Source: a virus
Taxonomy: Duplodnaviria; Caudoviricetes
Reading direction: 5' to 3' (one strand)
Virus record (IMG/VR): IMGVR_UViG_3300025087_000080
Coordinates: 1-56,733 of that record
DNA length: 56,733 nt
The first letter of the stretch is position 1; the number at the start of each line of letters is the position of its first letter. Positions 1 to 56,733 of the stretch are shown here, in pieces. The translations under genes were made by a program, and so were the position numbers. Below the pieces are notes generated by a model. The model was not told where the DNA came from and ran no database searches. It was given only the letters and a program-made list of their open reading frames with translations.

Positions 1-159
1 CAAAACAAACTTCCTTGCATGACAGGGTCTCATGGCTCTGTCATGCAGGATTTTTCAGGAGATAAAATTCATGGCAAGACTTTCTAGTTTAACCAATGAG
101 TCAGGAGTATCGCAACTCATTAGCGAGATCTCGGCAACTGCGGTATTCGACTTAGGTGA
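1..159. repeat. Terminal overlap, copy 1 (circular assembly or terminal redundancy)
   Basis: 1-159 matches 56575-56733 except at positions 15-16 (TT vs AC) and 33 (T vs C); gene order is continuous across the join. Confidence 0.95.
13..55 (+). terminator. Hairpin plus T-tract between capsid-accessory genes
   Basis: TGCATGACAGGG...CTCTGTCATGCA stem followed by GGATTTTT, directly after the stop of 55826..56572 on the circle. Confidence 0.55.
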
Positions 160-826
160 TTCCTACGAGGATGATCGCGGAAAATTCATCTATTCGTGGG
201 CTGGTGGGGCAATTACACAGTATCAGACGCTTACAATGGACACGGCAGTTGGGGTGGACACTGTGACTTCTGGGGCTGCTGTGGCAGCTTACCTTGGGAA
301 AAAGTACGGAACGCATTCAATCATAACAGATGATGCTTCGGGCTTTACTTCTGGTGCTCTCTACAAGGGGTATTGGGGAGTTGTAGATGACTCTTCAACC
401 GCGGGCGAAAAGGGTCAGGGATTCCGAGTCGCGGATAACGACGCAGACAATCTGTTTCTCGAAGCTCCACTGACAACTCTCTTGGCAGACGCGGATGTTG
501 ACATTACGCTTTTCAATCCACACAGGGTCAAGCCGGTTGTAACAAACGCATTAAACGCTCCTGTTGGGGTGGCTCCGGTAAGCGTCACGGATGAGTATTA
601 TTTCTGGCGTCAAGTCGCTGGGATTGCGACCGTACTTGTTGCTGGCACTACAAACACGGCTGGTTTGTCGGTAGGAGTAACTGCGGAAGCAAACGGTGCT
701 GGGATACTGGCTATTGCGCAGTCGAGTTATCTTGATTATACAGCCTTCAACAAGGTTGGTGAGATTCTGTTTGGTGCGGGTAAGGACGATGCAGAAGTAA
801 TGGTGAAACTTACCTTGGGGTGGTGA
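71..826 (+). CDS. Capsid decoration/accessory protein, paralogue 2
   Basis: AGGAG SD before ATG 71; the ORF-track ATG at 32 is ACG in the second repeat copy. Shares the PVGVAP.xVTDEYYFWxQxxG motif with 55826..56572 and 828..1610, downstream of the MCP. Confidence 0.7.
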   Translation: MARLSSLTNESGVSQLISEISATAVFDLGDSYEDDRGKFIYSWAGGAITQYQTLTMDTAVGVDTVTSGAAVAAYLGKKYGTHSIITDDASGFTSGALYKGYWGVVDDSSTAGEKGQGFRVADNDADNLFLEAPLTTLLADADVDITLFNPHRVKPVVTNALNAPVGVAPVSVTDEYYFWRQVAGIATVLVAGTTNTAGLSVGVTAEANGAGILAIAQSSYLDYTAFNKVGEILFGAGKDDAEVMVKLTLGW

Positions 827-827
827 T

Positions 828-1610
828 ATGTCAAACCTAGTCAATGTATCTGCGAATAAACGATCAGCGGTGTATTTTCCAGATGTTTATGCTGCTACAA
901 GCGCAGAGCCAGACGACCCACACCCTAGCTACGCAACTTTTGTGCCATTAGATAGGTTCTATGATCTGGCAGGCAATGGGTATGTGCTCTCTGTAGCGGG
1001 TGCTGCGATAGAGGCTCATTCTGTTTTGACTCGTAGTATTGATACGGTAACCTTTGACGGTGTCACAAAAACCACTAGTATTGTGACTTACGGTGGTGTT
1101 GATTATGACCCAGAGCGGGTTATTGTAACAGCGGACACACTTGTGGCACAAGCATATCTATATCGTTTGGGTATGACATTTGGTGGGATTACTACTGGCG
1201 GGGGTCAACCATTCAAAGTTGTTGCAAACGACACATCGAGATTGTTCGTACAAGAGCCGTTTGAGGATCAGTCATTTGATTCTGTCACCGTGGTTTCACT
1301 CCGTCATGTAGTTGAGATCTCGGTTTCCACTCTTTCCCCTGTAGTAGGCGTATCTCCTATTGATGTTCCTGCGGATTATTATTTCTGGATGCAGGTTTCG
1401 GGGATTGCCCCTGTGCGCATTCACGGGAGTTCTTGCCAAAACGGGATGCCTGTTGTAAGTTTAGGCGGGAAGAAGGGATACGCTAGTGTTCGTTCGACAT
1501 TCAAGGGTGATAATTCTGCGTATGCTCCGGTGATTGGTTATATTCTTCTCTGCGATAGTAACAAAAAGGACGGTACAGCACTAGTCTCGCTCACAGGAGA
1601 GCTTTCGTGA
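828..1610 (+). CDS. Capsid decoration/accessory protein, paralogue 3
   Basis: PVVGVSPIDVPADYYFWMQVSG motif and same overall layout as the two preceding genes. Confidence 0.65.
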   Translation: MSNLVNVSANKRSAVYFPDVYAATSAEPDDPHPSYATFVPLDRFYDLAGNGYVLSVAGAAIEAHSVLTRSIDTVTFDGVTKTTSIVTYGGVDYDPERVIVTADTLVAQAYLYRLGMTFGGITTGGGQPFKVVANDTSRLFVQEPFEDQSFDSVTVVSLRHVVEISVSTLSPVVGVSPIDVPADYYFWMQVSGIAPVRIHGSSCQNGMPVVSLGGKKGYASVRSTFKGDNSAYAPVIGYILLCDSNKKDGTALVSLTGELS

Positions 1611-2722
1611 TTCTGTCAACCGAAGTTCTATATGATTATGAAAACCGATTGATGGTGTATGGGTATGGTGCGCCTGTAAATGACCTGTTCCCTATTCAAC
1701 TGATGAACGATGCTGTTGAGAGGCTTGCACGTGAAACACTCTGCATTGAACGTCCTGACCAAGTTGTTGCATTAGATGAACGAGTCAAAGAGGGAACATA
1801 CACTGCGGATGCGGGAACAAACACCACTTCAATAGTCGATACAGAACTTGATTCAACAACTAACGATAACTATAATGGTTATCGTTTAACCAATATCACA
1901 CGAGGCAAACAAGCGTGGGTCACTGATTACGTTGGAAGTACTCAAACCCTTTCTCTTAGTCCCGCAATCGTGGGTCAAACTACAGCAGACGAGTACTATA
2001 TCGAGAATCTGACCAATAGGGCTCGGTTGCCTCGTGATTTTATTTCAGAGTTCTATATTCATTGGGGTGAAAACAACTCGCCGCTGATAAAGATAGATAG
2101 CAAGACTCTTCGTAACTTGGAGAACTCACAGCCACAGGCTGGGACTCCTCAATTCTATTACATTGAGAATAACTATCTTCGGCTATTCCCCTACCCTGGC
2201 TCTGCGAATGTTGTCCATTACGGCTATTATGCAATACCGCATCCTGTAGTGATAGGCGATACAAGTGCTGTTTCAACAGCGGGAACAGAGATCAAATTAA
2301 GCCTTGAACTGTCAAAACAGTATCCAGCCTATCGGTTGATAGGGGCGGAGATCCACATTCTTGAAGGAACGTATGAAGGTGAATCTTCTACAATTACAGC
2401 CTTCACAAGCTCCACCGCTGTGGCGAATGTTTACCCTGCATTTACGGGGAATATCGCAAGCGGAACAACTTACACCACATTGATAGACCTGCCCGACGAT
2501 TTTCAGCATGGGATTAAGCATTTTATGCTGTATAATACGCTTCAAATGCGCAAGGGATTTGAAGTGTTTGCAAAGAACGAGTACGGATTCTGGCTCGAAT
2601 TTCTCGAAGAAGCCAAGCGCACAATGTCTAATCGTAAATCCGCAACTAATCTTCGGTTGCGATCTACAAGCGGGATAGTATTTACCCCGACAATAACCTT
2701 TGATACGAGCAATGTCTTATGA
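1607..2722 (+). CDS. Putative head-tail adaptor with two inserted beta-rich repeats
   Basis: Helical N-terminus, 'LPRDF...GTPQFYY...LRLFPYP' core and 'DLPDDFQHGI' C-terminus typical of adaptor proteins; position after capsid genes. Confidence 0.6.
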   Translation: MILSTEVLYDYENRLMVYGYGAPVNDLFPIQLMNDAVERLARETLCIERPDQVVALDERVKEGTYTADAGTNTTSIVDTELDSTTNDNYNGYRLTNITRGKQAWVTDYVGSTQTLSLSPAIVGQTTADEYYIENLTNRARLPRDFISEFYIHWGENNSPLIKIDSKTLRNLENSQPQAGTPQFYYIENNYLRLFPYPGSANVVHYGYYAIPHPVVIGDTSAVSTAGTEIKLSLELSKQYPAYRLIGAEIHILEGTYEGESSTITAFTSSTAVANVYPAFTGNIASGTTYTTLIDLPDDFQHGIKHFMLYNTLQMRKGFEVFAKNEYGFWLEFLEEAKRTMSNRKSATNLRLRSTSGIVFTPTITFDTSNVL

Positions 2723-3762
2723 CATACGATGAGCTTGAATATAACCTTGGGTATCCGTTGCGGGAGAGTGACAGTTCTTCAACTAACTGGGCTCGTTATC
2801 CACAATCGCTAAGGCGTGATGCGATACGAGCCGCGGAATTGCGGATTGCACTAGACCTCCCCGTGGAAAAAGTCGCCAGTCTCCGCACCAAGGTATCGCT
2901 ATCGCTCGATGCGAACTATCAAGTAAATCTTAATAGTTCATCTGTGTTACCCCATCCGCTGTTGAAAATAATCGGGTTCATGGATGGTGACCGTGGAATC
3001 ACTATCATGCCACCAGACTATAAGAAAAGGGTGAATAGATTTGCACTGCGCAATCGTGATCCATTGGCATACCATATTGAGGGAAACCTGTATGAGTTCA
3101 AGTATGGCAACAGCGTAGCTTACGGAGACGCAGATCCGGTAATATATTATATCAGATACCCTAAGAGCTATGAACAATTCTTTCCAGGTTACCTTCTTGG
3201 TGGAACCGCAGCAACAACTGCTATGAGTTCGTGGGTAGCTGTCACGTCTGGATCGTTTTCAATATCCATTGATGGCTCAAGCTCTAACCGAACGGGGATA
3301 AATTTTAGTGCAGCTACTGCGATGGATGATGTTGCTTCGATTATTCAAACCTCTTTGCGGGCAGTGGCTACAGGCGGATTCACGCTTTCCACCTGCATTT
3401 GGGATGATGAGGCGGGACGCCTTGTTATCACATCGGGGACTACATCGGGAATAACCTCTGTAAGCGTAGCGGGCGGAGGTTTAGCGGGGACAGATGTTTC
3501 TGGAGTAGGAGCAACTGCGTTCATGGATTGTGATTCTGGAGGGACTGGAGTATCGGCTGTGACAGGACAAGCAGAATTTGAGTGGGGAACGCAAGAAATG
3601 GAATTGCTCGGGCACGAGCAGAGCATTCTCAATTACGCAACTTACTATTGTCTCTCGCAAACGCAGGAGCTTGAATCTGCAAAGCACTATCTTGAAATGT
3701 ATTATGAATATATTAGGTCTTATGATAGTGCTATAGTTCACGACAAAGCACGTGGGAGATAA
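2719..3762 (+). CDS. Second putative adaptor/tail tubular protein with Gly/Ser/Thr-rich insertion
   Basis: MTYDEL... start, 'IYYIRYP' and 'HEQSILNYATYYCL' adaptor-like motifs; ATGA overlap with the previous gene. Confidence 0.55.
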   Translation: MTYDELEYNLGYPLRESDSSSTNWARYPQSLRRDAIRAAELRIALDLPVEKVASLRTKVSLSLDANYQVNLNSSSVLPHPLLKIIGFMDGDRGITIMPPDYKKRVNRFALRNRDPLAYHIEGNLYEFKYGNSVAYGDADPVIYYIRYPKSYEQFFPGYLLGGTAATTAMSSWVAVTSGSFSISIDGSSSNRTGINFSAATAMDDVASIIQTSLRAVATGGFTLSTCIWDDEAGRLVITSGTTSGITSVSVAGGGLAGTDVSGVGATAFMDCDSGGTGVSAVTGQAEFEWGTQEMELLGHEQSILNYATYYCLSQTQELESAKHYLEMYYEYIRSYDSAIVHDKARGR

Positions 3763-3768
3763 TACCCT

Positions 3769-4281
3769 GTGCGTCCTAAATATAATAATATACCATTAAG
3801 CAGAAACAAAACATTATGGCAATTAGCAATAGAGAATCTTACGGGGAAACCAGCGGGGACAATTATCCCTCCGGCAAGGAGGCTATATTCTCTTCCTTAT
3901 CAAGGTGTTTTTATATCAACAAGGGTCATTGCATACAACGAGGCAGAAGCCTCTGTAGCGTTATTAAATCCCGATTCTGGGATTATGGTACGTGGCGTTT
4001 ATGTTGAGGTAGAGACGGCGTTTGATGGAACGCCAGCCCTGGATATTGGAGATGGCGACAATGCTCAGGGGTATTTGACATTAAACACAAGCGCACTTGC
4101 AAAGACGGGGTGGTATGGTCACGATAGGCAATATGTAGGTGAGCATTTGGTTAAAGACGGGGTAAGTAGAAATAAGATTTACTCCAGTGATGACATTTTC
4201 CCTATTGCCTCATTCACAGCGGGAAGTGCAACAGTAGGGAGTGCAACTGTGTATGTAGAATACATTAAGCTAAAGGGGTAA
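3769..4281 (+). CDS. Virion structural protein (beta-sandwich type)
   Basis: 'VEVETAFDGTPALDIGDG...ATVGSATVYVEY' pattern common in minor virion proteins; structural operon context. Confidence 0.5.
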   Translation: MRPKYNNIPLSRNKTLWQLAIENLTGKPAGTIIPPARRLYSLPYQGVFISTRVIAYNEAEASVALLNPDSGIMVRGVYVEVETAFDGTPALDIGDGDNAQGYLTLNTSALAKTGWYGHDRQYVGEHLVKDGVSRNKIYSSDDIFPIASFTAGSATVGSATVYVEYIKLKG

Positions 4282-4288
4282 TAATAAA

Positions 4289-4426
4289 ATGCCAAAAGGT
4301 TATGAGAAGATGTGTGATAAGTTCAAGAAGGAAGGGATGTCTGAGAAAAAAGCCAAAGAGAAGGCTGCTAAAATCTGGAATGAAAAACATCCAGACAATC
4401 CTGTTCACAAAGGGAAAAAGAAATAG
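4289..4426 (+). CDS. Small basic protein (45 aa, not in ORF track)
   Basis: ORF MPKGYEKMCDKFKKEGMSEKKAKEKAAKIWNEKHPDNPVHKGKKK fills the gap exactly; its stop overlaps the next start. Confidence 0.65.
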   Translation: MPKGYEKMCDKFKKEGMSEKKAKEKAAKIWNEKHPDNPVHKGKKK

Positions 4427-7400
4427 TGAAGTTATTATCTCCTAAAGAGCAACTGCTAACTATACCTGGCGGGATTGGGATAAACCTCTCTATTGATCCA
4501 GAGATCCTTGATCCCACAAGGAAACTCGCTTATCTGAATAACCTGGATATGCGATACCCCGGGCTATGGACTAAACGTATTCCACGGATTCAGCAAACAT
4601 TCACGGGGTCGGCGTTAGCTAGTGCGCTCTACGGGTTCTTTTTCTTTGAGAAAAACGATGGTACTTATTATGATTTATTCATAGATACAAGTGCCAGCTA
4701 TAACAGATTGCTCACCCGTAAGTATACGGGTTCAACTCCTGGGGCAAATGTTATAGTAGATGCGGACATGTTTACCCAACTATTGTATGTAAACCATGTT
4801 CGGTTCCGAGATATTTTATTCATGTTTAACGGCACTGACGCATTCAAGTATTTCAGCGGTGATACTTCGGGAAGTTATACTGAGAATGTGGACTTCGGGA
4901 ACGCTGGAGTTTACGAACCGACATTGAAGCCATTTGGCTATGCTACAAATTACGGGAATATGTTTGCTTATTCTCAATACAATGAGGATGAGATCCCTTT
5001 CCTTGGCGGTTACGGGTGCGGAATGGTTCAGTACAAGTACCTGTACGAGTTTGACGACGGGGAATTGTATGGGAATGTCGGTCCTAGCGGCTATCATCCA
5101 CACCAGTATTATAGCACATTAACTTCAACTATTCCGTTCTGCGAATTTCAATGGATTGGCAGATACAAGTTTGATAACATCTACGGTTATTATGAAACTG
5201 CTGCTGCCGATAATGCTCTTGTAACAGCGAGAATCCTTTGTTCGAGACACAAGACCTTTGCAGATCAACCCTTCAGCGCGTATGAACGGTTGGATATTCG
5301 CAACACTAACGCATTGAATGTTTCCAATTACGGGGGAACAAATTACCCCGATTGGCTCGATGCTCAGGTTCGGTCTGGTGTAGCTGTAGATACGGATAAT
5401 GATTCACCTCCGAGATTTAAGTATGCAGTAACTGTTGGTGGTGATGAAGGGGTTATTGTTTGGGGAAACCAAGTGGTTTCTCGCACAATCCCCTACCCTG
5501 TGCCACGAAAGCAGTTGACAGAGGATTGGGGAACCCCTACTCGCAGGCGTAAAATCACGATCCAGAATAATTCAGGGCGAACCTTTACAAGACCTACGGT
5601 GCGAGTGGTTCTCGCAAGCACGGACTTCAATGTTGGTGCTACACGAGCAACAGGCTGGACAACAGATGGATATGGCGATCTGGTATTCACAGCACTTGAC
5701 GGACGAACAGTTTGGGACTGCGTGCTGGACTCTCATACCCTAACAACTGAAGGGTCGATTGCTTTTATTGTTACGCCCCCAGAACTTGTTGCGGGTGAAA
5801 CGCTTTCGGGATATGTGTACTATAGTGATCCCGCGGGATTGACAACTTACGCCTCGGGAACTCGTGTATATCACCCATATTATGTGAACAGCGATGAAGT
5901 GTTTAACTCGTGGTGTACAGACTATTATTGGCCTCCGAACACAACCGTAACGGCTAACAATGACTATATCCGCAATCGGGCAACGTGGCTCGGATCTGAA
6001 AGTAAAAGTGATGGGGTTTTCCAGGGGACGCTTGGTCATGTTCTATGGATTGGTGGGCAAGGAGCACGTTCCTATGGTTTAGTGACTAGCACTACTTTTG
6101 GAACCAGACCGATGGCTCAACTTCAAAACCCGGATTATATAAACATAATGAGAGACGATGATAATGACTATAATGATGCAATTGGTCACGTATTAGAGAA
6201 TATGACATTTGAATTATGGTTTAAGAAACCATCTGCTTTTACAATAGCGCCGGACGCTTACTATGTCATTTGGTCATATACAGAGTCTCCTGGTGGAGAT
6301 GATGCTTGGATTGTTGTTTATTTACACAATGCAGATTTGAAAATTCAAATAGGGGAAACTGGTGGCGGATTAACACAAACAATAATTGTTGCAGGGGTTG
6401 GAACCGCTGTTGATAATGATGACTGGTGCTATCTCGGGATTTCAATTGATAGCGGAAAGAATATCAACACTTGCTTTGTCGCCGTTGATGAGGATAATGC
6501 AATAACCGATTGGGGTGATTTTATCACAGACACGGACACTTTAACGTACTGGCCGTATGAGCTTTCTGGTGGTTTTTCACTAGGGTGCAATAATGTTTTA
6601 GATACTTATGAGGCGTTTCATAACACACTAGCTATGTATCTTAACGAGTGTGTTATTACAGAGCGGGCGAAAAGCATTGCAGAGATGAAGGAGCGGGCTC
6701 GTGATCGCACATTCCATGATAATACTACAGAAACGGATCAGCCGAGTTTAACTGTGACTCTTGATTCCGAAGAGACGCTCACTGGGACAACGGAATCTAA
6801 CTCTAATCTTATCGGTTGGACTAAACAGGGAATTGAAGTATTCCCTACGGTTTATCAGCACGCTTGCCCGAGCGAGGTAAACGGATTGCTCGAATGGCAG
6901 GACGACGCCATAGTGTTTGGTCAAAATTGGATTAGCCGATTGGTCACAAATGGCACGCCTGACCAGTGGCAAACACTTGAGAATATAGCACAAGAGGCAG
7001 GTGATATAGGGTGTGTGGCGGATAAATGCCTATTCAAAACAGACACCGCAATGATATTTATGTCAAGCAAGGGGCTCTATGCTTGGAACGGGAGTGGCTC
7101 CCCTAATTGCATATCGGATGACCTGAATGGTCGATGGCTTGACAGTGCCTATTTCGGGCAAGCAATGATGAGGAATGCTGTTGGGTTTTACTGGCCGAAG
7201 TGGGATCAAATCTTTGTCTCAATTCCCGATGTAGGGTCGAGCACTGCGACTAAGTGCTATGTCATGGATTGGAGTGAATATCGCAGAAGCGGGAAAACAG
7301 AGTGGACTGAGTATAGCTTTGGATTGCGTACACCATTGCTGAAAAATGGATCAATCGACGCAGACGATATGTGGTTTTCCTCAGTTGCTAATGCCAGGGT

Positions 7401-7797
7401 GTTTAAGCGAGCAACGGGCACTGCATCACAAACACCATCACAATTTTACAAGGATTGGGTGAATGGTGCTGTTGTTGTTATTGACTGGGATATTCACACA
7501 AGTGAAATACCTTTTGATGAGGTTGAGGTAACAGCGATTGATTTGAAAATGGATCAAAAGATAGAGGCTGGTACTGATGAAAGCAACAAGACGGTTAGTG
7601 TCAATTTATACAGAGAAGAAAGCTCGTTCAAGGACTTTGGATCAAGGACGTTATCAAAAACACAACCCTTGCGCGTACCTCCGAAAATTGCAGATAGCGC
7701 ACAAGTTCGGCTGTCTCCAGACGGAGCAACAGATACAGACCAAGACCCTATATGCGAGACCAGAATCAAGCGAATCGAAATTGCCTATAAAGGATAG
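4426..7797 (+). CDS. Putative tail nozzle/tubular protein with inserted DUF2341-like and LamG/ConA-like domains
   Basis: 1123 aa. C-terminal 'DIGCVADK...MIFMSSKGLYAWNGS...ISDDL' nozzle-type motifs; internal 'W..RRKITIQNNS...DLVFT..DG' and 'TFELWFK...WCYLGIS...LNE' segments. Confidence 0.65.
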   Translation: MKLLSPKEQLLTIPGGIGINLSIDPEILDPTRKLAYLNNLDMRYPGLWTKRIPRIQQTFTGSALASALYGFFFFEKNDGTYYDLFIDTSASYNRLLTRKYTGSTPGANVIVDADMFTQLLYVNHVRFRDILFMFNGTDAFKYFSGDTSGSYTENVDFGNAGVYEPTLKPFGYATNYGNMFAYSQYNEDEIPFLGGYGCGMVQYKYLYEFDDGELYGNVGPSGYHPHQYYSTLTSTIPFCEFQWIGRYKFDNIYGYYETAAADNALVTARILCSRHKTFADQPFSAYERLDIRNTNALNVSNYGGTNYPDWLDAQVRSGVAVDTDNDSPPRFKYAVTVGGDEGVIVWGNQVVSRTIPYPVPRKQLTEDWGTPTRRRKITIQNNSGRTFTRPTVRVVLASTDFNVGATRATGWTTDGYGDLVFTALDGRTVWDCVLDSHTLTTEGSIAFIVTPPELVAGETLSGYVYYSDPAGLTTYASGTRVYHPYYVNSDEVFNSWCTDYYWPPNTTVTANNDYIRNRATWLGSESKSDGVFQGTLGHVLWIGGQGARSYGLVTSTTFGTRPMAQLQNPDYINIMRDDDNDYNDAIGHVLENMTFELWFKKPSAFTIAPDAYYVIWSYTESPGGDDAWIVVYLHNADLKIQIGETGGGLTQTIIVAGVGTAVDNDDWCYLGISIDSGKNINTCFVAVDEDNAITDWGDFITDTDTLTYWPYELSGGFSLGCNNVLDTYEAFHNTLAMYLNECVITERAKSIAEMKERARDRTFHDNTTETDQPSLTVTLDSEETLTGTTESNSNLIGWTKQGIEVFPTVYQHACPSEVNGLLEWQDDAIVFGQNWISRLVTNGTPDQWQTLENIAQEAGDIGCVADKCLFKTDTAMIFMSSKGLYAWNGSGSPNCISDDLNGRWLDSAYFGQAMMRNAVGFYWPKWDQIFVSIPDVGSSTATKCYVMDWSEYRRSGKTEWTEYSFGLRTPLLKNGSIDADDMWFSSVANARVFKRATGTASQTPSQFYKDWVNGAVVVIDWDIHTSEIPFDEVEVTAIDLKMDQKIEAGTDESNKTVSVNLYREESSFKDFGSRTLSKTQPLRVPPKIADSAQVRLSPDGATDTDQDPICETRIKRIEIAYKG

Positions 7798-7802
7798 GAT
7801 AG

Positions 7803-8129
7803 ATGGCAATACAGCGTCAAGGTGATCCACGATCAAGGGCACAGAATAGCAAGGTGGTTACGCCACCGAGAACGTCTAAGCTGAATAAAGAGCCTCACCC
7901 TTCTGAATTTGTGGAGGGTGAAATCAAGGTCGGGAAATTTCTGGATAACAGGCGGAATAAATCCCTTGAACATGATGCACTTCAGATTCGCGTAAATGGT
8001 GTCATAAAGTCAATCCCCTTCTTAGATATAGATTGGGACAATGATACGGAAGAATTAGCGTTACAGTTGACTGTGAATGACAAGGGAATTACGAGAACCT
8101 TTCGATTCATAGCCACGGAGGTTATTTAA
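7803..8129 (+). CDS. Hypothetical virion-module protein
   Basis: SD AGGATAGGA; in the late operon after the nozzle gene. Confidence 0.55.
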   Translation: MAIQRQGDPRSRAQNSKVVTPPRTSKLNKEPHPSEFVEGEIKVGKFLDNRRNKSLEHDALQIRVNGVIKSIPFLDIDWDNDTEELALQLTVNDKGITRTFRFIATEVI

Positions 8130-8130
8130 C

Positions 8131-8721
8131 ATGCCCTTACCATTATTAGCAATTTTCGCTATATCAGCAGCGGCAAAACTCGGCACTGAACTATTGAGAC
8201 CAGATTCAAGCAAGTTATATGAAGACATGCCCGAGTTCAAAGACAACCCTTATCTCATGAATGCTTTGCGGGATGCAGAGGCTCGGTCAAAAGATCCTGG
8301 TGTGTTCGAGAAGAGCATTCAGGTTTCAAGCCGGCAACTTGCTCCGCTGATTCGCCAGCAATATCAGGCTGCGAAGGAGGCGTATGGGAAAAATCCTGCG
8401 CTGTACAGCAAGGCTTCAGAACAAATATCACAAAATTCTGGTACGCTTTTCAGCAGGATATTTGATCGTGCCTATCAAGAGAATGAAGCGGCAAAAGCTG
8501 CCGCACAACAGCAAGTAACTAGTCTTGCTTCGCTTCAATTCCAGTCAGAATCGCAGAAAGCGCAGATGCTTGCGCAGTTGAAGGCTGAGGATCAGCAGAG
8601 GCTCTATGACACGTTTGGCGACCTATTCGGTTCGGGTGCGTCAGTGTTTGCAAATTTATACGGGCAGCAAACAGGGATGGGCAGTTTACCCACGCAATCT
8701 TCGGGAAATATACCACAGTGA
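8131..8721 (+). CDS. Putative internal virion/ejection protein
   Basis: MPLPLLAI hydrophobic N-terminus, Gln/Ala-rich helices, Gly-rich C-terminus; first of three genes of increasing size typical of podoviral ejection modules. Confidence 0.6.
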   Translation: MPLPLLAIFAISAAAKLGTELLRPDSSKLYEDMPEFKDNPYLMNALRDAEARSKDPGVFEKSIQVSSRQLAPLIRQQYQAAKEAYGKNPALYSKASEQISQNSGTLFSRIFDRAYQENEAAKAAAQQQVTSLASLQFQSESQKAQMLAQLKAEDQQRLYDTFGDLFGSGASVFANLYGQQTGMGSLPTQSSGNIPQ

Positions 8722-8759
8722 GTTGAGTAGCAGAACGCTACACAATAGGATAAATCATA

Positions 8760-9833
8760 ATGCCGACATTTCAGGAAATAGGGGCAAGCTTTCTTCAAGG
8801 GCTTCAGCGAGGTCAAGATAAACGAGAGGCTCGTGATATACGAGCGGAAGATATTACTCGTGAGAATCAACTCCGAGCTGATCAATTGAAATCTAAGATA
8901 GCTTCTTTTGTGATTGAATACGGTAAGGATTACACAGAAGATTCATTAAAGTTGTTTATCGGGGAAATATCTTCCAATCCTTCAGAGCAGGGGTTGTTGC
9001 AAGCATCACAATACCTAAAACGGAAAGACCCCTATTTAGAACAACAGGCACAGCAAACAGGTGCTATGGGGAGAATTTTCTCGCAACTTCCTGTGACTAC
9101 AGGACAACCAATTCCAACAGGACAACCGATAAGAAGTGCGCTTGATCCACTCCCGATGTCCACACAAGAACAAGCAGTTGCCTCTCAACCTCCTCTTACA
9201 GAAGGCGATTTTGTGCAGCAGTTATATAGCTTGTCACAAGATGAATTTGATCAGTTAAGGATAAGTAGTTTGAATGATCCTTTTGCTACAGAGATGCTTG
9301 ATAAGGTGGCGGAATTCAGGAAAGACGACGCTAAACCTCCAATTTATGTAAGGGCAATAGATCCGAGTGATGGTGCAGTATGGACATATAATAAGTACAA
9401 TCCAAACGAGAAGATATTAGTTTTATCTGGTACTGAGACTAACCGGAGAAAAAGGGAATACGATCTGCTACTGACTCAGGATAAATATCAAGATACGTTT
9501 GACAAGCTATCTGAAGTTGATAAGGAGAGAATAAGCCTAAATGGTACAAGAATAAAGAGTAAATATAGTGTTATTGAAGACTACAGGGGAAAAATTGCTG
9601 ATTTATCAGAGAAATTAAGCAATTCCTATCTCTTGGGTGATGAAGAAAAAAGATCACTGCAAACAGAGATTGGTACTCTCAAAGCTGCCTTGGAAGCAGA
9701 AGAATCAGAGATTCAGGAGCTAATGGATGAGCAGGATGAGATAGTGGGGGATAAATCTCCTGCCAAGAAGGAGAAAAGTAAAGAGGAAGTTAGTGACGAT
9801 GATCTTGAATCTTTAATTAACGAGTTGGAATAA
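8760..9833 (+). CDS. Putative internal virion/ejection protein
   Basis: Coiled-coil rich, 'GASFLQGLQRG' N-terminus; module context. Confidence 0.55.
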   Translation: MPTFQEIGASFLQGLQRGQDKREARDIRAEDITRENQLRADQLKSKIASFVIEYGKDYTEDSLKLFIGEISSNPSEQGLLQASQYLKRKDPYLEQQAQQTGAMGRIFSQLPVTTGQPIPTGQPIRSALDPLPMSTQEQAVASQPPLTEGDFVQQLYSLSQDEFDQLRISSLNDPFATEMLDKVAEFRKDDAKPPIYVRAIDPSDGAVWTYNKYNPNEKILVLSGTETNRRKREYDLLLTQDKYQDTFDKLSEVDKERISLNGTRIKSKYSVIEDYRGKIADLSEKLSNSYLLGDEEKRSLQTEIGTLKAALEAEESEIQELMDEQDEIVGDKSPAKKEKSKEEVSDDDLESLINELE

Positions 9834-9836
9834 CAC

Positions 9837-12800
9837 ATGTCATTCACCAAAGACGAGATCCGATACTATTTAAGGTACAAACAAGACAAGGCGTCTTTAT
9901 CAACAGAGGAGAAGTCTGCCCTTGCATCTGCGCTTAAACGAGAAGGACGCACTCCGCGTAAAAAGTCAGGGGTTAAGCCTTCAGAAGACCTGTCTGTTCC
10001 CTTCGCCGAGCGTGTTACAGAGACTACTCTCTCGCTTCCACCGCTTTCTCGCGAGGCGCAAGAAAAGCAAAAAGAGATCGAAGCACAGCAGTTATTGACT
10101 CAAAATGTTCCTTTCCCGCCAGTCCCCGAAGAGACCACAATAACTCCTGTTCCGCTTGTAACTCCCCAAGTAATTATGGAAGAGAAACGGGTGCGAACGG
10201 AGGCAAGAATTGCCGGAACTATAGCAGGGGCTAAGGACTTTGCTGCTTTGGTCTCTCAGACTATCCTTCCGATAAATCCTCTTCAGATACCGGCAGCGAT
10301 TGTAGCGCGTCCTATGATTGAAGCGGACGTTGCCGCTGCTCCTTACCGTAAAACCAAAAATCTTGATGCGATTCTGCAAGCTCACCTCGAACGCGTGGGA
10401 AACCCAAAAATATATGATCAGGGGTATATTGATAAGCTCTCGGAAGAGCTTTCTATCACCGCCACGGATGCACAGCGATTAACCGACGCTGTACTCCGTG
10501 CAGCCCCTTCAGTTGTTGCAGCTATTGCAACAACTGGATTGTCTGTTGCATACGACGCTATGGCATCCGCGGTGCTTGAGGGAGTAATACCTCCTACTCG
10601 CGAGCAGATTGCAAAGGCAGCAAGCCTTCCTGAGCGTCCCTCTTGGATGCCACCTGAATTAGCTGCTCGTCTTACAAATGCTGGGATCTATGGAGCACTC
10701 GGAGTACTGTCTATCCGACCCTTTGCAGATAAACTACTCCGCGGGATGGCTGCAAAGAATCAAATCAATCAGAAAATAGCAGATCAATATATTCGCAGGC
10801 TTGATGATGAGAGAATGATTGAGACTGCTAAAGAGAAGGCTGTAGTAGACCGTCTGGAAAAGCACAAAGCAAAGCTCACGGAGGACTACGGATTCGATAT
10901 TAGTGAATCCGCAACTGAGGCAGTTCGTGTGGGAGACTTTAAGAGGTATGGACTTTCTGAGGAGATAGATTTCTTTGTCAAGAATAACTTTGGGGATGAA
11001 ACCATAAACAACAAAATTTTAATTGAAAGACTTGAAGATTCTAGAGTGCGATCAGAAGTGCGCGAAGCCTATATCAAGAGACTATTTAAGGACACAGATT
11101 CTCCAGAAGCGCATGAGGCAAGAGTAAATTGGATGAGGCAATTTGCTCTTCCGCAAATGTTGAGAGAAGAAAAACTTCGTATTGCCCGTCAAAGCGGGTT
11201 GAGAAATGCAGTTGAGTGGATAGAGCACCCCGATGGGCTTGAGGCAATTGCCCGTGAAAATGCTACTGCATTAGCTGTTCTCGATAAGGCTAAAAACACG
11301 GCTGTCAGGTTAGGCGATGATGTTACCCTAACCCGGCTTACTTCAATTGCTGATGAAGCAAAGAGGAGTCGTGAGATCAAAGATCTGAACGAAATGTTTG
11401 ATTCTACGCTCCTACACCCGGGGACAGGAGAATTGACAGAGGCGGGGGAAGTAATCAAGAAGCAGCTTGATGACAAATTGATTGTCGGGGACTCGGTTAC
11501 TAAGAGCGAGTTGGAGGATGCAGTAAAGATGCGGACAAAAGGGGTAAAGAGACCGCTGAAAGAACGCCTTAAAGAAACAGCAGAGTCTTTATACACAGAG
11601 ATGGTATCGAGGCTTACCCCGCTTGAGAAGTTAGGGAGGCTCAACAAAATGGTGAATGTCCGTGCCAGGCTGTATGCGGACTATCCACAGGTAGTAGATA
11701 ATATGGTTAATCACAGTATCGGGAAGGTTGTAGTTAAGAATGGGCAATGGTGGTATGAGAAAGTAACCGACGGATTATTGAAGATATTAGACCCTATTAA
11801 AGAGGATATTGACACATTTTTCCGTTATGGTTTAATGAAGCGAGCAATTGAATTGTCTGAACGTGAGACCCCTATTAGTTTAGGCATTGACGTTATGAAG
11901 GCTCGCAGCTTGACTGCCAGGCTTGATGCAACAGACCCGCGGCTTGCCAAGATTCACGGGGAGTATGTCAAGGCAATGCACTTTCTTGTGGATTCAAGCG
12001 TTGAATCGGGTGTGCTCTCGCGTGAGGCTGGGGAAGCGATGAAGAACAGTAACGCATTCTACGTCCCTGCCAGGCGCGTTATCGACGAAGCATTCTCAAA
12101 TAGCGGGATTGGGAAAAATGGCATCCCATTCAAAAAGATTGAAGGAAGCAAAAGACCAATAGATAATCCGCTTTATCATTCTATGATGAATATGGCGATG
12201 GTGGTGCGGAAGAATCAGCAGAATCTCCTTCTACAGGAAGTGGTAAAGGCAGCAGAATCCTTAGGGGAGGAGGGTCGATGGATTGCGAGACGGATTGCAA
12301 AGCAGGATGTGCTAGAGCCAAGTGACCTCAATAGGATACGCGATAAGGTTGTTGAATTAGGCGTTGACGGGTTCGACAAGAATACTGTTGATGCTCTTTC
12401 CGATGAAGCTATTCAGGCTATGGCTAACTGGGTAGAACCATTTAGCGCAGCGGGAGTCAACAGGGTAATCATTCGGCATGATGGGGTAGGGGAACTGTGG
12501 GAAATAGCACCTAAGCTCTATAATGCCTTGTATAACGGGAATCCTGATAGAGGGCTTATCTACAATATATTGGCTACCGCATCTGGGGCTAAAATTCTGA
12601 GGGGAACAGCGACTCAATATAATCCGGCATTCACCATGATGAATTATACCCGCGACCAGATAACTGCGGGGGTGTTAAGCGAGGAAAATTATATTCCCTT
12701 TTATGATGGGGCGAAGGGGATGTTCCGCATCTTGAAGAACAAATTAGGTATAAGAGATGGAATTTACGAAACTTATCGTGCACTAGGTGGCGGGCAAGAT

Positions 12801-14420
12801 GCTGTTTACCATGTCACGGGGAAAAATATCAGGAAGCAAATAGAGGCAATGTCTGATATTCAGAAGAGTAACTTCTGGAGGGTTGCGAATCCCAAGAGAG
12901 TCGCTTCTGTGGTGCTTGATTATATGAGTAAGGCGAATGACGTATTTGAACAGGCAACGCGTATTCAGGAATTTACCAAAGGTGCTAAAAAAGCCACAAC
13001 GTATGATGATATTCTGATTGCCAGGCTGAACAGCAAGGATGTTACTGTTGATTTTAGTAGGGGTGGTGATGTCGGGAAAGCGACTAATGATTTTGTCCCG
13101 TTTTTTAACGCAGGGATTCAGGGTACAGACGTGCTTATTCGGAAAATGATAGCACACCCTGTAAGAACAACATCTAAAATGATAGCACTTACAACATTCC
13201 CCGCAATTATGATCCAATTACGCATCCTTACTGATGAGGATTATACCAGAGATTATTTTGAGAATCACCATTCATACGAACGGGATATAAAGTGGCTAAT
13301 CCCGTTAGGGAAACAAGTGAACCCTGTGACAGGTGAGATAGAGGTCGATTGGTTATCATTACCCAAGCCTCCCGGCCCGCTTGCAGGGGAATCGGTATTG
13401 ACGGAACGGTTTGTGCAATGGCTAGCTTACTGTGCGAATAAAAACATCCTCGGAATTTCAGAAAATGAGATTCATCGTGATTTAATTTGGGATGATATTG
13501 CTCGCACACTGATAACACAAACAGCTACATTTGGGATAGGTGGACTATCTGACCTGTTCCCGACAACGGTCGGAACTGCGGTAGGTCTAATGCATGATAC
13601 CGACCCCTTCAGGGGAATCCCGATTGAGGGGTACAAAAGAGAAAAATACGCAAAGCCGGATATTGTTAAGGGCAGTACTAGTGAGATAGCGATTGCGCTG
13701 GGTCAGAGTTTTCCCATTCGGGATAAGGTTGATATTTCTCCTGCGGAGATTGATTTCATTCTTGAACACCAATTCTCCTCGTGGGGAAAAACGGCAATGG
13801 GGATATCTAATTTTCTTGCCGTCCATTACGGAGATCGTGCAGCTCCTCCCCGTGAAAGTGTTGTGCGTAGTGTGCCTATTATCAATCGGTTCGTGGCTCA
13901 ACGGTCAAAGGGGTTGGGGATTCCGTTGATAACAGGATTTATTGAGGATTGGAAAGATTTTAGTAGGTCTTACAATTCTCTGATGGAAAATGCGGGGGTT
14001 GAATGGGATCGCAAGGAAAAGGGATTAACCTATAAAACAAAGCCAAACACAAAGCGGATAGAACAGATTCTGCGCAATGACGGCGTGGTTTTGTTCGGAA
14101 CCAATGTGAAGTTAGATAAGCTGGAAAATGGCACCTATGACAGCAGGCAGGTTGAGGGATTGTTAATGCTTGCACATGAACAGTATATGTTCAGGAGTGA
14201 TGTTGAGAAGATGGTCTCCGAGGCATACGATTTAAGCAAGGATATTTTGGAGGATTTAGATGTTGAGGGGAACCCAGCAAAGTACACCAAGGAGCAGAAG
14301 CGAGAAATGATTGACCAGATTGTAAGCAGGGCATCGAGAGAGGTTGCCGGCTACAAGTTGAAGAAAGAAGAATTGATTAAAAACTACAAAAAGATATTTG
14401 AAGAAAAGGGGTTAAAATGA
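9837..14420 (+). CDS. Large internal virion/DNA-ejection protein (LPD38-like C-terminal region)
   Basis: 1527 aa helical protein with 'TVDFSRGG...NDFVPFFNAGIQG' and 'DPFRGIPIE' motifs recalled from large polyvalent phage proteins. Confidence 0.7.
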   Translation: MSFTKDEIRYYLRYKQDKASLSTEEKSALASALKREGRTPRKKSGVKPSEDLSVPFAERVTETTLSLPPLSREAQEKQKEIEAQQLLTQNVPFPPVPEETTITPVPLVTPQVIMEEKRVRTEARIAGTIAGAKDFAALVSQTILPINPLQIPAAIVARPMIEADVAAAPYRKTKNLDAILQAHLERVGNPKIYDQGYIDKLSEELSITATDAQRLTDAVLRAAPSVVAAIATTGLSVAYDAMASAVLEGVIPPTREQIAKAASLPERPSWMPPELAARLTNAGIYGALGVLSIRPFADKLLRGMAAKNQINQKIADQYIRRLDDERMIETAKEKAVVDRLEKHKAKLTEDYGFDISESATEAVRVGDFKRYGLSEEIDFFVKNNFGDETINNKILIERLEDSRVRSEVREAYIKRLFKDTDSPEAHEARVNWMRQFALPQMLREEKLRIARQSGLRNAVEWIEHPDGLEAIARENATALAVLDKAKNTAVRLGDDVTLTRLTSIADEAKRSREIKDLNEMFDSTLLHPGTGELTEAGEVIKKQLDDKLIVGDSVTKSELEDAVKMRTKGVKRPLKERLKETAESLYTEMVSRLTPLEKLGRLNKMVNVRARLYADYPQVVDNMVNHSIGKVVVKNGQWWYEKVTDGLLKILDPIKEDIDTFFRYGLMKRAIELSERETPISLGIDVMKARSLTARLDATDPRLAKIHGEYVKAMHFLVDSSVESGVLSREAGEAMKNSNAFYVPARRVIDEAFSNSGIGKNGIPFKKIEGSKRPIDNPLYHSMMNMAMVVRKNQQNLLLQEVVKAAESLGEEGRWIARRIAKQDVLEPSDLNRIRDKVVELGVDGFDKNTVDALSDEAIQAMANWVEPFSAAGVNRVIIRHDGVGELWEIAPKLYNALYNGNPDRGLIYNILATASGAKILRGTATQYNPAFTMMNYTRDQITAGVLSEENYIPFYDGAKGMFRILKNKLGIRDGIYETYRALGGGQDAVYHVTGKNIRKQIEAMSDIQKSNFWRVANPKRVASVVLDYMSKANDVFEQATRIQEFTKGAKKATTYDDILIARLNSKDVTVDFSRGGDVGKATNDFVPFFNAGIQGTDVLIRKMIAHPVRTTSKMIALTTFPAIMIQLRILTDEDYTRDYFENHHSYERDIKWLIPLGKQVNPVTGEIEVDWLSLPKPPGPLAGESVLTERFVQWLAYCANKNILGISENEIHRDLIWDDIARTLITQTATFGIGGLSDLFPTTVGTAVGLMHDTDPFRGIPIEGYKREKYAKPDIVKGSTSEIAIALGQSFPIRDKVDISPAEIDFILEHQFSSWGKTAMGISNFLAVHYGDRAAPPRESVVRSVPIINRFVAQRSKGLGIPLITGFIEDWKDFSRSYNSLMENAGVEWDRKEKGLTYKTKPNTKRIEQILRNDGVVLFGTNVKLDKLENGTYDSRQVEGLLMLAHEQYMFRSDVEKMVSEAYDLSKDILEDLDVEGNPAKYTKEQKREMIDQIVSRASREVAGYKLKKEELIKNYKKIFEEKGLK

Positions 14421-15010
14421 GTGGGAAAAAGAAAGTTGTGGGGTTGTTTGTCGTGTTGTTGTCGCTGTCACTGCTTGCCTTTGGTGGACAGGATAGCTGG
14501 TATCAGGTCTACAATTTTTTGATCGGGCAAACAACTGCTGTCTCTGTGTCTCCCGACACAACGGTTATGACTCTTTCAAATTCCACAGACTCAAATTTTG
14601 TGGATAGCACAAATTACAATATGTATGTGTCTCCTGTGTTCTTTGGAAAAAATGTGTACTGGAATGGGGAGATTATGCCTTACGTGCATGTGAGCGACAC
14701 AATGTATCTTGATGTCTGGGCTTTCCCGTGTGTTATGTCTAGTTCGAGAAACGATCATTCCGTCACGCTGGCTAAGGCATTGATGAAATCTGAGAGTGGA
14801 ACTGCTGATAGTATTTTGATATTCAGTGATTCTCTAAAGGCAATAAACACGTGGACTCAATTATCTTGGTCACGAGCCTCTGGCGACCTGAATTGGGGGC
14901 CATGTGCCGGATTTAATGTTGTTGTGAAGCGTTCAATAATCCCCACAAATCTTGATACTGCAAGTGCGGGATTCACAGCATCGTTCCAGTTTTTAGGTGC
15001 GAGGCAGTAA
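14417..15010 (+). CDS. Hypothetical protein with N-terminal signal peptide
   Basis: MSGKKK followed by hydrophobic VVGLFVVLLSLSLLAFG; ATGA overlap with the upstream gene. Confidence 0.6.
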   Translation: MSGKKKVVGLFVVLLSLSLLAFGGQDSWYQVYNFLIGQTTAVSVSPDTTVMTLSNSTDSNFVDSTNYNMYVSPVFFGKNVYWNGEIMPYVHVSDTMYLDVWAFPCVMSSSRNDHSVTLAKALMKSESGTADSILIFSDSLKAINTWTQLSWSRASGDLNWGPCAGFNVVVKRSIIPTNLDTASAGFTASFQFLGARQ

Positions 15011-15023
15011 AGGAGATAACAAA

Positions 15024-16154
15024 ATGAGTGCTTGGGGCAATGCTGGTATTCCTGCACGTATTACGGGGAATAAGACCTTTCTCGGGAATGTGACAGTCAA
15101 CGGGGATTTTACTGTTGACGGGAGTTTTAATTTCGGGGATGTGGCGACAGATACGCTGACGGCTAACGGGAAGGTGATTATTGACCTGACCGACACAGAG
15201 GCGTTGCTTATTCGTAAAAATGCGGATGATGGAGATATATTGACGGTTAATACAACTACTCCACTGGTTACAATTAACTCCGGGGTAACAGTATCAACGG
15301 GTCAACTGATTCTCCCTGTTGGTGCGGTTGGTACGCCATCCGCAACATTTGCGGGTGCGTTAAACTCCGGATTGTACTTGGGTGGGGCGGGGGATGTCAG
15401 AATTTCGTGTGCAGGATCTCTGAGCCTACAGGTGATCGCGACCAGAATTTCCCCGACGGGGACGGTAGGCAAACCCGCGATGATGAACGAGTTTGCGACG
15501 ATAACGAATCCGGGATTTGCCTTTGTTGGTGATGAGGACTCTGGCATGGGGTATAACGGTGCTGGTAATCCGGCAATTATCGGCAACGGCAGAACAATTT
15601 GCCTATTCAATGCCGTTGCCAGCAGCGCAAATTATCTTCAAATCGCACCTTCAGTTTCAACCGAGGTCAACATCTCCTCGGAAGGGCAGAGTACTGATAT
15701 CCCCATTGAGATTGAGCCGAAAGGCACCGGAGCGATTATACTCAACTCGGCAACTGTCCAGACACTGGGCGGATCGTCTGGCGGGTTGAACGTCATCACG
15801 AAAGAGGCAACAGCGAGTATTACTGTGGATGCAGCGATAACTATTCTCGTAGCTGTCCCCGCAGGTGCTCAACTCATAGGAGCTCAACTGCGGGTTGATA
15901 CTGCTCTAACTGCGGGTGAGTTGTGGGACGCTGCCTGGAACGATGGAAGCGATATTCAAACTATCGTAACCGGTGCCGCAGTTGCAAAAAATACAAAAGC
16001 GGATGTGTTTTTCAACGCAACGGCAGTTACTAACATCACCGATGCTGAAACCAATGTTGTAATCACTAAAAATGGCGGCGGCGCATTCACCGCGCTCGGT
16101 GCAATCACTGCGATTGTGTACTATCGGACGTTTGCCGCAATGGCGGATGTATGA
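15024..16154 (+). CDS. Putative tail fibre/spike
   Basis: AAGGAG SD before ATG 15024; Gly/Thr/Ala-rich fibre-like repeats ('GAVGTPSATF', 'PGFAFVGDEDSG', 'IEPKGTGAI'). Confidence 0.65.
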   Translation: MSAWGNAGIPARITGNKTFLGNVTVNGDFTVDGSFNFGDVATDTLTANGKVIIDLTDTEALLIRKNADDGDILTVNTTTPLVTINSGVTVSTGQLILPVGAVGTPSATFAGALNSGLYLGGAGDVRISCAGSLSLQVIATRISPTGTVGKPAMMNEFATITNPGFAFVGDEDSGMGYNGAGNPAIIGNGRTICLFNAVASSANYLQIAPSVSTEVNISSEGQSTDIPIEIEPKGTGAIILNSATVQTLGGSSGGLNVITKEATASITVDAAITILVAVPAGAQLIGAQLRVDTALTAGELWDAAWNDGSDIQTIVTGAAVAKNTKADVFFNATAVTNITDAETNVVITKNGGGAFTALGAITAIVYYRTFAAMADV

Positions 16155-16333
16155 CAAGGATAACTGGTGGGATAAAACTCGTTCGTTCCGAGGTAACGCA
16201 CAAAATCGAGCCTCCCGAGTGGTTAATCGAGGCAGTGCAGGAAAAGGGTTTAACTGTGCCTTTCGAGGCGACGAATTTGGTTAGCGAGAAAAATATGGAT
16301 ATCCCATTAACCCTCAAAGTGGAGGAAAAGTGA
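16151..16333 (+). CDS. Hypothetical protein
   Basis: ATGA overlap; fills the gap in the operon. Confidence 0.5.
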   Translation: MTRITGGIKLVRSEVTHKIEPPEWLIEAVQEKGLTVPFEATNLVSEKNMDIPLTLKVEEK

Positions 16334-16334
16334 G

Positions 16335-16571
16335 ATGCCGTATGATTGTGAAGCGAAGGTTGAGAAAATCTTCAAAATCCTTGAGGGCAATGGGTCAGAG
16401 GGAGTTGTGGCTAAAGTCGTCCGATTGGATGAGAAATACAAAAGCATAAGTAGAGACCTTGAGGACATAAAGCAGGAACAGCGGGAGTCTTCTCGTTGGA
16501 CAAAAGCAACCTTTGCCTCAATCATCATCGGGGTAGGGTTTATTATCGTCAAATCATTTCTAAACATCTAA
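16335..16571 (+). CDS. Coiled-coil protein with C-terminal transmembrane helix (lysis module)
   Basis: GGAGG SD; C-terminal 'ATFASIIIGVGFIIV'. Confidence 0.55.
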   Translation: MPYDCEAKVEKIFKILEGNGSEGVVAKVVRLDEKYKSISRDLEDIKQEQRESSRWTKATFASIIIGVGFIIVKSFLNI

Positions 16572-16584
16572 GGGAGTTTTTATT

Positions 16585-16956
16585 ATGGGTGACAAGAATC
16601 CGTACCTCGACACGATTATCAAGTCTATGAATCAGTTAGGAAAGGATTGGGACGCAGTGTTATCGGGGAAGTTCAACATAAAGGAAGTGTTCAGCCTGAT
16701 AACTACGCTGGTGAGACTCGCCGAGACGATTATCATCGCACCGGAGTCGGGAGCTGATAAACACCAGCTCGTGCGTGATGCGTTCGACTACTTGGACAGG
16801 CAGTATCTCATCACCAAGCGAATCGACGATCTGGTACCCCTGCCGATTTTCCTCGAGCCGTTTGACGGAGCTGTGATTAGGAAGGTCATAGACTTCCTGA
16901 TCGGGCAGGCAGTCTCGGTATTTAATGCCACAATCTGGAAAGAAAAGACGGTATGA
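16585..16956 (+). CDS. Possible holin-like protein
   Basis: Immediately upstream of the endolysin; amphipathic helices with 'SGADKHQLV'. Confidence 0.4.
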   Translation: MGDKNPYLDTIIKSMNQLGKDWDAVLSGKFNIKEVFSLITTLVRLAETIIIAPESGADKHQLVRDAFDYLDRQYLITKRIDDLVPLPIFLEPFDGAVIRKVIDFLIGQAVSVFNATIWKEKTV

Positions 16957-17381
16957 ATTTTTCACGACCAACAGCGAAAGAAGCATTGACACACCAATCG
17001 AACATGCTTACTCTTGCTTACGAGGCTACCTATCCTGAATGCAAGGAACGTGACGAGGCTGAATCCAAGAAACTCAGCGTGAAGCAGCAACGGTTCACTT
17101 TCATGTTGGGACTGCTGATAGTGAAGGCGTACAGTCTTGGCTACACCCTAACGCTGGGCGAGGGCTATACGCAAGCTGACCAGGATACTGACCATATGAA
17201 AAACAGCTTGCACTACGTCAAACTTGCTCAAGACCTGTCTCTGTTCCATGACGGTGTTTATCTCACTAGTTCCAATGCGTATGAGGAGCTGGGCAAGTAT
17301 TGGGAAAGTCTCGGTGGTGCTTGGGGAGGAAGATTCGGCGATGGGAATCATTTCTCACTCGAGCACGAGGGGAAGAAATAA
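16953..17381 (+). CDS. Endolysin, M15-family peptidase
   Basis: 'NSLHYVKLAQDL' and 'WGGRFGDGNHFS' zinc-peptidase motifs. Confidence 0.85.
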   Translation: MNFSRPTAKEALTHQSNMLTLAYEATYPECKERDEAESKKLSVKQQRFTFMLGLLIVKAYSLGYTLTLGEGYTQADQDTDHMKNSLHYVKLAQDLSLFHDGVYLTSSNAYEELGKYWESLGGAWGGRFGDGNHFSLEHEGKK

Positions 17382-17508
17382 AACCATAAAAACCCTCCCT
17401 GATCCTCAACTTAACAAATGGAACTGCGAAGCCATTCAGCAGGTTTGGACGGGGAGGGTTGTTGTTTGATAGGAAAATATCCTTATATTAAGAGGGGTAT
17501 TGCGCATT

Positions 17509-17709
17509 ATGGGAAAAGACAATTTTGTACGCGGTGTGTGCCCTGCCTGCAAGGGCAGAAAGCAATTTGTGATGAAGGATCTCAGTGGACGAGTGATGCG
17601 CGAAATCACATGTACTATATGCAACGGCGAGGGATTTGTTGATATGCTTCAAAGCAAGCCATATCCGGATAAAAAATATCGAGAAGGAGAAAAGCAGGAT
17701 GGGAAGTGA
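17509..17709 (+). CDS. Small zinc-finger protein (CxxCxGxx twice)
   Basis: CPACKGRK and CTICNGEG. Confidence 0.5.
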   Translation: MGKDNFVRGVCPACKGRKQFVMKDLSGRVMREITCTICNGEGFVDMLQSKPYPDKKYREGEKQDGK

Positions 17710-17908
17710 TCTTCTTAGCACTATATCGAGAAGTCGCAAGGCTTCCCTAAACGCACTGGGGATACTTGCCTCACTACTTGTCTGTATTGCGTCAATTCTT
17801 GGACTGTGCGAAAGTGTAGCTCTGGCTACAATCGGGACAATCGGTTTGCTGTGTGCTGGAAACACCACGCTTCAAGGGATAATTGATAAAACATCCGCCA
17901 AGAAGTAA
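17699..17908 (+). CDS. Small membrane protein (possible holin)
   Basis: AAGGAG upstream; two hydrophobic segments. Confidence 0.5.
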   Translation: MGSDLLSTISRSRKASLNALGILASLLVCIASILGLCESVALATIGTIGLLCAGNTTLQGIIDKTSAKK

Positions 17909-17940
17909 AACCCACCCCAAGTACAAAGGGATAAAGTGAA

Positions 17941-18786
17941 ATGGAAGCACTCCACTATAAAATAAACTACGAGAAAATAGGGGATGCTTACGATTTCTAC
18001 CCTATTGGGGATATTCACCTTGGTGCATATTCCTGTGATGAAGATTTACTTGTAAGGGATCTAAAACGGATTCGCGAGAACCCATTCGCTCGTGTATTAC
18101 TCATGGGAGATCTTGGAGATTTTATAGGTAGGAACGATCCCCGCTTTGATTCAAATGCACTTGCAGACTGGATCCCCGTCCGCAAGGTGTCAACGCTGTT
18201 GGAAACCCAAGTCGGAAGAATTGTTGACCACTTCAAACCCATTGCGGATCAAGGAAAGATCATAGGGGCTCTCATGGGAAACCATGAAGAGAAGGTTGCC
18301 AAGCACTACGGATTCGATATTCACGGTGCCATTTGCAGGCAACTAATGGTTTCAGACCTTGGTTACAGTGCGCTTATTCGCCTTAAATTCAAGCGTTCAA
18401 CTGTAGGGCATACTTTAGTTATTTATGCACACCACGGTCATGGTGGTGGACGGAAGTCTGGGTCAAAGATAAATAGAATCCACGATGCCGGGGCGGACTT
18501 TGAGGCGGATATTTATCTTATGGGACACACGCACGAGCGAGGTTGGGCTCCTATGAAACCAATGCTCGTTGTTGATAGTAGAGAGGAAAAAATTGTGTCG
18601 AGGGAACGTGTTTATGGGATGACAGGATCATATTTGAAAACATTTGAACGTGGTATGGCAGGTTATGGGGAGATAAAAGGATTTCCTCCGGTATCACTTG
18701 GGGGGATTCATTTCACCTACAAACCTGAGTACAGTGAGTTAGAAACATTTGATGGTGTTATCAATATGCGCAGAAGCGTAGGATAA
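17941..18786 (+). CDS. Calcineurin-like metallophosphoesterase
   Basis: GDIHLG, MGDLGD, GNHE, HHGHG and GHTH motifs. Confidence 0.9.
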   Translation: MEALHYKINYEKIGDAYDFYPIGDIHLGAYSCDEDLLVRDLKRIRENPFARVLLMGDLGDFIGRNDPRFDSNALADWIPVRKVSTLLETQVGRIVDHFKPIADQGKIIGALMGNHEEKVAKHYGFDIHGAICRQLMVSDLGYSALIRLKFKRSTVGHTLVIYAHHGHGGGRKSGSKINRIHDAGADFEADIYLMGHTHERGWAPMKPMLVVDSREEKIVSRERVYGMTGSYLKTFERGMAGYGEIKGFPPVSLGGIHFTYKPEYSELETFDGVINMRRSVG

Positions 18787-18812
18787 TAATAAACACAAGG
18801 AGTGCCAGAAAG

Positions 18813-19016
18813 GTGTCGTTTGATAATGAGTATCCAAATCGCAAGGATCACCGTGAGGAATATCGTGGGGCAAAACGGGTGGACTCAACCTGTAGAAACC
18901 ATGGGTCATGCGAATGGTGTCGGGAGAACAGACTTCACGGTAACAAGAAGCGTGAATTAGTCTGTGACGAAGAAGAAAAAGAGATCCTTAATTATTATGG
19001 GATAAAAAACAAATAG
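18813..19016 (+). CDS. Conserved small phage protein with CRNHGSCxWC motif
   Basis: AAGGAG SD; Cys/His cluster. Confidence 0.6.
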   Translation: MSFDNEYPNRKDHREEYRGAKRVDSTCRNHGSCEWCRENRLHGNKKRELVCDEEEKEILNYYGIKNK

Positions 19017-19038
19017 CCCCTCTCTCCTAAAGACAAAG

Positions 19039-19070
19039 AAAGCCCCGGCTGATCACCGGGGCTTTTTGTT
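19039..19070. terminator. Probably bidirectional intrinsic terminator where the two arms converge
   Basis: AAAGCCCCGG-ctgatca-CCGGGGCTTTTTGTT. Confidence 0.85.
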
Positions 19071-19080
19071 TGCCTTCAGT

Positions 19081-19139
19081 TGTCAAGCATTACTTGACAG
19101 CTCATCCTGCATGGTGTTTACCAACCTTTGCAGGCACTG
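19081..19139. repeat. Direct repeat copy A (partner at 19777..19835)
   Basis: First 41 nt are identical to 19777..19817, the remainder is similar; contains the palindrome TGTCAAG-CATTA-CTTGACA. Confidence 0.9.
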
Positions 19140-19148
19140 TTGTTTGAA

Positions 19149-19448
19149 TCAACCGTAACCGTAACCGTCACCGTAACCGTCACCGTCACCGTCACCGTAA
19201 CCGTAACCGTCACCGTAACCGTCACCGTCACCGTCACCGTCACCGTAACCGGAACCGTAACCGTAACCGGAACCGTAACCGTAACCGTCACCGTCACCGT
19301 CACCGTCACCGTAACCGTCACCGTCACCGTAACCGGAACCGGAACCGTAACCGTCACCGTAACCGTCACCGGAACCGTAACCGTAACCGTCACCGGAACC
19401 GTCACCGTAACCGTCACCGTCACCGTCACCGTCAGAGAGTCTTATCAT
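19149..19448 (-). CDS. Gly-rich (GD/GY/GS)n low-complexity protein
   Basis: Hexamer tandem array; ATG at 19448 overlaps the upstream stop (ATGA), implying translational coupling. Confidence 0.6.
   Translation of the reverse strand: MIRLSDGDGDGDGYGDGSGDGYGYGSGDGYGDGYGSGSGYGDGDGYGDGDGDGDGYGYGSGYGYGSGYGDGDGDGDGYGDGYGYGDGDGDGYGDGYGYG
19152..19433. repeat. Hexanucleotide tandem array (ACCGTA/ACCGTC/ACCGGA)n
   Basis: Directly visible, about 280 bp. Confidence 0.97.
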
Positions 19449-19756
19449 TTTGCACTCCGCCACTCCGGAATCGCGTCGAGATTTTTTACTGCCTCCTCCG
19501 TCATCGGGATAACCTCGATAATCTCTGTTAACAAAACTTGTTTGACCGCGCAGGGGATGCGAGTCTCGCCTCTGATGTTTGTTACTCCCCTCACTGACAG
19601 CTCCGAGAGCGAAGCGGCCCCATTCCAGTGATGAATCCGTTTGGCGTTTGATACCACACCTCCCTTTCCTTCAAGACTCTCGAGTATGCCGTACCATACA
19701 CCCGCGCCGTACGTCCTGACGACGCACATTTTACCAATAAAATCATTTCTGTTCAT
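19445..19756 (-). CDS. Small beta-barrel phage protein (DUF6948-like)
   Basis: 'IGKMCVVRTYGAGVWYG...AKRIHHWNGAASLSEL...GV' motif; start at MNRNDF. Confidence 0.7.
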   Translation of the reverse strand: MNRNDFIGKMCVVRTYGAGVWYGILESLEGKGGVVSNAKRIHHWNGAASLSELSVRGVTNIRGETRIPCAVKQVLLTEIIEVIPMTEEAVKNLDAIPEWRSAK

Positions 19757-19776
19757 CTTGTTCTGCCTTTCTGTTG

Positions 19777-19835
19777 TGTCAAGCATTACTTGACAGCTCA
19801 TCCTGCATGGTGTTTACTAAATCTCGCAGGCATTG
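19777..19835. repeat. Direct repeat copy B
   Basis: 696 bp from copy A; covers the 3' end of CDS 19779..20048. Confidence 0.9.
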
Positions 19836-20048
19836 CATCGCCTGAGCTTCCGCTTCTGGTGTTCCTGGGATAAATTTCTCGGGATTAAATAATCCGATCA
19901 TGCCATTGGCATATGATACATATCCATCAGTATCGTAGTGAAGTCTCCAATCGTGCATGTCTGCAAAATATCCTGGAATAGCCCCTGTGTCAAACGGCTG
20001 GCATCTCCACGAGGATTTTCCGTGATCCCGAAACTCTTTCCAATTCAT
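19779..20048 (-). CDS. Hypothetical protein
   Basis: GAGGAG SD; shares a PGT.EA...A...LR motif with 24173..24541. Confidence 0.6.
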   Translation of the reverse strand: MNWKEFRDHGKSSWRCQPFDTGAIPGYFADMHDWRLHYDTDGYVSYANGMIGLFNPEKFIPGTPEAEAQAMQCLRDLVNTMQDELSSNA

Positions 20049-20071
20049 GCTCTTCTCCTCTGTTTTATCTC

Positions 20072-20100
20072 TTGACTTTTACGTTGATTTATCATATCTT
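20072..20100 (+). promoter_or_regulatory. Sigma70-type promoter antisense to the surrounding operon
   Basis: TTGACT-17nt-TATCTT, the same hexamers as the early promoter at 38894..38922. Confidence 0.6.
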
Positions 20101-20106
20101 CTCCTC

Positions 20107-20180
20107 AGTCTCCTTTCTCTTCCTCCTTGCGGGCTGGTTACCCGATCACCCTCCCTGCCTAAACGGTGGGGAGGGTTTTT
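20107..20180 (+). ncRNA. Candidate ~75-nt CU-rich small RNA
   Basis: Lies between the promoter above and a CCCTCCC...GGGAGGG-TTTTT terminator oriented for the + strand. Confidence 0.4.
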
Positions 20181-20183
20181 AGT

Positions 20184-20828
20184 CTAAAACATTTCCTCTT
20201 GCCTGAGCCGGTCTTCGGCGATTTTAACGTAGTCGGGATTCAGCTCGATCCCGAGGTACTTTCTTCCAAGTTGTTTCGCAGCTACGAGTGTAGTACCTGA
20301 TCCGGCGAAGGGATCAAGAATCAGATCGCCAGGGCGTGAGTATGTGTGAACAATCCATTTCATCAATTCAAGTGGTTTCTGTGTTGGATGATAGCGAGTT
20401 ATTTCTTTTCCTAACAATCCATTGTATTGACAAACTTTAATTTTAACTGAACTCCGCCTTATGTTTGTCCAAACCAATTCGGCATCACTGAATGTTGGCA
20501 TTGTTTGCTGTTTGTCCCACACAATCCAATGGGTACTTTGTGGCAACAAGTCGGCAAAATAATTACCCCCGAAAATTAAAATGGTTTTCCCTATTCGTAA
20601 TATCTCGTCAAAATATATTTTATCTGGACGTTGATTATCCCAATTGTCATCATAGTAGCGGAGTTCTATTTTTTTCTCTTTTTTATGGTTAAATGTTCGT
20701 GCTCCCGTAAGCCCATGACTTCTCTTAATGCCATACGGAGGATCGGTAATAATAGCATCAACGCACCCGTCGGGCAGTTGCTTCATCAGCTCAAGGCAAT
20801 CCCCGCAGAGGATTACGTTCTCAGTCAT
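20184..20828 (-). CDS. Orphan N6-adenine/N4-cytosine DNA methyltransferase (beta class)
   Basis: TDPPY, HPTQKP, LDPFAGSGTT and GIELN motifs. Confidence 0.93.
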   Translation of the reverse strand: MTENVILCGDCLELMKQLPDGCVDAIITDPPYGIKRSHGLTGARTFNHKKEKKIELRYYDDNWDNQRPDKIYFDEILRIGKTILIFGGNYFADLLPQSTHWIVWDKQQTMPTFSDAELVWTNIRRSSVKIKVCQYNGLLGKEITRYHPTQKPLELMKWIVHTYSRPGDLILDPFAGSGTTLVAAKQLGRKYLGIELNPDYVKIAEDRLRQEEMF

Positions 20829-21024
20829 GCAGGAATCCTTTAGGGGGGTGTTCGAGTGCTTCCTCGATCATCAAACTAAATGCTGAGAGTTTAATGGGAA
20901 ACCGAACTTCCCAATATCTTCCACATTCCCCGCAATGTATCTGCATTACTGCTCCGGATAGGCTATCTACTCCGCGGGCGTACAGCCTCCCCTTACATAC
21001 TGGGCACTCGGTGTTCAACTTCAT
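20821..21024 (-). CDS. Small zinc-ribbon protein
   Basis: CPVC and CGEC; overlaps its neighbours in the operon. Confidence 0.6.
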   Translation of the reverse strand: MKLNTECPVCKGRLYARGVDSLSGAVMQIHCGECGRYWEVRFPIKLSAFSLMIEEALEHPPKGFLHD

Positions 21025-21440
21025 TTGAACCTCCCGTTCTTATCCCGTTTCTGCCTTTCCGTTTGTTCGGAACGTAATTGTTTTTCATGGGATGAGATTT
21101 CCTGAAAGAAAAAAGGAATTACTGTCCAAGAAGGATAGACGTTTGCAATGACATCCTCATCGGCTACTAATTTCTCTTTATTCAGCCAGCCGTACCGAAC
21201 AAGATAAAAAAGCCTCTTCTTGCCGGTTGTTTCAAAATTATAGCGGTCGTCAAAATAAACTTTTTGTCCTTCGGGAATATACTTCATTCCCACGATTGCG
21301 CATGGAGCATCAGGAGCCTCCGTTTTACGGAAGACTCTGTTTTGCTTTCGCCAGCCTTCGGAAGAATTTTCGTAAGCGGAGACGGTGATACTAGCAGCCT
21401 TAATCACCTTTCCGATAAAATACAGGTGGTGTGCTTTCAT
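21021..21440 (-). CDS. Hypothetical protein
   Basis: Start MKAHH with GAGGAG SD; C-terminal 'RDKNGRF'. Confidence 0.6.
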   Translation of the reverse strand: MKAHHLYFIGKVIKAASITVSAYENSSEGWRKQNRVFRKTEAPDAPCAIVGMKYIPEGQKVYFDDRYNFETTGKKRLFYLVRYGWLNKEKLVADEDVIANVYPSWTVIPFFFQEISSHEKQLRSEQTERQKRDKNGRFK

Positions 21441-21441
21441 T

Positions 21442-21810
21442 TTACTTCTCCTCTTGGTTATGCGGTGGCAGTGTTTTGATCTGCCAGGTTTTGTTCTTCC
21501 ACTGTACCAGCCGGAACACATACTGTGGGAACTGGTCAGCAGCCACCTTGATCTTGACGTTGGCATCCTCCTGCATGAAACCCTTTGTTTCGTGAAACTC
21601 GATAGTTCCGTCCGGTAGCATCACCTCGAAGTCGGGTTTGTAGTACGTCCTGTCCGCCAGTTTCAGGTTATGCCGTTCATAGGCGAAGCTGTGGATCTTA
21701 CCAGCAAGCTGGAGGGTACGCAGATGATCGTAATAGCGTCGTTCAAGGTTGTTCATACCGTCGGTTCTGGCGGTGCGACCGCGGGCACGCTTAAATATTA
21801 CTCGTGGCAT
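21442..21810 (-). CDS. PD-(D/E)XK endonuclease (DUF1064-like, possible resolvase)
   Basis: 'MNNLERRY...YKPDF...FHETKG...KIK' motif. Confidence 0.8.
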   Translation of the reverse strand: MPRVIFKRARGRTARTDGMNNLERRYYDHLRTLQLAGKIHSFAYERHNLKLADRTYYKPDFEVMLPDGTIEFHETKGFMQEDANVKIKVAADQFPQYVFRLVQWKNKTWQIKTLPPHNQEEK

Positions 21811-21813
21811 TTT

Positions 21814-22092
21814 TCAGAGATCCTCTCCGGTGATGTCGAGTTGTTTGCACCACGCCACCACCTGCTTCCGCAAGAGCCTTTCGGCGACAACTTTTGCCTC
21901 AGAGGCGGAGCCAAACGTAACGGTCTGTTGAAATTCGAGCTCGAAGGAGAATGATTCTATTCCCCAAGATCCGTCGTCATCATTTTGCAGGAGATAAACT
22001 CCCACGTCCTGACAGAGCATTGCTCCGTAAAGAGTAAATTTGAGCCGGGTCGGCTTCTCAATTTCCCATTCCATTTCAACCTCTTTCTTCAT
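21814..22092 (-). CDS. Hypothetical protein
   Basis: Operon-packed ORF; the start may be 22074. Confidence 0.5.
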   Translation of the reverse strand: MKKEVEMEWEIEKPTRLKFTLYGAMLCQDVGVYLLQNDDDGSWGIESFSFELEFQQTVTFGSASEAKVVAERLLRKQVVAWCKQLDITGEDL

Positions 22093-22209
22093 CGATTTTA
22101 GGGTGTCCTACTAACACCCATTCTTTGCGGGTTGAGTCCCAGACTATCTCCTGACGAAGTTTCACCGTCAGGTTCGTGTTCTCGATAAACACCGTGTAAC
22201 CGATGGTGT

Positions 22210-22704
22210 TCATCTCTTCTCCTGAAAGAAACCCGACAGGTCACCCTTCTCATACATCTCCCTTACCTCATCGGCACAAAGAACGTGTTTGATGTTAGAA
22301 TCATAGTATGAAGGAGTATTGTCTTTTACGAAATTTTTGTTGTTATCCCAGTCAAACAAACTGGAGATAAGAGCCCTTGCTTCAGGTACGTAAGGTAGAT
22401 ACAGCCAACAGGATATATTGCCTATAACATACCGAATATCCTGATCTGTAGGATTGGAGAAGACTATTGGCTCCCCGAACTCCCTTAAAGTTTGAAGAAG
22501 CTCCTCGTGAACAGTTGCGATAGGAGTTATCCCTTCCCTTATCCAATACATAGCATAAATGTTGGTATAGTCTTTGAGGAAAGACACATTTATGCTGCCA
22601 AAATACTCAGACAGAAAGTCAAGCTTGTCAAAGAATGACTTGAGACTATCCAATTTCGATAGTTCAGTTTCAATCTCTGCTTTTTTCTTCTCGTAGATAC
22701 TCAT
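22210..22704 (-). CDS. Hypothetical protein
   Basis: AAGGGAG SD; 164 aa. Confidence 0.6.
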   Translation of the reverse strand: MSIYEKKKAEIETELSKLDSLKSFFDKLDFLSEYFGSINVSFLKDYTNIYAMYWIREGITPIATVHEELLQTLREFGEPIVFSNPTDQDIRYVIGNISCWLYLPYVPEARALISSLFDWDNNKNFVKDNTPSYYDSNIKHVLCADEVREMYEKGDLSGFFQEKR

Positions 22705-23143
22705 TGTTTCTCCCTTAGTTAATTACCTTGAGCAGGAGCAACATTGCTCCTATGACGACTACGCCAGTGAGTATGTCTCCGATCAAACTAAAGAGTAGGA
22801 TACAAAATAGTAGTTTTATCCCCATCATTCTTCATCTCCTATGCCTTTCTGTTAATACGACCAAGTGCTTAACTCCTTTTCATTAACCCTTAGTATGAAG
22901 TTACATTCACATACTGGGCAATAGTAGATATTGCCTGTATGTTCCCCCTCTCTAAACCTTGGAGAGTTATAGTTACAGTACGTTGTATCTACAACTTCCA
23001 TATCTTCGATACTACAATTAGGGCAGTTCATTCTACCCTCCGTTATCGTATCAGTTCGAGCAGTAACAACGCCGCTCCGACAACGACTGCGCAGATGATC
23101 AACAAGTCGATCACCGTTCCACCCGCTGCGTATAGGTTAATCT

Positions 23144-23857
23144 TCATTCTTTGCCTCCTATAACTTGTTTAATAATGGCGAGTACGTCTAAGTCTTTTTT
23201 CTGATCCATTGAAAATTCCACGGCACTTGCAGCAATCTCCTTCACCGCCTTCAATGCCCACATCATTTCACGGGCACTCGCATACAGATGCCAATCGTTA
23301 GCAATTCCAATGACAGTCATATCCACCTCCGCCGCTCTCGCTGCCCCTCTGGCAATACACCACATCGCAGACCAATCGTGCTCCACAGCCTCCGCCGCTT
23401 TCATCGCAGACTTTTTAGAACGATCTTTACCGTTGAGCCAATCCTCCGCCCACTCTGTCCAGGCGAGTTCTGTATAAACAAGCATAACGGTACGGATTGC
23501 GATTTCGACCCGCTGTTCTATATTGATCTCAGGCAGCGGGATCTCTTCGATCAGGGTTAGGGACGAGCATCCGAGTTTTATCTGTCCATCACGGATACCG
23601 ACCTTTCCCTCTGCTCGGTATAGACGAGGGTGGAAGTAGTGGATGTGGGTAGGGCTGAAAAAACTCGCTAAAAGAGGATCTTCGTACGCGTGAAGCCAAC
23701 CGGATGAACAGATTCTTCCTACTCCTGGAGCAGTAGCCTTAATCCCAAGAACGTACTGGAAACCGCCATAAGCACGAAGGTTCTCATCGGTCAACTTGTA
23801 TACTTTCACGGTTCTCTCCGGTGTTGCACCTGTGTTGCACCTGTGGTTAATCTTCAT
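23144..23857 (-). CDS. Conserved phage protein (YKLTD...FQY...CSSGWLHAY motif, Ala-rich tail)
   Basis: Motif pattern common in phage accessory proteins; ATGA coupling to the upstream gene. Confidence 0.65.
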   Translation of the reverse strand: MKINHRCNTGATPERTVKVYKLTDENLRAYGGFQYVLGIKATAPGVGRICSSGWLHAYEDPLLASFFSPTHIHYFHPRLYRAEGKVGIRDGQIKLGCSSLTLIEEIPLPEINIEQRVEIAIRTVMLVYTELAWTEWAEDWLNGKDRSKKSAMKAAEAVEHDWSAMWCIARGAARAAEVDMTVIGIANDWHLYASAREMMWALKAVKEIAASAVEFSMDQKKDLDVLAIIKQVIGGKE

Positions 23858-24159
23858 TTTCCCACCCATGTGCCGATAATTGCATTAAATCCATCAGATT
23901 CGGGGGACGAAGGAATTACGCCATTCTTGATCAAGATTTTATATCGCCTTGCTTCTTCTTTTATATTAAATTTCATGCTTATATTAACTATCTGATTCCC
24001 GGTATAAATTACCGATTTTCCCGGGAAAATGATCTGTGATCTCGATGAAGAGTCACATGGAGTTATGATTCTATAGAATCCCGATCTCGTCTCGGTAACG
24101 ATATTGTTTGAGGACTCAGAGCTGATACTTGGATTATGATTCTTCGTCTTTTTAGCCAT
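23854..24159 (-). CDS. Hypothetical protein
   Basis: GAGG SD; C-terminal SDGFNAIIGTW shared with 24579..24797. Confidence 0.55.
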   Translation of the reverse strand: MAKKTKNHNPSISSESSNNIVTETRSGFYRIITPCDSSSRSQIIFPGKSVIYTGNQIVNISMKFNIKEEARRYKILIKNGVIPSSPESDGFNAIIGTWVGK

Positions 24160-24172
24160 AATACTTTCCTCG

Positions 24173-24541
24173 TTATTGTCCTTCAGTTTTAAGATTCAAA
24201 GGATTATTGCATTCTGGACATGGAACAAGCGCAGAACCCATAGCACCAGGATAAGCATATCCCCATGTCACGAATTTTTTTCCCTTACAACGAGGGCAAA
24301 CTATACGCTCAGTTATAGCTGCTGTGAAATTTCTCAGATAGCGGAGAGCTGTTTCTTTCGCTTCTGCTGTCCCAGGTTTTACTCTTTTTATATCAAATGA
24401 ACCAATGCAAATAGCCCCAAACCAAACTGTTCCGGTGCTGGTATATTTCAATATCTTATCTGACTCTGCTAAAAAGCAAACATCGTCCAAGATATTCAAT
24501 TCCCAAACTGTTACCGCAGGTGTCGTAAATGATCTCCACAT
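24173..24541 (-). CDS. Hypothetical protein with C-terminal CxxC-CxxC finger
   Basis: Start MWRSF after an AAGGA SD; CPRCKG and CPEC. Confidence 0.55.
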   Translation of the reverse strand: MWRSFTTPAVTVWELNILDDVCFLAESDKILKYTSTGTVWFGAICIGSFDIKRVKPGTAEAKETALRYLRNFTAAITERIVCPRCKGKKFVTWGYAYPGAMGSALVPCPECNNPLNLKTEGQ

Positions 24542-24578
24542 TTCAACTTCCTTCTCGTTTCTGTTGTGGTCGCAAAAG

Positions 24579-24797
24579 TTATTCAACTTCATCAAGCGCA
24601 CGTAATACCTCTTCATCGGATTCATCCCCGGGCCATGCGCCGATAATCGTATTAAATCCATCACTTTTGCTTGGTATTGGATTTGGATTGTTGGATAAAT
24701 AATCCCATACAATATATTTTGAGGTTGATGAATAGTGCTCAAAACACAAGTACGTTCCTGAATTACCCATAGTTGTTGCACAATTTGAACAGCGCAT
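24579..24797 (-). CDS. Small hypothetical protein
   Basis: AAGGAG SD; N-terminal CxxC...CxxH and C-terminal IIGAWPGDESDEE. Confidence 0.55.
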   Translation of the reverse strand: MRCSNCATTMGNSGTYLCFEHYSSTSKYIVWDYLSNNPNPIPSKSDGFNTIIGAWPGDESDEEVLRALDEVE

Positions 24798-24817
24798 ATT
24801 GATCTCCTTTATTCTTT

Positions 24818-25642
24818 TTATTGTAGTAATCGAGCTAATCTTGTAAGCCCGATCCCGCCTCCAAACCGAGGTACCATAGGCAGGGCGAGGTACTGCTCTA
24901 GTTCTCGCTCTACTCTTGCCTCCCCAAACTTCTCAAACAGTAGGTTAGCGTACTCTCCGTCCGATACCGTGTAGAAGTTCTGTCTCATTTGTTCTGGATC
25001 GGTAGAGCGTTCAGCAGATCCTATGGTTTCCATTCCGTTCAGAATCACGTCGCATTTTGCGTAATTTCCGTCTTCATATCTTTTTATGTTCCAAAAGGGG
25101 TGAGACCTTTGCGGGGAGCCTACTAAAAATACAGTACCTCCATAATCTTTCAGGGTCATAGCTTCATGCTCTGCTTCAATAATTGAAGTGTTATATCGAG
25201 TGCATAATTCATTGTAGTATTTTATATGGCGGACAAAACTGTAGGGAAGTTCTAAATCCCATCCTAAAAAGTCAAGAAGATCTGCTTCTAAATGCAACAA
25301 ATCGGATATTGTCCCAAACGATTCAAATTCAAACATAGGGAAGATTAGATCGTGTCTTCCCGCGATAGGGTTTTCTTCGTTCCTGTAACTCGTTGTGATA
25401 CAGAACACTCCTGCTTCATTTTTAGCATTTGTTAGGAGCTCTTGTTCGAGCCACATTTGTCCGGTCTGCGGAAGCGGATAGAGCTGATTTCTGAAATTGA
25501 AAGTAGAGATAGTCTTCGGGTCTTCACAGGTAGCCAAGATGGAAAGGCGAGACTGTGCAGGAACTTCTATGAAGTTGAGTCTGGTGGAGAAAAAAGCTCT
25601 CAGGCTTTTAACTATTTTGTTGTAGGTGAAGATGTCATTCAT
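24818..25642 (-). CDS. Class II (Asp/Asn/Lys-type) aminoacyl-tRNA-synthetase-like protein, catalytic domain only
   Basis: Motif 1 'FF...FIEVP', 'LPQTGQMWLE', motif 2 'SYRNE...RH..IFPMFEFE', 'ETIGSAER', motif 3 'PRFGGGIGLTRL'. About 274 aa, so no N-terminal anticodon-binding OB domain. Confidence 0.85.
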   Translation of the reverse strand: MNDIFTYNKIVKSLRAFFSTRLNFIEVPAQSRLSILATCEDPKTISTFNFRNQLYPLPQTGQMWLEQELLTNAKNEAGVFCITTSYRNEENPIAGRHDLIFPMFEFESFGTISDLLHLEADLLDFLGWDLELPYSFVRHIKYYNELCTRYNTSIIEAEHEAMTLKDYGGTVFLVGSPQRSHPFWNIKRYEDGNYAKCDVILNGMETIGSAERSTDPEQMRQNFYTVSDGEYANLLFEKFGEARVERELEQYLALPMVPRFGGGIGLTRLARLLQ

Positions 25643-26030
25643 CTTAATCCTCTTTATCAAGTGTGGTGGAACGATTGTTCGCCTAAAACTTCGCTACGCT
25701 TTAAGCGAGGCACATAGAAGCGTAGATTGTGTTTAACCTGTCACCTTTTTTTACCCCGCTAAAAAGTATCGCTACAGGGCTTAATTTTAAGTTTCCCTGT
25801 TTAACCCAAGCTCTTCCATTGCCAGATGACGACCCTTCGCTGTCAGTATCGCTATTCCCCGTTCTTGCAAGTCGTTAATCCCGATGCCGCGAGGTGAATA
25901 TAATCAGCGTCTAAATTCGACTGAATGAAAAATCCAGGGATATCAGGCGTAGATAGTTCTTTTGCTACCATCTGCCTCAAAATTGCCCGTTGCGCACATG
26001 ATAGATTAAACATAGTGCTCTCTCCTTCTC

Positions 26031-27449
26031 TTAGAATGGAATGACGTACTCTTCTTTTTGATAGCCTGCATGATTTTCCTGAGCAGGGGAGTTATTATCT
26101 AAGTCTTTTTCAAGAGACATAAACCTACCTGTGTTCTTATTAAAAAGCAGGTTCACGTGACCGGTTGGCCCCTCGCGATGCTTTGCGATGTTTATTTCTA
26201 CTGGCTGGTTTTCCGGCTCTTCGTACCCGGGAGAATTTCGCTTGTAATATGCTTCTCGGTACATTAGCATCACAATATCAGCGTCTTGTTCGATGCTCCC
26301 TGAGTCACGAAGGTCAGACATCACAGGTCTTTTATCACCGCCTCTTGTTTCCAATGATCTACTAAGTTGAGAAACAAGTATTACAGGCACATCAAGGTCT
26401 TTTGCAATTCCCTTTATGCGCCGTGTTATCATTGAGATTGCGGAATTATCGCTTTGTGAATAGCGATCTCTGTCAATTAGCTGAAGATAGTCTATGATCA
26501 AAACATCAAGTTTATTCTGGAGCTTGAGAAGCCTGGCTGTTGTGTGGATTGTTGTCACATGTTGCGTGAAGGTATCGCTAATGTGGATCGGTAGTTCTGC
26601 TATTTGGGATGTTGTGGATGTAAATTGAGACCATTGTTCCTTGTTAATCCACCCGCGGTTCAGACTATAGGCTGGTATCCCCGAGGCAAGAGAAACTAAT
26701 CTCTGACCTAACGCCCTTGATTGCATCTCAAGGGATAAAATAACTACGTGACTGCCTGCTTTCGCTGCATTGTACGCAAAATTCAGGGTTAGGGCCGTCT
26801 TCCCTACACTTGGGCGGGCGGCTATTATTATCAAGTCACCACCGCTAAACCCAAGCAAAAGGCTATCTATTGCGTTATATCCACACGGGATCCCCTTAAT
26901 TCCGCTATTTCTTGATAGCTGTTCGGTATGTGTCTGCACGTCGAACATAACCTCTTTTATATTATGAACTTGAGTATGATTGGATTGCTGCGTAATTGAT
27001 ACCAGTTCTCCAATTACCCTATCAACAAGTTCACTTGGTTCTGTTTCTGGTTCAATCGCCTCATCAAGCAATCTTGTCAGGAGATATATAGACCTCAATT
27101 CAAACTTCTTTGCGACTATCTGAGCGTAATAGCTGGCATTGCGAGGAGTAGCGTTTCCCTCAGACAGTTCCACCAGGTACAAATCACCGCCAACTTCATT
27201 CAATAAATCCTTGCCCTTTAGGTACGAAGATACGGTAACAATGTCAATAGGCTTTCCGTTCTCGAAGAGACGACACATTGCCTCGAAGATAAACTGGTGT
27301 TTGCTCCAGTAGAACATCTTTGAATCGGTTATTATTTGAGAGACTGTTCCATAGGCAAGTCCTGACAATAAGCACGCCCCTAAAACCGCCTTTTCGGAAT
27401 CAAGGTCAGAAGGCAATGGGTTATTTTTATTTTGTTTGGTCGGTTTCAT
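26031..27449 (-). CDS. dnaB: Replicative DNA helicase
   Basis: AARPSVGKT Walker A, SLEM, IIDYLQL, SQLSR, SDLRDSGSIEQDAD, AKHREGPTG. Confidence 0.97.
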   Translation of the reverse strand: MKPTKQNKNNPLPSDLDSEKAVLGACLLSGLAYGTVSQIITDSKMFYWSKHQFIFEAMCRLFENGKPIDIVTVSSYLKGKDLLNEVGGDLYLVELSEGNATPRNASYYAQIVAKKFELRSIYLLTRLLDEAIEPETEPSELVDRVIGELVSITQQSNHTQVHNIKEVMFDVQTHTEQLSRNSGIKGIPCGYNAIDSLLLGFSGGDLIIIAARPSVGKTALTLNFAYNAAKAGSHVVILSLEMQSRALGQRLVSLASGIPAYSLNRGWINKEQWSQFTSTTSQIAELPIHISDTFTQHVTTIHTTARLLKLQNKLDVLIIDYLQLIDRDRYSQSDNSAISMITRRIKGIAKDLDVPVILVSQLSRSLETRGGDKRPVMSDLRDSGSIEQDADIVMLMYREAYYKRNSPGYEEPENQPVEINIAKHREGPTGHVNLLFNKNTGRFMSLEKDLDNNSPAQENHAGYQKEEYVIPF

Positions 27450-28326
27450 CGTCTTTAAGCCGATATTGTGACATGATATATTCTGGCGTTTTGTAGTCCA
27501 TAGCAGGACGCCCGTTTACAGCAGGTGGGGTAAAGCTAATTCCTATCTCTTCGGCATAGTCTTCAATTTCTAAAAACCATTTCCTACCCTTAGTTTTCCA
27601 GTTTTCATTGAGTTTCGTCAGTGTGCGCACGGTATCCTTAAAGCTGAACCCTTGTCGGTCATCCCCGACTATTACCTTGCACACAGTTACAACCCTGGCA
27701 TAAGAGTATTTCTTAATCAATTTTTCAGCCTCTTGAATTTGTTTATCGCGGTTAATGTTTGAACCCCTGAAGGTTTCCATAACGTGTTCGGTAAATCTTC
27801 TTCCAATCCCATACGCCTCCGCCGAAGGGGGAGGAAGAGAGGGTTTGACTTTTATCTTTTTCTCTTCTCCTTCTACTCCTTCTTTTCCTTCTACTCCTTC
27901 TACTCCTTCTAGGATAGTGTGTTTCTGCGACGTTTCTGCGACGTTTCTGCGTCGTTTCTGCGTCGTTTTCTGCGTCAGGTTCTGCGGTGTCTCCATCTGG
28001 TATTTCTTCCAATTCACTATTGTAATTACTAAACTTACGTTCGTATTCTGCGTCGTTATTTGCGACGTTTTTTCTAGCTGGTTCAGAAATCGTTTTACTT
28101 TCGTGTTTGACCACATCCACCGATCAGCTAGATTGTGCATCGACCAGCCTACCTGACCGGGAAATAGATTGATATAAATACCACGAACTAGTATCTGACC
28201 AGGGTGATGGTTTGCCAACATTAGCAAATCAACCCACGCTTGCCCGCGGGTAAATTTTTCGGATAGCCACAATTTATTTGTAGCTAATTTTCGATAGAGT
28301 TTCAGCCAGGAAGTATCTTCATTCAT
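27427..28326 (-). CDS. Phage replication initiator (N-terminal wHTH, iteron-containing linker)
   Basis: 'WLKLYRKL...AWVDLLMLANH...GQ...LADRW.WS..KV.RFL..LE'; directly upstream of dnaB; GGGGAG SD before ATG 28326. Confidence 0.85.
   Translation of the reverse strand: MNEDTSWLKLYRKLATNKLWLSEKFTRGQAWVDLLMLANHHPGQILVRGIYINLFPGQVGWSMHNLADRWMWSNTKVKRFLNQLEKTSQITTQNTNVSLVITIVNWKKYQMETPQNLTQKTTQKRRRNVAETSQKHTILEGVEGVEGKEGVEGEEKKIKVKPSLPPPSAEAYGIGRRFTEHVMETFRGSNINRDKQIQEAEKLIKKYSYARVVTVCKVIVGDDRQGFSFKDTVRTLTKLNENWKTKGRKWFLEIEDYAEEIGISFTPPAVNGRPAMDYKTPEYIMSQYRLKDDETDQTK
27921..27987. repeat. Iteron array, probable replication origin inside the initiator gene
   Basis: Six tandem ~11-mers GTTTCTGCG(A/T)C, with further degenerate copies near 28046-28070 and adjacent TCCTTCTAC repeats at 27867-27910; lambda O-like arrangement. 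Confidence 0.75.
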
Positions 28327-28336
28327 AGGGGGACTC

Positions 28337-28467
28337 CCCAAATACACAATGCCGCACATAAACTGTTGCAACCCTACCAACACCATTAAGGAGTTCGGAA
28401 GGACAGCCTATGCGCGACATTGAGGGTTTGGGTCATAATCAGAGACCTTAATGGTTTTAGGGTTGCA
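28337..28467 (-). ncRNA. Structured 5' leader of the initiator operon
   Basis: Two interleaved long inverted repeats; G-U compatible mismatches favour the - strand. Confidence 0.6.
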
Positions 28468-28472
28468 TTGGG

Positions 28473-28501
28473 AATATAATTCATTCAGAGGGGCAAAGCA
28501 A
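28473..28501 (-). promoter_or_regulatory. Sigma70-type promoter for the replication genes
   Basis: TTGCTT-17nt-TATATT just upstream of the structured leader. Confidence 0.55.
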
Positions 28502-28510
28502 CTACTTAAA

Positions 28511-28723
28511 TTAAGCTCCTCCCTTTATCGCTTCGCGCCGCTCGATTATTCCACTCTTCTCGCATGTCCAGCATCGGTTGGTTAATGATCGCCACGTAGC
28601 TGATTCCCCACAACAGACACAAATCCCACTGTTTAAGGCAACGCTGCCGCCTTTGGATAAAATCTTATCCCGAGTTTGTTTGTGTACGGGATTTCTCTTC
28701 AAATGAGTGCTCGCTGTAGGCAT
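28511..28723 (-). CDS. Small Cys-rich protein
   Basis: CVCC and CWTC; start overlaps the RNA ligase stop. Confidence 0.55.
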   Translation of the reverse strand: MPTASTHLKRNPVHKQTRDKILSKGGSVALNSGICVCCGESATWRSLTNRCWTCEKSGIIERREAIKGGA

Positions 28724-29748
28724 TATTTTTCCTTTAGTAAGAAATCGTTATTGAGAACCTTGAAGGATAATCTACCTCTTAAAGTTTGAGAATAGATCTC
28801 AATTTGGGGACGAACCACAATTCCCTCTTGATGATTACTGGAGCTTGGGTATCTTCCCTTCGCTAATTCAAGAAGATCTTCAAGACTATAGCAAAAGGAT
28901 TCGCCACGTTCTATAAGTGGCACAGCATTAAGCGGTAGTGTAGAAGACGAGCTAACATTAGCCGCGTTTATGAAACTATGAAGCTCTTGATAATTGAAGT
29001 ACCTCTGTTCATCTATGCCAAATATATTAAAGATAAACAATTCTGCTGTTTTTAGTTCCAACCTGTTGTTTTGAATCTTCGGCCCACAAATCTCGCCCTG
29101 AATTGCAATGTTTTTATTAAACCTTTTCAACAATTCAATAATCCCGTATCTCCGAGCAATATCAACATACATGTTGTCATCGAACTTCCTTTCAGTAGTA
29201 CGAGAACATACCCCACAATGATCATTCTTTTTATAGAAAGTAGAGGAAGTGCCATCGACCTTCATCGTGATATAATAGGGTAATCCCTTCATCTCGTTAA
29301 GCACTTTAAAACAGGATTGAATTCGGGTTTCGTCCGTCTTGGGAATAAATTCAGGGAATTTTCCAGCAGTATCTCCAAGAGCACACGAGGTTTCTGGTGG
29401 TGCATATTTTGTGATTTGCATAAGAGCTGTAACATCATCTCCGAGCACAAATTGGTTGGGGTAACATACAGAATCCAAAATAGATAGGGGGAAAATAATT
29501 CCCTGAGAAAGAACCCCACGTATTTTTTTTGTCTTGATACGATAGTTGTCTTTTTCTAAAAAAGAATACTGTGGAAGTGCAGGAAGCACACTATCTATCT
29601 CACAAAATACGCAAGAATCTCCAATCTGAAATTCTCCCCTCTTTGCCACTAACCGCCATCCCATAACGGTAACCTGTTCAATGAAATCTGAACCCAATAT
29701 CGGTTGTATATCCGAGATCTGTTGAATTGTTGCCAATTTGCGTTCCAT
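28723..29748 (-). CDS. RNA ligase (Rnl2/DRB0094-like with N-terminal OB-type domain)
   Basis: 'MERKLATIQ...CEIDS..P', 'FP.FIPKTDETRIQ', KVDGTS motif I, QGEICG, EGIVVR, SFKV. Confidence 0.9.
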   Translation of the reverse strand: MERKLATIQQISDIQPILGSDFIEQVTVMGWRLVAKRGEFQIGDSCVFCEIDSVLPALPQYSFLEKDNYRIKTKKIRGVLSQGIIFPLSILDSVCYPNQFVLGDDVTALMQITKYAPPETSCALGDTAGKFPEFIPKTDETRIQSCFKVLNEMKGLPYYITMKVDGTSSTFYKKNDHCGVCSRTTERKFDDNMYVDIARRYGIIELLKRFNKNIAIQGEICGPKIQNNRLELKTAELFIFNIFGIDEQRYFNYQELHSFINAANVSSSSTLPLNAVPLIERGESFCYSLEDLLELAKGRYPSSSNHQEGIVVRPQIEIYSQTLRGRLSFKVLNNDFLLKEK

Positions 29749-29780
29749 CTCATTCCCTTTCCTTGTGGCGTTTTAGGTGG

Positions 29781-29840
29781 AAAAAAGCAGGGGAGCCAGG
29801 TGGCAGGGTACTGCGCATGTGTTCGCACCCGACTCCCTGC
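29781..29840 (-). terminator. Branched hairpin plus U-tract after the recombination genes
   Basis: GCAGGGAG...CTCCCCTGC closing stem followed by TTTTTT on the - strand. Confidence 0.5.
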
Positions 29841-29855
29841 GGAGTAGTAGGTTAA

Positions 29856-31250
29856 TTAGGCGATTGAAACCTTCTTGTTCGCGTCTACCCAGAGCGTCTT
29901 TGCATCAATCATCTCTCGCACTGTGGACTTAATATCGTCTTGCGAATAGTCCACGGCAAAAAATGCCAGGAGGGAGTCCTTACTTACCGGTTGGTTCATT
30001 CCGATGTAATTCAAAATGTCTTGACGAATATCCACCGGTTTTGAGTATTCACCAGATGAATCTTTGGGGAAATTTGAAGTGTCGTCCTGAGCAGGAATCT
30101 GATCTGGATGAGTGTATAACCCATTCACAACAGGGATTTGCCACTCCTCCAGGTTCTTCACAAGGTGGGTAACTTGGATATTCTCTTTGATAAGAGCCTC
30201 CAAGAGTGTTTGTTGGCTCATGGCGTCTTCCGCCAGAATATCCAACACCCTCCCCTTGGTCATACGCATGACTGGCTCTTGTTTTAAGGGACTCGGAGAA
30301 GCTGGAGTAGTAGCATCAACCTTCATCTTTTCTTTGAGCCCTGCTGTTCCGTGTTTAGGTGGAGATGAATCTTCAGGAGCCAAGTCTCCAAGATTAAAGG
30401 CGTTCTCCGGGCTGATTTCATGTTCCTTGATAGCGGAATAAATATCCCGCAGTGTGACAACCTCATCGTTTGTGAGGTTGTCTAAATTGTGACCGAGGTA
30501 ATTTTCGAGAACCCCAGCCTTTATCCCATACCCCAGGAATCCCGAAATAATACGGTTTTTCTGGGACTGGATATTCTCTTTTGAGAGTTCAATAATTGTC
30601 TCTTCAACTCCCAACTTCACAAATGGAGGGATTCCAGACAGTAGCGCATTACGGCGCGCTTTTGAGGCTGCTCGATCAACCTCAATGGCAAATTCATCCT
30701 CATCCATCTCCTTGACCTCGTAGGTCTTCTTGTTGTTCACGAGGATAGCCTTTCCCTCGCGGTCTTTCTTGATAACCCTCTTGAATCGCGAGACCACCTT
30801 GGGGACGCTGATCATCATATTGGTATCAATGTCAACGTAGATCCCCTTTACAGTAGTGTACTTTCCGGAATCTTCAATACTCGCCGTCCACACGCAATTC
30901 CCCCAGTGTCGGGCAATGAGTTCAGCGGTTCTGACTGTCAATCCCGATCCGCGATTCGGGATTTCGTAGCGCATGGGGCTTCCTCCCTCGCCCTTTTTCT
31001 TGGGGTCAGGGACGCAGAGTTCGGGAATGTTTTGCAATTCCTTGACCATCCCATTGTATGCCTTGAGTTCGTCCCGCTTCTTCATCTTCTGAAGTGCGGA
31101 AAGCATCGCACCTTCAACGCGCATAATCCCGCCCGAAGGGATAGACGACTCCATCGCATCGAAACTTTCCTCAGCATTGCGGTCTTCGGACATCTTTTGA
31201 ATCCGCGCGCTGATACTTTTGTAAACCTCTAACTTCTTTTCTGGAGGCAT
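29856..31250 (-). CDS. Putative ssDNA-annealing/recombination protein
   Basis: Directly downstream of YqaJ; 'GLTVRTAELIARHWGN' and 'SKARRNALLSGIP' motifs recalled from YqaJ-linked proteins. Confidence 0.6.
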   Translation of the reverse strand: MPPEKKLEVYKSISARIQKMSEDRNAEESFDAMESSIPSGGIMRVEGAMLSALQKMKKRDELKAYNGMVKELQNIPELCVPDPKKKGEGGSPMRYEIPNRGSGLTVRTAELIARHWGNCVWTASIEDSGKYTTVKGIYVDIDTNMMISVPKVVSRFKRVIKKDREGKAILVNNKKTYEVKEMDEDEFAIEVDRAASKARRNALLSGIPPFVKLGVEETIIELSKENIQSQKNRIISGFLGYGIKAGVLENYLGHNLDNLTNDEVVTLRDIYSAIKEHEISPENAFNLGDLAPEDSSPPKHGTAGLKEKMKVDATTPASPSPLKQEPVMRMTKGRVLDILAEDAMSQQTLLEALIKENIQVTHLVKNLEEWQIPVVNGLYTHPDQIPAQDDTSNFPKDSSGEYSKPVDIRQDILNYIGMNQPVSKDSLLAFFAVDYSQDDIKSTVREMIDAKTLWVDANKKVSIA

Positions 31251-31251
31251 T

Positions 31252-32124
31252 TTACAATCCTTTCTCCGTGTAGCGTAATGCACGGAATGAGACTTCCTTG
31301 ACAGCATAAGCCTTTCGCTTCTGTTCATAATACGTAATTGCGGCTTGCGATCCGAGCATAATTCCAGCCTCGGCATCTCCCAGGGCAAGCAAGACCTTTT
31401 TCTTGGCGGAATCCTCCTCCTTTTCTGCCTTTTTTAACAACTCCACTGTTTCCCGCCATTGGGAAACAACATGGGGTGAGAGTTCCACAACTTTTTCCGC
31501 TCGCCTGCGCACTCTCTTGAGGGATTCCATTGATGGCAACACATCGGGAGGTGGAGTGTCTGCTTGCACATTGTTGAGCCAAAAGCTCTCAATCTTTCTC
31601 AGCAAATCTTCCTCCAACTCTGGGTCTGCCAGTACACTGTACATTGCATATCCCCGTCCGCCTAGAAGTGCTGGGACATGGCAAATCCCTGTGTTGGTAC
31701 AGTGTAGTTGTATGTGAGCTTGGACAAGATAGAGCATAGGGATTTCATCCGTCCCTGGCTCGCCCCACTCCGCTGTTCGGAAGGATAACAGACCAGCGGT
31801 TTTAGCTTCTACAGGCTCTCTTGTTCCCCGCACCTGACCGTCAAGTGTTGAGACTAAATAACGCAACTCTCTCGATTGCACCTCCACATTACGATCTAAC
31901 ACCCCCAACTCTCGCTCAGCGTAATCGAGTAGAACTGGCTCGAGGTCATTGCCGAGAGTAACTGCCTCGTTGTGGCGTTCTTCTCCCTTGTCCTCTAACC
32001 GATCTGTTTTTTCGAGCCAGATGTCATAAGCGGATTGCCAGGGGTTTACCCCGACAATAGCTGATACATCGGAAGCTCCGATTCTGTTTTTTCGAGCTGC
32101 CTTTTGTTCTTTAGTTAGGCTCAT
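31252..32124 (-). CDS. YqaJ-like (lambda exonuclease family) nuclease
   Basis: 'R...IGASDV.AI.G.NPW.S...W.EK', 'G..LEP', STLDG, EAKT, 'Y..Q'. Confidence 0.92.
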   Translation of the reverse strand: MSLTKEQKAARKNRIGASDVSAIVGVNPWQSAYDIWLEKTDRLEDKGEERHNEAVTLGNDLEPVLLDYAERELGVLDRNVEVQSRELRYLVSTLDGQVRGTREPVEAKTAGLLSFRTAEWGEPGTDEIPMLYLVQAHIQLHCTNTGICHVPALLGGRGYAMYSVLADPELEEDLLRKIESFWLNNVQADTPPPDVLPSMESLKRVRRRAEKVVELSPHVVSQWRETVELLKKAEKEEDSAKKKVLLALGDAEAGIMLGSQAAITYYEQKRKAYAVKEVSFRALRYTEKGL

Positions 32125-32338
32125 GGTTCGCCTTATCTGTGGCAATTAACTTTTTTTCAGTGGCCATTAACTTTTCAACCTCCTCATGGTGCCGGACAAT
32201 CGCCCGTGCGAAGTCCGTGTCGGTACGCCGGTACTCCTCGATGTGCCTGGCAAGGTCTGCTTCGGAACAGTTGTCTGCCAGGTGGTCGTATACGTTGTAC
32301 ACCTCCCTCTGTCGGGCGATGATAATAGGGTCAATCAT
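32111..32338 (-). CDS. Small hypothetical protein, paralogue of 35008..35289
   Basis: CSEADLARHIEEYR motif; GAGGAG SD before MIDPII. Confidence 0.65.
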   Translation of the reverse strand: MIDPIIIARQREVYNVYDHLADNCSEADLARHIEEYRRTDTDFARAIVRHHEEVEKLMATEKKLIATDKANHEPN

Positions 32339-32571
32339 TGATTCTCCTCTTTTAAAAGTTTGTTGAAGCTGTTCCACCATCTTTTTTACTAGACAGGAAG
32401 GTTTTCAAGCTCTTCTTGGAGTTCGGAAATTGTCCCCAGGATTGCTATTAACATTCTAACCCGTTTACCTGCTGGATGCGGTGACTTCCGTTTGAGGATT
32501 TCAAGCTCCTCCGCTGCCTCTTTTATGAGTCTTAAGGCTTCCTTCAACTCTTCTTCCATCGTTAACCCCTT

Positions 32572-33684
32572 TCATTGTAGACGCACCGGCATAATCAGCA
32601 TCAGGAAATCTTCCCCGTCTGCCTGTTCCAACGGTTTAACAACTGCCGCCTGAGTCACACCGCCCACTTCCATCACCATTTCTTCCGTATCAATCTGTTT
32701 CAGTATTTCCAGCATGTAAGCCGCGTTGTAACCGATCTCTTTTTCCGTGCCGTTGTAAGTCGCCGGGATACTTTCCTTGCCCTGACCGCCCAGCTCGATA
32801 TCCTCCGCTGTGATTTCCAGTTTATCCGCAAAGAGATGGAAGACAATTTGCTTGCTGACGGGATTGGAGAAGATCTGCGCACGCTTCACAGCACGAACCA
32901 GGTCGCCTGTCTTCACGATCAGGTGCTCTTCGATGTTCTGCGGAATGACGCTCTCGTAATGCGGGTACTTTCCCTCAATCAGACGTGAATACAAAGTAGC
33001 GTCCTGCAATTTCAACACGACCTGGTTTGCACCTATTGTCATCTGCACACTGCCTTCCTTCGGCAGGTTACGTCGCACCATATCCAGCGCTTTCACCGGG
33101 AAGATCAGCTCATGTGCCTCTCCCTCGTACTTGAAGGTCTGGTCAAAAATCCGCACCAGACGATGACCATCGGTTGCCACCGCACGTATCTCCTGGGGAC
33201 GGAACTGGAAAAATACTCCCGTCAATGCGGGACGCAGTTCATCACGTGACGCCGCAAAGGTCAGCCGTCGAATCATGCCGTCCAGTTTTTCCGCAGATAA
33301 AGAAACCTGTGTGGCTTCCACCACCTCCGGCAGACTGGGGAATTCCAAACCCGGGATGCCCGGCACCTGGTAGGCACCCGCTCCAGCCTGCATCTGCAAA
33401 TGGTTACTTTCATCCATCCAGCATTCAATGTCCAGTCCTTCCAGTTCACGAGTGATATCCCCGATTTTTTTCGCCGGCACAGATAAACTTCCATCTGTTT
33501 CGCCCTGTACCTCAATATCTGTAAGGATAGTCACTTCCAGATCCGTGGCGACCATGCGCAGACGGTTCCCTTCCAGTTGCAGCAGTATGTTGGAAATGAT
33601 GGGCAGTGTCGCTCTACTCGGCACCGCGGCGGCGATACGGTTGAACGCCTCGATAAAATTGGTCTGGGATGTTGAAAATCGCAT
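32572..33684 (-). CDS. dnaN: DNA polymerase III beta subunit (sliding clamp)
   Basis: 370 aa; 'LPII.NILL...ATDLE', 'FP.LP', 'R..LTGV', VATDGHRL, 'SRLIEGKYP.Y..VIP', 'IGYNA.Y', LIMPVRL. Confidence 0.97.
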   Translation of the reverse strand: MRFSTSQTNFIEAFNRIAAAVPSRATLPIISNILLQLEGNRLRMVATDLEVTILTDIEVQGETDGSLSVPAKKIGDITRELEGLDIECWMDESNHLQMQAGAGAYQVPGIPGLEFPSLPEVVEATQVSLSAEKLDGMIRRLTFAASRDELRPALTGVFFQFRPQEIRAVATDGHRLVRIFDQTFKYEGEAHELIFPVKALDMVRRNLPKEGSVQMTIGANQVVLKLQDATLYSRLIEGKYPHYESVIPQNIEEHLIVKTGDLVRAVKRAQIFSNPVSKQIVFHLFADKLEITAEDIELGGQGKESIPATYNGTEKEIGYNAAYMLEILKQIDTEEMVMEVGGVTQAAVVKPLEQADGEDFLMLIMPVRLQ

Positions 33685-33687
33685 TAT

Positions 33688-33918
33688 CTACTCCCTCCCA
33701 TCAATAAATTTTTTGAAACTGTCATACCAGGGGCTCTTTATTCCCACCCCGTAGGTTTTGCCTCCTGTGGTCGGGGAAGCGTGCCCTCGTTCCCACTCGT
33801 AGAGGGTGTGCTTTGCTGGTGGCTGTGTTCCACGGATCACCGCCAGCCGCAAACCCAACAATTTCCTACTCCCGCACAGTAAGCGGGCGTTTTTTACCTG
33901 TTCCGCTTCAATCCTCAT
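33688..33918 (-). CDS. XRE/Cro-like helix-turn-helix protein
   Basis: 'TLYEWERG...P' HTH signature; ATGA coupled to the recombinase. Confidence 0.65.
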   Translation of the reverse strand: MRIEAEQVKNARLLCGSRKLLGLRLAVIRGTQPPAKHTLYEWERGHASPTTGGKTYGVGIKSPWYDSFKKFIDGRE

Positions 33919-34847
33919 ATCAATCCTCCTAACGTGTTGCGCAAGCCTTTAGTCTGCGCGTTATTACTGTCACGGTATTTCATCGTTGTATCGATGTGCT
34001 TGTGCCCTGCATGAATCTGCACCTCTGCGAGCGACAAGCCGCGCTCTGCTGCTATCCTGTCAACCTCTGTGATGGAGGTGTGTCGGATGCCGTGAGGTCT
34101 CAGGTTAATTCCAATCTCTGAGCCATACTGGGACACCATTCTCCAGACAGATGCTCCCGTCATCCGCTGCCCGTATGAATTTGGAGACAGGGAGACGAAC
34201 ACCGCCTCCGCCGTGTCAGGGCTGAGTTTCTTCCACGCCTGGAGAGCTGTGGCTGCGGATTGCGACAGAGGGGTGGTGCTTTTTTCCCTGTGTTTTTTCC
34301 GAGTCACAGCAATTTCTGAGGGATGGATGTTGATCCAGTTGAGGGAGCAAACTTCCTCCCGCCGCAGCCCGAGGTCGAACAGGAGCCTCAGGATTGCATA
34401 ATCCCGAACCCCGCGGACAGTTGCCTGATCCGGCAGGGCAAAGACGTCTCGTAGCTCTCCAATCTCCGGGCCGCGGTTGTCTTTCCGCGGTTCGCTCTGG
34501 ACACCTTTAACAGATAGCCTCCAGGTCGAAACTCCTACCTGGTTAGCGAGATCCATGAGTGAGCGAATCGCCGCCAGCCGCCGGTTGATAACCGAGCTGG
34601 ATGTCCCCGAGTCGATCATGCTGTTGCGGTAGCGCAGAACCAAACCGTTCCCCTCCGCGGATGTGAGACCCAGTAGGGTATCCGCAATTTGCGCGGGGTG
34701 AACCTTGCACCACTCTGCGAACTGTCTGATGTCGCCCTGGTACGCCCGTACGGTTAGAGGGCTCTTGCCTCTGATCCACTCATCCATGAGTGAGGCTTGA
34801 GCCAAGCCCGCCGCTTGCGCTGTTGTAGAGATTAACCCTTTTTCCAT
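33915..34847 (-). CDS. Tyrosine recombinase (XerC/D-integrase family)
   Basis: SAM-like N-domain 'SPLTVRAYQGD'; catalytic residues in GLRREE, HGIRH, GH and TTMKY; GAGGAG SD before ATG 34847. Confidence 0.93.
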   Translation of the reverse strand: MEKGLISTTAQAAGLAQASLMDEWIRGKSPLTVRAYQGDIRQFAEWCKVHPAQIADTLLGLTSAEGNGLVLRYRNSMIDSGTSSSVINRRLAAIRSLMDLANQVGVSTWRLSVKGVQSEPRKDNRGPEIGELRDVFALPDQATVRGVRDYAILRLLFDLGLRREEVCSLNWINIHPSEIAVTRKKHREKSTTPLSQSAATALQAWKKLSPDTAEAVFVSLSPNSYGQRMTGASVWRMVSQYGSEIGINLRPHGIRHTSITEVDRIAAERGLSLAEVQIHAGHKHIDTTMKYRDSNNAQTKGLRNTLGGLI

Positions 34848-34930
34848 CTCCATCTCCTCGGTTTGTTCTGTCAATATATTCCCTCCAGGCTGGACTTTCA
34901 AGCCCCGCTGTCCGTCCTCTGGAGCTATAA

Positions 34931-34960
34931 GACCATTTTCCCGGCGTCAGCAAAATGGTC
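34931..34960. repeat. 30-bp imperfect palindrome, inverted partner of 48124..48153
   Basis: GACCATTTTCCCGGCGTCAGCAAAATGGTC; its reverse complement matches 48124..48153 at 29/30. Confidence 0.9.
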
Positions 34961-34973
34961 TGAATACAAAAGG

Positions 34974-35004
34974 AACCCTCCGATATGCCATCTCGGAGGG
35001 TTTT
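34974..35004. terminator. Hairpin terminator upstream of the recombinase
   Basis: AACCCTCCGA...TCGGAGGGTT flanked by A and T tracts. Confidence 0.7.
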
Positions 35005-35007
35005 AGT

Positions 35008-35289
35008 TTACTGATGGTGAGCTTCGAGCCGGCGCCATCCAGGACAGTATCCCCTGGTGGCGGGTGATTTCAGGCAGCGGCGATCCCGAGCCAGCATCTT
35101 CTCGACTGCTGCGTGGTGCGCCACGATTCCCCTGGCGAACGATGTATCTATGTGCCTGTACTCCTCGATGTGGCGTTTCAGATCAGCCTCGGAGCAGTGT
35201 TCACAAAGATATTCGTATGCTAAATAAACCGACGACTGCGGGCGCGCTATGCTGCCCAGCAGACGGTTAGCAAATTGTACTTCAGTCAT
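35008..35289 (-). CDS. Small hypothetical protein, paralogue of 32111..32338
   Basis: CSEADLKRHIEEYR motif. Confidence 0.65.
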   Translation of the reverse strand: MTEVQFANRLLGSIARPQSSVYLAYEYLCEHCSEADLKRHIEEYRHIDTSFARGIVAHHAAVEKMLARDRRCLKSPATRGYCPGWRRLEAHHQ

Positions 35290-35502
35290 CTCCTACTCCT
35301 TGGTTTGATTGCCCACGGCTTATGTATAGCGGTTGCCCGCCGATATCAAACGATCCTGGGTGGCTAGCCCCCTAAGGCTATAATGATCCGCCAACTCCAT
35401 CGCGGATTTTATAGATCCTGTAATATCTTGTATCCACGTCCCATGCACATAGTTTAGTGCAGGGGTTTCGTTGTAAACAAAGATTATAGAATACTTCATT
35501 TC

Positions 35503-35943
35503 CTACTCCTCTTCGTAAGGGCGTCCTGTAGGACAGACTGTCCATGGACGCAGGTGGTAATCCGCAACAACCACCTCCCGTTCCTCGCGCCAGAGGGTGA
35601 CGCAGCCAACTGTGAATGCTATGTCGGCAACGTTAACATCCTGCTTGATAACAATTTCACCCCACTTGCGAGCGAACTCGTAAGAAAGAGTCCAACTTGT
35701 CAGGTGCTGAATGGAGACACGGTCAACGGCGACAGGGTGGCCCGCATCAATTTCGCCTCTGTTCACACCGCGCCAGAGGGTGACGCAGCCAACTTTTGTC
35801 GACAACGGGAATAGCCGTTTAAAACCGGCGATCCCCTCCTCAGCGTACAGCTCTAATGCGGGTCTGAGGTTACCGGTCGCCCACGCATAGATGTATCTCA
35901 CGTGTGGCGTGACCTGGATAGGCCATGATTCCCTCGATCTCAT
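35503..35943 (-). CDS. Putative ADP-ribosyltransferase (R-S-E type)
   Basis: 'TLWRG', 'TSWT....FA..W' and 'EEREVVV' in the expected order; start at MRSRES. Confidence 0.6.
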   Translation of the reverse strand: MRSRESWPIQVTPHVRYIYAWATGNLRPALELYAEEGIAGFKRLFPLSTKVGCVTLWRGVNRGEIDAGHPVAVDRVSIQHLTSWTLSYEFARKWGEIVIKQDVNVADIAFTVGCVTLWREEREVVVADYHLRPWTVCPTGRPYEEE

Positions 35944-35969
35944 TTTCCTGCTCCTTTGGTTGTGTTTCA

Positions 35970-35986
35970 GCCGGCACCCGCCGGCT
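35970..35986 (-). repeat. Start-associated hairpin repeat, copy 4
   Basis: AGCCGGCGGGTGCCGGC, 26 nt before ATG 35943. Confidence 0.9.
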
Positions 35987-36029
35987 CCTGTGACTCCCCT
36001 CGCGGGGAGATCCACTCATCTACAGTTTT

Positions 36030-36398
36030 CTATACCACCGTGTACGTGTAAAACATCACTGTAGTTGTGAACTTTATAGGGGCTATGTCAGCCTCATATC
36101 GTTCACATATTTTATTATTAAGCGTAAGTACTAACGCTGTTTCGAGGAGTCTTTTTACCTCCTCTGGATTGTACCCAGTTATACTTAAAGTATTGTCTTC
36201 ATACACGAAGACTTTCGTATCCGTGGAAGACGACCAAGTATCCAACTGTAACGTCATTGGATACTGCTGTTCCGTTGTCTTTATCCAACTAAAAAACTTT
36301 TTTAGCTGGATAACTTCTAACCATTCTTGGTTAACAGGCATACTTGCCTTGACAAGGAATACAACACCCTTCTTGTTTTCATCAAAGTAAAACTTCAT
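36030..36398 (-). CDS. Early hypothetical protein
   Basis: AAGGAG SD, start MKFYF. Confidence 0.6.
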   Translation of the reverse strand: MKFYFDENKKGVVFLVKASMPVNQEWLEVIQLKKFFSWIKTTEQQYPMTLQLDTWSSSTDTKVFVYEDNTLSITGYNPEEVKRLLETALVLTLNNKICERYEADIAPIKFTTTVMFYTYTVV

Positions 36399-36423
36399 TT
36401 TTCCACTCCTTTTTCGGTTCCCC

Positions 36424-36440
36424 GCCGGCACCCGCCGGCT
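36424..36440 (-). repeat. Start-associated hairpin repeat, copy 3
   Basis: Identical 17-mer, 25 nt before ATG 36398. Confidence 0.9.
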
Positions 36441-36445
36441 CTTCG

Positions 36446-36488
36446 CTCCCCGCCGAGGAGTTGAACCTCGGATACACCAAGCGGGGAG
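36446..36488 (-). ncRNA. tRNA-like minihelix (acceptor stem plus T arm only)
   Basis: CTCCCCGC-ttggtgtatc-CGAGG-TTCAACT-CCTCG-GCGGGGAG; no anticodon arm and no CCA. Confidence 0.65.
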
Positions 36489-36497
36489 ATCCGCTCT

Positions 36498-36728
36498 CTA
36501 GAGCTCGTCAGACAGGAAAAACTGCCCGTCAGCAAAGACATAGACTCTATCCTCTGAGTCTTTGATCGATATAAATCTTGAAAAGATCCCGCCGCAAGAA
36601 CAATCAGACATTCCGCATAACTTGTTGTCTGCGCGTTTTATACTCCGAGCCGACATTGTCATCGACTCTGTTGATACCACAACACTCGCGGAAGTGTTGT
36701 GGAAAGTATTTTCAATGGTCAACTTCAT
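36498..36728 (-). CDS. Early hypothetical protein
   Basis: GAGGAG SD; 'N.FHNT...LCGMSDCSCGG' motif. Confidence 0.6.
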   Translation of the reverse strand: MKLTIENTFHNTSASVVVSTESMTMSARSIKRADNKLCGMSDCSCGGIFSRFISIKDSEDRVYVFADGQFFLSDEL

Positions 36729-36751
36729 TTTCATCTCCTCGTTGTTTTTCC

Positions 36752-36768
36752 GCCGGCACCCGCCGGCT
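36752..36768 (-). repeat. Start-associated hairpin repeat, copy 2
   Basis: Identical 17-mer, 23 nt before ATG 36728. Confidence 0.9.
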
Positions 36769-36778
36769 TTAGTTCCCC

Positions 36779-37084
36779 TTAAATGATGTATATTTCCAGG
36801 TCGAAGGCATCCCTTTGAATTATCCACGCAAATTCTTCATTAGAATTTGCTACTTGCTTTGCAAATTCTAATGCTCGGAAGTAGAGCAGCGTCCTAATCG
36901 CGGATAAAGCATTTTCACTCTGGAGAAGATCATAATTCAGGCGTCTCTGTTCCAGTAACCATTTCCAGATGACGTCTTGCATAGCCAATTCCCAAATCCT
37001 TGATTCAAACTGAACTACCTGTGACTCTTTGGCGGAATCTATTCCTACCAAGTTGATGAATACATCTATTTGCCCGCACCACAT
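36779..37084 (-). CDS. Early hypothetical protein
   Basis: AAGGAG SD, start MWCGQ. Confidence 0.55.
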   Translation of the reverse strand: MWCGQIDVFINLVGIDSAKESQVVQFESRIWELAMQDVIWKWLLEQRRLNYDLLQSENALSAIRTLLYFRALEFAKQVANSNEEFAWIIQRDAFDLEIYII

Positions 37085-37113
37085 TTTCCAATCTCCTTTT
37101 TTTCGTTTTCCTC

Positions 37114-37130
37114 GCCGGCATCCGCCGGCT
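37114..37130 (-). repeat. Start-associated hairpin repeat, copy 1
   Basis: AGCCGGCGGATGCCGGC (one change in the loop), at the predicted transcript 5' end. Confidence 0.9.
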
Positions 37131-37139
37131 TGTTGATCC

Positions 37140-37170
37140 AAGATACTCATTAGCATATTGCCTGTCAATA
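37140..37170 (-). promoter_or_regulatory. Early sigma70 promoter with overlapping TATTG-N5-CAATA box
   Basis: TTGACA-17nt-TATCTT. Confidence 0.8.
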
Positions 37171-37172
37171 GC

Positions 37173-37454
37173 CTATCTCTCCTCGAGACTCTCCTCGGCC
37201 TGCGCACCGCCGTCCGCTCCCCGCAGCCTGGTATACCCAGCGATTAGCTGCTGAATAATCGGATCCGCCGCCGCAGGCTCGGAGAAGAGACTCTCCTGGT
37301 GAGCGTTATCCACAGGCAAGAGCCGATAGTACGGATTAAACGCCTCCGCGAGAGCCGCCGCCGTCCGCCTGCTGGGAGACAACTCGTACTCCCGCCGGGC
37401 GAGCCTGAAAGCCTCAATAATAGCCTCCTCAGAGGTTAGGTTCTTAAAGTTCAT
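37173..37454 (-). CDS. Early hypothetical protein containing QESLF
   Basis: Start overlaps the upstream stop. Confidence 0.55.
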   Translation of the reverse strand: MNFKNLTSEEAIIEAFRLARREYELSPSRRTAAALAEAFNPYYRLLPVDNAHQESLFSEPAAADPIIQQLIAGYTRLRGADGGAQAEESLEER

Positions 37455-38032
37455 CAGAAAGGTACCTCGTTGAGGGGAACCTTGCTCTTCTGCTTCACCT
37501 TATAGCAACGTCCAGTCTCGTAAGTCTCCGTCTCTATACTGTTAGAGACTGGTATTTTCGTTCCGAGGGACTCGAGAGCGTCCAGGAGATCACTTTCGAA
37601 CGGGTTGCGTATCAACCCCGCCTCAAAAGCGGCTTGCGCTACAAGGTCAAAAGCTACAGCGTTAGAGTTAGTCCTGGAGGTACGAAACCGCGGCGGGATT
37701 CGTTTATACTCATCAGCAATTCCCCCCCCGCTACGGATCAGTATAGGAGCAACTTTGCCACCATACTCTCGCCTTAACCAGGACTCGAGCTCGCTAACAG
37801 TATCGGAGCGAGAAACGGTGTTCTCGCGCACTAAAAAAGCAGGGAGAGAAGAGTTCCTGTCTTCCTGCTTTAACCAATAAGCCCTATATTTAGGGCTATA
37901 GACAAAGCCGCTATCTATAGCAACTTGCTTATCAAAGCCACCTCGTAACCACAGGAGATTGCCGACTCTGTGAACTATATACCTACAGTTCACCCGCCGC
38001 GCTGTAGACCTACTCCAAGGCTTGTCTTTCAT
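37454..38032 (-). CDS. Early hypothetical protein
   Basis: 192 aa ORF with an upstream purine-rich SD; ends NEVPF. Confidence 0.6.
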   Translation of the reverse strand: MKDKPWSRSTARRVNCRYIVHRVGNLLWLRGGFDKQVAIDSGFVYSPKYRAYWLKQEDRNSSLPAFLVRENTVSRSDTVSELESWLRREYGGKVAPILIRSGGGIADEYKRIPPRFRTSRTNSNAVAFDLVAQAAFEAGLIRNPFESDLLDALESLGTKIPVSNSIETETYETGRCYKVKQKSKVPLNEVPF

Positions 38033-38119
38033 CTCTCTATTCCTATTTTAGTTTCCTGTAAGCATCCCTTGTGAGAGGGATGCTTTCGGCCCGGTACCGC
38101 CGAGCACTCATCAGACAGG

Positions 38120-38311
38120 CTAACGCTTATCCTTAGGGATTGGGACAAATACGTTTATCCCAAGCGAGGCCTCGCTCCCAGGGATAGGGATAATCCCCTC
38201 GCTGGAGGCTACAATAACGCTCTTACCTGTACTACTTGCGCCGTACTTCTTACTCAAGTCAATCGTTATGACTAACGTTGAGCCGTTGACTTCGAGGGTT
38301 ACGTTCTTCAT
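38120..38311 (-). CDS. Small conserved beta-rich protein
   Basis: 'MKNV...L.I.IDLSK..G.S.TGKS..VASSEG......LG.NVF' pattern recalled from a widespread uncharacterised family. Confidence 0.7.
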   Translation of the reverse strand: MKNVTLEVNGSTLVITIDLSKKYGASSTGKSVIVASSEGIIPIPGSEASLGINVFVPIPKDKR

Positions 38312-38316
38312 CTCCT

Positions 38317-38553
38317 TTAGTTCCAGGACTGAGTCTCTGGAGTGTAACTACTAAAGCTGTTGTCAAAACTGTTCTCAAACACAGCGGGTTTATCCACGTC
38401 AATCGGGGTAACAGTATACTCAGAGATCCTTAGGATCCCCGAATATCCCAATTTTCTCTCGGAGATCCTGCAATTCTCGAGCGGAATAGGATATGAGTAT
38501 CTCACTCCACTCCACTCAGAATAAAAACCAGTGACTATAATGCTGTTCTTCAT
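38317..38553 (-). CDS. Early hypothetical protein
   Basis: AAGGAG SD. Confidence 0.55.
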   Translation of the reverse strand: MKNSIIVTGFYSEWSGVRYSYPIPLENCRISERKLGYSGILRISEYTVTPIDVDKPAVFENSFDNSFSSYTPETQSWN

Positions 38554-38600
38554 CTCATTCTCCTTTAGGTTAGCAGGCTTCTTGAACCAAGATACTCATT

Positions 38601-38852
38601 CTATATGCTATTCGTTTTGACTAACCACTCCAGCCACCTTGCCTCGGCGGCCTCAATAGACGAAAATATCCAGCCAAATCTGAAGTTGTGATCAGTCTCA
38701 ACCTTGTTGAGTATCAACCCCTGCCATCTGATTTCAGGCACCTGTCCTGCCTTTACTACTATCCCACTCACTATATCCCCGCTCGTCCTGCTCGTGCGCC
38801 AGACAGTGTAGACAACTTGTCCATGTACCAGATCCTTCATTGTTGCTTCCAT
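38601..38852 (-). CDS. Early hypothetical protein
   Basis: GAGGAG SD downstream of the promoter at 38894..38924. Confidence 0.55.
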   Translation of the reverse strand: MEATMKDLVHGQVVYTVWRTSRTSGDIVSGIVVKAGQVPEIRWQGLILNKVETDHNFRFGWIFSSIEAAEARWLEWLVKTNSI

Positions 38853-38893
38853 TTCCTACTCCTCTTAGGTTGTTGTTGAACTACTGTTGAACC

Positions 38894-38924
38894 AAGATAC
38901 TCTCTGCTATATTGCGAGTCAATA
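38894..38924 (-). promoter_or_regulatory. Early sigma70 promoter with TATTG-N5-CAATA box
   Basis: TTGACT-17nt-TATCTT. Confidence 0.8.
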
Positions 38925-38952
38925 CCTACTCTGTCTCCTCGAGAGACCAGGA

Positions 38953-39297
38953 TTAGAGCTTGCGAGCAAGAAAGTCGTCTATGTCTTCAACTAATCCTGA
39001 TCTCACCATCTCCAAGAGTTCCTCTCGGAGATATTCGTGCGCAAACAAAAAATCCTCGAGGTCAATCACAGGGATCCAGTACTTGCAAGCGATCCCTAAT
39101 TTATCCATTAGACAATTAGCTGCGAGACGGTGGGTCCCATTAATTGCTACCCCCCCATCGTTGATAATCGGCGGGATTGACTCTCCGCGCAGTGCTGCGC
39201 GCACAAGGTGTCGCACGTATTGCCATGAGGCTATCTCATGCAATGCCTCTACCTCTGACCCATACTCAATCCCCATCACTGGTGTGTAATACTTCAT
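38953..39297 (-). CDS. ParB/sulfiredoxin-like domain protein
   Basis: 'IPPII......INGTHRLAA' resembles the ParB/Srx GxxR motif. Confidence 0.6.
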   Translation of the reverse strand: MKYYTPVMGIEYGSEVEALHEIASWQYVRHLVRAALRGESIPPIINDGGVAINGTHRLAANCLMDKLGIACKYWIPVIDLEDFLFAHEYLREELLEMVRSGLVEDIDDFLARKL

Positions 39298-39342
39298 TTT
39301 CCATCTCCTCGGTTGTTGGGTTAGCCTCTCTAACCCTGATGT

Positions 39343-39373
39343 AAGGTACTGCTCTGTGTATTGCGAGTCAATA
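39343..39373 (-). promoter_or_regulatory. First early sigma70 promoter with TATTG-N5-CAATA box
   Basis: TTGACT-17nt-TACCTT. Confidence 0.75.
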
Positions 39374-39379
39374 CCCTGT

Positions 39380-40000
39380 CTCTCATCGAGACTCTCATCG
39401 AGACTCTCCTCGAGAGACCAGCCCCACCAGCGTTACTAATTTAGACTCTGTCTTACCTTAGACTCTGTCTAAACTAAATCTATACTATTTAGTAAGGATT
39501 TATCAGCACGCCCCCTATATCTTGATATGTAGATGAAGATATCAAGATATCGGGCTATGGTCGCTGCGGCAAGGTGTGGCGATTTTGATACAGTGTGGCA
39601 ATTTTGATACAGTGTAGTGAAACGCTACTCTGACGCCACTTCCAGGGATTGTGTAAAGTAATTCCCGAATTGTTTTACACTCTCTTTATATGAGGTACGC
39701 GTGCGCGTGCGTGCGATTCATCATTGTTTTGTAGGAGCGATAACGTTCATTATATCTCGTTAGATCGCTATCCGTATCCAGCTAAATTATTGTAAATTAT
39801 ACACTTGCGCGGTCGTGCAGCAGGTACCACGCACCGAGTAGCATAATGCTACAATGTAGCAGAACGATACTCGTTTTGAGTAGCATAACACTACAATGTA
39901 GCGGAACGCTACTCGACCGGGGGTATGCCGGCGACCACCGCCGGTCACCTACGTGAGGTATATCAACCTTGATCTCTCCGGACATTCCTCATGTGGGGTT
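39380..40000. repeat. Non-coding repeat- and palindrome-dense region
   Basis: Three 12-mers CTCTC(A/C)TCGAGA; TTAGACTCTGTCT twice; 12-10-12 palindrome 39517..39550; 19-bp tandem 39574..39611; palindrome 39651..39680; GTAGC-N5-GCTAC-type boxes 39838..39912. Confidence 0.85.
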
Positions 40001-40471
40001 GTATTATATGGGTGGATGTTGTGGGGATTGGGTTTTTATTAGTAAGTCAGGGTTATGTGTGTGGGGCATTTTCAGTAAGTGGTTTTATTTTGAAAGTGAA
40101 CGGTGTTATTTTAGGATTATGTTTATTTTTCAACAGTTTAGGATAGTGCTCTTAATATAGGATTCACAACGATCACTTTGATCACTTTGGGTATGTATTA
40201 TACTGATAGTGAATGATGAGAGTTGAAAGTGAATGGTTATCTTACGGGAGGGAGTGTAGCTACGACAAGGGTTTGTTGGTTGATAGTGAACGAAGTGATC
40301 GTTGTGAATGGTATTAAGGAAAGTGTGAATTAACCGTTCACTTTGGCATTCACTTTGGATTTTCATTTTAGTTGACGCGCGGAGGCCGAGACCTGTAGGG
40401 CGCATGTAGTGTTCCGCGCCTGGAAGGTCTTGGCAAGAGAGTTGTTGACTTTTCTTTAGGGAGGGGGGGTA

Positions 40472-40500
40472 TTGACACAATGGGCATATTTGGGTATGGT
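40472..40500 (+). promoter_or_regulatory. Possible sigma70 promoter
   Basis: TTGACA-17nt-TATGGT; no convincing gene downstream. Confidence 0.35.
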
Positions 40501-40748
40501 AATGGGTGTGGGAAAATAAGATTGGGTGTTTATGTGGTGGGGGACGGAACTATCCGGAATTGCCGGTTAGTTGGATTGACGTAGTGATATTATTTTCCCC
40601 ATCTCACGCCTCGCCGGATTTTGTTATAGGCTCGGGTGAACAGAGGATCCCGGTAGCAATCACAAACCCCAGTACCAGCGCGCCTATAATTTCTTGTATG
40701 GTGATCATCATAGCGTTCTCCGTTTTAGGCGATACAAATTGTCGTCAC

Positions 40749-41294
40749 TTATTCGGAAGTGATGGTTGTTTGTGCCTTTATTTCAAACACGCGTGTTCGA
40801 TCTATTTCCAAGTCGTGCATTAGTTTCAATGCGTTTTGGCGGGCTTGTTGAATCGTGATTGGTTTTCGTGTTCCATTTATTGCAGGGTCGGGGTTGTTAT
40901 TTTTAAGCCAGGTCATTATTTTTTTAATGCTTAGTGGCGGGCAGTTTTCTTCTCGGAATACGTAGATTCCTGTGGAGCGATCAACTAGCAATACTGCGAG
41001 GGCTGGTTCGGTTGGAGAGAATTCGATTTCAACCTCTCGTGTGTCAGTTCCGAGTTCAAATTGTGCTCCGCCTTTATTGGTGGGGAAGACTTCAAGGTAT
41101 TTAAGGCGGGTGTAGAGCTTATATGGGATAGCGTTAAGGATTCTCAGCAATAGTTTATCACAGTGGCAGATTGTTTCTTTCGTCACACCTTTTGTTTGCT
41201 CTCCGTTCCATCCATCCTTCAGCTCTGCGAATTTACTCAATTCAGCACTGAGCGCATTGTAGTCGTCGAGGTTTTGCATTATCATATGGCTCAC
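40749..41294 (-). CDS. Hypothetical protein
   Basis: AAGGAG SD; 'LKDGWNG...P...GG.Q.E......EIE' pattern. Confidence 0.6.
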   Translation of the reverse strand: MSHMIMQNLDDYNALSAELSKFAELKDGWNGEQTKGVTKETICHCDKLLLRILNAIPYKLYTRLKYLEVFPTNKGGAQFELGTDTREVEIEFSPTEPALAVLLVDRSTGIYVFREENCPPLSIKKIMTWLKNNNPDPAINGTRKPITIQQARQNALKLMHDLEIDRTRVFEIKAQTTITSE

Positions 41295-41361
41295 AACTCC
41301 TTCACAAGATTGTGGTTTATTTATTAGCTACAAGGCTATTTGTGGATCACAGAAGGTGCTT

Positions 41362-41640
41362 TTATGATCCACAAGAATTAAGAGAAAGACGCTTCCGCAT
41401 CTCTACATCTTTCCTGTTTATGTGTTTAAGGTAGAGATAGCAGTACGAACTATTCCCTGCTTCTAATATGGCGTCCCTTAATGGTTTTAGCGAGCGTTTA
41501 TCCTTCTTTGACAGGGACTTATACCACATTTCTATCTGTTCCCAGCACCAATTAAATTGGATTTGGTTAGCGAACTCCGGGAGTGATAACTCTTCCAGAG
41601 CTTCTTTTAGCCATATTATACTTGCGACAAAAGGTCTCAT
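41362..41640 (-). CDS. Hypothetical protein
   Basis: 92 aa ORF on the coding strand. Confidence 0.45.
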   Translation of the reverse strand: MRPFVASIIWLKEALEELSLPEFANQIQFNWCWEQIEMWYKSLSKKDKRSLKPLRDAILEAGNSSYCYLYLKHINRKDVEMRKRLSLNSCGS

Positions 41641-41791
41641 TTTTTCTTACCGCTCATGATTGCGTGCAGGATTGCAAATCAAATGCAGAATTGCAATAGC
41701 ATAGAAAAGACAAACCCTCCCTAGTGGCTGACACGGTATCTCAAGGCTTTATGCCGAGTTCGTCGTTTCAGTGGTTCGGGAGGGCAAGAGT

Positions 41792-42025
41792 CTAATTGAC
41801 AGGGAAGAATGTTCCGTCAGTGTCTTTGATAATCCAAGTTCCCTTGTTCGCACAAACAACTGTTCCGTCTTTTGTCTGAACCTGGACATATTCTCCCGTT
41901 GGGTTATTGGGCGTCGGTTCGAGAACGGGGGATTGAATTATTTTACCACCTGACCATCGTCTTAATTCCCATCCGTTTGACCCTGTGTATTGGATAGCCT
42001 CAACAATCGGCATTATATTTTCCAT
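41792..42025 (-). CDS. Common small phage protein (VEAIQ...G.WIIK...G.F.P family), possibly truncated
   Basis: Recognisable motif, but it ends at FFPVN without the usual tail. Confidence 0.55.
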   Translation of the reverse strand: MENIMPIVEAIQYTGSNGWELRRWSGGKIIQSPVLEPTPNNPTGEYVQVQTKDGTVVCANKGTWIIKDTDGTFFPVN

Positions 42026-42035
42026 TTCTTGATCT

Positions 42036-42410
42036 AAAAATCCTCCGCTGGTTTCCAGATCTGCTCAACCCAGCGGAGGTTCATGCTATTAACGGGCACA
42101 TCAAATAAACCGCTGATTTGCCAGGCTGGCTCAACGACAAGCCTCTGTGGATTCGTGGGAGATAATTAAGCAGAGTTGGTGTCATTGTAGTAGACACGCT
42201 CGCCTCAGGACTTTTGTCTTACCTGCTCATTGCACGCAAAGTACGTAATATAGTTGCGTACTACAATGAGGTACTAACTCATGCCGTTAAGGCGGATGTT
42301 GGTGCCTATGGCTTATAGGCTCACCCTCCGGGTTGACTTCGGTATTTCTATTGGTCATGTCCCTGACCTCCTCTATGTTGCCTGAAAAATCCCCGGGAAG
42401 CCGGGGCAAG
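42036..42410 (-). ncRNA. Structured intergenic region with a 23-codon SD-led ORF
   Basis: Hairpin plus U-tract at both ends, GAGGAGG-led ORF 42287..42358 and alternative long pairings. Confidence 0.4.
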
Positions 42411-42419
42411 AAGAAAAGC

Positions 42420-42809
42420 TTATAGATAATGTATGGAACCAGCAGGTTCTTTGTCAAGGGTGGAAGTCTCCATTAGAGTCGTACCTTCGCGATTCTTGAA
42501 ATAGGGAACCTGAAAAGGGCGATCATCAGAGAATCCCTGTTTGTTTTCCAGCATTGCGATAGCTGCTGCTATTGCACCCCAATCTTCCAATATAACAAAG
42601 ACACAATCTTCAATATCAGGCGACCACCTCTCTAAAGGGGATGCCTCATTGAATACTATACTGAGGACTTCGTGTTCCTTCATTCCCGACCCATCTCCGA
42701 GGTTGTAATCAAGAAGGGCTCTGTATACGTAGTGAATCATAGTGGGATTAACTATTATTGGCTCAATAGTTGCTATCCCATTGTTAAAGATAATCCCTGA
42801 TAAAATCAC
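42420..42809 (-). CDS. Hypothetical protein
   Basis: GGAGGAG SD, GTG start. Confidence 0.55.
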   Translation of the reverse strand: MILSGIIFNNGIATIEPIIVNPTMIHYVYRALLDYNLGDGSGMKEHEVLSIVFNEASPLERWSPDIEDCVFVILEDWGAIAAAIAMLENKQGFSDDRPFQVPYFKNREGTTLMETSTLDKEPAGSIHYL

Positions 42810-42813
42810 GTTG

Positions 42814-43128
42814 TTACTCCTCCATATAGGACAGATCTGGCAGGGCTTGCGCTTTAAGCTCTTTCAGTTTTAGTTTCAACACTTCACGTGCCTCTTTTTC
42901 GTATCTCCTGTTGTGTCCGTGGAAAACGAATGTTGTGTGTTTATTGTTGGGAAGATCGTCCGCAAAGACGGTGATCTCAACAAACAGGCTTCTTATCGGT
43001 AGAAGGAATGAAGCATAGAGTTCTGGCTCGTATGGCGAAACAGGATCATGGCACTCGTCGTTAAATACCCCATCATAGGCAGCGACCAGAAAATCAACTG
43101 CTTTCTTGTGTGTCACCAATATCCGCAT
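42814..43128 (-). CDS. Hypothetical protein
   Basis: AGGAG SD before MRILVTH. Confidence 0.55.
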   Translation of the reverse strand: MRILVTHKKAVDFLVAAYDGVFNDECHDPVSPYEPELYASFLLPIRSLFVEITVFADDLPNNKHTTFVFHGHNRRYEKEAREVLKLKLKELKAQALPDLSYMEE

Positions 43129-43657
43129 TTTGCTTCTCCTGTTGTGCCGCCTTCTGACTTCTGTATTCTTCAATAAACGTATCAAGGGAAGAGCCGTGCC
43201 CTTTTATCCAGATGAGAATACGTAACAATAGGTTATACATCTCTGCTGTAAACCCGTGTGAAAGAGATGTCTGAATAATATAATTGTGAAACTTTGCTGT
43301 TCCCTGATCGCTAAGGTCAGGAATATAATTGCCACCAACCATGAAATACTTGAGTTCAACTACTTCTTCTTTATAGACGTCGAAAAAACACATTGCACTA
43401 CTAAGCATGATCTGAAGTACCTTCTCGTAGGTTCCGCCAATATCGCTTAGAATTACATCTGGCGGAAATGCTATGTCCGAAAATACAAGATCAATGTCAG
43501 AAAGGGAGCTGATAAATATGCCATCTATTTCAGGAGAACTATTCCTGAGTTCGGGAGTTATTTCCTGGAGACCCCACCACCAAGCCGCTATCCTGTCTTC
43601 CTTCCAGTTTTCAATTCCAGCAATGCGCAACACCTCAGTTATTTTTTCAATGTTCAT
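43094..43657 (-). CDS. Hypothetical protein
   Basis: AAGGTG SD; 187 aa. Confidence 0.6.
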   Translation of the reverse strand: MNIEKITEVLRIAGIENWKEDRIAAWWWGLQEITPELRNSSPEIDGIFISSLSDIDLVFSDIAFPPDVILSDIGGTYEKVLQIMLSSAMCFFDVYKEEVVELKYFMVGGNYIPDLSDQGTAKFHNYIIQTSLSHGFTAEMYNLLLRILIWIKGHGSSLDTFIEEYRSQKAAQQEKQNADIGDTQESS

Positions 43658-43926
43658 CTTTCACCTTTCTCTTCTATAGGAATGAATCCCCATGCAACGG
43701 CTTCCATTTATGCTCCTAGTTGACGGTATGTTGCAGGATTAGGGTTTTGATCTTGCTATTGGGAATAAAGGTGTTTTTCCACTCACTCTCGTCCTCCCCG
43801 GCAGTGACATACTGCTCCTCTTCGGTTGTCTCATCATCGGGGAAATACCAGGTATGGGGTGGGTTTTTGTTTGATAGTCCTAGCATAATCGCGGAATGTG
43901 AGGCAAATCTGCTTCGCTGATCATTT

Positions 43927-44433
43927 TTAATATGAGGAGTTTTCACCTTTTATCCTGTCTTTCTTCATAAGGGTAATACATGCAATGGCTATGTCCCTGA
44001 CAAAATCAGGATCGGGGCTTGGTAATTGTTGAAGATAATTATATCTCGCCCGTTCGACTCCATTGGCATACCCTTTATATGCTGGAGTCATGGCATATTT
44101 TTCGTAAGTATCAGGAATATCTGCAAGAAAGGATCGAAACGATTCCATCAAGACAATATACGCCTGTTCTACATTGACACATTGTTTTTTTTTAACAATC
44201 TCTTCACAAGATGGGTCATCATATTTTTCGTAAGAACCAGTATATTCATCATCGGAATGATTGCACTTGGGGCAAATACCATCCACGAAGGTCTTGCGTA
44301 ATCCGTGCAATCCAACGAGGTAATGGTATCGCTTCCCTGTTGCGTAGTTGGACGGCAGCTCTTCCCATGCCCTATCACATTTTGAGCAATAGAACGGTCT
44401 CCGTCGATCAGGCTCTTTTCTATTTCTACTCAA
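43927..44433 (-). CDS. Hypothetical protein with CxxC pairs
   Basis: CSKC and CPKC; overlaps the upstream gene. Confidence 0.55.
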   Translation of the reverse strand: MSRNRKEPDRRRPFYCSKCDRAWEELPSNYATGKRYHYLVGLHGLRKTFVDGICPKCNHSDDEYTGSYEKYDDPSCEEIVKKKQCVNVEQAYIVLMESFRSFLADIPDTYEKYAMTPAYKGYANGVERARYNYLQQLPSPDPDFVRDIAIACITLMKKDRIKGENSSY

Positions 44434-44821
44434 GTGCTACCCTTAAGGCATTCCAGAACTTATCAATCAGTTGCTCCTGTTTTTGTTTCCCAACAAACCA
44501 ATGCCATGTAGCGCAATCCTTTAACTCCTGGCAAAGAACATATTCTGTAGATTTGATAGATGGAGATTGCTCGTCTATTGTCTCAACCCTAAGATATTTA
44601 TCTCTCCTGCTATCTTGCATTGGGGTAGTTATGACTATTTGTCTGGCATCAATTCCGCACGTGAACTCGACCGTATCAATGTCATTTAATAGCATGTCTG
44701 TATATTCAGATACAGATAGAATATCATTTAATAAACTATCCATCCATTCCGCCCTGGCGGATGTTCTCAACGCTATTTTACCTGAATACTCCAGAAACAC
44801 TTCGTGTTGTTCAGTTGTCAT
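44426..44821 (-). CDS. Hypothetical protein
   Basis: ATGA coupling to the upstream gene. Confidence 0.55.
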   Translation of the reverse strand: MTTEQHEVFLEYSGKIALRTSARAEWMDSLLNDILSVSEYTDMLLNDIDTVEFTCGIDARQIVITTPMQDSRRDKYLRVETIDEQSPSIKSTEYVLCQELKDCATWHWFVGKQKQEQLIDKFWNALRVALE

Positions 44822-45243
44822 GTTAATTCTCTCGGTTTAGGTGCTGCAATAAAATTACGTTGAGCTGCGCTCCAGAATAGAGGTTCTTTACCGATTGATA
44901 GGAGATGGTTATAGATTTTTCTATACCCAGAAGTAGAAATGGGAATGTGATTATTAAGAATTGACTCTGGGGGTACGTTTTCCATTACTTTATTCCTTAC
45001 TAAATAATCCTCTCTCCCTATTACATAATCGCATTCAAGCACATACCTGTTGTGCCCTGAGTTAATCATCCCAATTATACCAATATATTGACTATCGAAG
45101 CTATTACATATAGGTTCGATATAATAGAGAACCCCTAGTGGGATAGGTTTAGCCTTTCCGCTTGCCTCGCACTCAAGGGCATCTTCCATATTATCAAAGT
45201 CCCGGTGGCAAATGCCGCATCTATAATACGTGACTTGGTTCAT
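44818..45243 (-). CDS. Hypothetical protein with N-terminal zinc-finger-like motif
   Basis: YRCGIC...F....A..CE; AAGGAGG SD. Confidence 0.6.
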   Translation of the reverse strand: MNQVTYYRCGICHRDFDNMEDALECEASGKAKPIPLGVLYYIEPICNSFDSQYIGIIGMINSGHNRYVLECDYVIGREDYLVRNKVMENVPPESILNNHIPISTSGYRKIYNHLLSIGKEPLFWSAAQRNFIAAPKPRELT

Positions 45244-45267
45244 GCTACAATTCCTCCTTTTTCCAGG

Positions 45268-45489
45268 TTAACTCCAGAGAATAATGTAAGCCAGAAACCC
45301 GATGCACAGGCTTGTCAGGATGCAGTTGAAAATCAATGACTGCAACAATTCAGTTTTCCGTGCCTTGATCATGGCATCATTCAATTCCTTCATGCTTCTT
45401 TGATGTTCCATCTCCCCAGCACGCCACGATTCCAAATACGCTGTATACTTGGCGGTGACGTTCTCTGCATTGATTGGCTCTTCGTTCAT
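45268..45489 (-). CDS. Small protein with C-terminal transmembrane helix
   Basis: ATGA coupling; hydrophobic C-terminus. Confidence 0.55.
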   Translation of the reverse strand: MNEEPINAENVTAKYTAYLESWRAGEMEHQRSMKELNDAMIKARKTELLQSLIFNCILTSLCIGFLAYIILWS

Positions 45490-46421
45490 TTTTCCCCTCT
45501 TGTATAGCCACCATGTTTGACCTTGCGTATCAACCCTAACCGGGCAAGTTTCAGAACTATATGTCTCACTGAATTTGTGGGTAATTTAAGTTCAATAGCA
45601 ATATCAGCAGGACTGACTGGCTCCTCGTGCTCCCCAATATAATTCAGAATTCTCTTTTGTTCTGGCGACCGGCTACCTGCCTGAATCTGTGACTCTGTTT
45701 GCTTATTCAGGATACGCCATTGACACTCCTCGCTATTGTATGAAGCGGAATATGAATCACTTTCCAAATCCCTTCCCCTGACATGCAGGGTAGCTAAATT
45801 ATTGTCAGAATGTTGGAGCACGATCATTGTATCAACAATCCCAGTTAATCCAAATGTCCCTGAGATACCCGAGAAGGGATCATCACTTTCGCTCTTGCGG
45901 ATATGGTGAATCATGAGAACACAGAGATGATTCTGGATCGCTGTTTTCTGTAGAGGTGCAAGGAATTGTGAGTCCAGATCATACTGACTCGCCTTGTCTT
46001 TTTGTCTTCCCCGCAACCGTCCCATAGTGTCAAGCACAATCAAACGGAGGTTGCCGTGTTCATCAATGAATTTCTGGAGATCCTCTTCGCCACCATGCAA
46101 TAACGGTTTCCAGTTTGTTGTCAGAAACAGATTCTCTGTAATTGCCAGATCAGGGTTTGAGGCGGTGATCTGTCTGATTCGATTCTGTAGCCTTGATTCC
46201 CCGTCTTCCATCGCCACAAAGAGCACTTCTCCGGTTTCCGTTGGGAAATAGTTCAGGGCGATTTCCCCATTAGCGACAGAGATTGCTATTTCTAATGCTA
46301 AATAAGACTTCCCGCTCTTTGGTTTTCCCGCTAGTATAGCTAACCCCTCGGGCAAAAGTCCCTCAACAGCCCAGCGCATGGGAGGCAAACTTTTAAGCAT
46401 TAGCGACTTTGAGGTTATCAA
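45486..46421 (-). CDS. RepA/AAA_25-type RecA-fold helicase with C-terminal wHTH
   Basis: 'W.VEGLLPEG...LAGKPKSGKS', 'VLFVAMED', LIVLDT, 'IHH.RK', 'ISGT.G..G..D', GRD. Confidence 0.88.
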   Translation of the reverse strand: MITSKSLMLKSLPPMRWAVEGLLPEGLAILAGKPKSGKSYLALEIAISVANGEIALNYFPTETGEVLFVAMEDGESRLQNRIRQITASNPDLAITENLFLTTNWKPLLHGGEEDLQKFIDEHGNLRLIVLDTMGRLRGRQKDKASQYDLDSQFLAPLQKTAIQNHLCVLMIHHIRKSESDDPFSGISGTFGLTGIVDTMIVLQHSDNNLATLHVRGRDLESDSYSASYNSEECQWRILNKQTESQIQAGSRSPEQKRILNYIGEHEEPVSPADIAIELKLPTNSVRHIVLKLARLGLIRKVKHGGYTRGEK

Positions 46422-46541
46422 TACGCAATCCGATTATTGAGTTTGCTCCACGAGCAAAATGTTTAGTTGAAGTTTTACCTGAAAATACCTTATCTTAGGG
46501 GAGTAAACAAGAACAAAAAGTGCTCCACGGGAGGTTAGACA

Positions 46542-46973
46542 ATGGTGAACAAGGTTATTCTAGTAGGTAATGTGGGAAGAGATCCTGAATTGACATACTC
46601 GCAGACTGGGACACCGTGCTGCAAGATGTCTCTTGCCACGTCTGAGAAATATAAGGACTCCGCTGGCAATCAGCAAGAACAAACGGAATGGCACTCATTA
46701 GTTATCTGGAAAAAACTTGCAGAAATCGCTAACGAGTACGTCCGCAAGGGCTCGCAACTCTATATTGAGGGGAAGATCACGTATCGGAAGTGGGAAACAA
46801 AGGACGGAGAGAAGCGAAACTCAACTGAAATTGTGGTTTTGCACATGAAAATACTTGGTGGTTTTAATAAGAAGGAAGAGAATGCAGTGGAAAAGAAAAC
46901 CGCGGCACCACGGTCTGTTGCTACACAACCCGAGCAAAACGAGGGTGGCAAAGAAGAGGATTTGCCATTCTGA
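46542..46973 (+). CDS. ssb: Single-stranded DNA-binding protein
   Basis: VNKVILVGNVGRDPE, TEWH, KGSQLYIEG and acidic tail EEDLPF. Confidence 0.97.
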   Translation: MVNKVILVGNVGRDPELTYSQTGTPCCKMSLATSEKYKDSAGNQQEQTEWHSLVIWKKLAEIANEYVRKGSQLYIEGKITYRKWETKDGEKRNSTEIVVLHMKILGGFNKKEENAVEKKTAAPRSVATQPEQNEGGKEEDLPF

Positions 46974-47680
46974 TGAAGACTATCTTTCCGACTAATCAAG
47001 TCCATTGCGCAGATTGCATGAAGATACTCCCCTTACTCTCTGCGGGGAGTGTTAATTCAATTATTACAGATCCACCGTATGGGATAGACTATCAATCGAA
47101 TCGAAGGGTAATAACCAAGAGATCAGATAAGATAGTAGGGGATGCTGCGGTATGTGATAACGGCTTTTTAAGTGAATGCTATCGTGTGTTATCTAACGAT
47201 AGCGCAATGCTATTGTTTACTCGTTGGGATGTTTGGTCACAATGGGAATCATTGGTCAAGGTGGCAGGCTTCAGAATTGCCAATATGATTGTGTGGGACA
47301 AAATGAATCACACTGCTGGTGATCTGAAGGGAAACCTTTCATTTCAACACGAGTTGATTATTCTCGCAATTAAGGGTAGGTTCAAGCTCCGCAGTGAGCG
47401 GCGAGACTGTAATTTATGGTCGGTGCCAAGCCAACAGTCCCCTCCTCTTCACCCTACTGAGAAGCCGGTACATCTATTAGAACGGGCTGTATACAATTTT
47501 ACCCACCTCGGCGATCTGGTACTTGATCCGTTTGCCGGAGTGGGTAGTACGTTGCTTGCAGCAAAGAATTATGGCAGGCAATACCTTGGGATTGAGATTG
47601 AGATGCGTTATGTCAAAATCTGTGAGGAACGACTTAAGCAAACAATACTGGCAACAACAATGTCTTGGGTAGGAGCGTGA
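46973..47680 (+). CDS. Orphan N6-adenine/N4-cytosine DNA methyltransferase (beta class)
   Basis: TDPPY, HPTEKP, LDPFAGVGST and GIEIE motifs. Confidence 0.93.
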   Translation: MKTIFPTNQVHCADCMKILPLLSAGSVNSIITDPPYGIDYQSNRRVITKRSDKIVGDAAVCDNGFLSECYRVLSNDSAMLLFTRWDVWSQWESLVKVAGFRIANMIVWDKMNHTAGDLKGNLSFQHELIILAIKGRFKLRSERRDCNLWSVPSQQSPPLHPTEKPVHLLERAVYNFTHLGDLVLDPFAGVGSTLLAAKNYGRQYLGIEIEMRYVKICEERLKQTILATTMSWVGA

Positions 47681-47690
47681 GATCCATAGA

Positions 47691-48125
47691 ATGAACGACA
47701 ATAGATTTAAGTGTAAGATCATCTGCGATGCCGTTGATTCCCTGATCCTGATAGAGGGAATCGCTACCAAATATGACCCATGGAATTTCAACGGGCACAA
47801 GGACTATCTGCGTGAGTTGTTCCGATGTATCGAAATCCATTGCCTCAAGAACGCAGATTACACGGGTGGCGGGGATGACGACGATCCGCTCGCAAATTTC
47901 AAAGATTCCGAAAAATACGGTGTCGAGAATGTGACAGGGATTTTCCTACGCATGGGTGACAAGATGCGCAGGCTTCAGACGTTTTCTCGCAACGGAAAAC
48001 TGTCTGTTCAGGGTGAAACCGTTAAGGATGCGCTAAGGGATATAGCTAATTACTCCTTGCTTGCTTTGGCGATGATTGATGAACAGGAGGAGGAAAGTAT
48101 TCAGGATGAAATCTCGAATGACTGA
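47691..48125 (+). CDS. Nucleotide-modification-associated domain protein (DUF1599/Nmad1-like, all-alpha NTP-PPase-like)
   Basis: 'KNADY....DPLANF...R..DK..RL......E...D.L.DIANY' motif. Confidence 0.75.
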   Translation: MNDNRFKCKIICDAVDSLILIEGIATKYDPWNFNGHKDYLRELFRCIEIHCLKNADYTGGGDDDDPLANFKDSEKYGVENVTGIFLRMGDKMRRLQTFSRNGKLSVQGETVKDALRDIANYSLLALAMIDEQEEESIQDEISND

Positions 48126-48153
48126 CCATTTTGCTGACGCCGGGAAAATGATC
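48124..48153. repeat. 30-bp imperfect palindrome, inverted partner of 34931..34960
   Basis: GACCATTTTGCTGACGCCGGGAAAATGATC. Confidence 0.9.
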
Positions 48154-48221
48154 TATGCGTGCAGATGTAACAACGGCAAGATTCCTGAACAAGAAATCTT
48201 ATTCCTATAGAGGAGTCAAAA

Positions 48222-48476
48222 GTGCGGTTTATAGATAAAAACACAAAGACTTTCAAATTGCGGAAAGAGATATACGAGGTGCTGTGGGGTGTTGGGGATG
48301 GCGTCCAACTAAGTGACCTTGTTGAGGTTATGGACGATTATGAGTTTCCTGATATAACCAGTGCCAGCGATGCAATCAGTCGTGAACTCTACAAGTTGAA
48401 ACAGGAAAAGGAAGCTGTGCGCACGTTAGGTGGACTGTGGTATGCGTTAGGTTCGGCTAAAAAGTATTTATCTTAA
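48222..48476 (+). CDS. Small winged-helix-like protein
   Basis: GAGGAG SD, GTG start; 'ISRELYKLK....VR..GGLW'. Confidence 0.55.
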   Translation: MRFIDKNTKTFKLRKEIYEVLWGVGDGVQLSDLVEVMDDYEFPDITSASDAISRELYKLKQEKEAVRTLGGLWYALGSAKKYLS

Positions 48477-48732
48477 CTCCTCCCTCTATTGCTTGACATG
48501 CCTCTTGAGTCTGAGATAGCTTGCACATATCTCAATTCAAGAGGCATTATGTATCAAGACTATTCTATCCTGTTGATTCCTTCATTTATCCCAAGAATGA
48601 TTCCTCGCCCTATTTTTGGTGGGGATTATACCCGCTGTTATTTTGATTCTACGTATTATCCCTTCCCATTCAATTATGGATATATTATCCACGAGAATCC
48701 GTTCCTTGATGAAACAACTGGTGGAAATATAA

Positions 48733-49314
48733 ATGGCTGGTAAAAAAGAAAAACAACCGCTTATTGTTTCTGAACTAACCCCATGTCTGCGTCCAGACCC
48801 AGAAGTTGTTGACGAGTGCAAAAAGTTAAGCAGCGACGAGTGGGAATTGGCAAGGCGCGAAGCATTTTCCTCGCTTTCCGTTAAGCATAGAGCAATCTTG
48901 ATAGATCTTCTGATGATGCTTAATGATCCGTCAAGCGGGATAACCATTCAAAGCATTGGTCGAGACGTTGGGATGACCCAGCAGGGGATCTATGTTCTCT
49001 TGCGCAATGGCGGGAAGTTCAAGCGCGCTTATACCTTAAGTCTGATGGGTTCGGATTTTACAGAGGAAGAGATCCGTGTCACCTTGCGTAAGATTATCGG
49101 GAAGGCGATGAACGATGAGACTCTGAATCTGAATGCGGCGGTGAATGGCACTAAACTGATGATGATGGCTAAGGGAATGTTCGATGGTCAGGGGAATCAG
49201 CGCAGTATCGCCTTGACTGTCATTGATAATAGCACAAAGAATATCATTATGGAGAATATGCGGAAACCAAAATTCATAGAGGCAGAGGTTGCAAAACAAA
49301 CCGAAGAAGACTAG
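48733..49314 (+). CDS. terS: Putative terminase small subunit
   Basis: HTH-like 'TIQSIGRDVGMTQQGIY', 'KGMF' motif; directly upstream of the large terminase. Confidence 0.65.
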   Translation: MAGKKEKQPLIVSELTPCLRPDPEVVDECKKLSSDEWELARREAFSSLSVKHRAILIDLLMMLNDPSSGITIQSIGRDVGMTQQGIYVLLRNGGKFKRAYTLSLMGSDFTEEEIRVTLRKIIGKAMNDETLNLNAAVNGTKLMMMAKGMFDGQGNQRSIALTVIDNSTKNIIMENMRKPKFIEAEVAKQTEED

Positions 49315-51025
49315 ATCAAAGCCTGTATGGATTAAGGGTGGAGCACCAAGGAAGGTTGCTCCCTCCCCTCCAATCCTTCCCGAGAGAATAATAGTAGATC
49401 CCGAGACGCAAGCTGAGGTTGGTCACGCAGAGTATGAGCCACAGGAGCCAAGCTCTTCTATGGGGAGACCCCCCAAGGGGACGCCACCCAAGAAGAAAAA
49501 GGCATTGAATATAGGGGACTATGGTGAAATCTATGCACTGAAGGATACTCAAAAGAACTTTGTTTATGACTTCTCGCACCCCTTTGTAGCTATGGGCGGT
49601 GGATGGGCAAACGGTAAAACCTATGCGCTTTGCAGGAAAGTCATACTGCTTGCAGACCTGATTCCAGGAATCAAGATTATGATGCTCCAGGTTACGGAGC
49701 GACAGATAAAAATATCATTGCTTCCCGAATTTGTTCATGCGTTGATGGGAAACTTCGCAACTTCCGATGATCTCAATAGTGATCCAAGAGTTAAACGATG
49801 GTCAAAGGGTGATTTGATTCTTGAATTTGTGAACGGGTCAAGGGTTGATTTTATGGCTTTTGGTGAAGCCTCTCATGGGGTGGCACAAGCGAATAAAATG
49901 TTATCTGCGACTTATGGTGCTATTGCTGCGGATCAAGCCGATCAAATGAATGAAGAAACATTTTTCAGCCTTCGAGGGCGGAATCGCCAGAAGTTGGTGG
50001 ATGCTAAAGGGAATCCGCTTTGGAACTTTTTTATGATCACCTATAATCCGGAGGCATACTCACACTGGATCTATCAGACATACGTAAAAAAAAGCCCTGA
50101 GAAGATTGGGACGATAGGGCATTTGTATAAAACATACGAATACTCGTCTCGCGTTGGTGATTTAATGGACGAGCATAAGTTGCAGGAATGGGAAAGCATG
50201 GACGAGCATATTCGCAAACGCTACGTAGATGGCGTTTGGGGTGCATTCGGGGACATGCTGTATAAGGAATTTGACCCAGATATTCATGTGATCCCTGGAT
50301 TCAGGGTGCCTAACAATTGGGATTTTCACCTTGTGTTTGACTACGGGTTTACCCACGAGAGTTGTTTCCATCTCTACGCTGTGAGTCGGAGGTGTGATGA
50401 AACTCCTACAATCCCGGAAGGGTTTGCTTTCCTGATATGGGAACATTATCAATCACAGTGGACTACAAGAGAGCATTTGAATATGGTACGTCCACAGCTT
50501 ATTGGTCGCAGAATGGGTGACAATTGGTGCGATCCTGCAATTTGGAATGTGCGCAGTGACGGAAAGAGTATCGGGGACGATTATCTTGAGGGAGGAATTC
50601 ATTTCCATCCCGCAGATAACTCGCAATTACGAGGAGTTGTTGCTACATTAGAGATGTTGCAGGCTCGTCCTGACAGATACAACGAGGCAACCGGATTATT
50701 AGTGCAAATGTATGGGGACGGGCAATTTATTCCTGATAAGATAAAAGAGTTGCAAAGGGCTCCAAAACTTTTTATCTTTGCTAATATCGCTCCACATGCA
50801 GTTGAAGAGATTCCTAGCGTTCGAGTGAGTGAGCAGAGATATATGGGCGGTGGGGGAACCTACTTAGCAAATATCAAGAAGGATCACGCAGCGGATTGCG
50901 TGAGGTACTTCTGCAATCAATTAACTGTTGAGCAGAATCCGGAAATAAGTGAGGCGATGCAGTCTCCGCATTGGAAGATAATCTTAGCTCGAAAGCGTAA
51001 AAACGTAGGGTGGCGTGTAGCTTAA
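49289..51025 (+). CDS. terL: Terminase large subunit
   Basis: GGGWANGKT Walker A, ADQADQ Walker B variant, TYNP, 'RYVDGVW', FDYG, 'CDPA', DHAADCVRY. Exact start uncertain. Confidence 0.9.
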   Translation: MQNKPKKTRSKPVWIKGGAPRKVAPSPPILPERIIVDPETQAEVGHAEYEPQEPSSSMGRPPKGTPPKKKKALNIGDYGEIYALKDTQKNFVYDFSHPFVAMGGGWANGKTYALCRKVILLADLIPGIKIMMLQVTERQIKISLLPEFVHALMGNFATSDDLNSDPRVKRWSKGDLILEFVNGSRVDFMAFGEASHGVAQANKMLSATYGAIAADQADQMNEETFFSLRGRNRQKLVDAKGNPLWNFFMITYNPEAYSHWIYQTYVKKSPEKIGTIGHLYKTYEYSSRVGDLMDEHKLQEWESMDEHIRKRYVDGVWGAFGDMLYKEFDPDIHVIPGFRVPNNWDFHLVFDYGFTHESCFHLYAVSRRCDETPTIPEGFAFLIWEHYQSQWTTREHLNMVRPQLIGRRMGDNWCDPAIWNVRSDGKSIGDDYLEGGIHFHPADNSQLRGVVATLEMLQARPDRYNEATGLLVQMYGDGQFIPDKIKELQRAPKLFIFANIAPHAVEEIPSVRVSEQRYMGGGGTYLANIKKDHAADCVRYFCNQLTVEQNPEISEAMQSPHWKIILARKRKNVGWRVA

Positions 51026-51043
51026 CTGGGAACAAATTGTATT

Positions 51044-51625
51044 ATGACTAAGTGCAGAGAAAAGATCGAATATCTTGACATGGCTCCTGTTGGTGCGTTA
51101 ATAAACAGGGAGTCGCTCATACTCTGGGCGCGGAAATACTATGAAGAAGCACTTGCTCACCCTCCTGACAATGCACCTGGTGGAGACAAAATATCAAATA
51201 ATGATCTGTACAATATAGCAATCCGCGGGTTGAAAGAGAATATGATGCCTACCGCTGATTTGCTTATCAGCATGACGTCGCGTAGTGGTATGTGGAAATC
51301 AGAGCATTCAACCTATATCTTTTGGATGTCTCTGATGCAGTACGATCTGTCGGTATCCTACAAAAACGTAGTCGCAATTCGGGACGAAATCCTTGAGCAC
51401 AGGATGGTTCCTGTTTTAGTTGATACTGGTTGGTTTGACGATAACGGGAATTTGGTGCGGGACAGATTGAAGGACGTTGACTACAACGTAATTCGTGGAC
51501 TCCTGGCACATTTGAATATCCCGTTTGATAAAGGGAACAAGGAAGAGTTGATAGACCTTCTGGAAGAGATCACAAATGGCAAGGCGAAGAACCCGGCTGA
51601 AGTTAAATCCTTCCGGCTACGTTAA
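51044..51625 (+). CDS. Hypothetical protein with C-terminal HeH/SAP-like motif
   Basis: 'YNVIRGLLAHLNIPFDKGNKEELIDLL'; between terL and the portal. Confidence 0.55.
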   Translation: MTKCREKIEYLDMAPVGALINRESLILWARKYYEEALAHPPDNAPGGDKISNNDLYNIAIRGLKENMMPTADLLISMTSRSGMWKSEHSTYIFWMSLMQYDLSVSYKNVVAIRDEILEHRMVPVLVDTGWFDDNGNLVRDRLKDVDYNVIRGLLAHLNIPFDKGNKEELIDLLEEITNGKAKNPAEVKSFRLR

Positions 51626-53666
51626 TGGGGTTTTTGTTGAGAACCTTATTGACTGGTGCAATGCGAGGATAAAAGAGAGTCGGGAGTATAAAAATAGTCT
51701 GGTGCCAAATTTGCCAGGTAGTGGCAGGGCGAGTAGCTATGCCAATTTTCTTTCAGAACTAGAAGAGTGGGAAACGGGTGACAGAAGGCTCCCCGATAAC
51801 ATCGCTATTACAGGCGGGACGAACGAGGCAACAAACGAGAATATCATCTGGAAAACCAATGATACTATCCGGGCGATGATTGATGAAAAGGATTATGACA
51901 TTAACCATGTACCAGAAGGCCCGGAAGATAGCGATTCTTTAGCCTCAACAATAGCCGCGGTGCGCTCTTATGAATGGCGCATGGATAAGTGCAGTGATGT
52001 GATACGAAGCATGATGAAAGAGGCAAGCCGATATGGGACGGCTTTTGCTGCGGTTCATGCCTCCAAGTTTATATCTCCTTCTTCTCTAACAGGCACAAGA
52101 ATAATCAGACCAAATATACTCTCTATCCATTGGAATAAAGACGCAGGTAGTTTAGATAATGCAAGATGGTTAAATTACAGTGACCTGCTTTTGGCTGGTG
52201 AAATTGAAGGGGAATTTGGGGTACGAGTTCCTGAAGAGGAATTAGAGAAGAGCATGTCTCACGAAGATGAATATAATCTTATTGCCTTCAAATCCAAGAA
52301 ACCAAACATTTCAGAACGACAAAAGAATGCCGCTGCTAATAAGGACAAAGGTGAACCATTAGGCAGGGTTCAATACTTCTGGATCTATGACGTCACTGTT
52401 TCGGAGAAGCGCGATCCTATCCTGGAGCGCAGGAAAGAAAAAATCAGAGAAGAAGTTGTACTCCCGGCGATGGACGCGGAGGGCAATATGATGAACCCTG
52501 CGGATCTTGGATTGCCTGAAGACTCAGAACTTATTGAGGAACCGGAGCAAAAATACTATAAGGGGATGGTCGATACTGGGATTGAGGAAGAGGCATATTT
52601 CCCAAGGATTGACCCCGATACAGGTCTTGGTGCGGTGAATGTGGAATATATTCGCGAATATCCGCGAGGTCGTCTAATTGTCTATTGTGGAGACGCTCTC
52701 TTGTACGATGGGGTTAATCCCTATAAAATGGAATTTTTGCGTAAGCGCGCGGATCAGAGGTATTTCCCAATACCAGTGTTCTGGATTCATGCAAACGAAT
52801 TGCCAAATCGAGCACTAGCATTATCACACACAGAAATAATACTTGATGATCAAATAGCAATAAATATAAACGTAAATCAAATCCGATTAAGCAATCAAAA
52901 GACTGGTAATAGCCCTACAATACTAGAACAAGGGAATCTTGTTCACCCTGTAGATCCAAGTGATTTGGATTTTAATAACAATTCTGTAATTATAGTGAAA
53001 AAAATAGACGGACTAAAGAATATGACCCAGCCTGGGCTTCCTCAACAGGCGTATGCAGAGAAGAACGCAAAGATTTCAATTGCTGAGGACAAAATCGGGT
53101 TGAATCCTGTGCTTGTCCGAGGGATGACAAATGCCTCTGACCCTGCACAAAAAACAGAGTTCTTAACCAATATGGCGATGAGACGGTCTGCTCCATTTCT
53201 GCGTTCAACTCATAATGCTGTGGTTAAATGGGAAGAGATACGGCTGTCATTGGATCGGCAGTTTATCAGTACTCAATTTAATGTCCCTGTGTCGAAAGGT
53301 AAAAACAAGCAAAACGTGGATTTTAACGGGGAGATGTTGAACAATTACCACGCTCAAATATCCATGCAGGTAATAGATTCAACAGATACAAGGCGCGCCA
53401 AGAAACTTGCAAGTCTATCCCGATTCGGGGAACAGGCAAATGTTCTTATCTCGGCAATCCCTGGTGGGGCGCAGGCTTTTGTTGAGACCATTCTTGAATT
53501 GTCAGATGTTCCCGAGTTTAAGGATAAGTTAGATCAGTATAAAAACCAAGCGATGAACGCTGCCCCCGCTCCCGGAGCAATACCTCCTCAAGGCGGGGCT
53601 GGCACTGTAGATAATATGCAACCGGTACCCCAGATTACGAGCCCGTTAGTGGGATCGCAACAGTAG
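51576..53666 (+). CDS. Portal protein (P22/podovirus-like)
   Basis: 696 aa between terminase and scaffold; 'RYGTAF', 'LYDGVNPY', 'DDQIAIN' and a Gln/Pro-rich tail. Confidence 0.82.
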   Translation: MARRRTRLKLNPSGYVNGVFVENLIDWCNARIKESREYKNSLVPNLPGSGRASSYANFLSELEEWETGDRRLPDNIAITGGTNEATNENIIWKTNDTIRAMIDEKDYDINHVPEGPEDSDSLASTIAAVRSYEWRMDKCSDVIRSMMKEASRYGTAFAAVHASKFISPSSLTGTRIIRPNILSIHWNKDAGSLDNARWLNYSDLLLAGEIEGEFGVRVPEEELEKSMSHEDEYNLIAFKSKKPNISERQKNAAANKDKGEPLGRVQYFWIYDVTVSEKRDPILERRKEKIREEVVLPAMDAEGNMMNPADLGLPEDSELIEEPEQKYYKGMVDTGIEEEAYFPRIDPDTGLGAVNVEYIREYPRGRLIVYCGDALLYDGVNPYKMEFLRKRADQRYFPIPVFWIHANELPNRALALSHTEIILDDQIAININVNQIRLSNQKTGNSPTILEQGNLVHPVDPSDLDFNNNSVIIVKKIDGLKNMTQPGLPQQAYAEKNAKISIAEDKIGLNPVLVRGMTNASDPAQKTEFLTNMAMRRSAPFLRSTHNAVVKWEEIRLSLDRQFISTQFNVPVSKGKNKQNVDFNGEMLNNYHAQISMQVIDSTDTRRAKKLASLSRFGEQANVLISAIPGGAQAFVETILELSDVPEFKDKLDQYKNQAMNAAPAPGAIPPQGGAGTVDNMQPVPQITSPLVGSQQ

Positions 53667-53741
53667 GTGTCCCGATGGATCACCTCAAGGTGACTTTGGC
53701 TTATTACGCAGACCATCACCACACAGGCTTCACAGGAGACA

Positions 53742-54740
53742 ATGTTGGAAAACGATCAAGCAGTTGCTAAACCCCAGTCGGATCAAGGCGATAAGAACAA
53801 TGCCTCTCCGGAAGGTGGAAAGAAAAAGGAAGATGCTTTTGATCTCAAGAAATTAACGAAGGAACAGCTTGATGTCTTGATTAACCCAGAGAAGTCGAAA
53901 GAAAATCCTTCTCCTGTGAATAAGCAAGATGGCAAGATTTCTCCGGAAGTTGAAGAGATGCGGAAGCAATTCCAGGCTCAAACGGATGAAAGAATTAGAG
54001 GAATGCAATCGGTTTATGACAAGCGGATTGCATCTGTTGAAGCCGATTTTGAGAAGAAGCTACAGCTTACGCAAGAGCAGTTAATGTCTAAACTCCCTGT
54101 CAGCAAGGACAGAGGCGAATCAACAGAGGAAAGCGATATTGCCTCGAAGATTGAAACGCTCAAGTCTGAACGTAAAACTGCTGCGGACGAGCGCGACCAT
54201 GACAAGGCTTATAGCATCACGGACGAGATCAATCTCCTCAACAGGAAATTGGAGAAAGTTCGCGATGCAAATAGCGTGATGGTGAAGACAAACACAGAGA
54301 AAGAATTGGAAACACGCATTCAAAAGAAGATAATAAGCCACGAAACAGAGGCACTTCTTTCAATCGCACCAAAGGACGCGGTACTTATTGAAGACGGGCA
54401 TAAGGTTTTTACAAAAGGGTATGTTGCTGAATTGGACGCCCTTGCAAAAGAGGAAAACCTCCCGACTTGGTCAGCGGCAGCGGTTGCACATGCGAAGAAC
54501 AAGGAAATTTCTGCGTTGAAAGCGGAAGTTGTAACCCTCCGAGAGCTGAAGGCTCGGGTCGAGAAGGCTGCGGCAGAAGGACACAAACTTGACGAAGGTG
54601 AAGTTTATGTTCCGCCTAATTCAACAAAGTCTGGGGACACGGACAAAACGAAAAAGAAAACTATTAAACATGAGTTCCGTGACCCTCAATCAATCAAGAG
54701 GCAATTAAAAGATCTTAAGTTAGTTGCTCTCGAAGAATAG
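53742..54740 (+). CDS. Putative scaffolding protein
   Basis: Highly charged coiled-coil protein between portal and MCP; AGGAG SD. Confidence 0.65.
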   Translation: MLENDQAVAKPQSDQGDKNNASPEGGKKKEDAFDLKKLTKEQLDVLINPEKSKENPSPVNKQDGKISPEVEEMRKQFQAQTDERIRGMQSVYDKRIASVEADFEKKLQLTQEQLMSKLPVSKDRGESTEESDIASKIETLKSERKTAADERDHDKAYSITDEINLLNRKLEKVRDANSVMVKTNTEKELETRIQKKIISHETEALLSIAPKDAVLIEDGHKVFTKGYVAELDALAKEENLPTWSAAAVAHAKNKEISALKAEVVTLRELKARVEKAAAEGHKLDEGEVYVPPNSTKSGDTDKTKKKTIKHEFRDPQSIKRQLKDLKLVALEE

Positions 54741-54793
54741 TAGGTAGGATCACGTGAGTCTCTTGTTTATACACCCTGAAAGGGAAAAACAAG

Positions 54794-55807
54794 ATGGCTA
54801 GTGGAACTGCTTTATTCACCAATCTTGGTGTGATATACAACTCCAAGATGCGTGACACTCTGATTGATCAAGTCGCACTTTCCTCACCGCTTATGTATCG
54901 CCTGATGCAGAACAAGCGGTTGGAGGGTGGTGGTGGGGTTAAGATTCCCCTCAACTACGTGCGCAATACCAATATCGGAACAATCACCCCGTTTGCAGAC
55001 CCCAACTATGTTGTCCCGAATACGATGGCATACGCTGAGGAGATGTACGTAACTCTCTCCCAGAATGTGGCGTATTCCGATCTGTTGCGGCGCATGAACG
55101 AGGGTACTGACGAGATGCTTAAGGCAACTCAGTACCTTGCCGATGAAGTAGATCGTGCCCGTAACACGATGGAATACTACATTTCCATGATGATTTTCGG
55201 CGATGGTTCTGATATTGCGGTTCCGGATAGTGGCGGACGCTCTATCAGTGGCTTCACAGGTCTCCGCAAAATTATCTCAACTTCCAATACCGTTCACGGC
55301 ATTTCGCAGAGTACCTATTCTTGGTGGCAGGCTGGTGCTACGACGGCACTCAACAGCGGTACGGCACTTTCATTTGCAAACTTCATCCTGTCCACACACG
55401 CGGGTTATGTTTTCAAGGTACTCCGCAATCTTGTCGGTGCGGCTTCTGTGAACAACAACAAGCCTGACCTGATTGTTACAACTCAGATCATCTCTGATGC
55501 GTACGACACAGCACTTGGCGAGAACAAGCGCATGGTGAATGTAACCCTTGGGGATCATTCTTTTGAGACCCTTGAGTTCCGTGGAATCCCAATCGTTGTT
55601 GACGATCTCTGCCCCGCCGGTTACGGATTTGCATTGAACACCAATCACCTTGCTATTGCAATCAATCCCCCGGGAGAGTTTGTAATGAGTGAATGGGAAA
55701 AACGAGGCGACGCACATATTGCAAGCATTGATCTCGATTTCGCGTTGACCTGCGACATGCCTCGCTATCAGGCACTCTTCTCTGACGGGCCGATCAGTTA
55801 CACCTAA
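54794..55807 (+). CDS. Major capsid protein (HK97 fold)
   Basis: 'IDQV..SSPL', 'IFGDG', 'GL..II', 'I....YSWWQ', 'PDLIVT', 'LEFRGIPIVVD..CP.G....LN'. Confidence 0.85.
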   Translation: MASGTALFTNLGVIYNSKMRDTLIDQVALSSPLMYRLMQNKRLEGGGGVKIPLNYVRNTNIGTITPFADPNYVVPNTMAYAEEMYVTLSQNVAYSDLLRRMNEGTDEMLKATQYLADEVDRARNTMEYYISMMIFGDGSDIAVPDSGGRSISGFTGLRKIISTSNTVHGISQSTYSWWQAGATTALNSGTALSFANFILSTHAGYVFKVLRNLVGAASVNNNKPDLIVTTQIISDAYDTALGENKRMVNVTLGDHSFETLEFRGIPIVVDDLCPAGYGFALNTNHLAIAINPPGEFVMSEWEKRGDAHIASIDLDFALTCDMPRYQALFSDGPISYT

Positions 55808-55825
55808 GAAAGAAAGGATTTATAC

Positions 55826-56572
55826 ATGGCTATTTTATCAGCCGTTTCTGGACTTAACACGGCGACAGCAGACAAAACAGCACAACTCGGGGACATCTTC
55901 TATGATGGAACCGACAAGTACGTTTACGTACAAGCCAAGACCGCTGTTGCTACTGCGAATTTGTTGCTGATGAACAGTGCTGGTGTCAGTTTGGATGTTG
56001 TACTTACAGGATATGCGGGTACCGCAACCGCGACTGGTAAGCACGAAGGTGTTACTTATGCTGCTGGGGCGATCCTGTATTATGCAACTGGCGGGTTGAC
56101 TGCCAATCAGTACAGTGGGTTCAAGATGCTTGTGGATGACTCCACAGACACCACAGAAGAGGGACAGTACGCCACGGTAGTGGGAAATTCAGCAGATCAT
56201 TTGTTCCTTGATCGTGCGTTGACAACCACACTGAATGCAGCAGATGCTGATATAACATTGTTTAATCAGTATCATGTTGCTCCTGCGACGGCAAGCACTG
56301 AAGTGATTCCTGTGGGTGTTGCTCCGATCACTGTCACGGATGAGTATTATTTCTGGATGCAGACTGAAGGTGTATGCTGGTTACCTGAAGGCGGTGGAAC
56401 TCAAACCGCCAATCTCAACATCGTTTCTGGTGACGATTTGTCTGGTGGTGGCGGGACGATTCTTGGCACAACTGCTGAAGGCCCGTATGACGCTCGTAAT
56501 GTGGGCTATATTCTCTATGGGGCCGGGACGGCAAATGCGCTTGTGCTTGTCAGACTTGCACTTCCGAAGTAA
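55826..56572 (+). CDS. Capsid decoration/accessory protein, paralogue 1
   Basis: Immediately after the MCP; 'LG......KYVYVQA' and 'DEYYFWMQTEG'. Confidence 0.7.
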   Translation: MAILSAVSGLNTATADKTAQLGDIFYDGTDKYVYVQAKTAVATANLLLMNSAGVSLDVVLTGYAGTATATGKHEGVTYAAGAILYYATGGLTANQYSGFKMLVDDSTDTTEEGQYATVVGNSADHLFLDRALTTTLNAADADITLFNQYHVAPATASTEVIPVGVAPITVTDEYYFWMQTEGVCWLPEGGGTQTANLNIVSGDDLSGGGGTILGTTAEGPYDARNVGYILYGAGTANALVLVRLALPK

Positions 56573-56574
56573 CA

Positions 56575-56733
56575 CAAAACAAACTTCCACGCATGACAGG
56601 GTCTCACGGCTCTGTCATGCAGGATTTTTCAGGAGATAAAATTCATGGCAAGACTTTCTAGTTTAACCAATGAGTCAGGAGTATCGCAACTCATTAGCGA
56701 GATCTCGGCAACTGCGGTATTCGACTTAGGTGA
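56575..56733. repeat. Terminal overlap, copy 2
   Basis: Matches 1..159 with 3 mismatches. Confidence 0.95.

Follow-up and report, generated by a model that had tools for sequence, protein, structure and literature searches.

Repeated hairpin modules and a tRNA-derived element in an early gene array of an uncultured groundwater phage

RESULTS

Organization of the early gene array

The window, i.e., the whole stretch of DNA that was analyzed (56,733 nt; IMG/VR record IMGVR_UViG_3300025087_000080), belongs to an uncultured, temperate groundwater phage that is not of the T4 type. Three paralogous early transcription units of the sigma70 type are present, and the region presented above makes up the promoter-proximal part of one of them. 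The operon of this unit runs from promoter P3 through genes 1 to 4 and two further small ORFs to an intrinsic terminator, and a probable attP and the integrase gene (int) lie beyond the terminator. The features are listed in the order of transcription, beginning with the two other promoters.

39371-39343, minus strand: promoter P1, TTGACT-17-TACCTT, a paralogue of P3
39336-39318, minus strand: P1 hairpin, GGGTTAG-AGAGG-CTAACCC, at about +1 and followed by an A-rich SD leader
38894 to 38922, minus strand: promoter P2, TTGACT-17-TATCTT, a paralogue of P3 with no hairpin behind it
37140 to 37168, minus strand: promoter P3, TTGACA-17-TATCTT, 10 of 12 consensus matches
37114 to 37130 (core 37129-37114), minus strand: hairpin copy 1, A-GCCGGC-GGAT-GCCGGC, at about +4 to +6 of the P3 transcript
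36779 to 37084, minus strand: gene 1, 101 amino acids, an ORFan with homologues in its own cluster only
36752 to 36768 (core 36767-36752), minus strand: hairpin copy 2, starting 10 nt past the stop codon of gene 1
36498 to 36728, minus strand: gene 2, 76 amino acids from the ATG at 36728 (ORF and SD)
36446 to 36488, minus strand: minihelix derived from tRNA-Gln (tRNA alignment, T-arm motif, fold)
36424 to 36440 (core 36439-36424), minus strand: hairpin copy 3, 6 nt past the discriminator of the tRNA relic
36030 to 36398, minus strand: gene 3, 122 amino acids, an ORFan with homologues in its own cluster only
35994 to 36009, minus strand: acceptor-stem-like hairpin CTCCCC-GCGA-GGGGAG, a shortened homologue of the tRNA relic
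35969 to 35986 (core 35985-35970), minus strand: hairpin copy 4, stem of 7 bp, one of them an A-T pair
35503 to 35943, minus strand: gene 4, 146 amino acids, a probable R-S-ExE mono-ADP-ribosyltransferase (motifs, DRAT score, model)
35499-35320 (59 amino acids) and 35289-35008 (93 amino acids), minus strand: two extra small ORFs, members of the operon without hairpin modules
34968 to 35002, minus strand: intrinsic terminator at the operon end, a 10-bp stem followed by UUCCUUUUGUAUU, -17.5 kcal/mol
34930 to 34963, no strand assigned: probable attP core, inverted repeat AGACCATTTT-12-AAAATGGTCT (contig branch point)
33915 to 34901, minus strand: tyrosine integrase of the ordinary phage/Xer type (Pfam, PHROGs, NCBIfam)

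Genes 1 to 3 were called from an ORF plus a Shine-Dalgarno (SD) sequence only. In gene 2, an in-frame ATG is also present at 36734, and the ATG at 36728 is the better spaced of the two. No Pfam, PHROG, NCBIfam, or PADLOC family was returned for genes 1 to 3 and the neighboring small ORFs, and the protein Atlas held nothing for gene 3 or for a 192-amino-acid ORF. The four gene products share no similarity in blastp comparisons at E values of up to 10, in agreement with their description as mutually unrelated in an earlier, sequence-only reading of this DNA.

Motifs and a structure model identify gene 4 as a probable R-S-ExE mono-ADP-ribosyltransferase (ART). The residues R58, T82-S83-W84, and E121/E123 are invariant in six sequences, and the Pfam DRAT model scores 19.9 bits with gene 4, below its 25-bit cutoff, and 69.6 bits with a distant relative. 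The structure model reached a pLDDT of 75.9 (an earlier one from three sequences, with a pLDDT of 32, was unusable), and most of the listed Foldseek rows were ARTs, with a best E value of 0.016 and none reaching 0.001; PDB sequence searches found nothing. The gene contains an internal direct repeat of about 25 nt, and exactly the segment between the two repeats is missing from an 85-amino-acid allele (P0003).

No related genome was found in IMG/VR, metagenome contigs, or isolated phages. The hairpin sequence was detected in 71 IMG/VR contigs, each time as a single copy in unrelated and mostly G+C-rich contexts, none of them a relative; a search of JGI metagenome contigs for the hairpin followed by SD and AAAATG gave no matches. 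Protein-guided IMG/VR scans with the integrase, DnaN, the gene 4 alignment, and the 192-amino-acid ORF were equally negative, as were a protein-guided scan of metagenome contigs with gene 4 and a blastn search of 4.6 kb against isolated phages. The terminase shows about 25% identity at most to known phages.

A G:C hairpin precedes each of the four genes

The sequence GCCGGCGGRTGCCGGC, of the form A-GCCGGC-GGRT-GCCGGC, occurs four times in the window and on the minus strand only; a tolerance of up to two mismatches revealed no further copy. In 100 dinucleotide shuffles the mean was 0.06 copies and four were never reached (0/100), which favors the reading of the repeats as a standard 5'-UTR module (see Discussion). 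This module comprises about 45 nt per gene, namely, the 6-bp G:C hairpin, an A-rich spacer, GGAG, and (G)AAAATG, i.e., (G)AAAAUG in the RNA. The distances from the hairpin to the ATG are 29, 23, 25, and 26 nt for copies 1 to 4, which bears out the earlier observation of a hairpin 23 to 29 nt before the start codon of four consecutive small genes. Copies 1 to 3 are predicted to fold into a stem of six G:C pairs capped by a 4-nt loop (-13.1 kcal/mol) and copy 4 into a 7-bp stem (-14.5 kcal/mol), with closing-pair probabilities in context of 0.93 to 0.998. A succession of hairpin, SD, and start codon was found for 8/38 perfect hairpins on the minus (early) strand and for 1/38 on the plus strand, which also supports the module reading.

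The hairpins differ from each other at 0 to 1 of 16 positions, whereas the adjoining leaders agree in no more than 17/26 to 22/30 aligned columns and the upstream flanks of the copies bear no relation to one another. The stem has thus been preserved against a drifting background. The loop varies between the copies (GGAT versus GGGT). Absence of stem variation means absence of covariation support, which counts against the module reading, and judged from the sequences, the invariant stems would be no less compatible with a sequence-specific protein site or with recent gene conversion.

P1, P2, and P3 represent three paralogous promoter repeats that, according to their alignment, also have an upstream TCTCGAGGAGAG-type element in common. 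Ten nucleotides separate the -10 hexamer of P3 from the stem of hairpin 1, which places the latter at about +4 to +6, i.e., 4 to 6 nt from the predicted P3 start and close to the +1 position that had been proposed for it. Behind P1, a 7-bp hairpin whose sequence is unrelated to that of the P3 hairpin occupies the equivalent place right after the -10 region. Because an unrelated hairpin is found in the same place, the structure at the 5' end, rather than one particular sequence, appears to matter. The absence of a hairpin behind P2 and the absence of promoters from copies 2 to 4 in the promoter scan both count against the module reading; lacking promoters, copies 2 to 4 would need a putative cut to become 5' terminal.

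The four genes might alternatively be coregulated by a protein of the phage or its host that recognizes either the RNA hairpin, as a regulator of translation or stability, or, on the DNA, two GCCGGC half-sites spaced 10 bp apart. Such a site would be in keeping with the strict conservation of the stem sequence, including the 5' A, with the location of 8 of the 13 GCCGGC sites of the window within the four hairpins, and with the overlap of copy 1 with +5 to +20 of P3, a usual position for an operator. However, copies 2 to 4 have no promoter to operate on, the loop varies between GGAT and GGGT and has a TT insertion in another run, a different hairpin is present at P1, and no RNA-binding or regulator family was detected among the neighboring ORFs searched; we consider this explanation unlikely.

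The position of the hairpins between cistrons would also suit attenuators or terminators that step expression down along the operon, as proposed for the stem-loops of promoter-early stem-loop (PeSL) cassettes. According to the available part of the respective report, G/C-rich PeSL stem-loops lie in the same type of intergenic cassette, and one of them cut lacZ expression like a strong terminator (PMC2839356). Here, the sense strand has no U-tract downstream of the hairpins, each copy being followed by A/G-rich sequence, and the terminator scan lists two of the copies, on the antisense strand only and with weak T runs. Furthermore, the stem measures just 6 bp, termination at copy 1 (+5) would make its own promoter pointless, and a canonical terminator is present at the operon end, all of which renders this function very unlikely.

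Two further candidates were rejected, i.e., RNase III sites, for which the stems are too short, and lambda-type nut sites, for which no boxA could be recognized by eye and no terminators separate the four copies, which span 1.2 kb.

A tRNA-Gln relic and its shortened copy

The sequence-only reading had placed a tRNA minihelix directly before the third hairpin. The element is indeed found at 36488-36446, and a tRNA-Gln origin can now be added: judged by alignment, it is the descendant of a tRNA-Gln(CUG)-type gene. It consists of a 7- to 8-bp acceptor stem, a 10-nt linker in which the D arm begins, and a T stem of 5 bp with the loop TTCAACT; the discriminator is G, an encoded CCA is missing, and so are about 31 nt from the D loop to the variable region. 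In an alignment with one phage tRNA-Gln(CTG), 39/42 positions are identical, with a single internal gap of 31 nt. The 23-mer at the 3' end of the relic (two positions degenerate) was located in seven IMG/VR contigs, in five of them within tRNA-Gln(CTG) genes, in one within a tRNA-Asn gene, and in one without a called tRNA; blastn comparison of the relic with phages yielded only matches with an E value of 0.4. The isolated element folds as a minihelix (-21.9 kcal/mol), and the acceptor stem stacked on the T arm is intact. At 36467-36457 it contains GGTTCRANYCC, which the available part of Forner et al. (2007, PMC1920247) gives as the T-arm search motif for plant mitochondrial t-elements. The composite of a T arm and an abutting 7-bp acceptor stem occurs once, compared with a mean of 0.05 in 300 shuffles (P of only about 0.05).

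A functional tRNA gene was rejected, as the D arm and the anticodon arm are deleted in the alignment; ARAGORN detected none in the window, and the Rfam tRNA model gave no match at the gathering score, nor at E values of up to 10 in the stretch. The best Rfam match of the relic was the mascRNA model with 18.8 bits (threshold, 42.5 bits; E value, 0.93), and the Rfam search as a whole returned no match at the gathering score and rows at chance level only with E values of up to 10. The minihelix could be a decaying pseudogene, and when the downstream hairpin is included, an alternative fold is 3.5 kcal/mol better than minihelix plus hairpin; both points speak against the module reading.

Upstream of the fourth hairpin, where a shortened version of the element had been noted, the acceptor-stem-like hairpin is present at 36009-35994. 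It has the 5' flank GGATCTCCCCGC in common with the minihelix, and in this fourth spacer the acceptor-like helix alone remains of the tRNA relic.

Variants in other groundwater samples

Population variants were DNA contigs of other groundwater runs, compared at 80% likeness; none of the runs listed as holding the stretch is on record as RNA. All listed changes near hairpin 3 are located outside the stem, in the loop, linker, or leader. The loop of hairpin 3 is longer by an inserted TT in one run, the 5-nt linker carries three substitutions in another, and in a 1,052-nt contig of a third run the only differences, two substitutions and four gap positions, all fall into the 25-nt leader. The stems of hairpins 1 to 3 and the tRNA relic are untouched by any listed change. 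The absence of U from the leader was rejected as a conserved feature, as the variant leader of another run gains T's.

In one contig, hairpin 3 and its leader are followed from the ATG onward by 72 nt that are unlike the window, and an 18-nt probe from this replaced stretch had no real match in the window. Junctions in other samples connect the promoter repeats (37177>38934 and 37182>39398; single contigs with sides of 22 and 34 nt), and a loose end of 12 nt at 37131 agrees with the leader that follows P2, as expected of the reciprocal junction. All of these variants are of low depth, the junctions come from single contigs, one with a side of just 22 nt, and none of the joints listed connects two hairpin copies, which weakens the case for exchange.

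Do the repeats have an RNA function at all? They might be mere recombination linkers, i.e., homologies for the swapping of small accessory genes, in which case the hairpin shape would be incidental and the tRNA pieces would be decaying pseudogenes. This would agree with identical copies that lack covariation, with the variant contig in which another gene follows the same leader, and with the third run, whose differences across 1,052 nt cluster in a single 25-nt leader like a conversion patch. Moreover, short repeats yield deletions in this population (promoter joints and gene 4 allele P0003), and genes 1 and 3 are ORFans. A plain scar, however, requires neither a perfect palindrome of -13 kcal/mol nor the same distance to the start codon; an unrelated hairpin is located in the same place behind P1, the leader beside the stem has diverged but the stem has not, and a joint between hairpin copies is absent from those listed. 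We regard the explanation as doubtful.

Integrase and attachment site

A tyrosine recombinase had been noticed near the end of the array and is encoded at 34901-33915, 0.6 to 1 kb away. It matches Phage_integrase and SAM_1 of Pfam and the integrase family of PHROGs, and the eight NCBIfam families returned, all below their cutoffs, are of the Xer, XerA, or invertase type, with no IntI-specific model among them. The gene is co-oriented with the array and located downstream of it, with two ORFs, the intrinsic terminator, and the probable attP in between. Contigs from three runs branch at the attP core, with dissimilar sequence to either side of it. The tRNA relic was rejected as attP, as the contig branch point lies elsewhere and the relic holds both 5' and 3' parts of the tRNA. 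With one genome per species scanned for a host attB, no exact matches were obtained for the 3' half of the relic or for the attP core.

The second of two models in the sequence-only reading was an integron-like array with the repeats as exchange points. In such an array, the genes would be moved as cassettes, excised and inserted at the hairpins by the nearby tyrosine recombinase. A repeated palindrome does flank each small gene at 0.6 to 1 kb from such a recombinase, and the gene content behind leader 3 is variable. The attC sites, found at the 3' end of each integron cassette, are imperfect palindromes of roughly 60 to 140 nt that include conserved core sites. The integron integrase is of the IntI type, with a family-specific model and an extra domain; its gene is transcribed away from the neighboring array, and attI and a cassette promoter lie beside it. 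Here, the repeat is a perfect palindrome of 16 to 17 nt on the 5' side of each ORF, unlike attC as generally described; the integrase fits Xer/phage integrase models only, with no integron integrase among the eight NCBIfam families; and its gene points the same way as the array, from which it is separated by a terminator and by a probable attP with prophage-type junctions. An integron is hence already contradicted on three defining features and hardly conceivable. What survives of this model is a possible role of the repeats as points of homologous exchange, for which the population variants provide some support.

DISCUSSION

The repeats are best explained, with a probability of roughly 45% in our estimate, as a standard 5'-UTR module that combines a 5' or intercistronic stabilizer hairpin with processing sites made from a tRNA relic and that also serves as a PeSL-like recombination point. 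Stem-loops and roadblocks at the 5' end were reportedly described as mRNA stabilizers in the work of Emory (1992), Bouvet (1992), and Bricker (1999). In the available part of PMC3997798, stabilization by such 5' structures is treated as established.

For every step at the RNA level, we infer the following course. [quoted passage not shown] A cut of the RNA in the short single-stranded linker upstream would turn the internal hairpins into 5'-proximal caps. In spacers 3 and 4, the tRNA-Gln-derived helix in front of the linker may protect the 3' end of the upstream cistron, and the minihelix could also attract RNase P and RNase Z or RNase E; the downstream mRNA would then start about 6 nt before the hairpin. 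Six unpaired 5' bases are at the edge of what protects in Escherichia coli, and a cut at the discriminator of the relic would leave just this number before hairpin 3, which counts against the module reading. At the DNA level, the repeated modules and promoters may be substrates of homologous exchange by which small genes are swapped, deleted, or duplicated, as is the case with PeSL cassettes.

The first model of the sequence-only reading, in which tRNA-like sites are cut to divide a polycistronic RNA into mRNAs capped by a hairpin, is plausible. It is indirectly supported by the different hairpin in the same +1 position at P1 and by the intact acceptor/T-arm stack that the tRNA-Gln-derived element has kept. 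A bolder version, which we consider improbable, is that a gutted tRNA-Gln gene and a shorter copy of its acceptor stem have been retained as punctuation of an early operon, at which cuts by the host RNase P, RNase Z, or RNase E would release monocistronic mRNAs, all led by the same protective G:C hairpin. By analogy, and with similarly low confidence, such punctuation would be the phage counterpart of mitochondrial t-elements and tRNA punctuation, joined to a reusable expression module for gene swapping.

If the module reading is true, the phage would offer a natural, compact, and portable set of parts with which every gene in an operon could receive a protected 5' end of its own: a hairpin, an unstructured leader, an SD sequence, and an optional cutting site derived from a tRNA. 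As far as could be found in the available literature, the tRNA relic would then be the first one in a phage with a role as an mRNA processing signal. If recombination alone accounts for the repeats, they reflect ordinary mosaic phage evolution. The region shows how repeated regulatory sequences can serve, outside the T4-type phages, as expression signals and as points of ORFan exchange, and the accessory genes here include a probable ADP-ribosyltransferase.

Comparison with known systems

The early operon of phage T7 places several small host-takeover genes on one transcript that is punctuated by RNase III sites; these sites are structured and intercistronic, and cutting leaves protective hairpins on the products. 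They are long irregular duplexes that are not identical repeats, whereas RNase III requires far longer stems than the 6-bp hairpins described here. In papA, a hairpin is reportedly exposed when papBA is cut between the cistrons, which sets a precedent. The stem-loops of ompA and papA and the 5' roadblocks of Bacillus resemble the present hairpins in that a stable 5' structure lies upstream of an unstructured ribosome-binding region, but in the available part of PMC3997798 they are single elements of single genes, in contrast to one sequence that occurs four times in a row in the operon of a phage.

The tRNA relic finds its closest likeness in the t-elements of plant mitochondria. In the available part of PMC1920247, these are degenerate tRNA-derived elements that retain the acceptor stem and the GGTTCRANYCC-bearing T arm. 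As here, they are located between coding regions, and RNase P and RNase Z generate the 3' and 5' ends of mRNAs there; bare acceptor-like stem-loops, comparable to the reduced copy before hairpin 4, were proposed for the same role (PMC1920247). As far as that text goes, the present case differs in that cleavage is only a candidate process, that the genome is that of a bacterial virus with one element and one reduced copy, and that a dedicated 5' hairpin follows the element. The tRNA-like mascRNA of MALAT1 is analogous, and its model gave the best, subthreshold Rfam match of the relic.

That no described phage system combines such parts, as the sequence-only reading had it, was too strong a claim, as PeSL cassettes do so according to the available part of PMC2839356. 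In T4-type phages, a PeSL unites an early promoter, a stem-loop, an SD sequence, and a start codon in front of ORFans and mediates their shuffling (Arbiol et al. 2010, PMC2839356; see also Comeau et al. 2014, PMC4122927). As far as the available parts of the two reports extend, both systems show repeated intergenic cassettes before small ORFans of a plastic early region, in which a sigma70-like early promoter is combined with a stable G/C-rich stem-loop, an SD sequence, and a start codon (here in full only at P1 and P3). In one PeSL subclass the stem-loop immediately follows the -10 box, as it does behind these two promoters. PeSL copies are points of homologous exchange, and recombination between them gives indels, replacements, and mini-circles; such a role is faintly indicated here by the deletion and the reciprocal junctions of the promoter repeats. 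The same parts of the reports suggest several differences. Promoter and hairpin are uncoupled in the present phage, with three promoter copies, four hairpin copies, and one shared place; the full PeSL composite is realized at P1 and P3, whereas hairpins 2 to 4 lack a promoter and P2 lacks a hairpin. The hairpins are few and identical in sequence, compared with about 50 PeSLs per T4-type genome, and they are read as putative stabilizers rather than as terminators. Finally, the array belongs to a temperate phage outside the T4 type and includes tRNA-derived parts, which PeSLs, as portrayed in those parts of the reports, do not have.

A hairpin repeated in front of four unrelated genes

The repeated hairpin array is a real, non-random feature of this phage: GCCGGC-GGRT-GCCGGC occurs exactly four times in the window, against a mean of 0.06 in shuffled sequences, none of 100 of which reached four, and each copy stands ahead of a small ORF, as the sequence-only reading had described. 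No further copy was found in the window at up to two mismatches, and the four hairpins account for 8 of the window's 13 GCCGGC sites. The whole array, its promoters, the operon, and the integrase lie on the minus strand.

Promoters and hairpins
39336-39318, minus strand, hairpin GGGTTAG-AGAGG-CTAACCC, unrelated in sequence, 7 nt past the -10 hexamer of promoter P1
37168-37140, minus strand, promoter P3 (TTGACA-17-TATCTT), ahead of gene 1
37129-37114, minus strand, hairpin copy 1
36767-36752, minus strand, hairpin copy 2
36439-36424, minus strand, hairpin copy 3
35985-35970, minus strand, hairpin copy 4

The predicted fold is a 6-bp stem of G:C pairs only (-13.1 kcal/mol; -14.5 kcal/mol for copy 4 with an added A-U pair), whose closing pair has a probability of 0.93 to 0.998 when the hairpin is folded with its leader and the first codons. 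That the hairpins are attenuators is very unlikely in our estimation. The distance from hairpin end to ATG is 29, 23, 25, and 26 nt for copies 1 to 4, and the interval runs from an A-rich spacer through GGAG to (G)AAAATG. The latter context is also present at other starts of the same phage (repeat family D5), leaving the hairpin as the specific element. When the four copies are compared with one another, 0 to 1 of 16 hairpin positions differ, and the leaders agree in 17/26 to 22/30 columns. The ORFs encode 101, 76, 122, and 146 amino acids, and their description as unrelated was borne out by blastp, which detected no mutual similarity at E values of up to 10.

Our preferred reading, with a probability of roughly 45%, is a shared 5'-UTR module of the four genes that would combine an RNA-protecting hairpin, tRNA-derived helices, and repeats doubling as exchange points; its RNA-level steps we infer throughout. 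Copy 1 would be a 5'-proximal shield of the RNA against 5'-end-dependent decay, and copies 2 to 4 would be intercistronic shields against the same process. Hairpin protection from such decay is established for single genes (reviewed in PMC3997798).

Paralogous promoters and structure at the 5' end

The first stem begins 10 nt past the -10 hexamer of P3. This promoter belongs to a 64-nt repeat family with three copies (37134-37197, 38888-38951, and 39337-39400, containing P3, P2, and P1, respectively), which share a TCTCGAGGAGAG-type upstream element, the -35 region, GCAATA, and GAGTA(T/C)CTT. The hairpin behind P1 is followed by an A-rich Shine-Dalgarno leader similar to those of the array; P2 has no hairpin behind it. 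That the paralogous promoters P1 and P3 have unlike hairpins in corresponding positions is the closest approach to covariation available and points to a role for structure at the transcript 5' end. A sequence-specific protein site, as another explanation of the repeat, is unlikely. On the minus strand, a perfect hairpin is followed within 45 nt by a Shine-Dalgarno sequence and an ORF start in 8 of 38 cases, versus 1 of 38 on the plus strand. A perfect 10-bp hairpin (38085-38060, minus strand) also lies in an 87-nt spacer, ~27 nt upstream of the start of a 192-aa ORF.

Upstream of P1, a large noncoding region (39420-40130) with several repeat families (D14, D18, D20, and GAGTAGC...GCTACTC palindromes) is a candidate for a role in immunity or as an operator or origin. 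It contains a related hairpin, CCGGCG-GTGGT-CGCCGG (39944-39928), and the copy number of a 12-nt unit near 39380 differs between runs.

A tRNA-Gln relic between genes 2 and 3

The tRNA-like element at 36488-36446 comprises a 7- to 8-bp acceptor stem, a 10-nt linker, a 5-bp T stem with the loop TTCAACT, and the discriminator G; it starts 10 nt past the stop codon of gene 2 and ends 6 nt ahead of hairpin 3. Its minimum-energy fold in isolation is a minihelix (-21.9 kcal/mol), and together with the downstream hairpin an alternative fold is better by 3.5 kcal/mol. The element fits GGTTCRANYCC, given in PMC1920247 as the search motif for plant mitochondrial t-elements (tRNA-like processing signals), a motif that is not rare by itself (2 in the window versus 0.47 expected). 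A T arm with an abutting 7-bp acceptor occurs once in the window (mean of 0.05 over 300 shuffles, 15 of which had one).

Neither ARAGORN nor the Rfam tRNA model called the element, and its best Rfam row, the tRNA-like mascRNA model, was at chance level (E value of 0.93). By its sequence, the minihelix is a gutted tRNA-Gln gene. Decisive for this origin is its 3' 23-mer (two positions degenerate), which was found in seven IMG/VR contigs, five times at the 3' end of tRNA-Gln(CTG), once at that of tRNA-Asn, and once where no tRNA was called. Alignment with one such tRNA-Gln gives identity at 39 of 42 relic positions and one 31-nt gap, which stretches from the D loop to the variable region. A scan of one genome per prokaryote species gave no match to the exact 24-mer. 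The spacer between genes 3 and 4 contains CTCCCC-GCGA-GGGGAG (36009-35994), whose 5' flank GGATCTCCCCGC is common to the relic, and this hairpin is a further reduced homologue that kept the acceptor-like helix alone. In an unrelated 54.6-kb IMG/VR contig (L082), the T-arm/acceptor 23-mer directly follows a stop codon at 9633-9690, with a second hairpin behind it and no tRNA called; possible explanations are a further tRNA relic and a fragment of an att site.

In the proposed 5'-UTR module, copies 3 and 4 are each preceded by a tRNA-derived helix that would shield the preceding cistron at its 3' end; the minihelix could, in addition, attract RNase P together with RNase Z or RNase E. The earlier proposal that a polycistronic RNA is cut into hairpin-capped mRNAs is plausible, its RNA steps being conjectural.

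Natural variation and exchange

No related genomes were found, and the comparative data are limited to Logan contigs of four DNA runs, compared at 80% likeness. One run had a TT insertion in the loop of hairpin 3, and in another the 5-nt linker that separates the relic from hairpin 3 had three substitutions. A 1052-nt contig of a third run differed only in the 25-nt leader of hairpin 3, by 2 substitutions and 4 gap positions. Among the variants listed for the four runs, none changes the relic or the stems of hairpins 1 to 3, in agreement with the within-genome pattern of near-identical hairpins and divergent leaders.

Exchange is suggested by low-depth observations, each made once. In one short contig, the 3' portion of the relic is followed by hairpin 3 and its leader, and the 72 nt from the ATG onward are unlike the window; an 18-nt probe taken from these 72 nt had no real match in the window. 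Joints between promoter repeats occur in a single contig each (37177>38934, side of 22 nt; 37182>39398, side of 34 nt), and a 12-nt loose end at 37131 agrees with the sequence behind P2, as a reciprocal junction would give. In gene 4, a direct repeat of ~25 nt (35587-35611 and 35758-35782) encodes VGCVTLWR twice, and the protein database includes an allele of 85 aa from which precisely the inter-repeat segment is missing, along with the catalytic Arg and Ser motifs. In the preferred reading, the hairpin and promoter repeats also serve as exchange points. That the repeats are recombination linkers with no RNA function is unlikely. No joint between two hairpin copies is listed in the contigs of the four runs.

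Operon end, integrase, and genome context

Two further small ORFs, without hairpins, follow gene 4.

Features downstream of the array
35002-34968, minus strand, canonical intrinsic terminator (10-bp stem, then a U-rich run; -17.5 kcal/mol)
34930-34961, 10-bp inverted repeat AGACCATTTT-12-AAAATGGTCT, adjoining the integrase
34901-33915, minus strand, tyrosine integrase (Phage_integrase, PHROG integrase, and Xer-type NCBIfam models)

At 34930-34963, the contigs of three runs diverge on both sides into unlike sequence, which two of the three have in common. Such a pattern would be expected at attP and prophage junctions, and the interval is probably the attP core. It had no exact match that would name a host in one genome per species.

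The suggestion of an integron-like array is extremely improbable. Three features that define integrons are lacking: the integrase matched no integron-integrase model, it lies downstream of the array in the same orientation, and the repeat 5' of each gene is a perfect palindrome of 16 nt. It was dropped in favor of homologous shuffling.

The window is an entire IMG/VR virus record (56,733 nt, typed linear, CheckV completeness of 59%), and a 159-nt direct repeat, 98% identical, is present at both ends (1-159 and 56575-56733; family D2); the genome may therefore be complete and circular or terminally redundant, rather than a 59%-complete fragment. Near-identical DNA came from groundwater and soil metagenome runs only, and the terminase shares at most ~25% identity with its counterparts in isolated phages. 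Encoded are DnaB, DnaN, a YqaJ-type recombinase, an RNA ligase, and the tyrosine integrase. The RNA ligase (28723-29748, minus strand) is ATP dependent and belongs to the DRB0094 family, with a score above the NCBIfam cutoff, and a protein with an N6/N4 DNA methyltransferase domain is encoded at 20184-20828 (minus strand). A 280-aa protein (24818-25660, minus strand) had a Pfam match (tRNA-synt_2; E value of 1.1e-14) to the core of class II aminoacyl-tRNA synthetases and no more than faint matches to the LysS, EpmA, and AsnA models; no anticodon-binding domain was seen in it. A long tandem array of 12-nt units (19098-19512; 23 registers reported) is flanked by a 59-nt direct repeat (19081-19139 and 19777-19835); a microRNA-model match on it was spurious.

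Gene products

Genes 1 and 3 had no relative beyond their own clusters among 5.8 billion proteins, and genes 1 to 3 had no match in Pfam, PHROGs, NCBIfam, or PADLOC. Gene 4 had seven matches among 1.84 billion representatives. Its R58, T82-S83-W84, and E121/E123 are invariant in a six-sequence alignment, the Pfam DRAT model scored 19.9 bits (under the cutoff of 25) on gene 4 itself and 69.6 bits on a 2079-aa relative, and the predicted structure (pLDDT of 75.9) matched mostly ADP-ribosyltransferases in the PDB, none at an E value of ≤0.001. Gene 4 is therefore probably a small R-S-ExE ADP-ribosyltransferase, plausibly an early host-modifying or counter-defense enzyme.

Comparison with known systems

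In a brief survey of the literature, no phage case of a tRNA relic serving as an mRNA processing signal turned up. In plant mitochondria, t-elements recruit such processing nucleases, and a like role is proposed for the phage minihelix. For repeats as exchange points, the closest described system (PMC2839356 and PMC4122927) is that of the promoter-early stem-loop (PeSL) cassettes of T4-type phages, on which the favored homologous shuffling is modeled.
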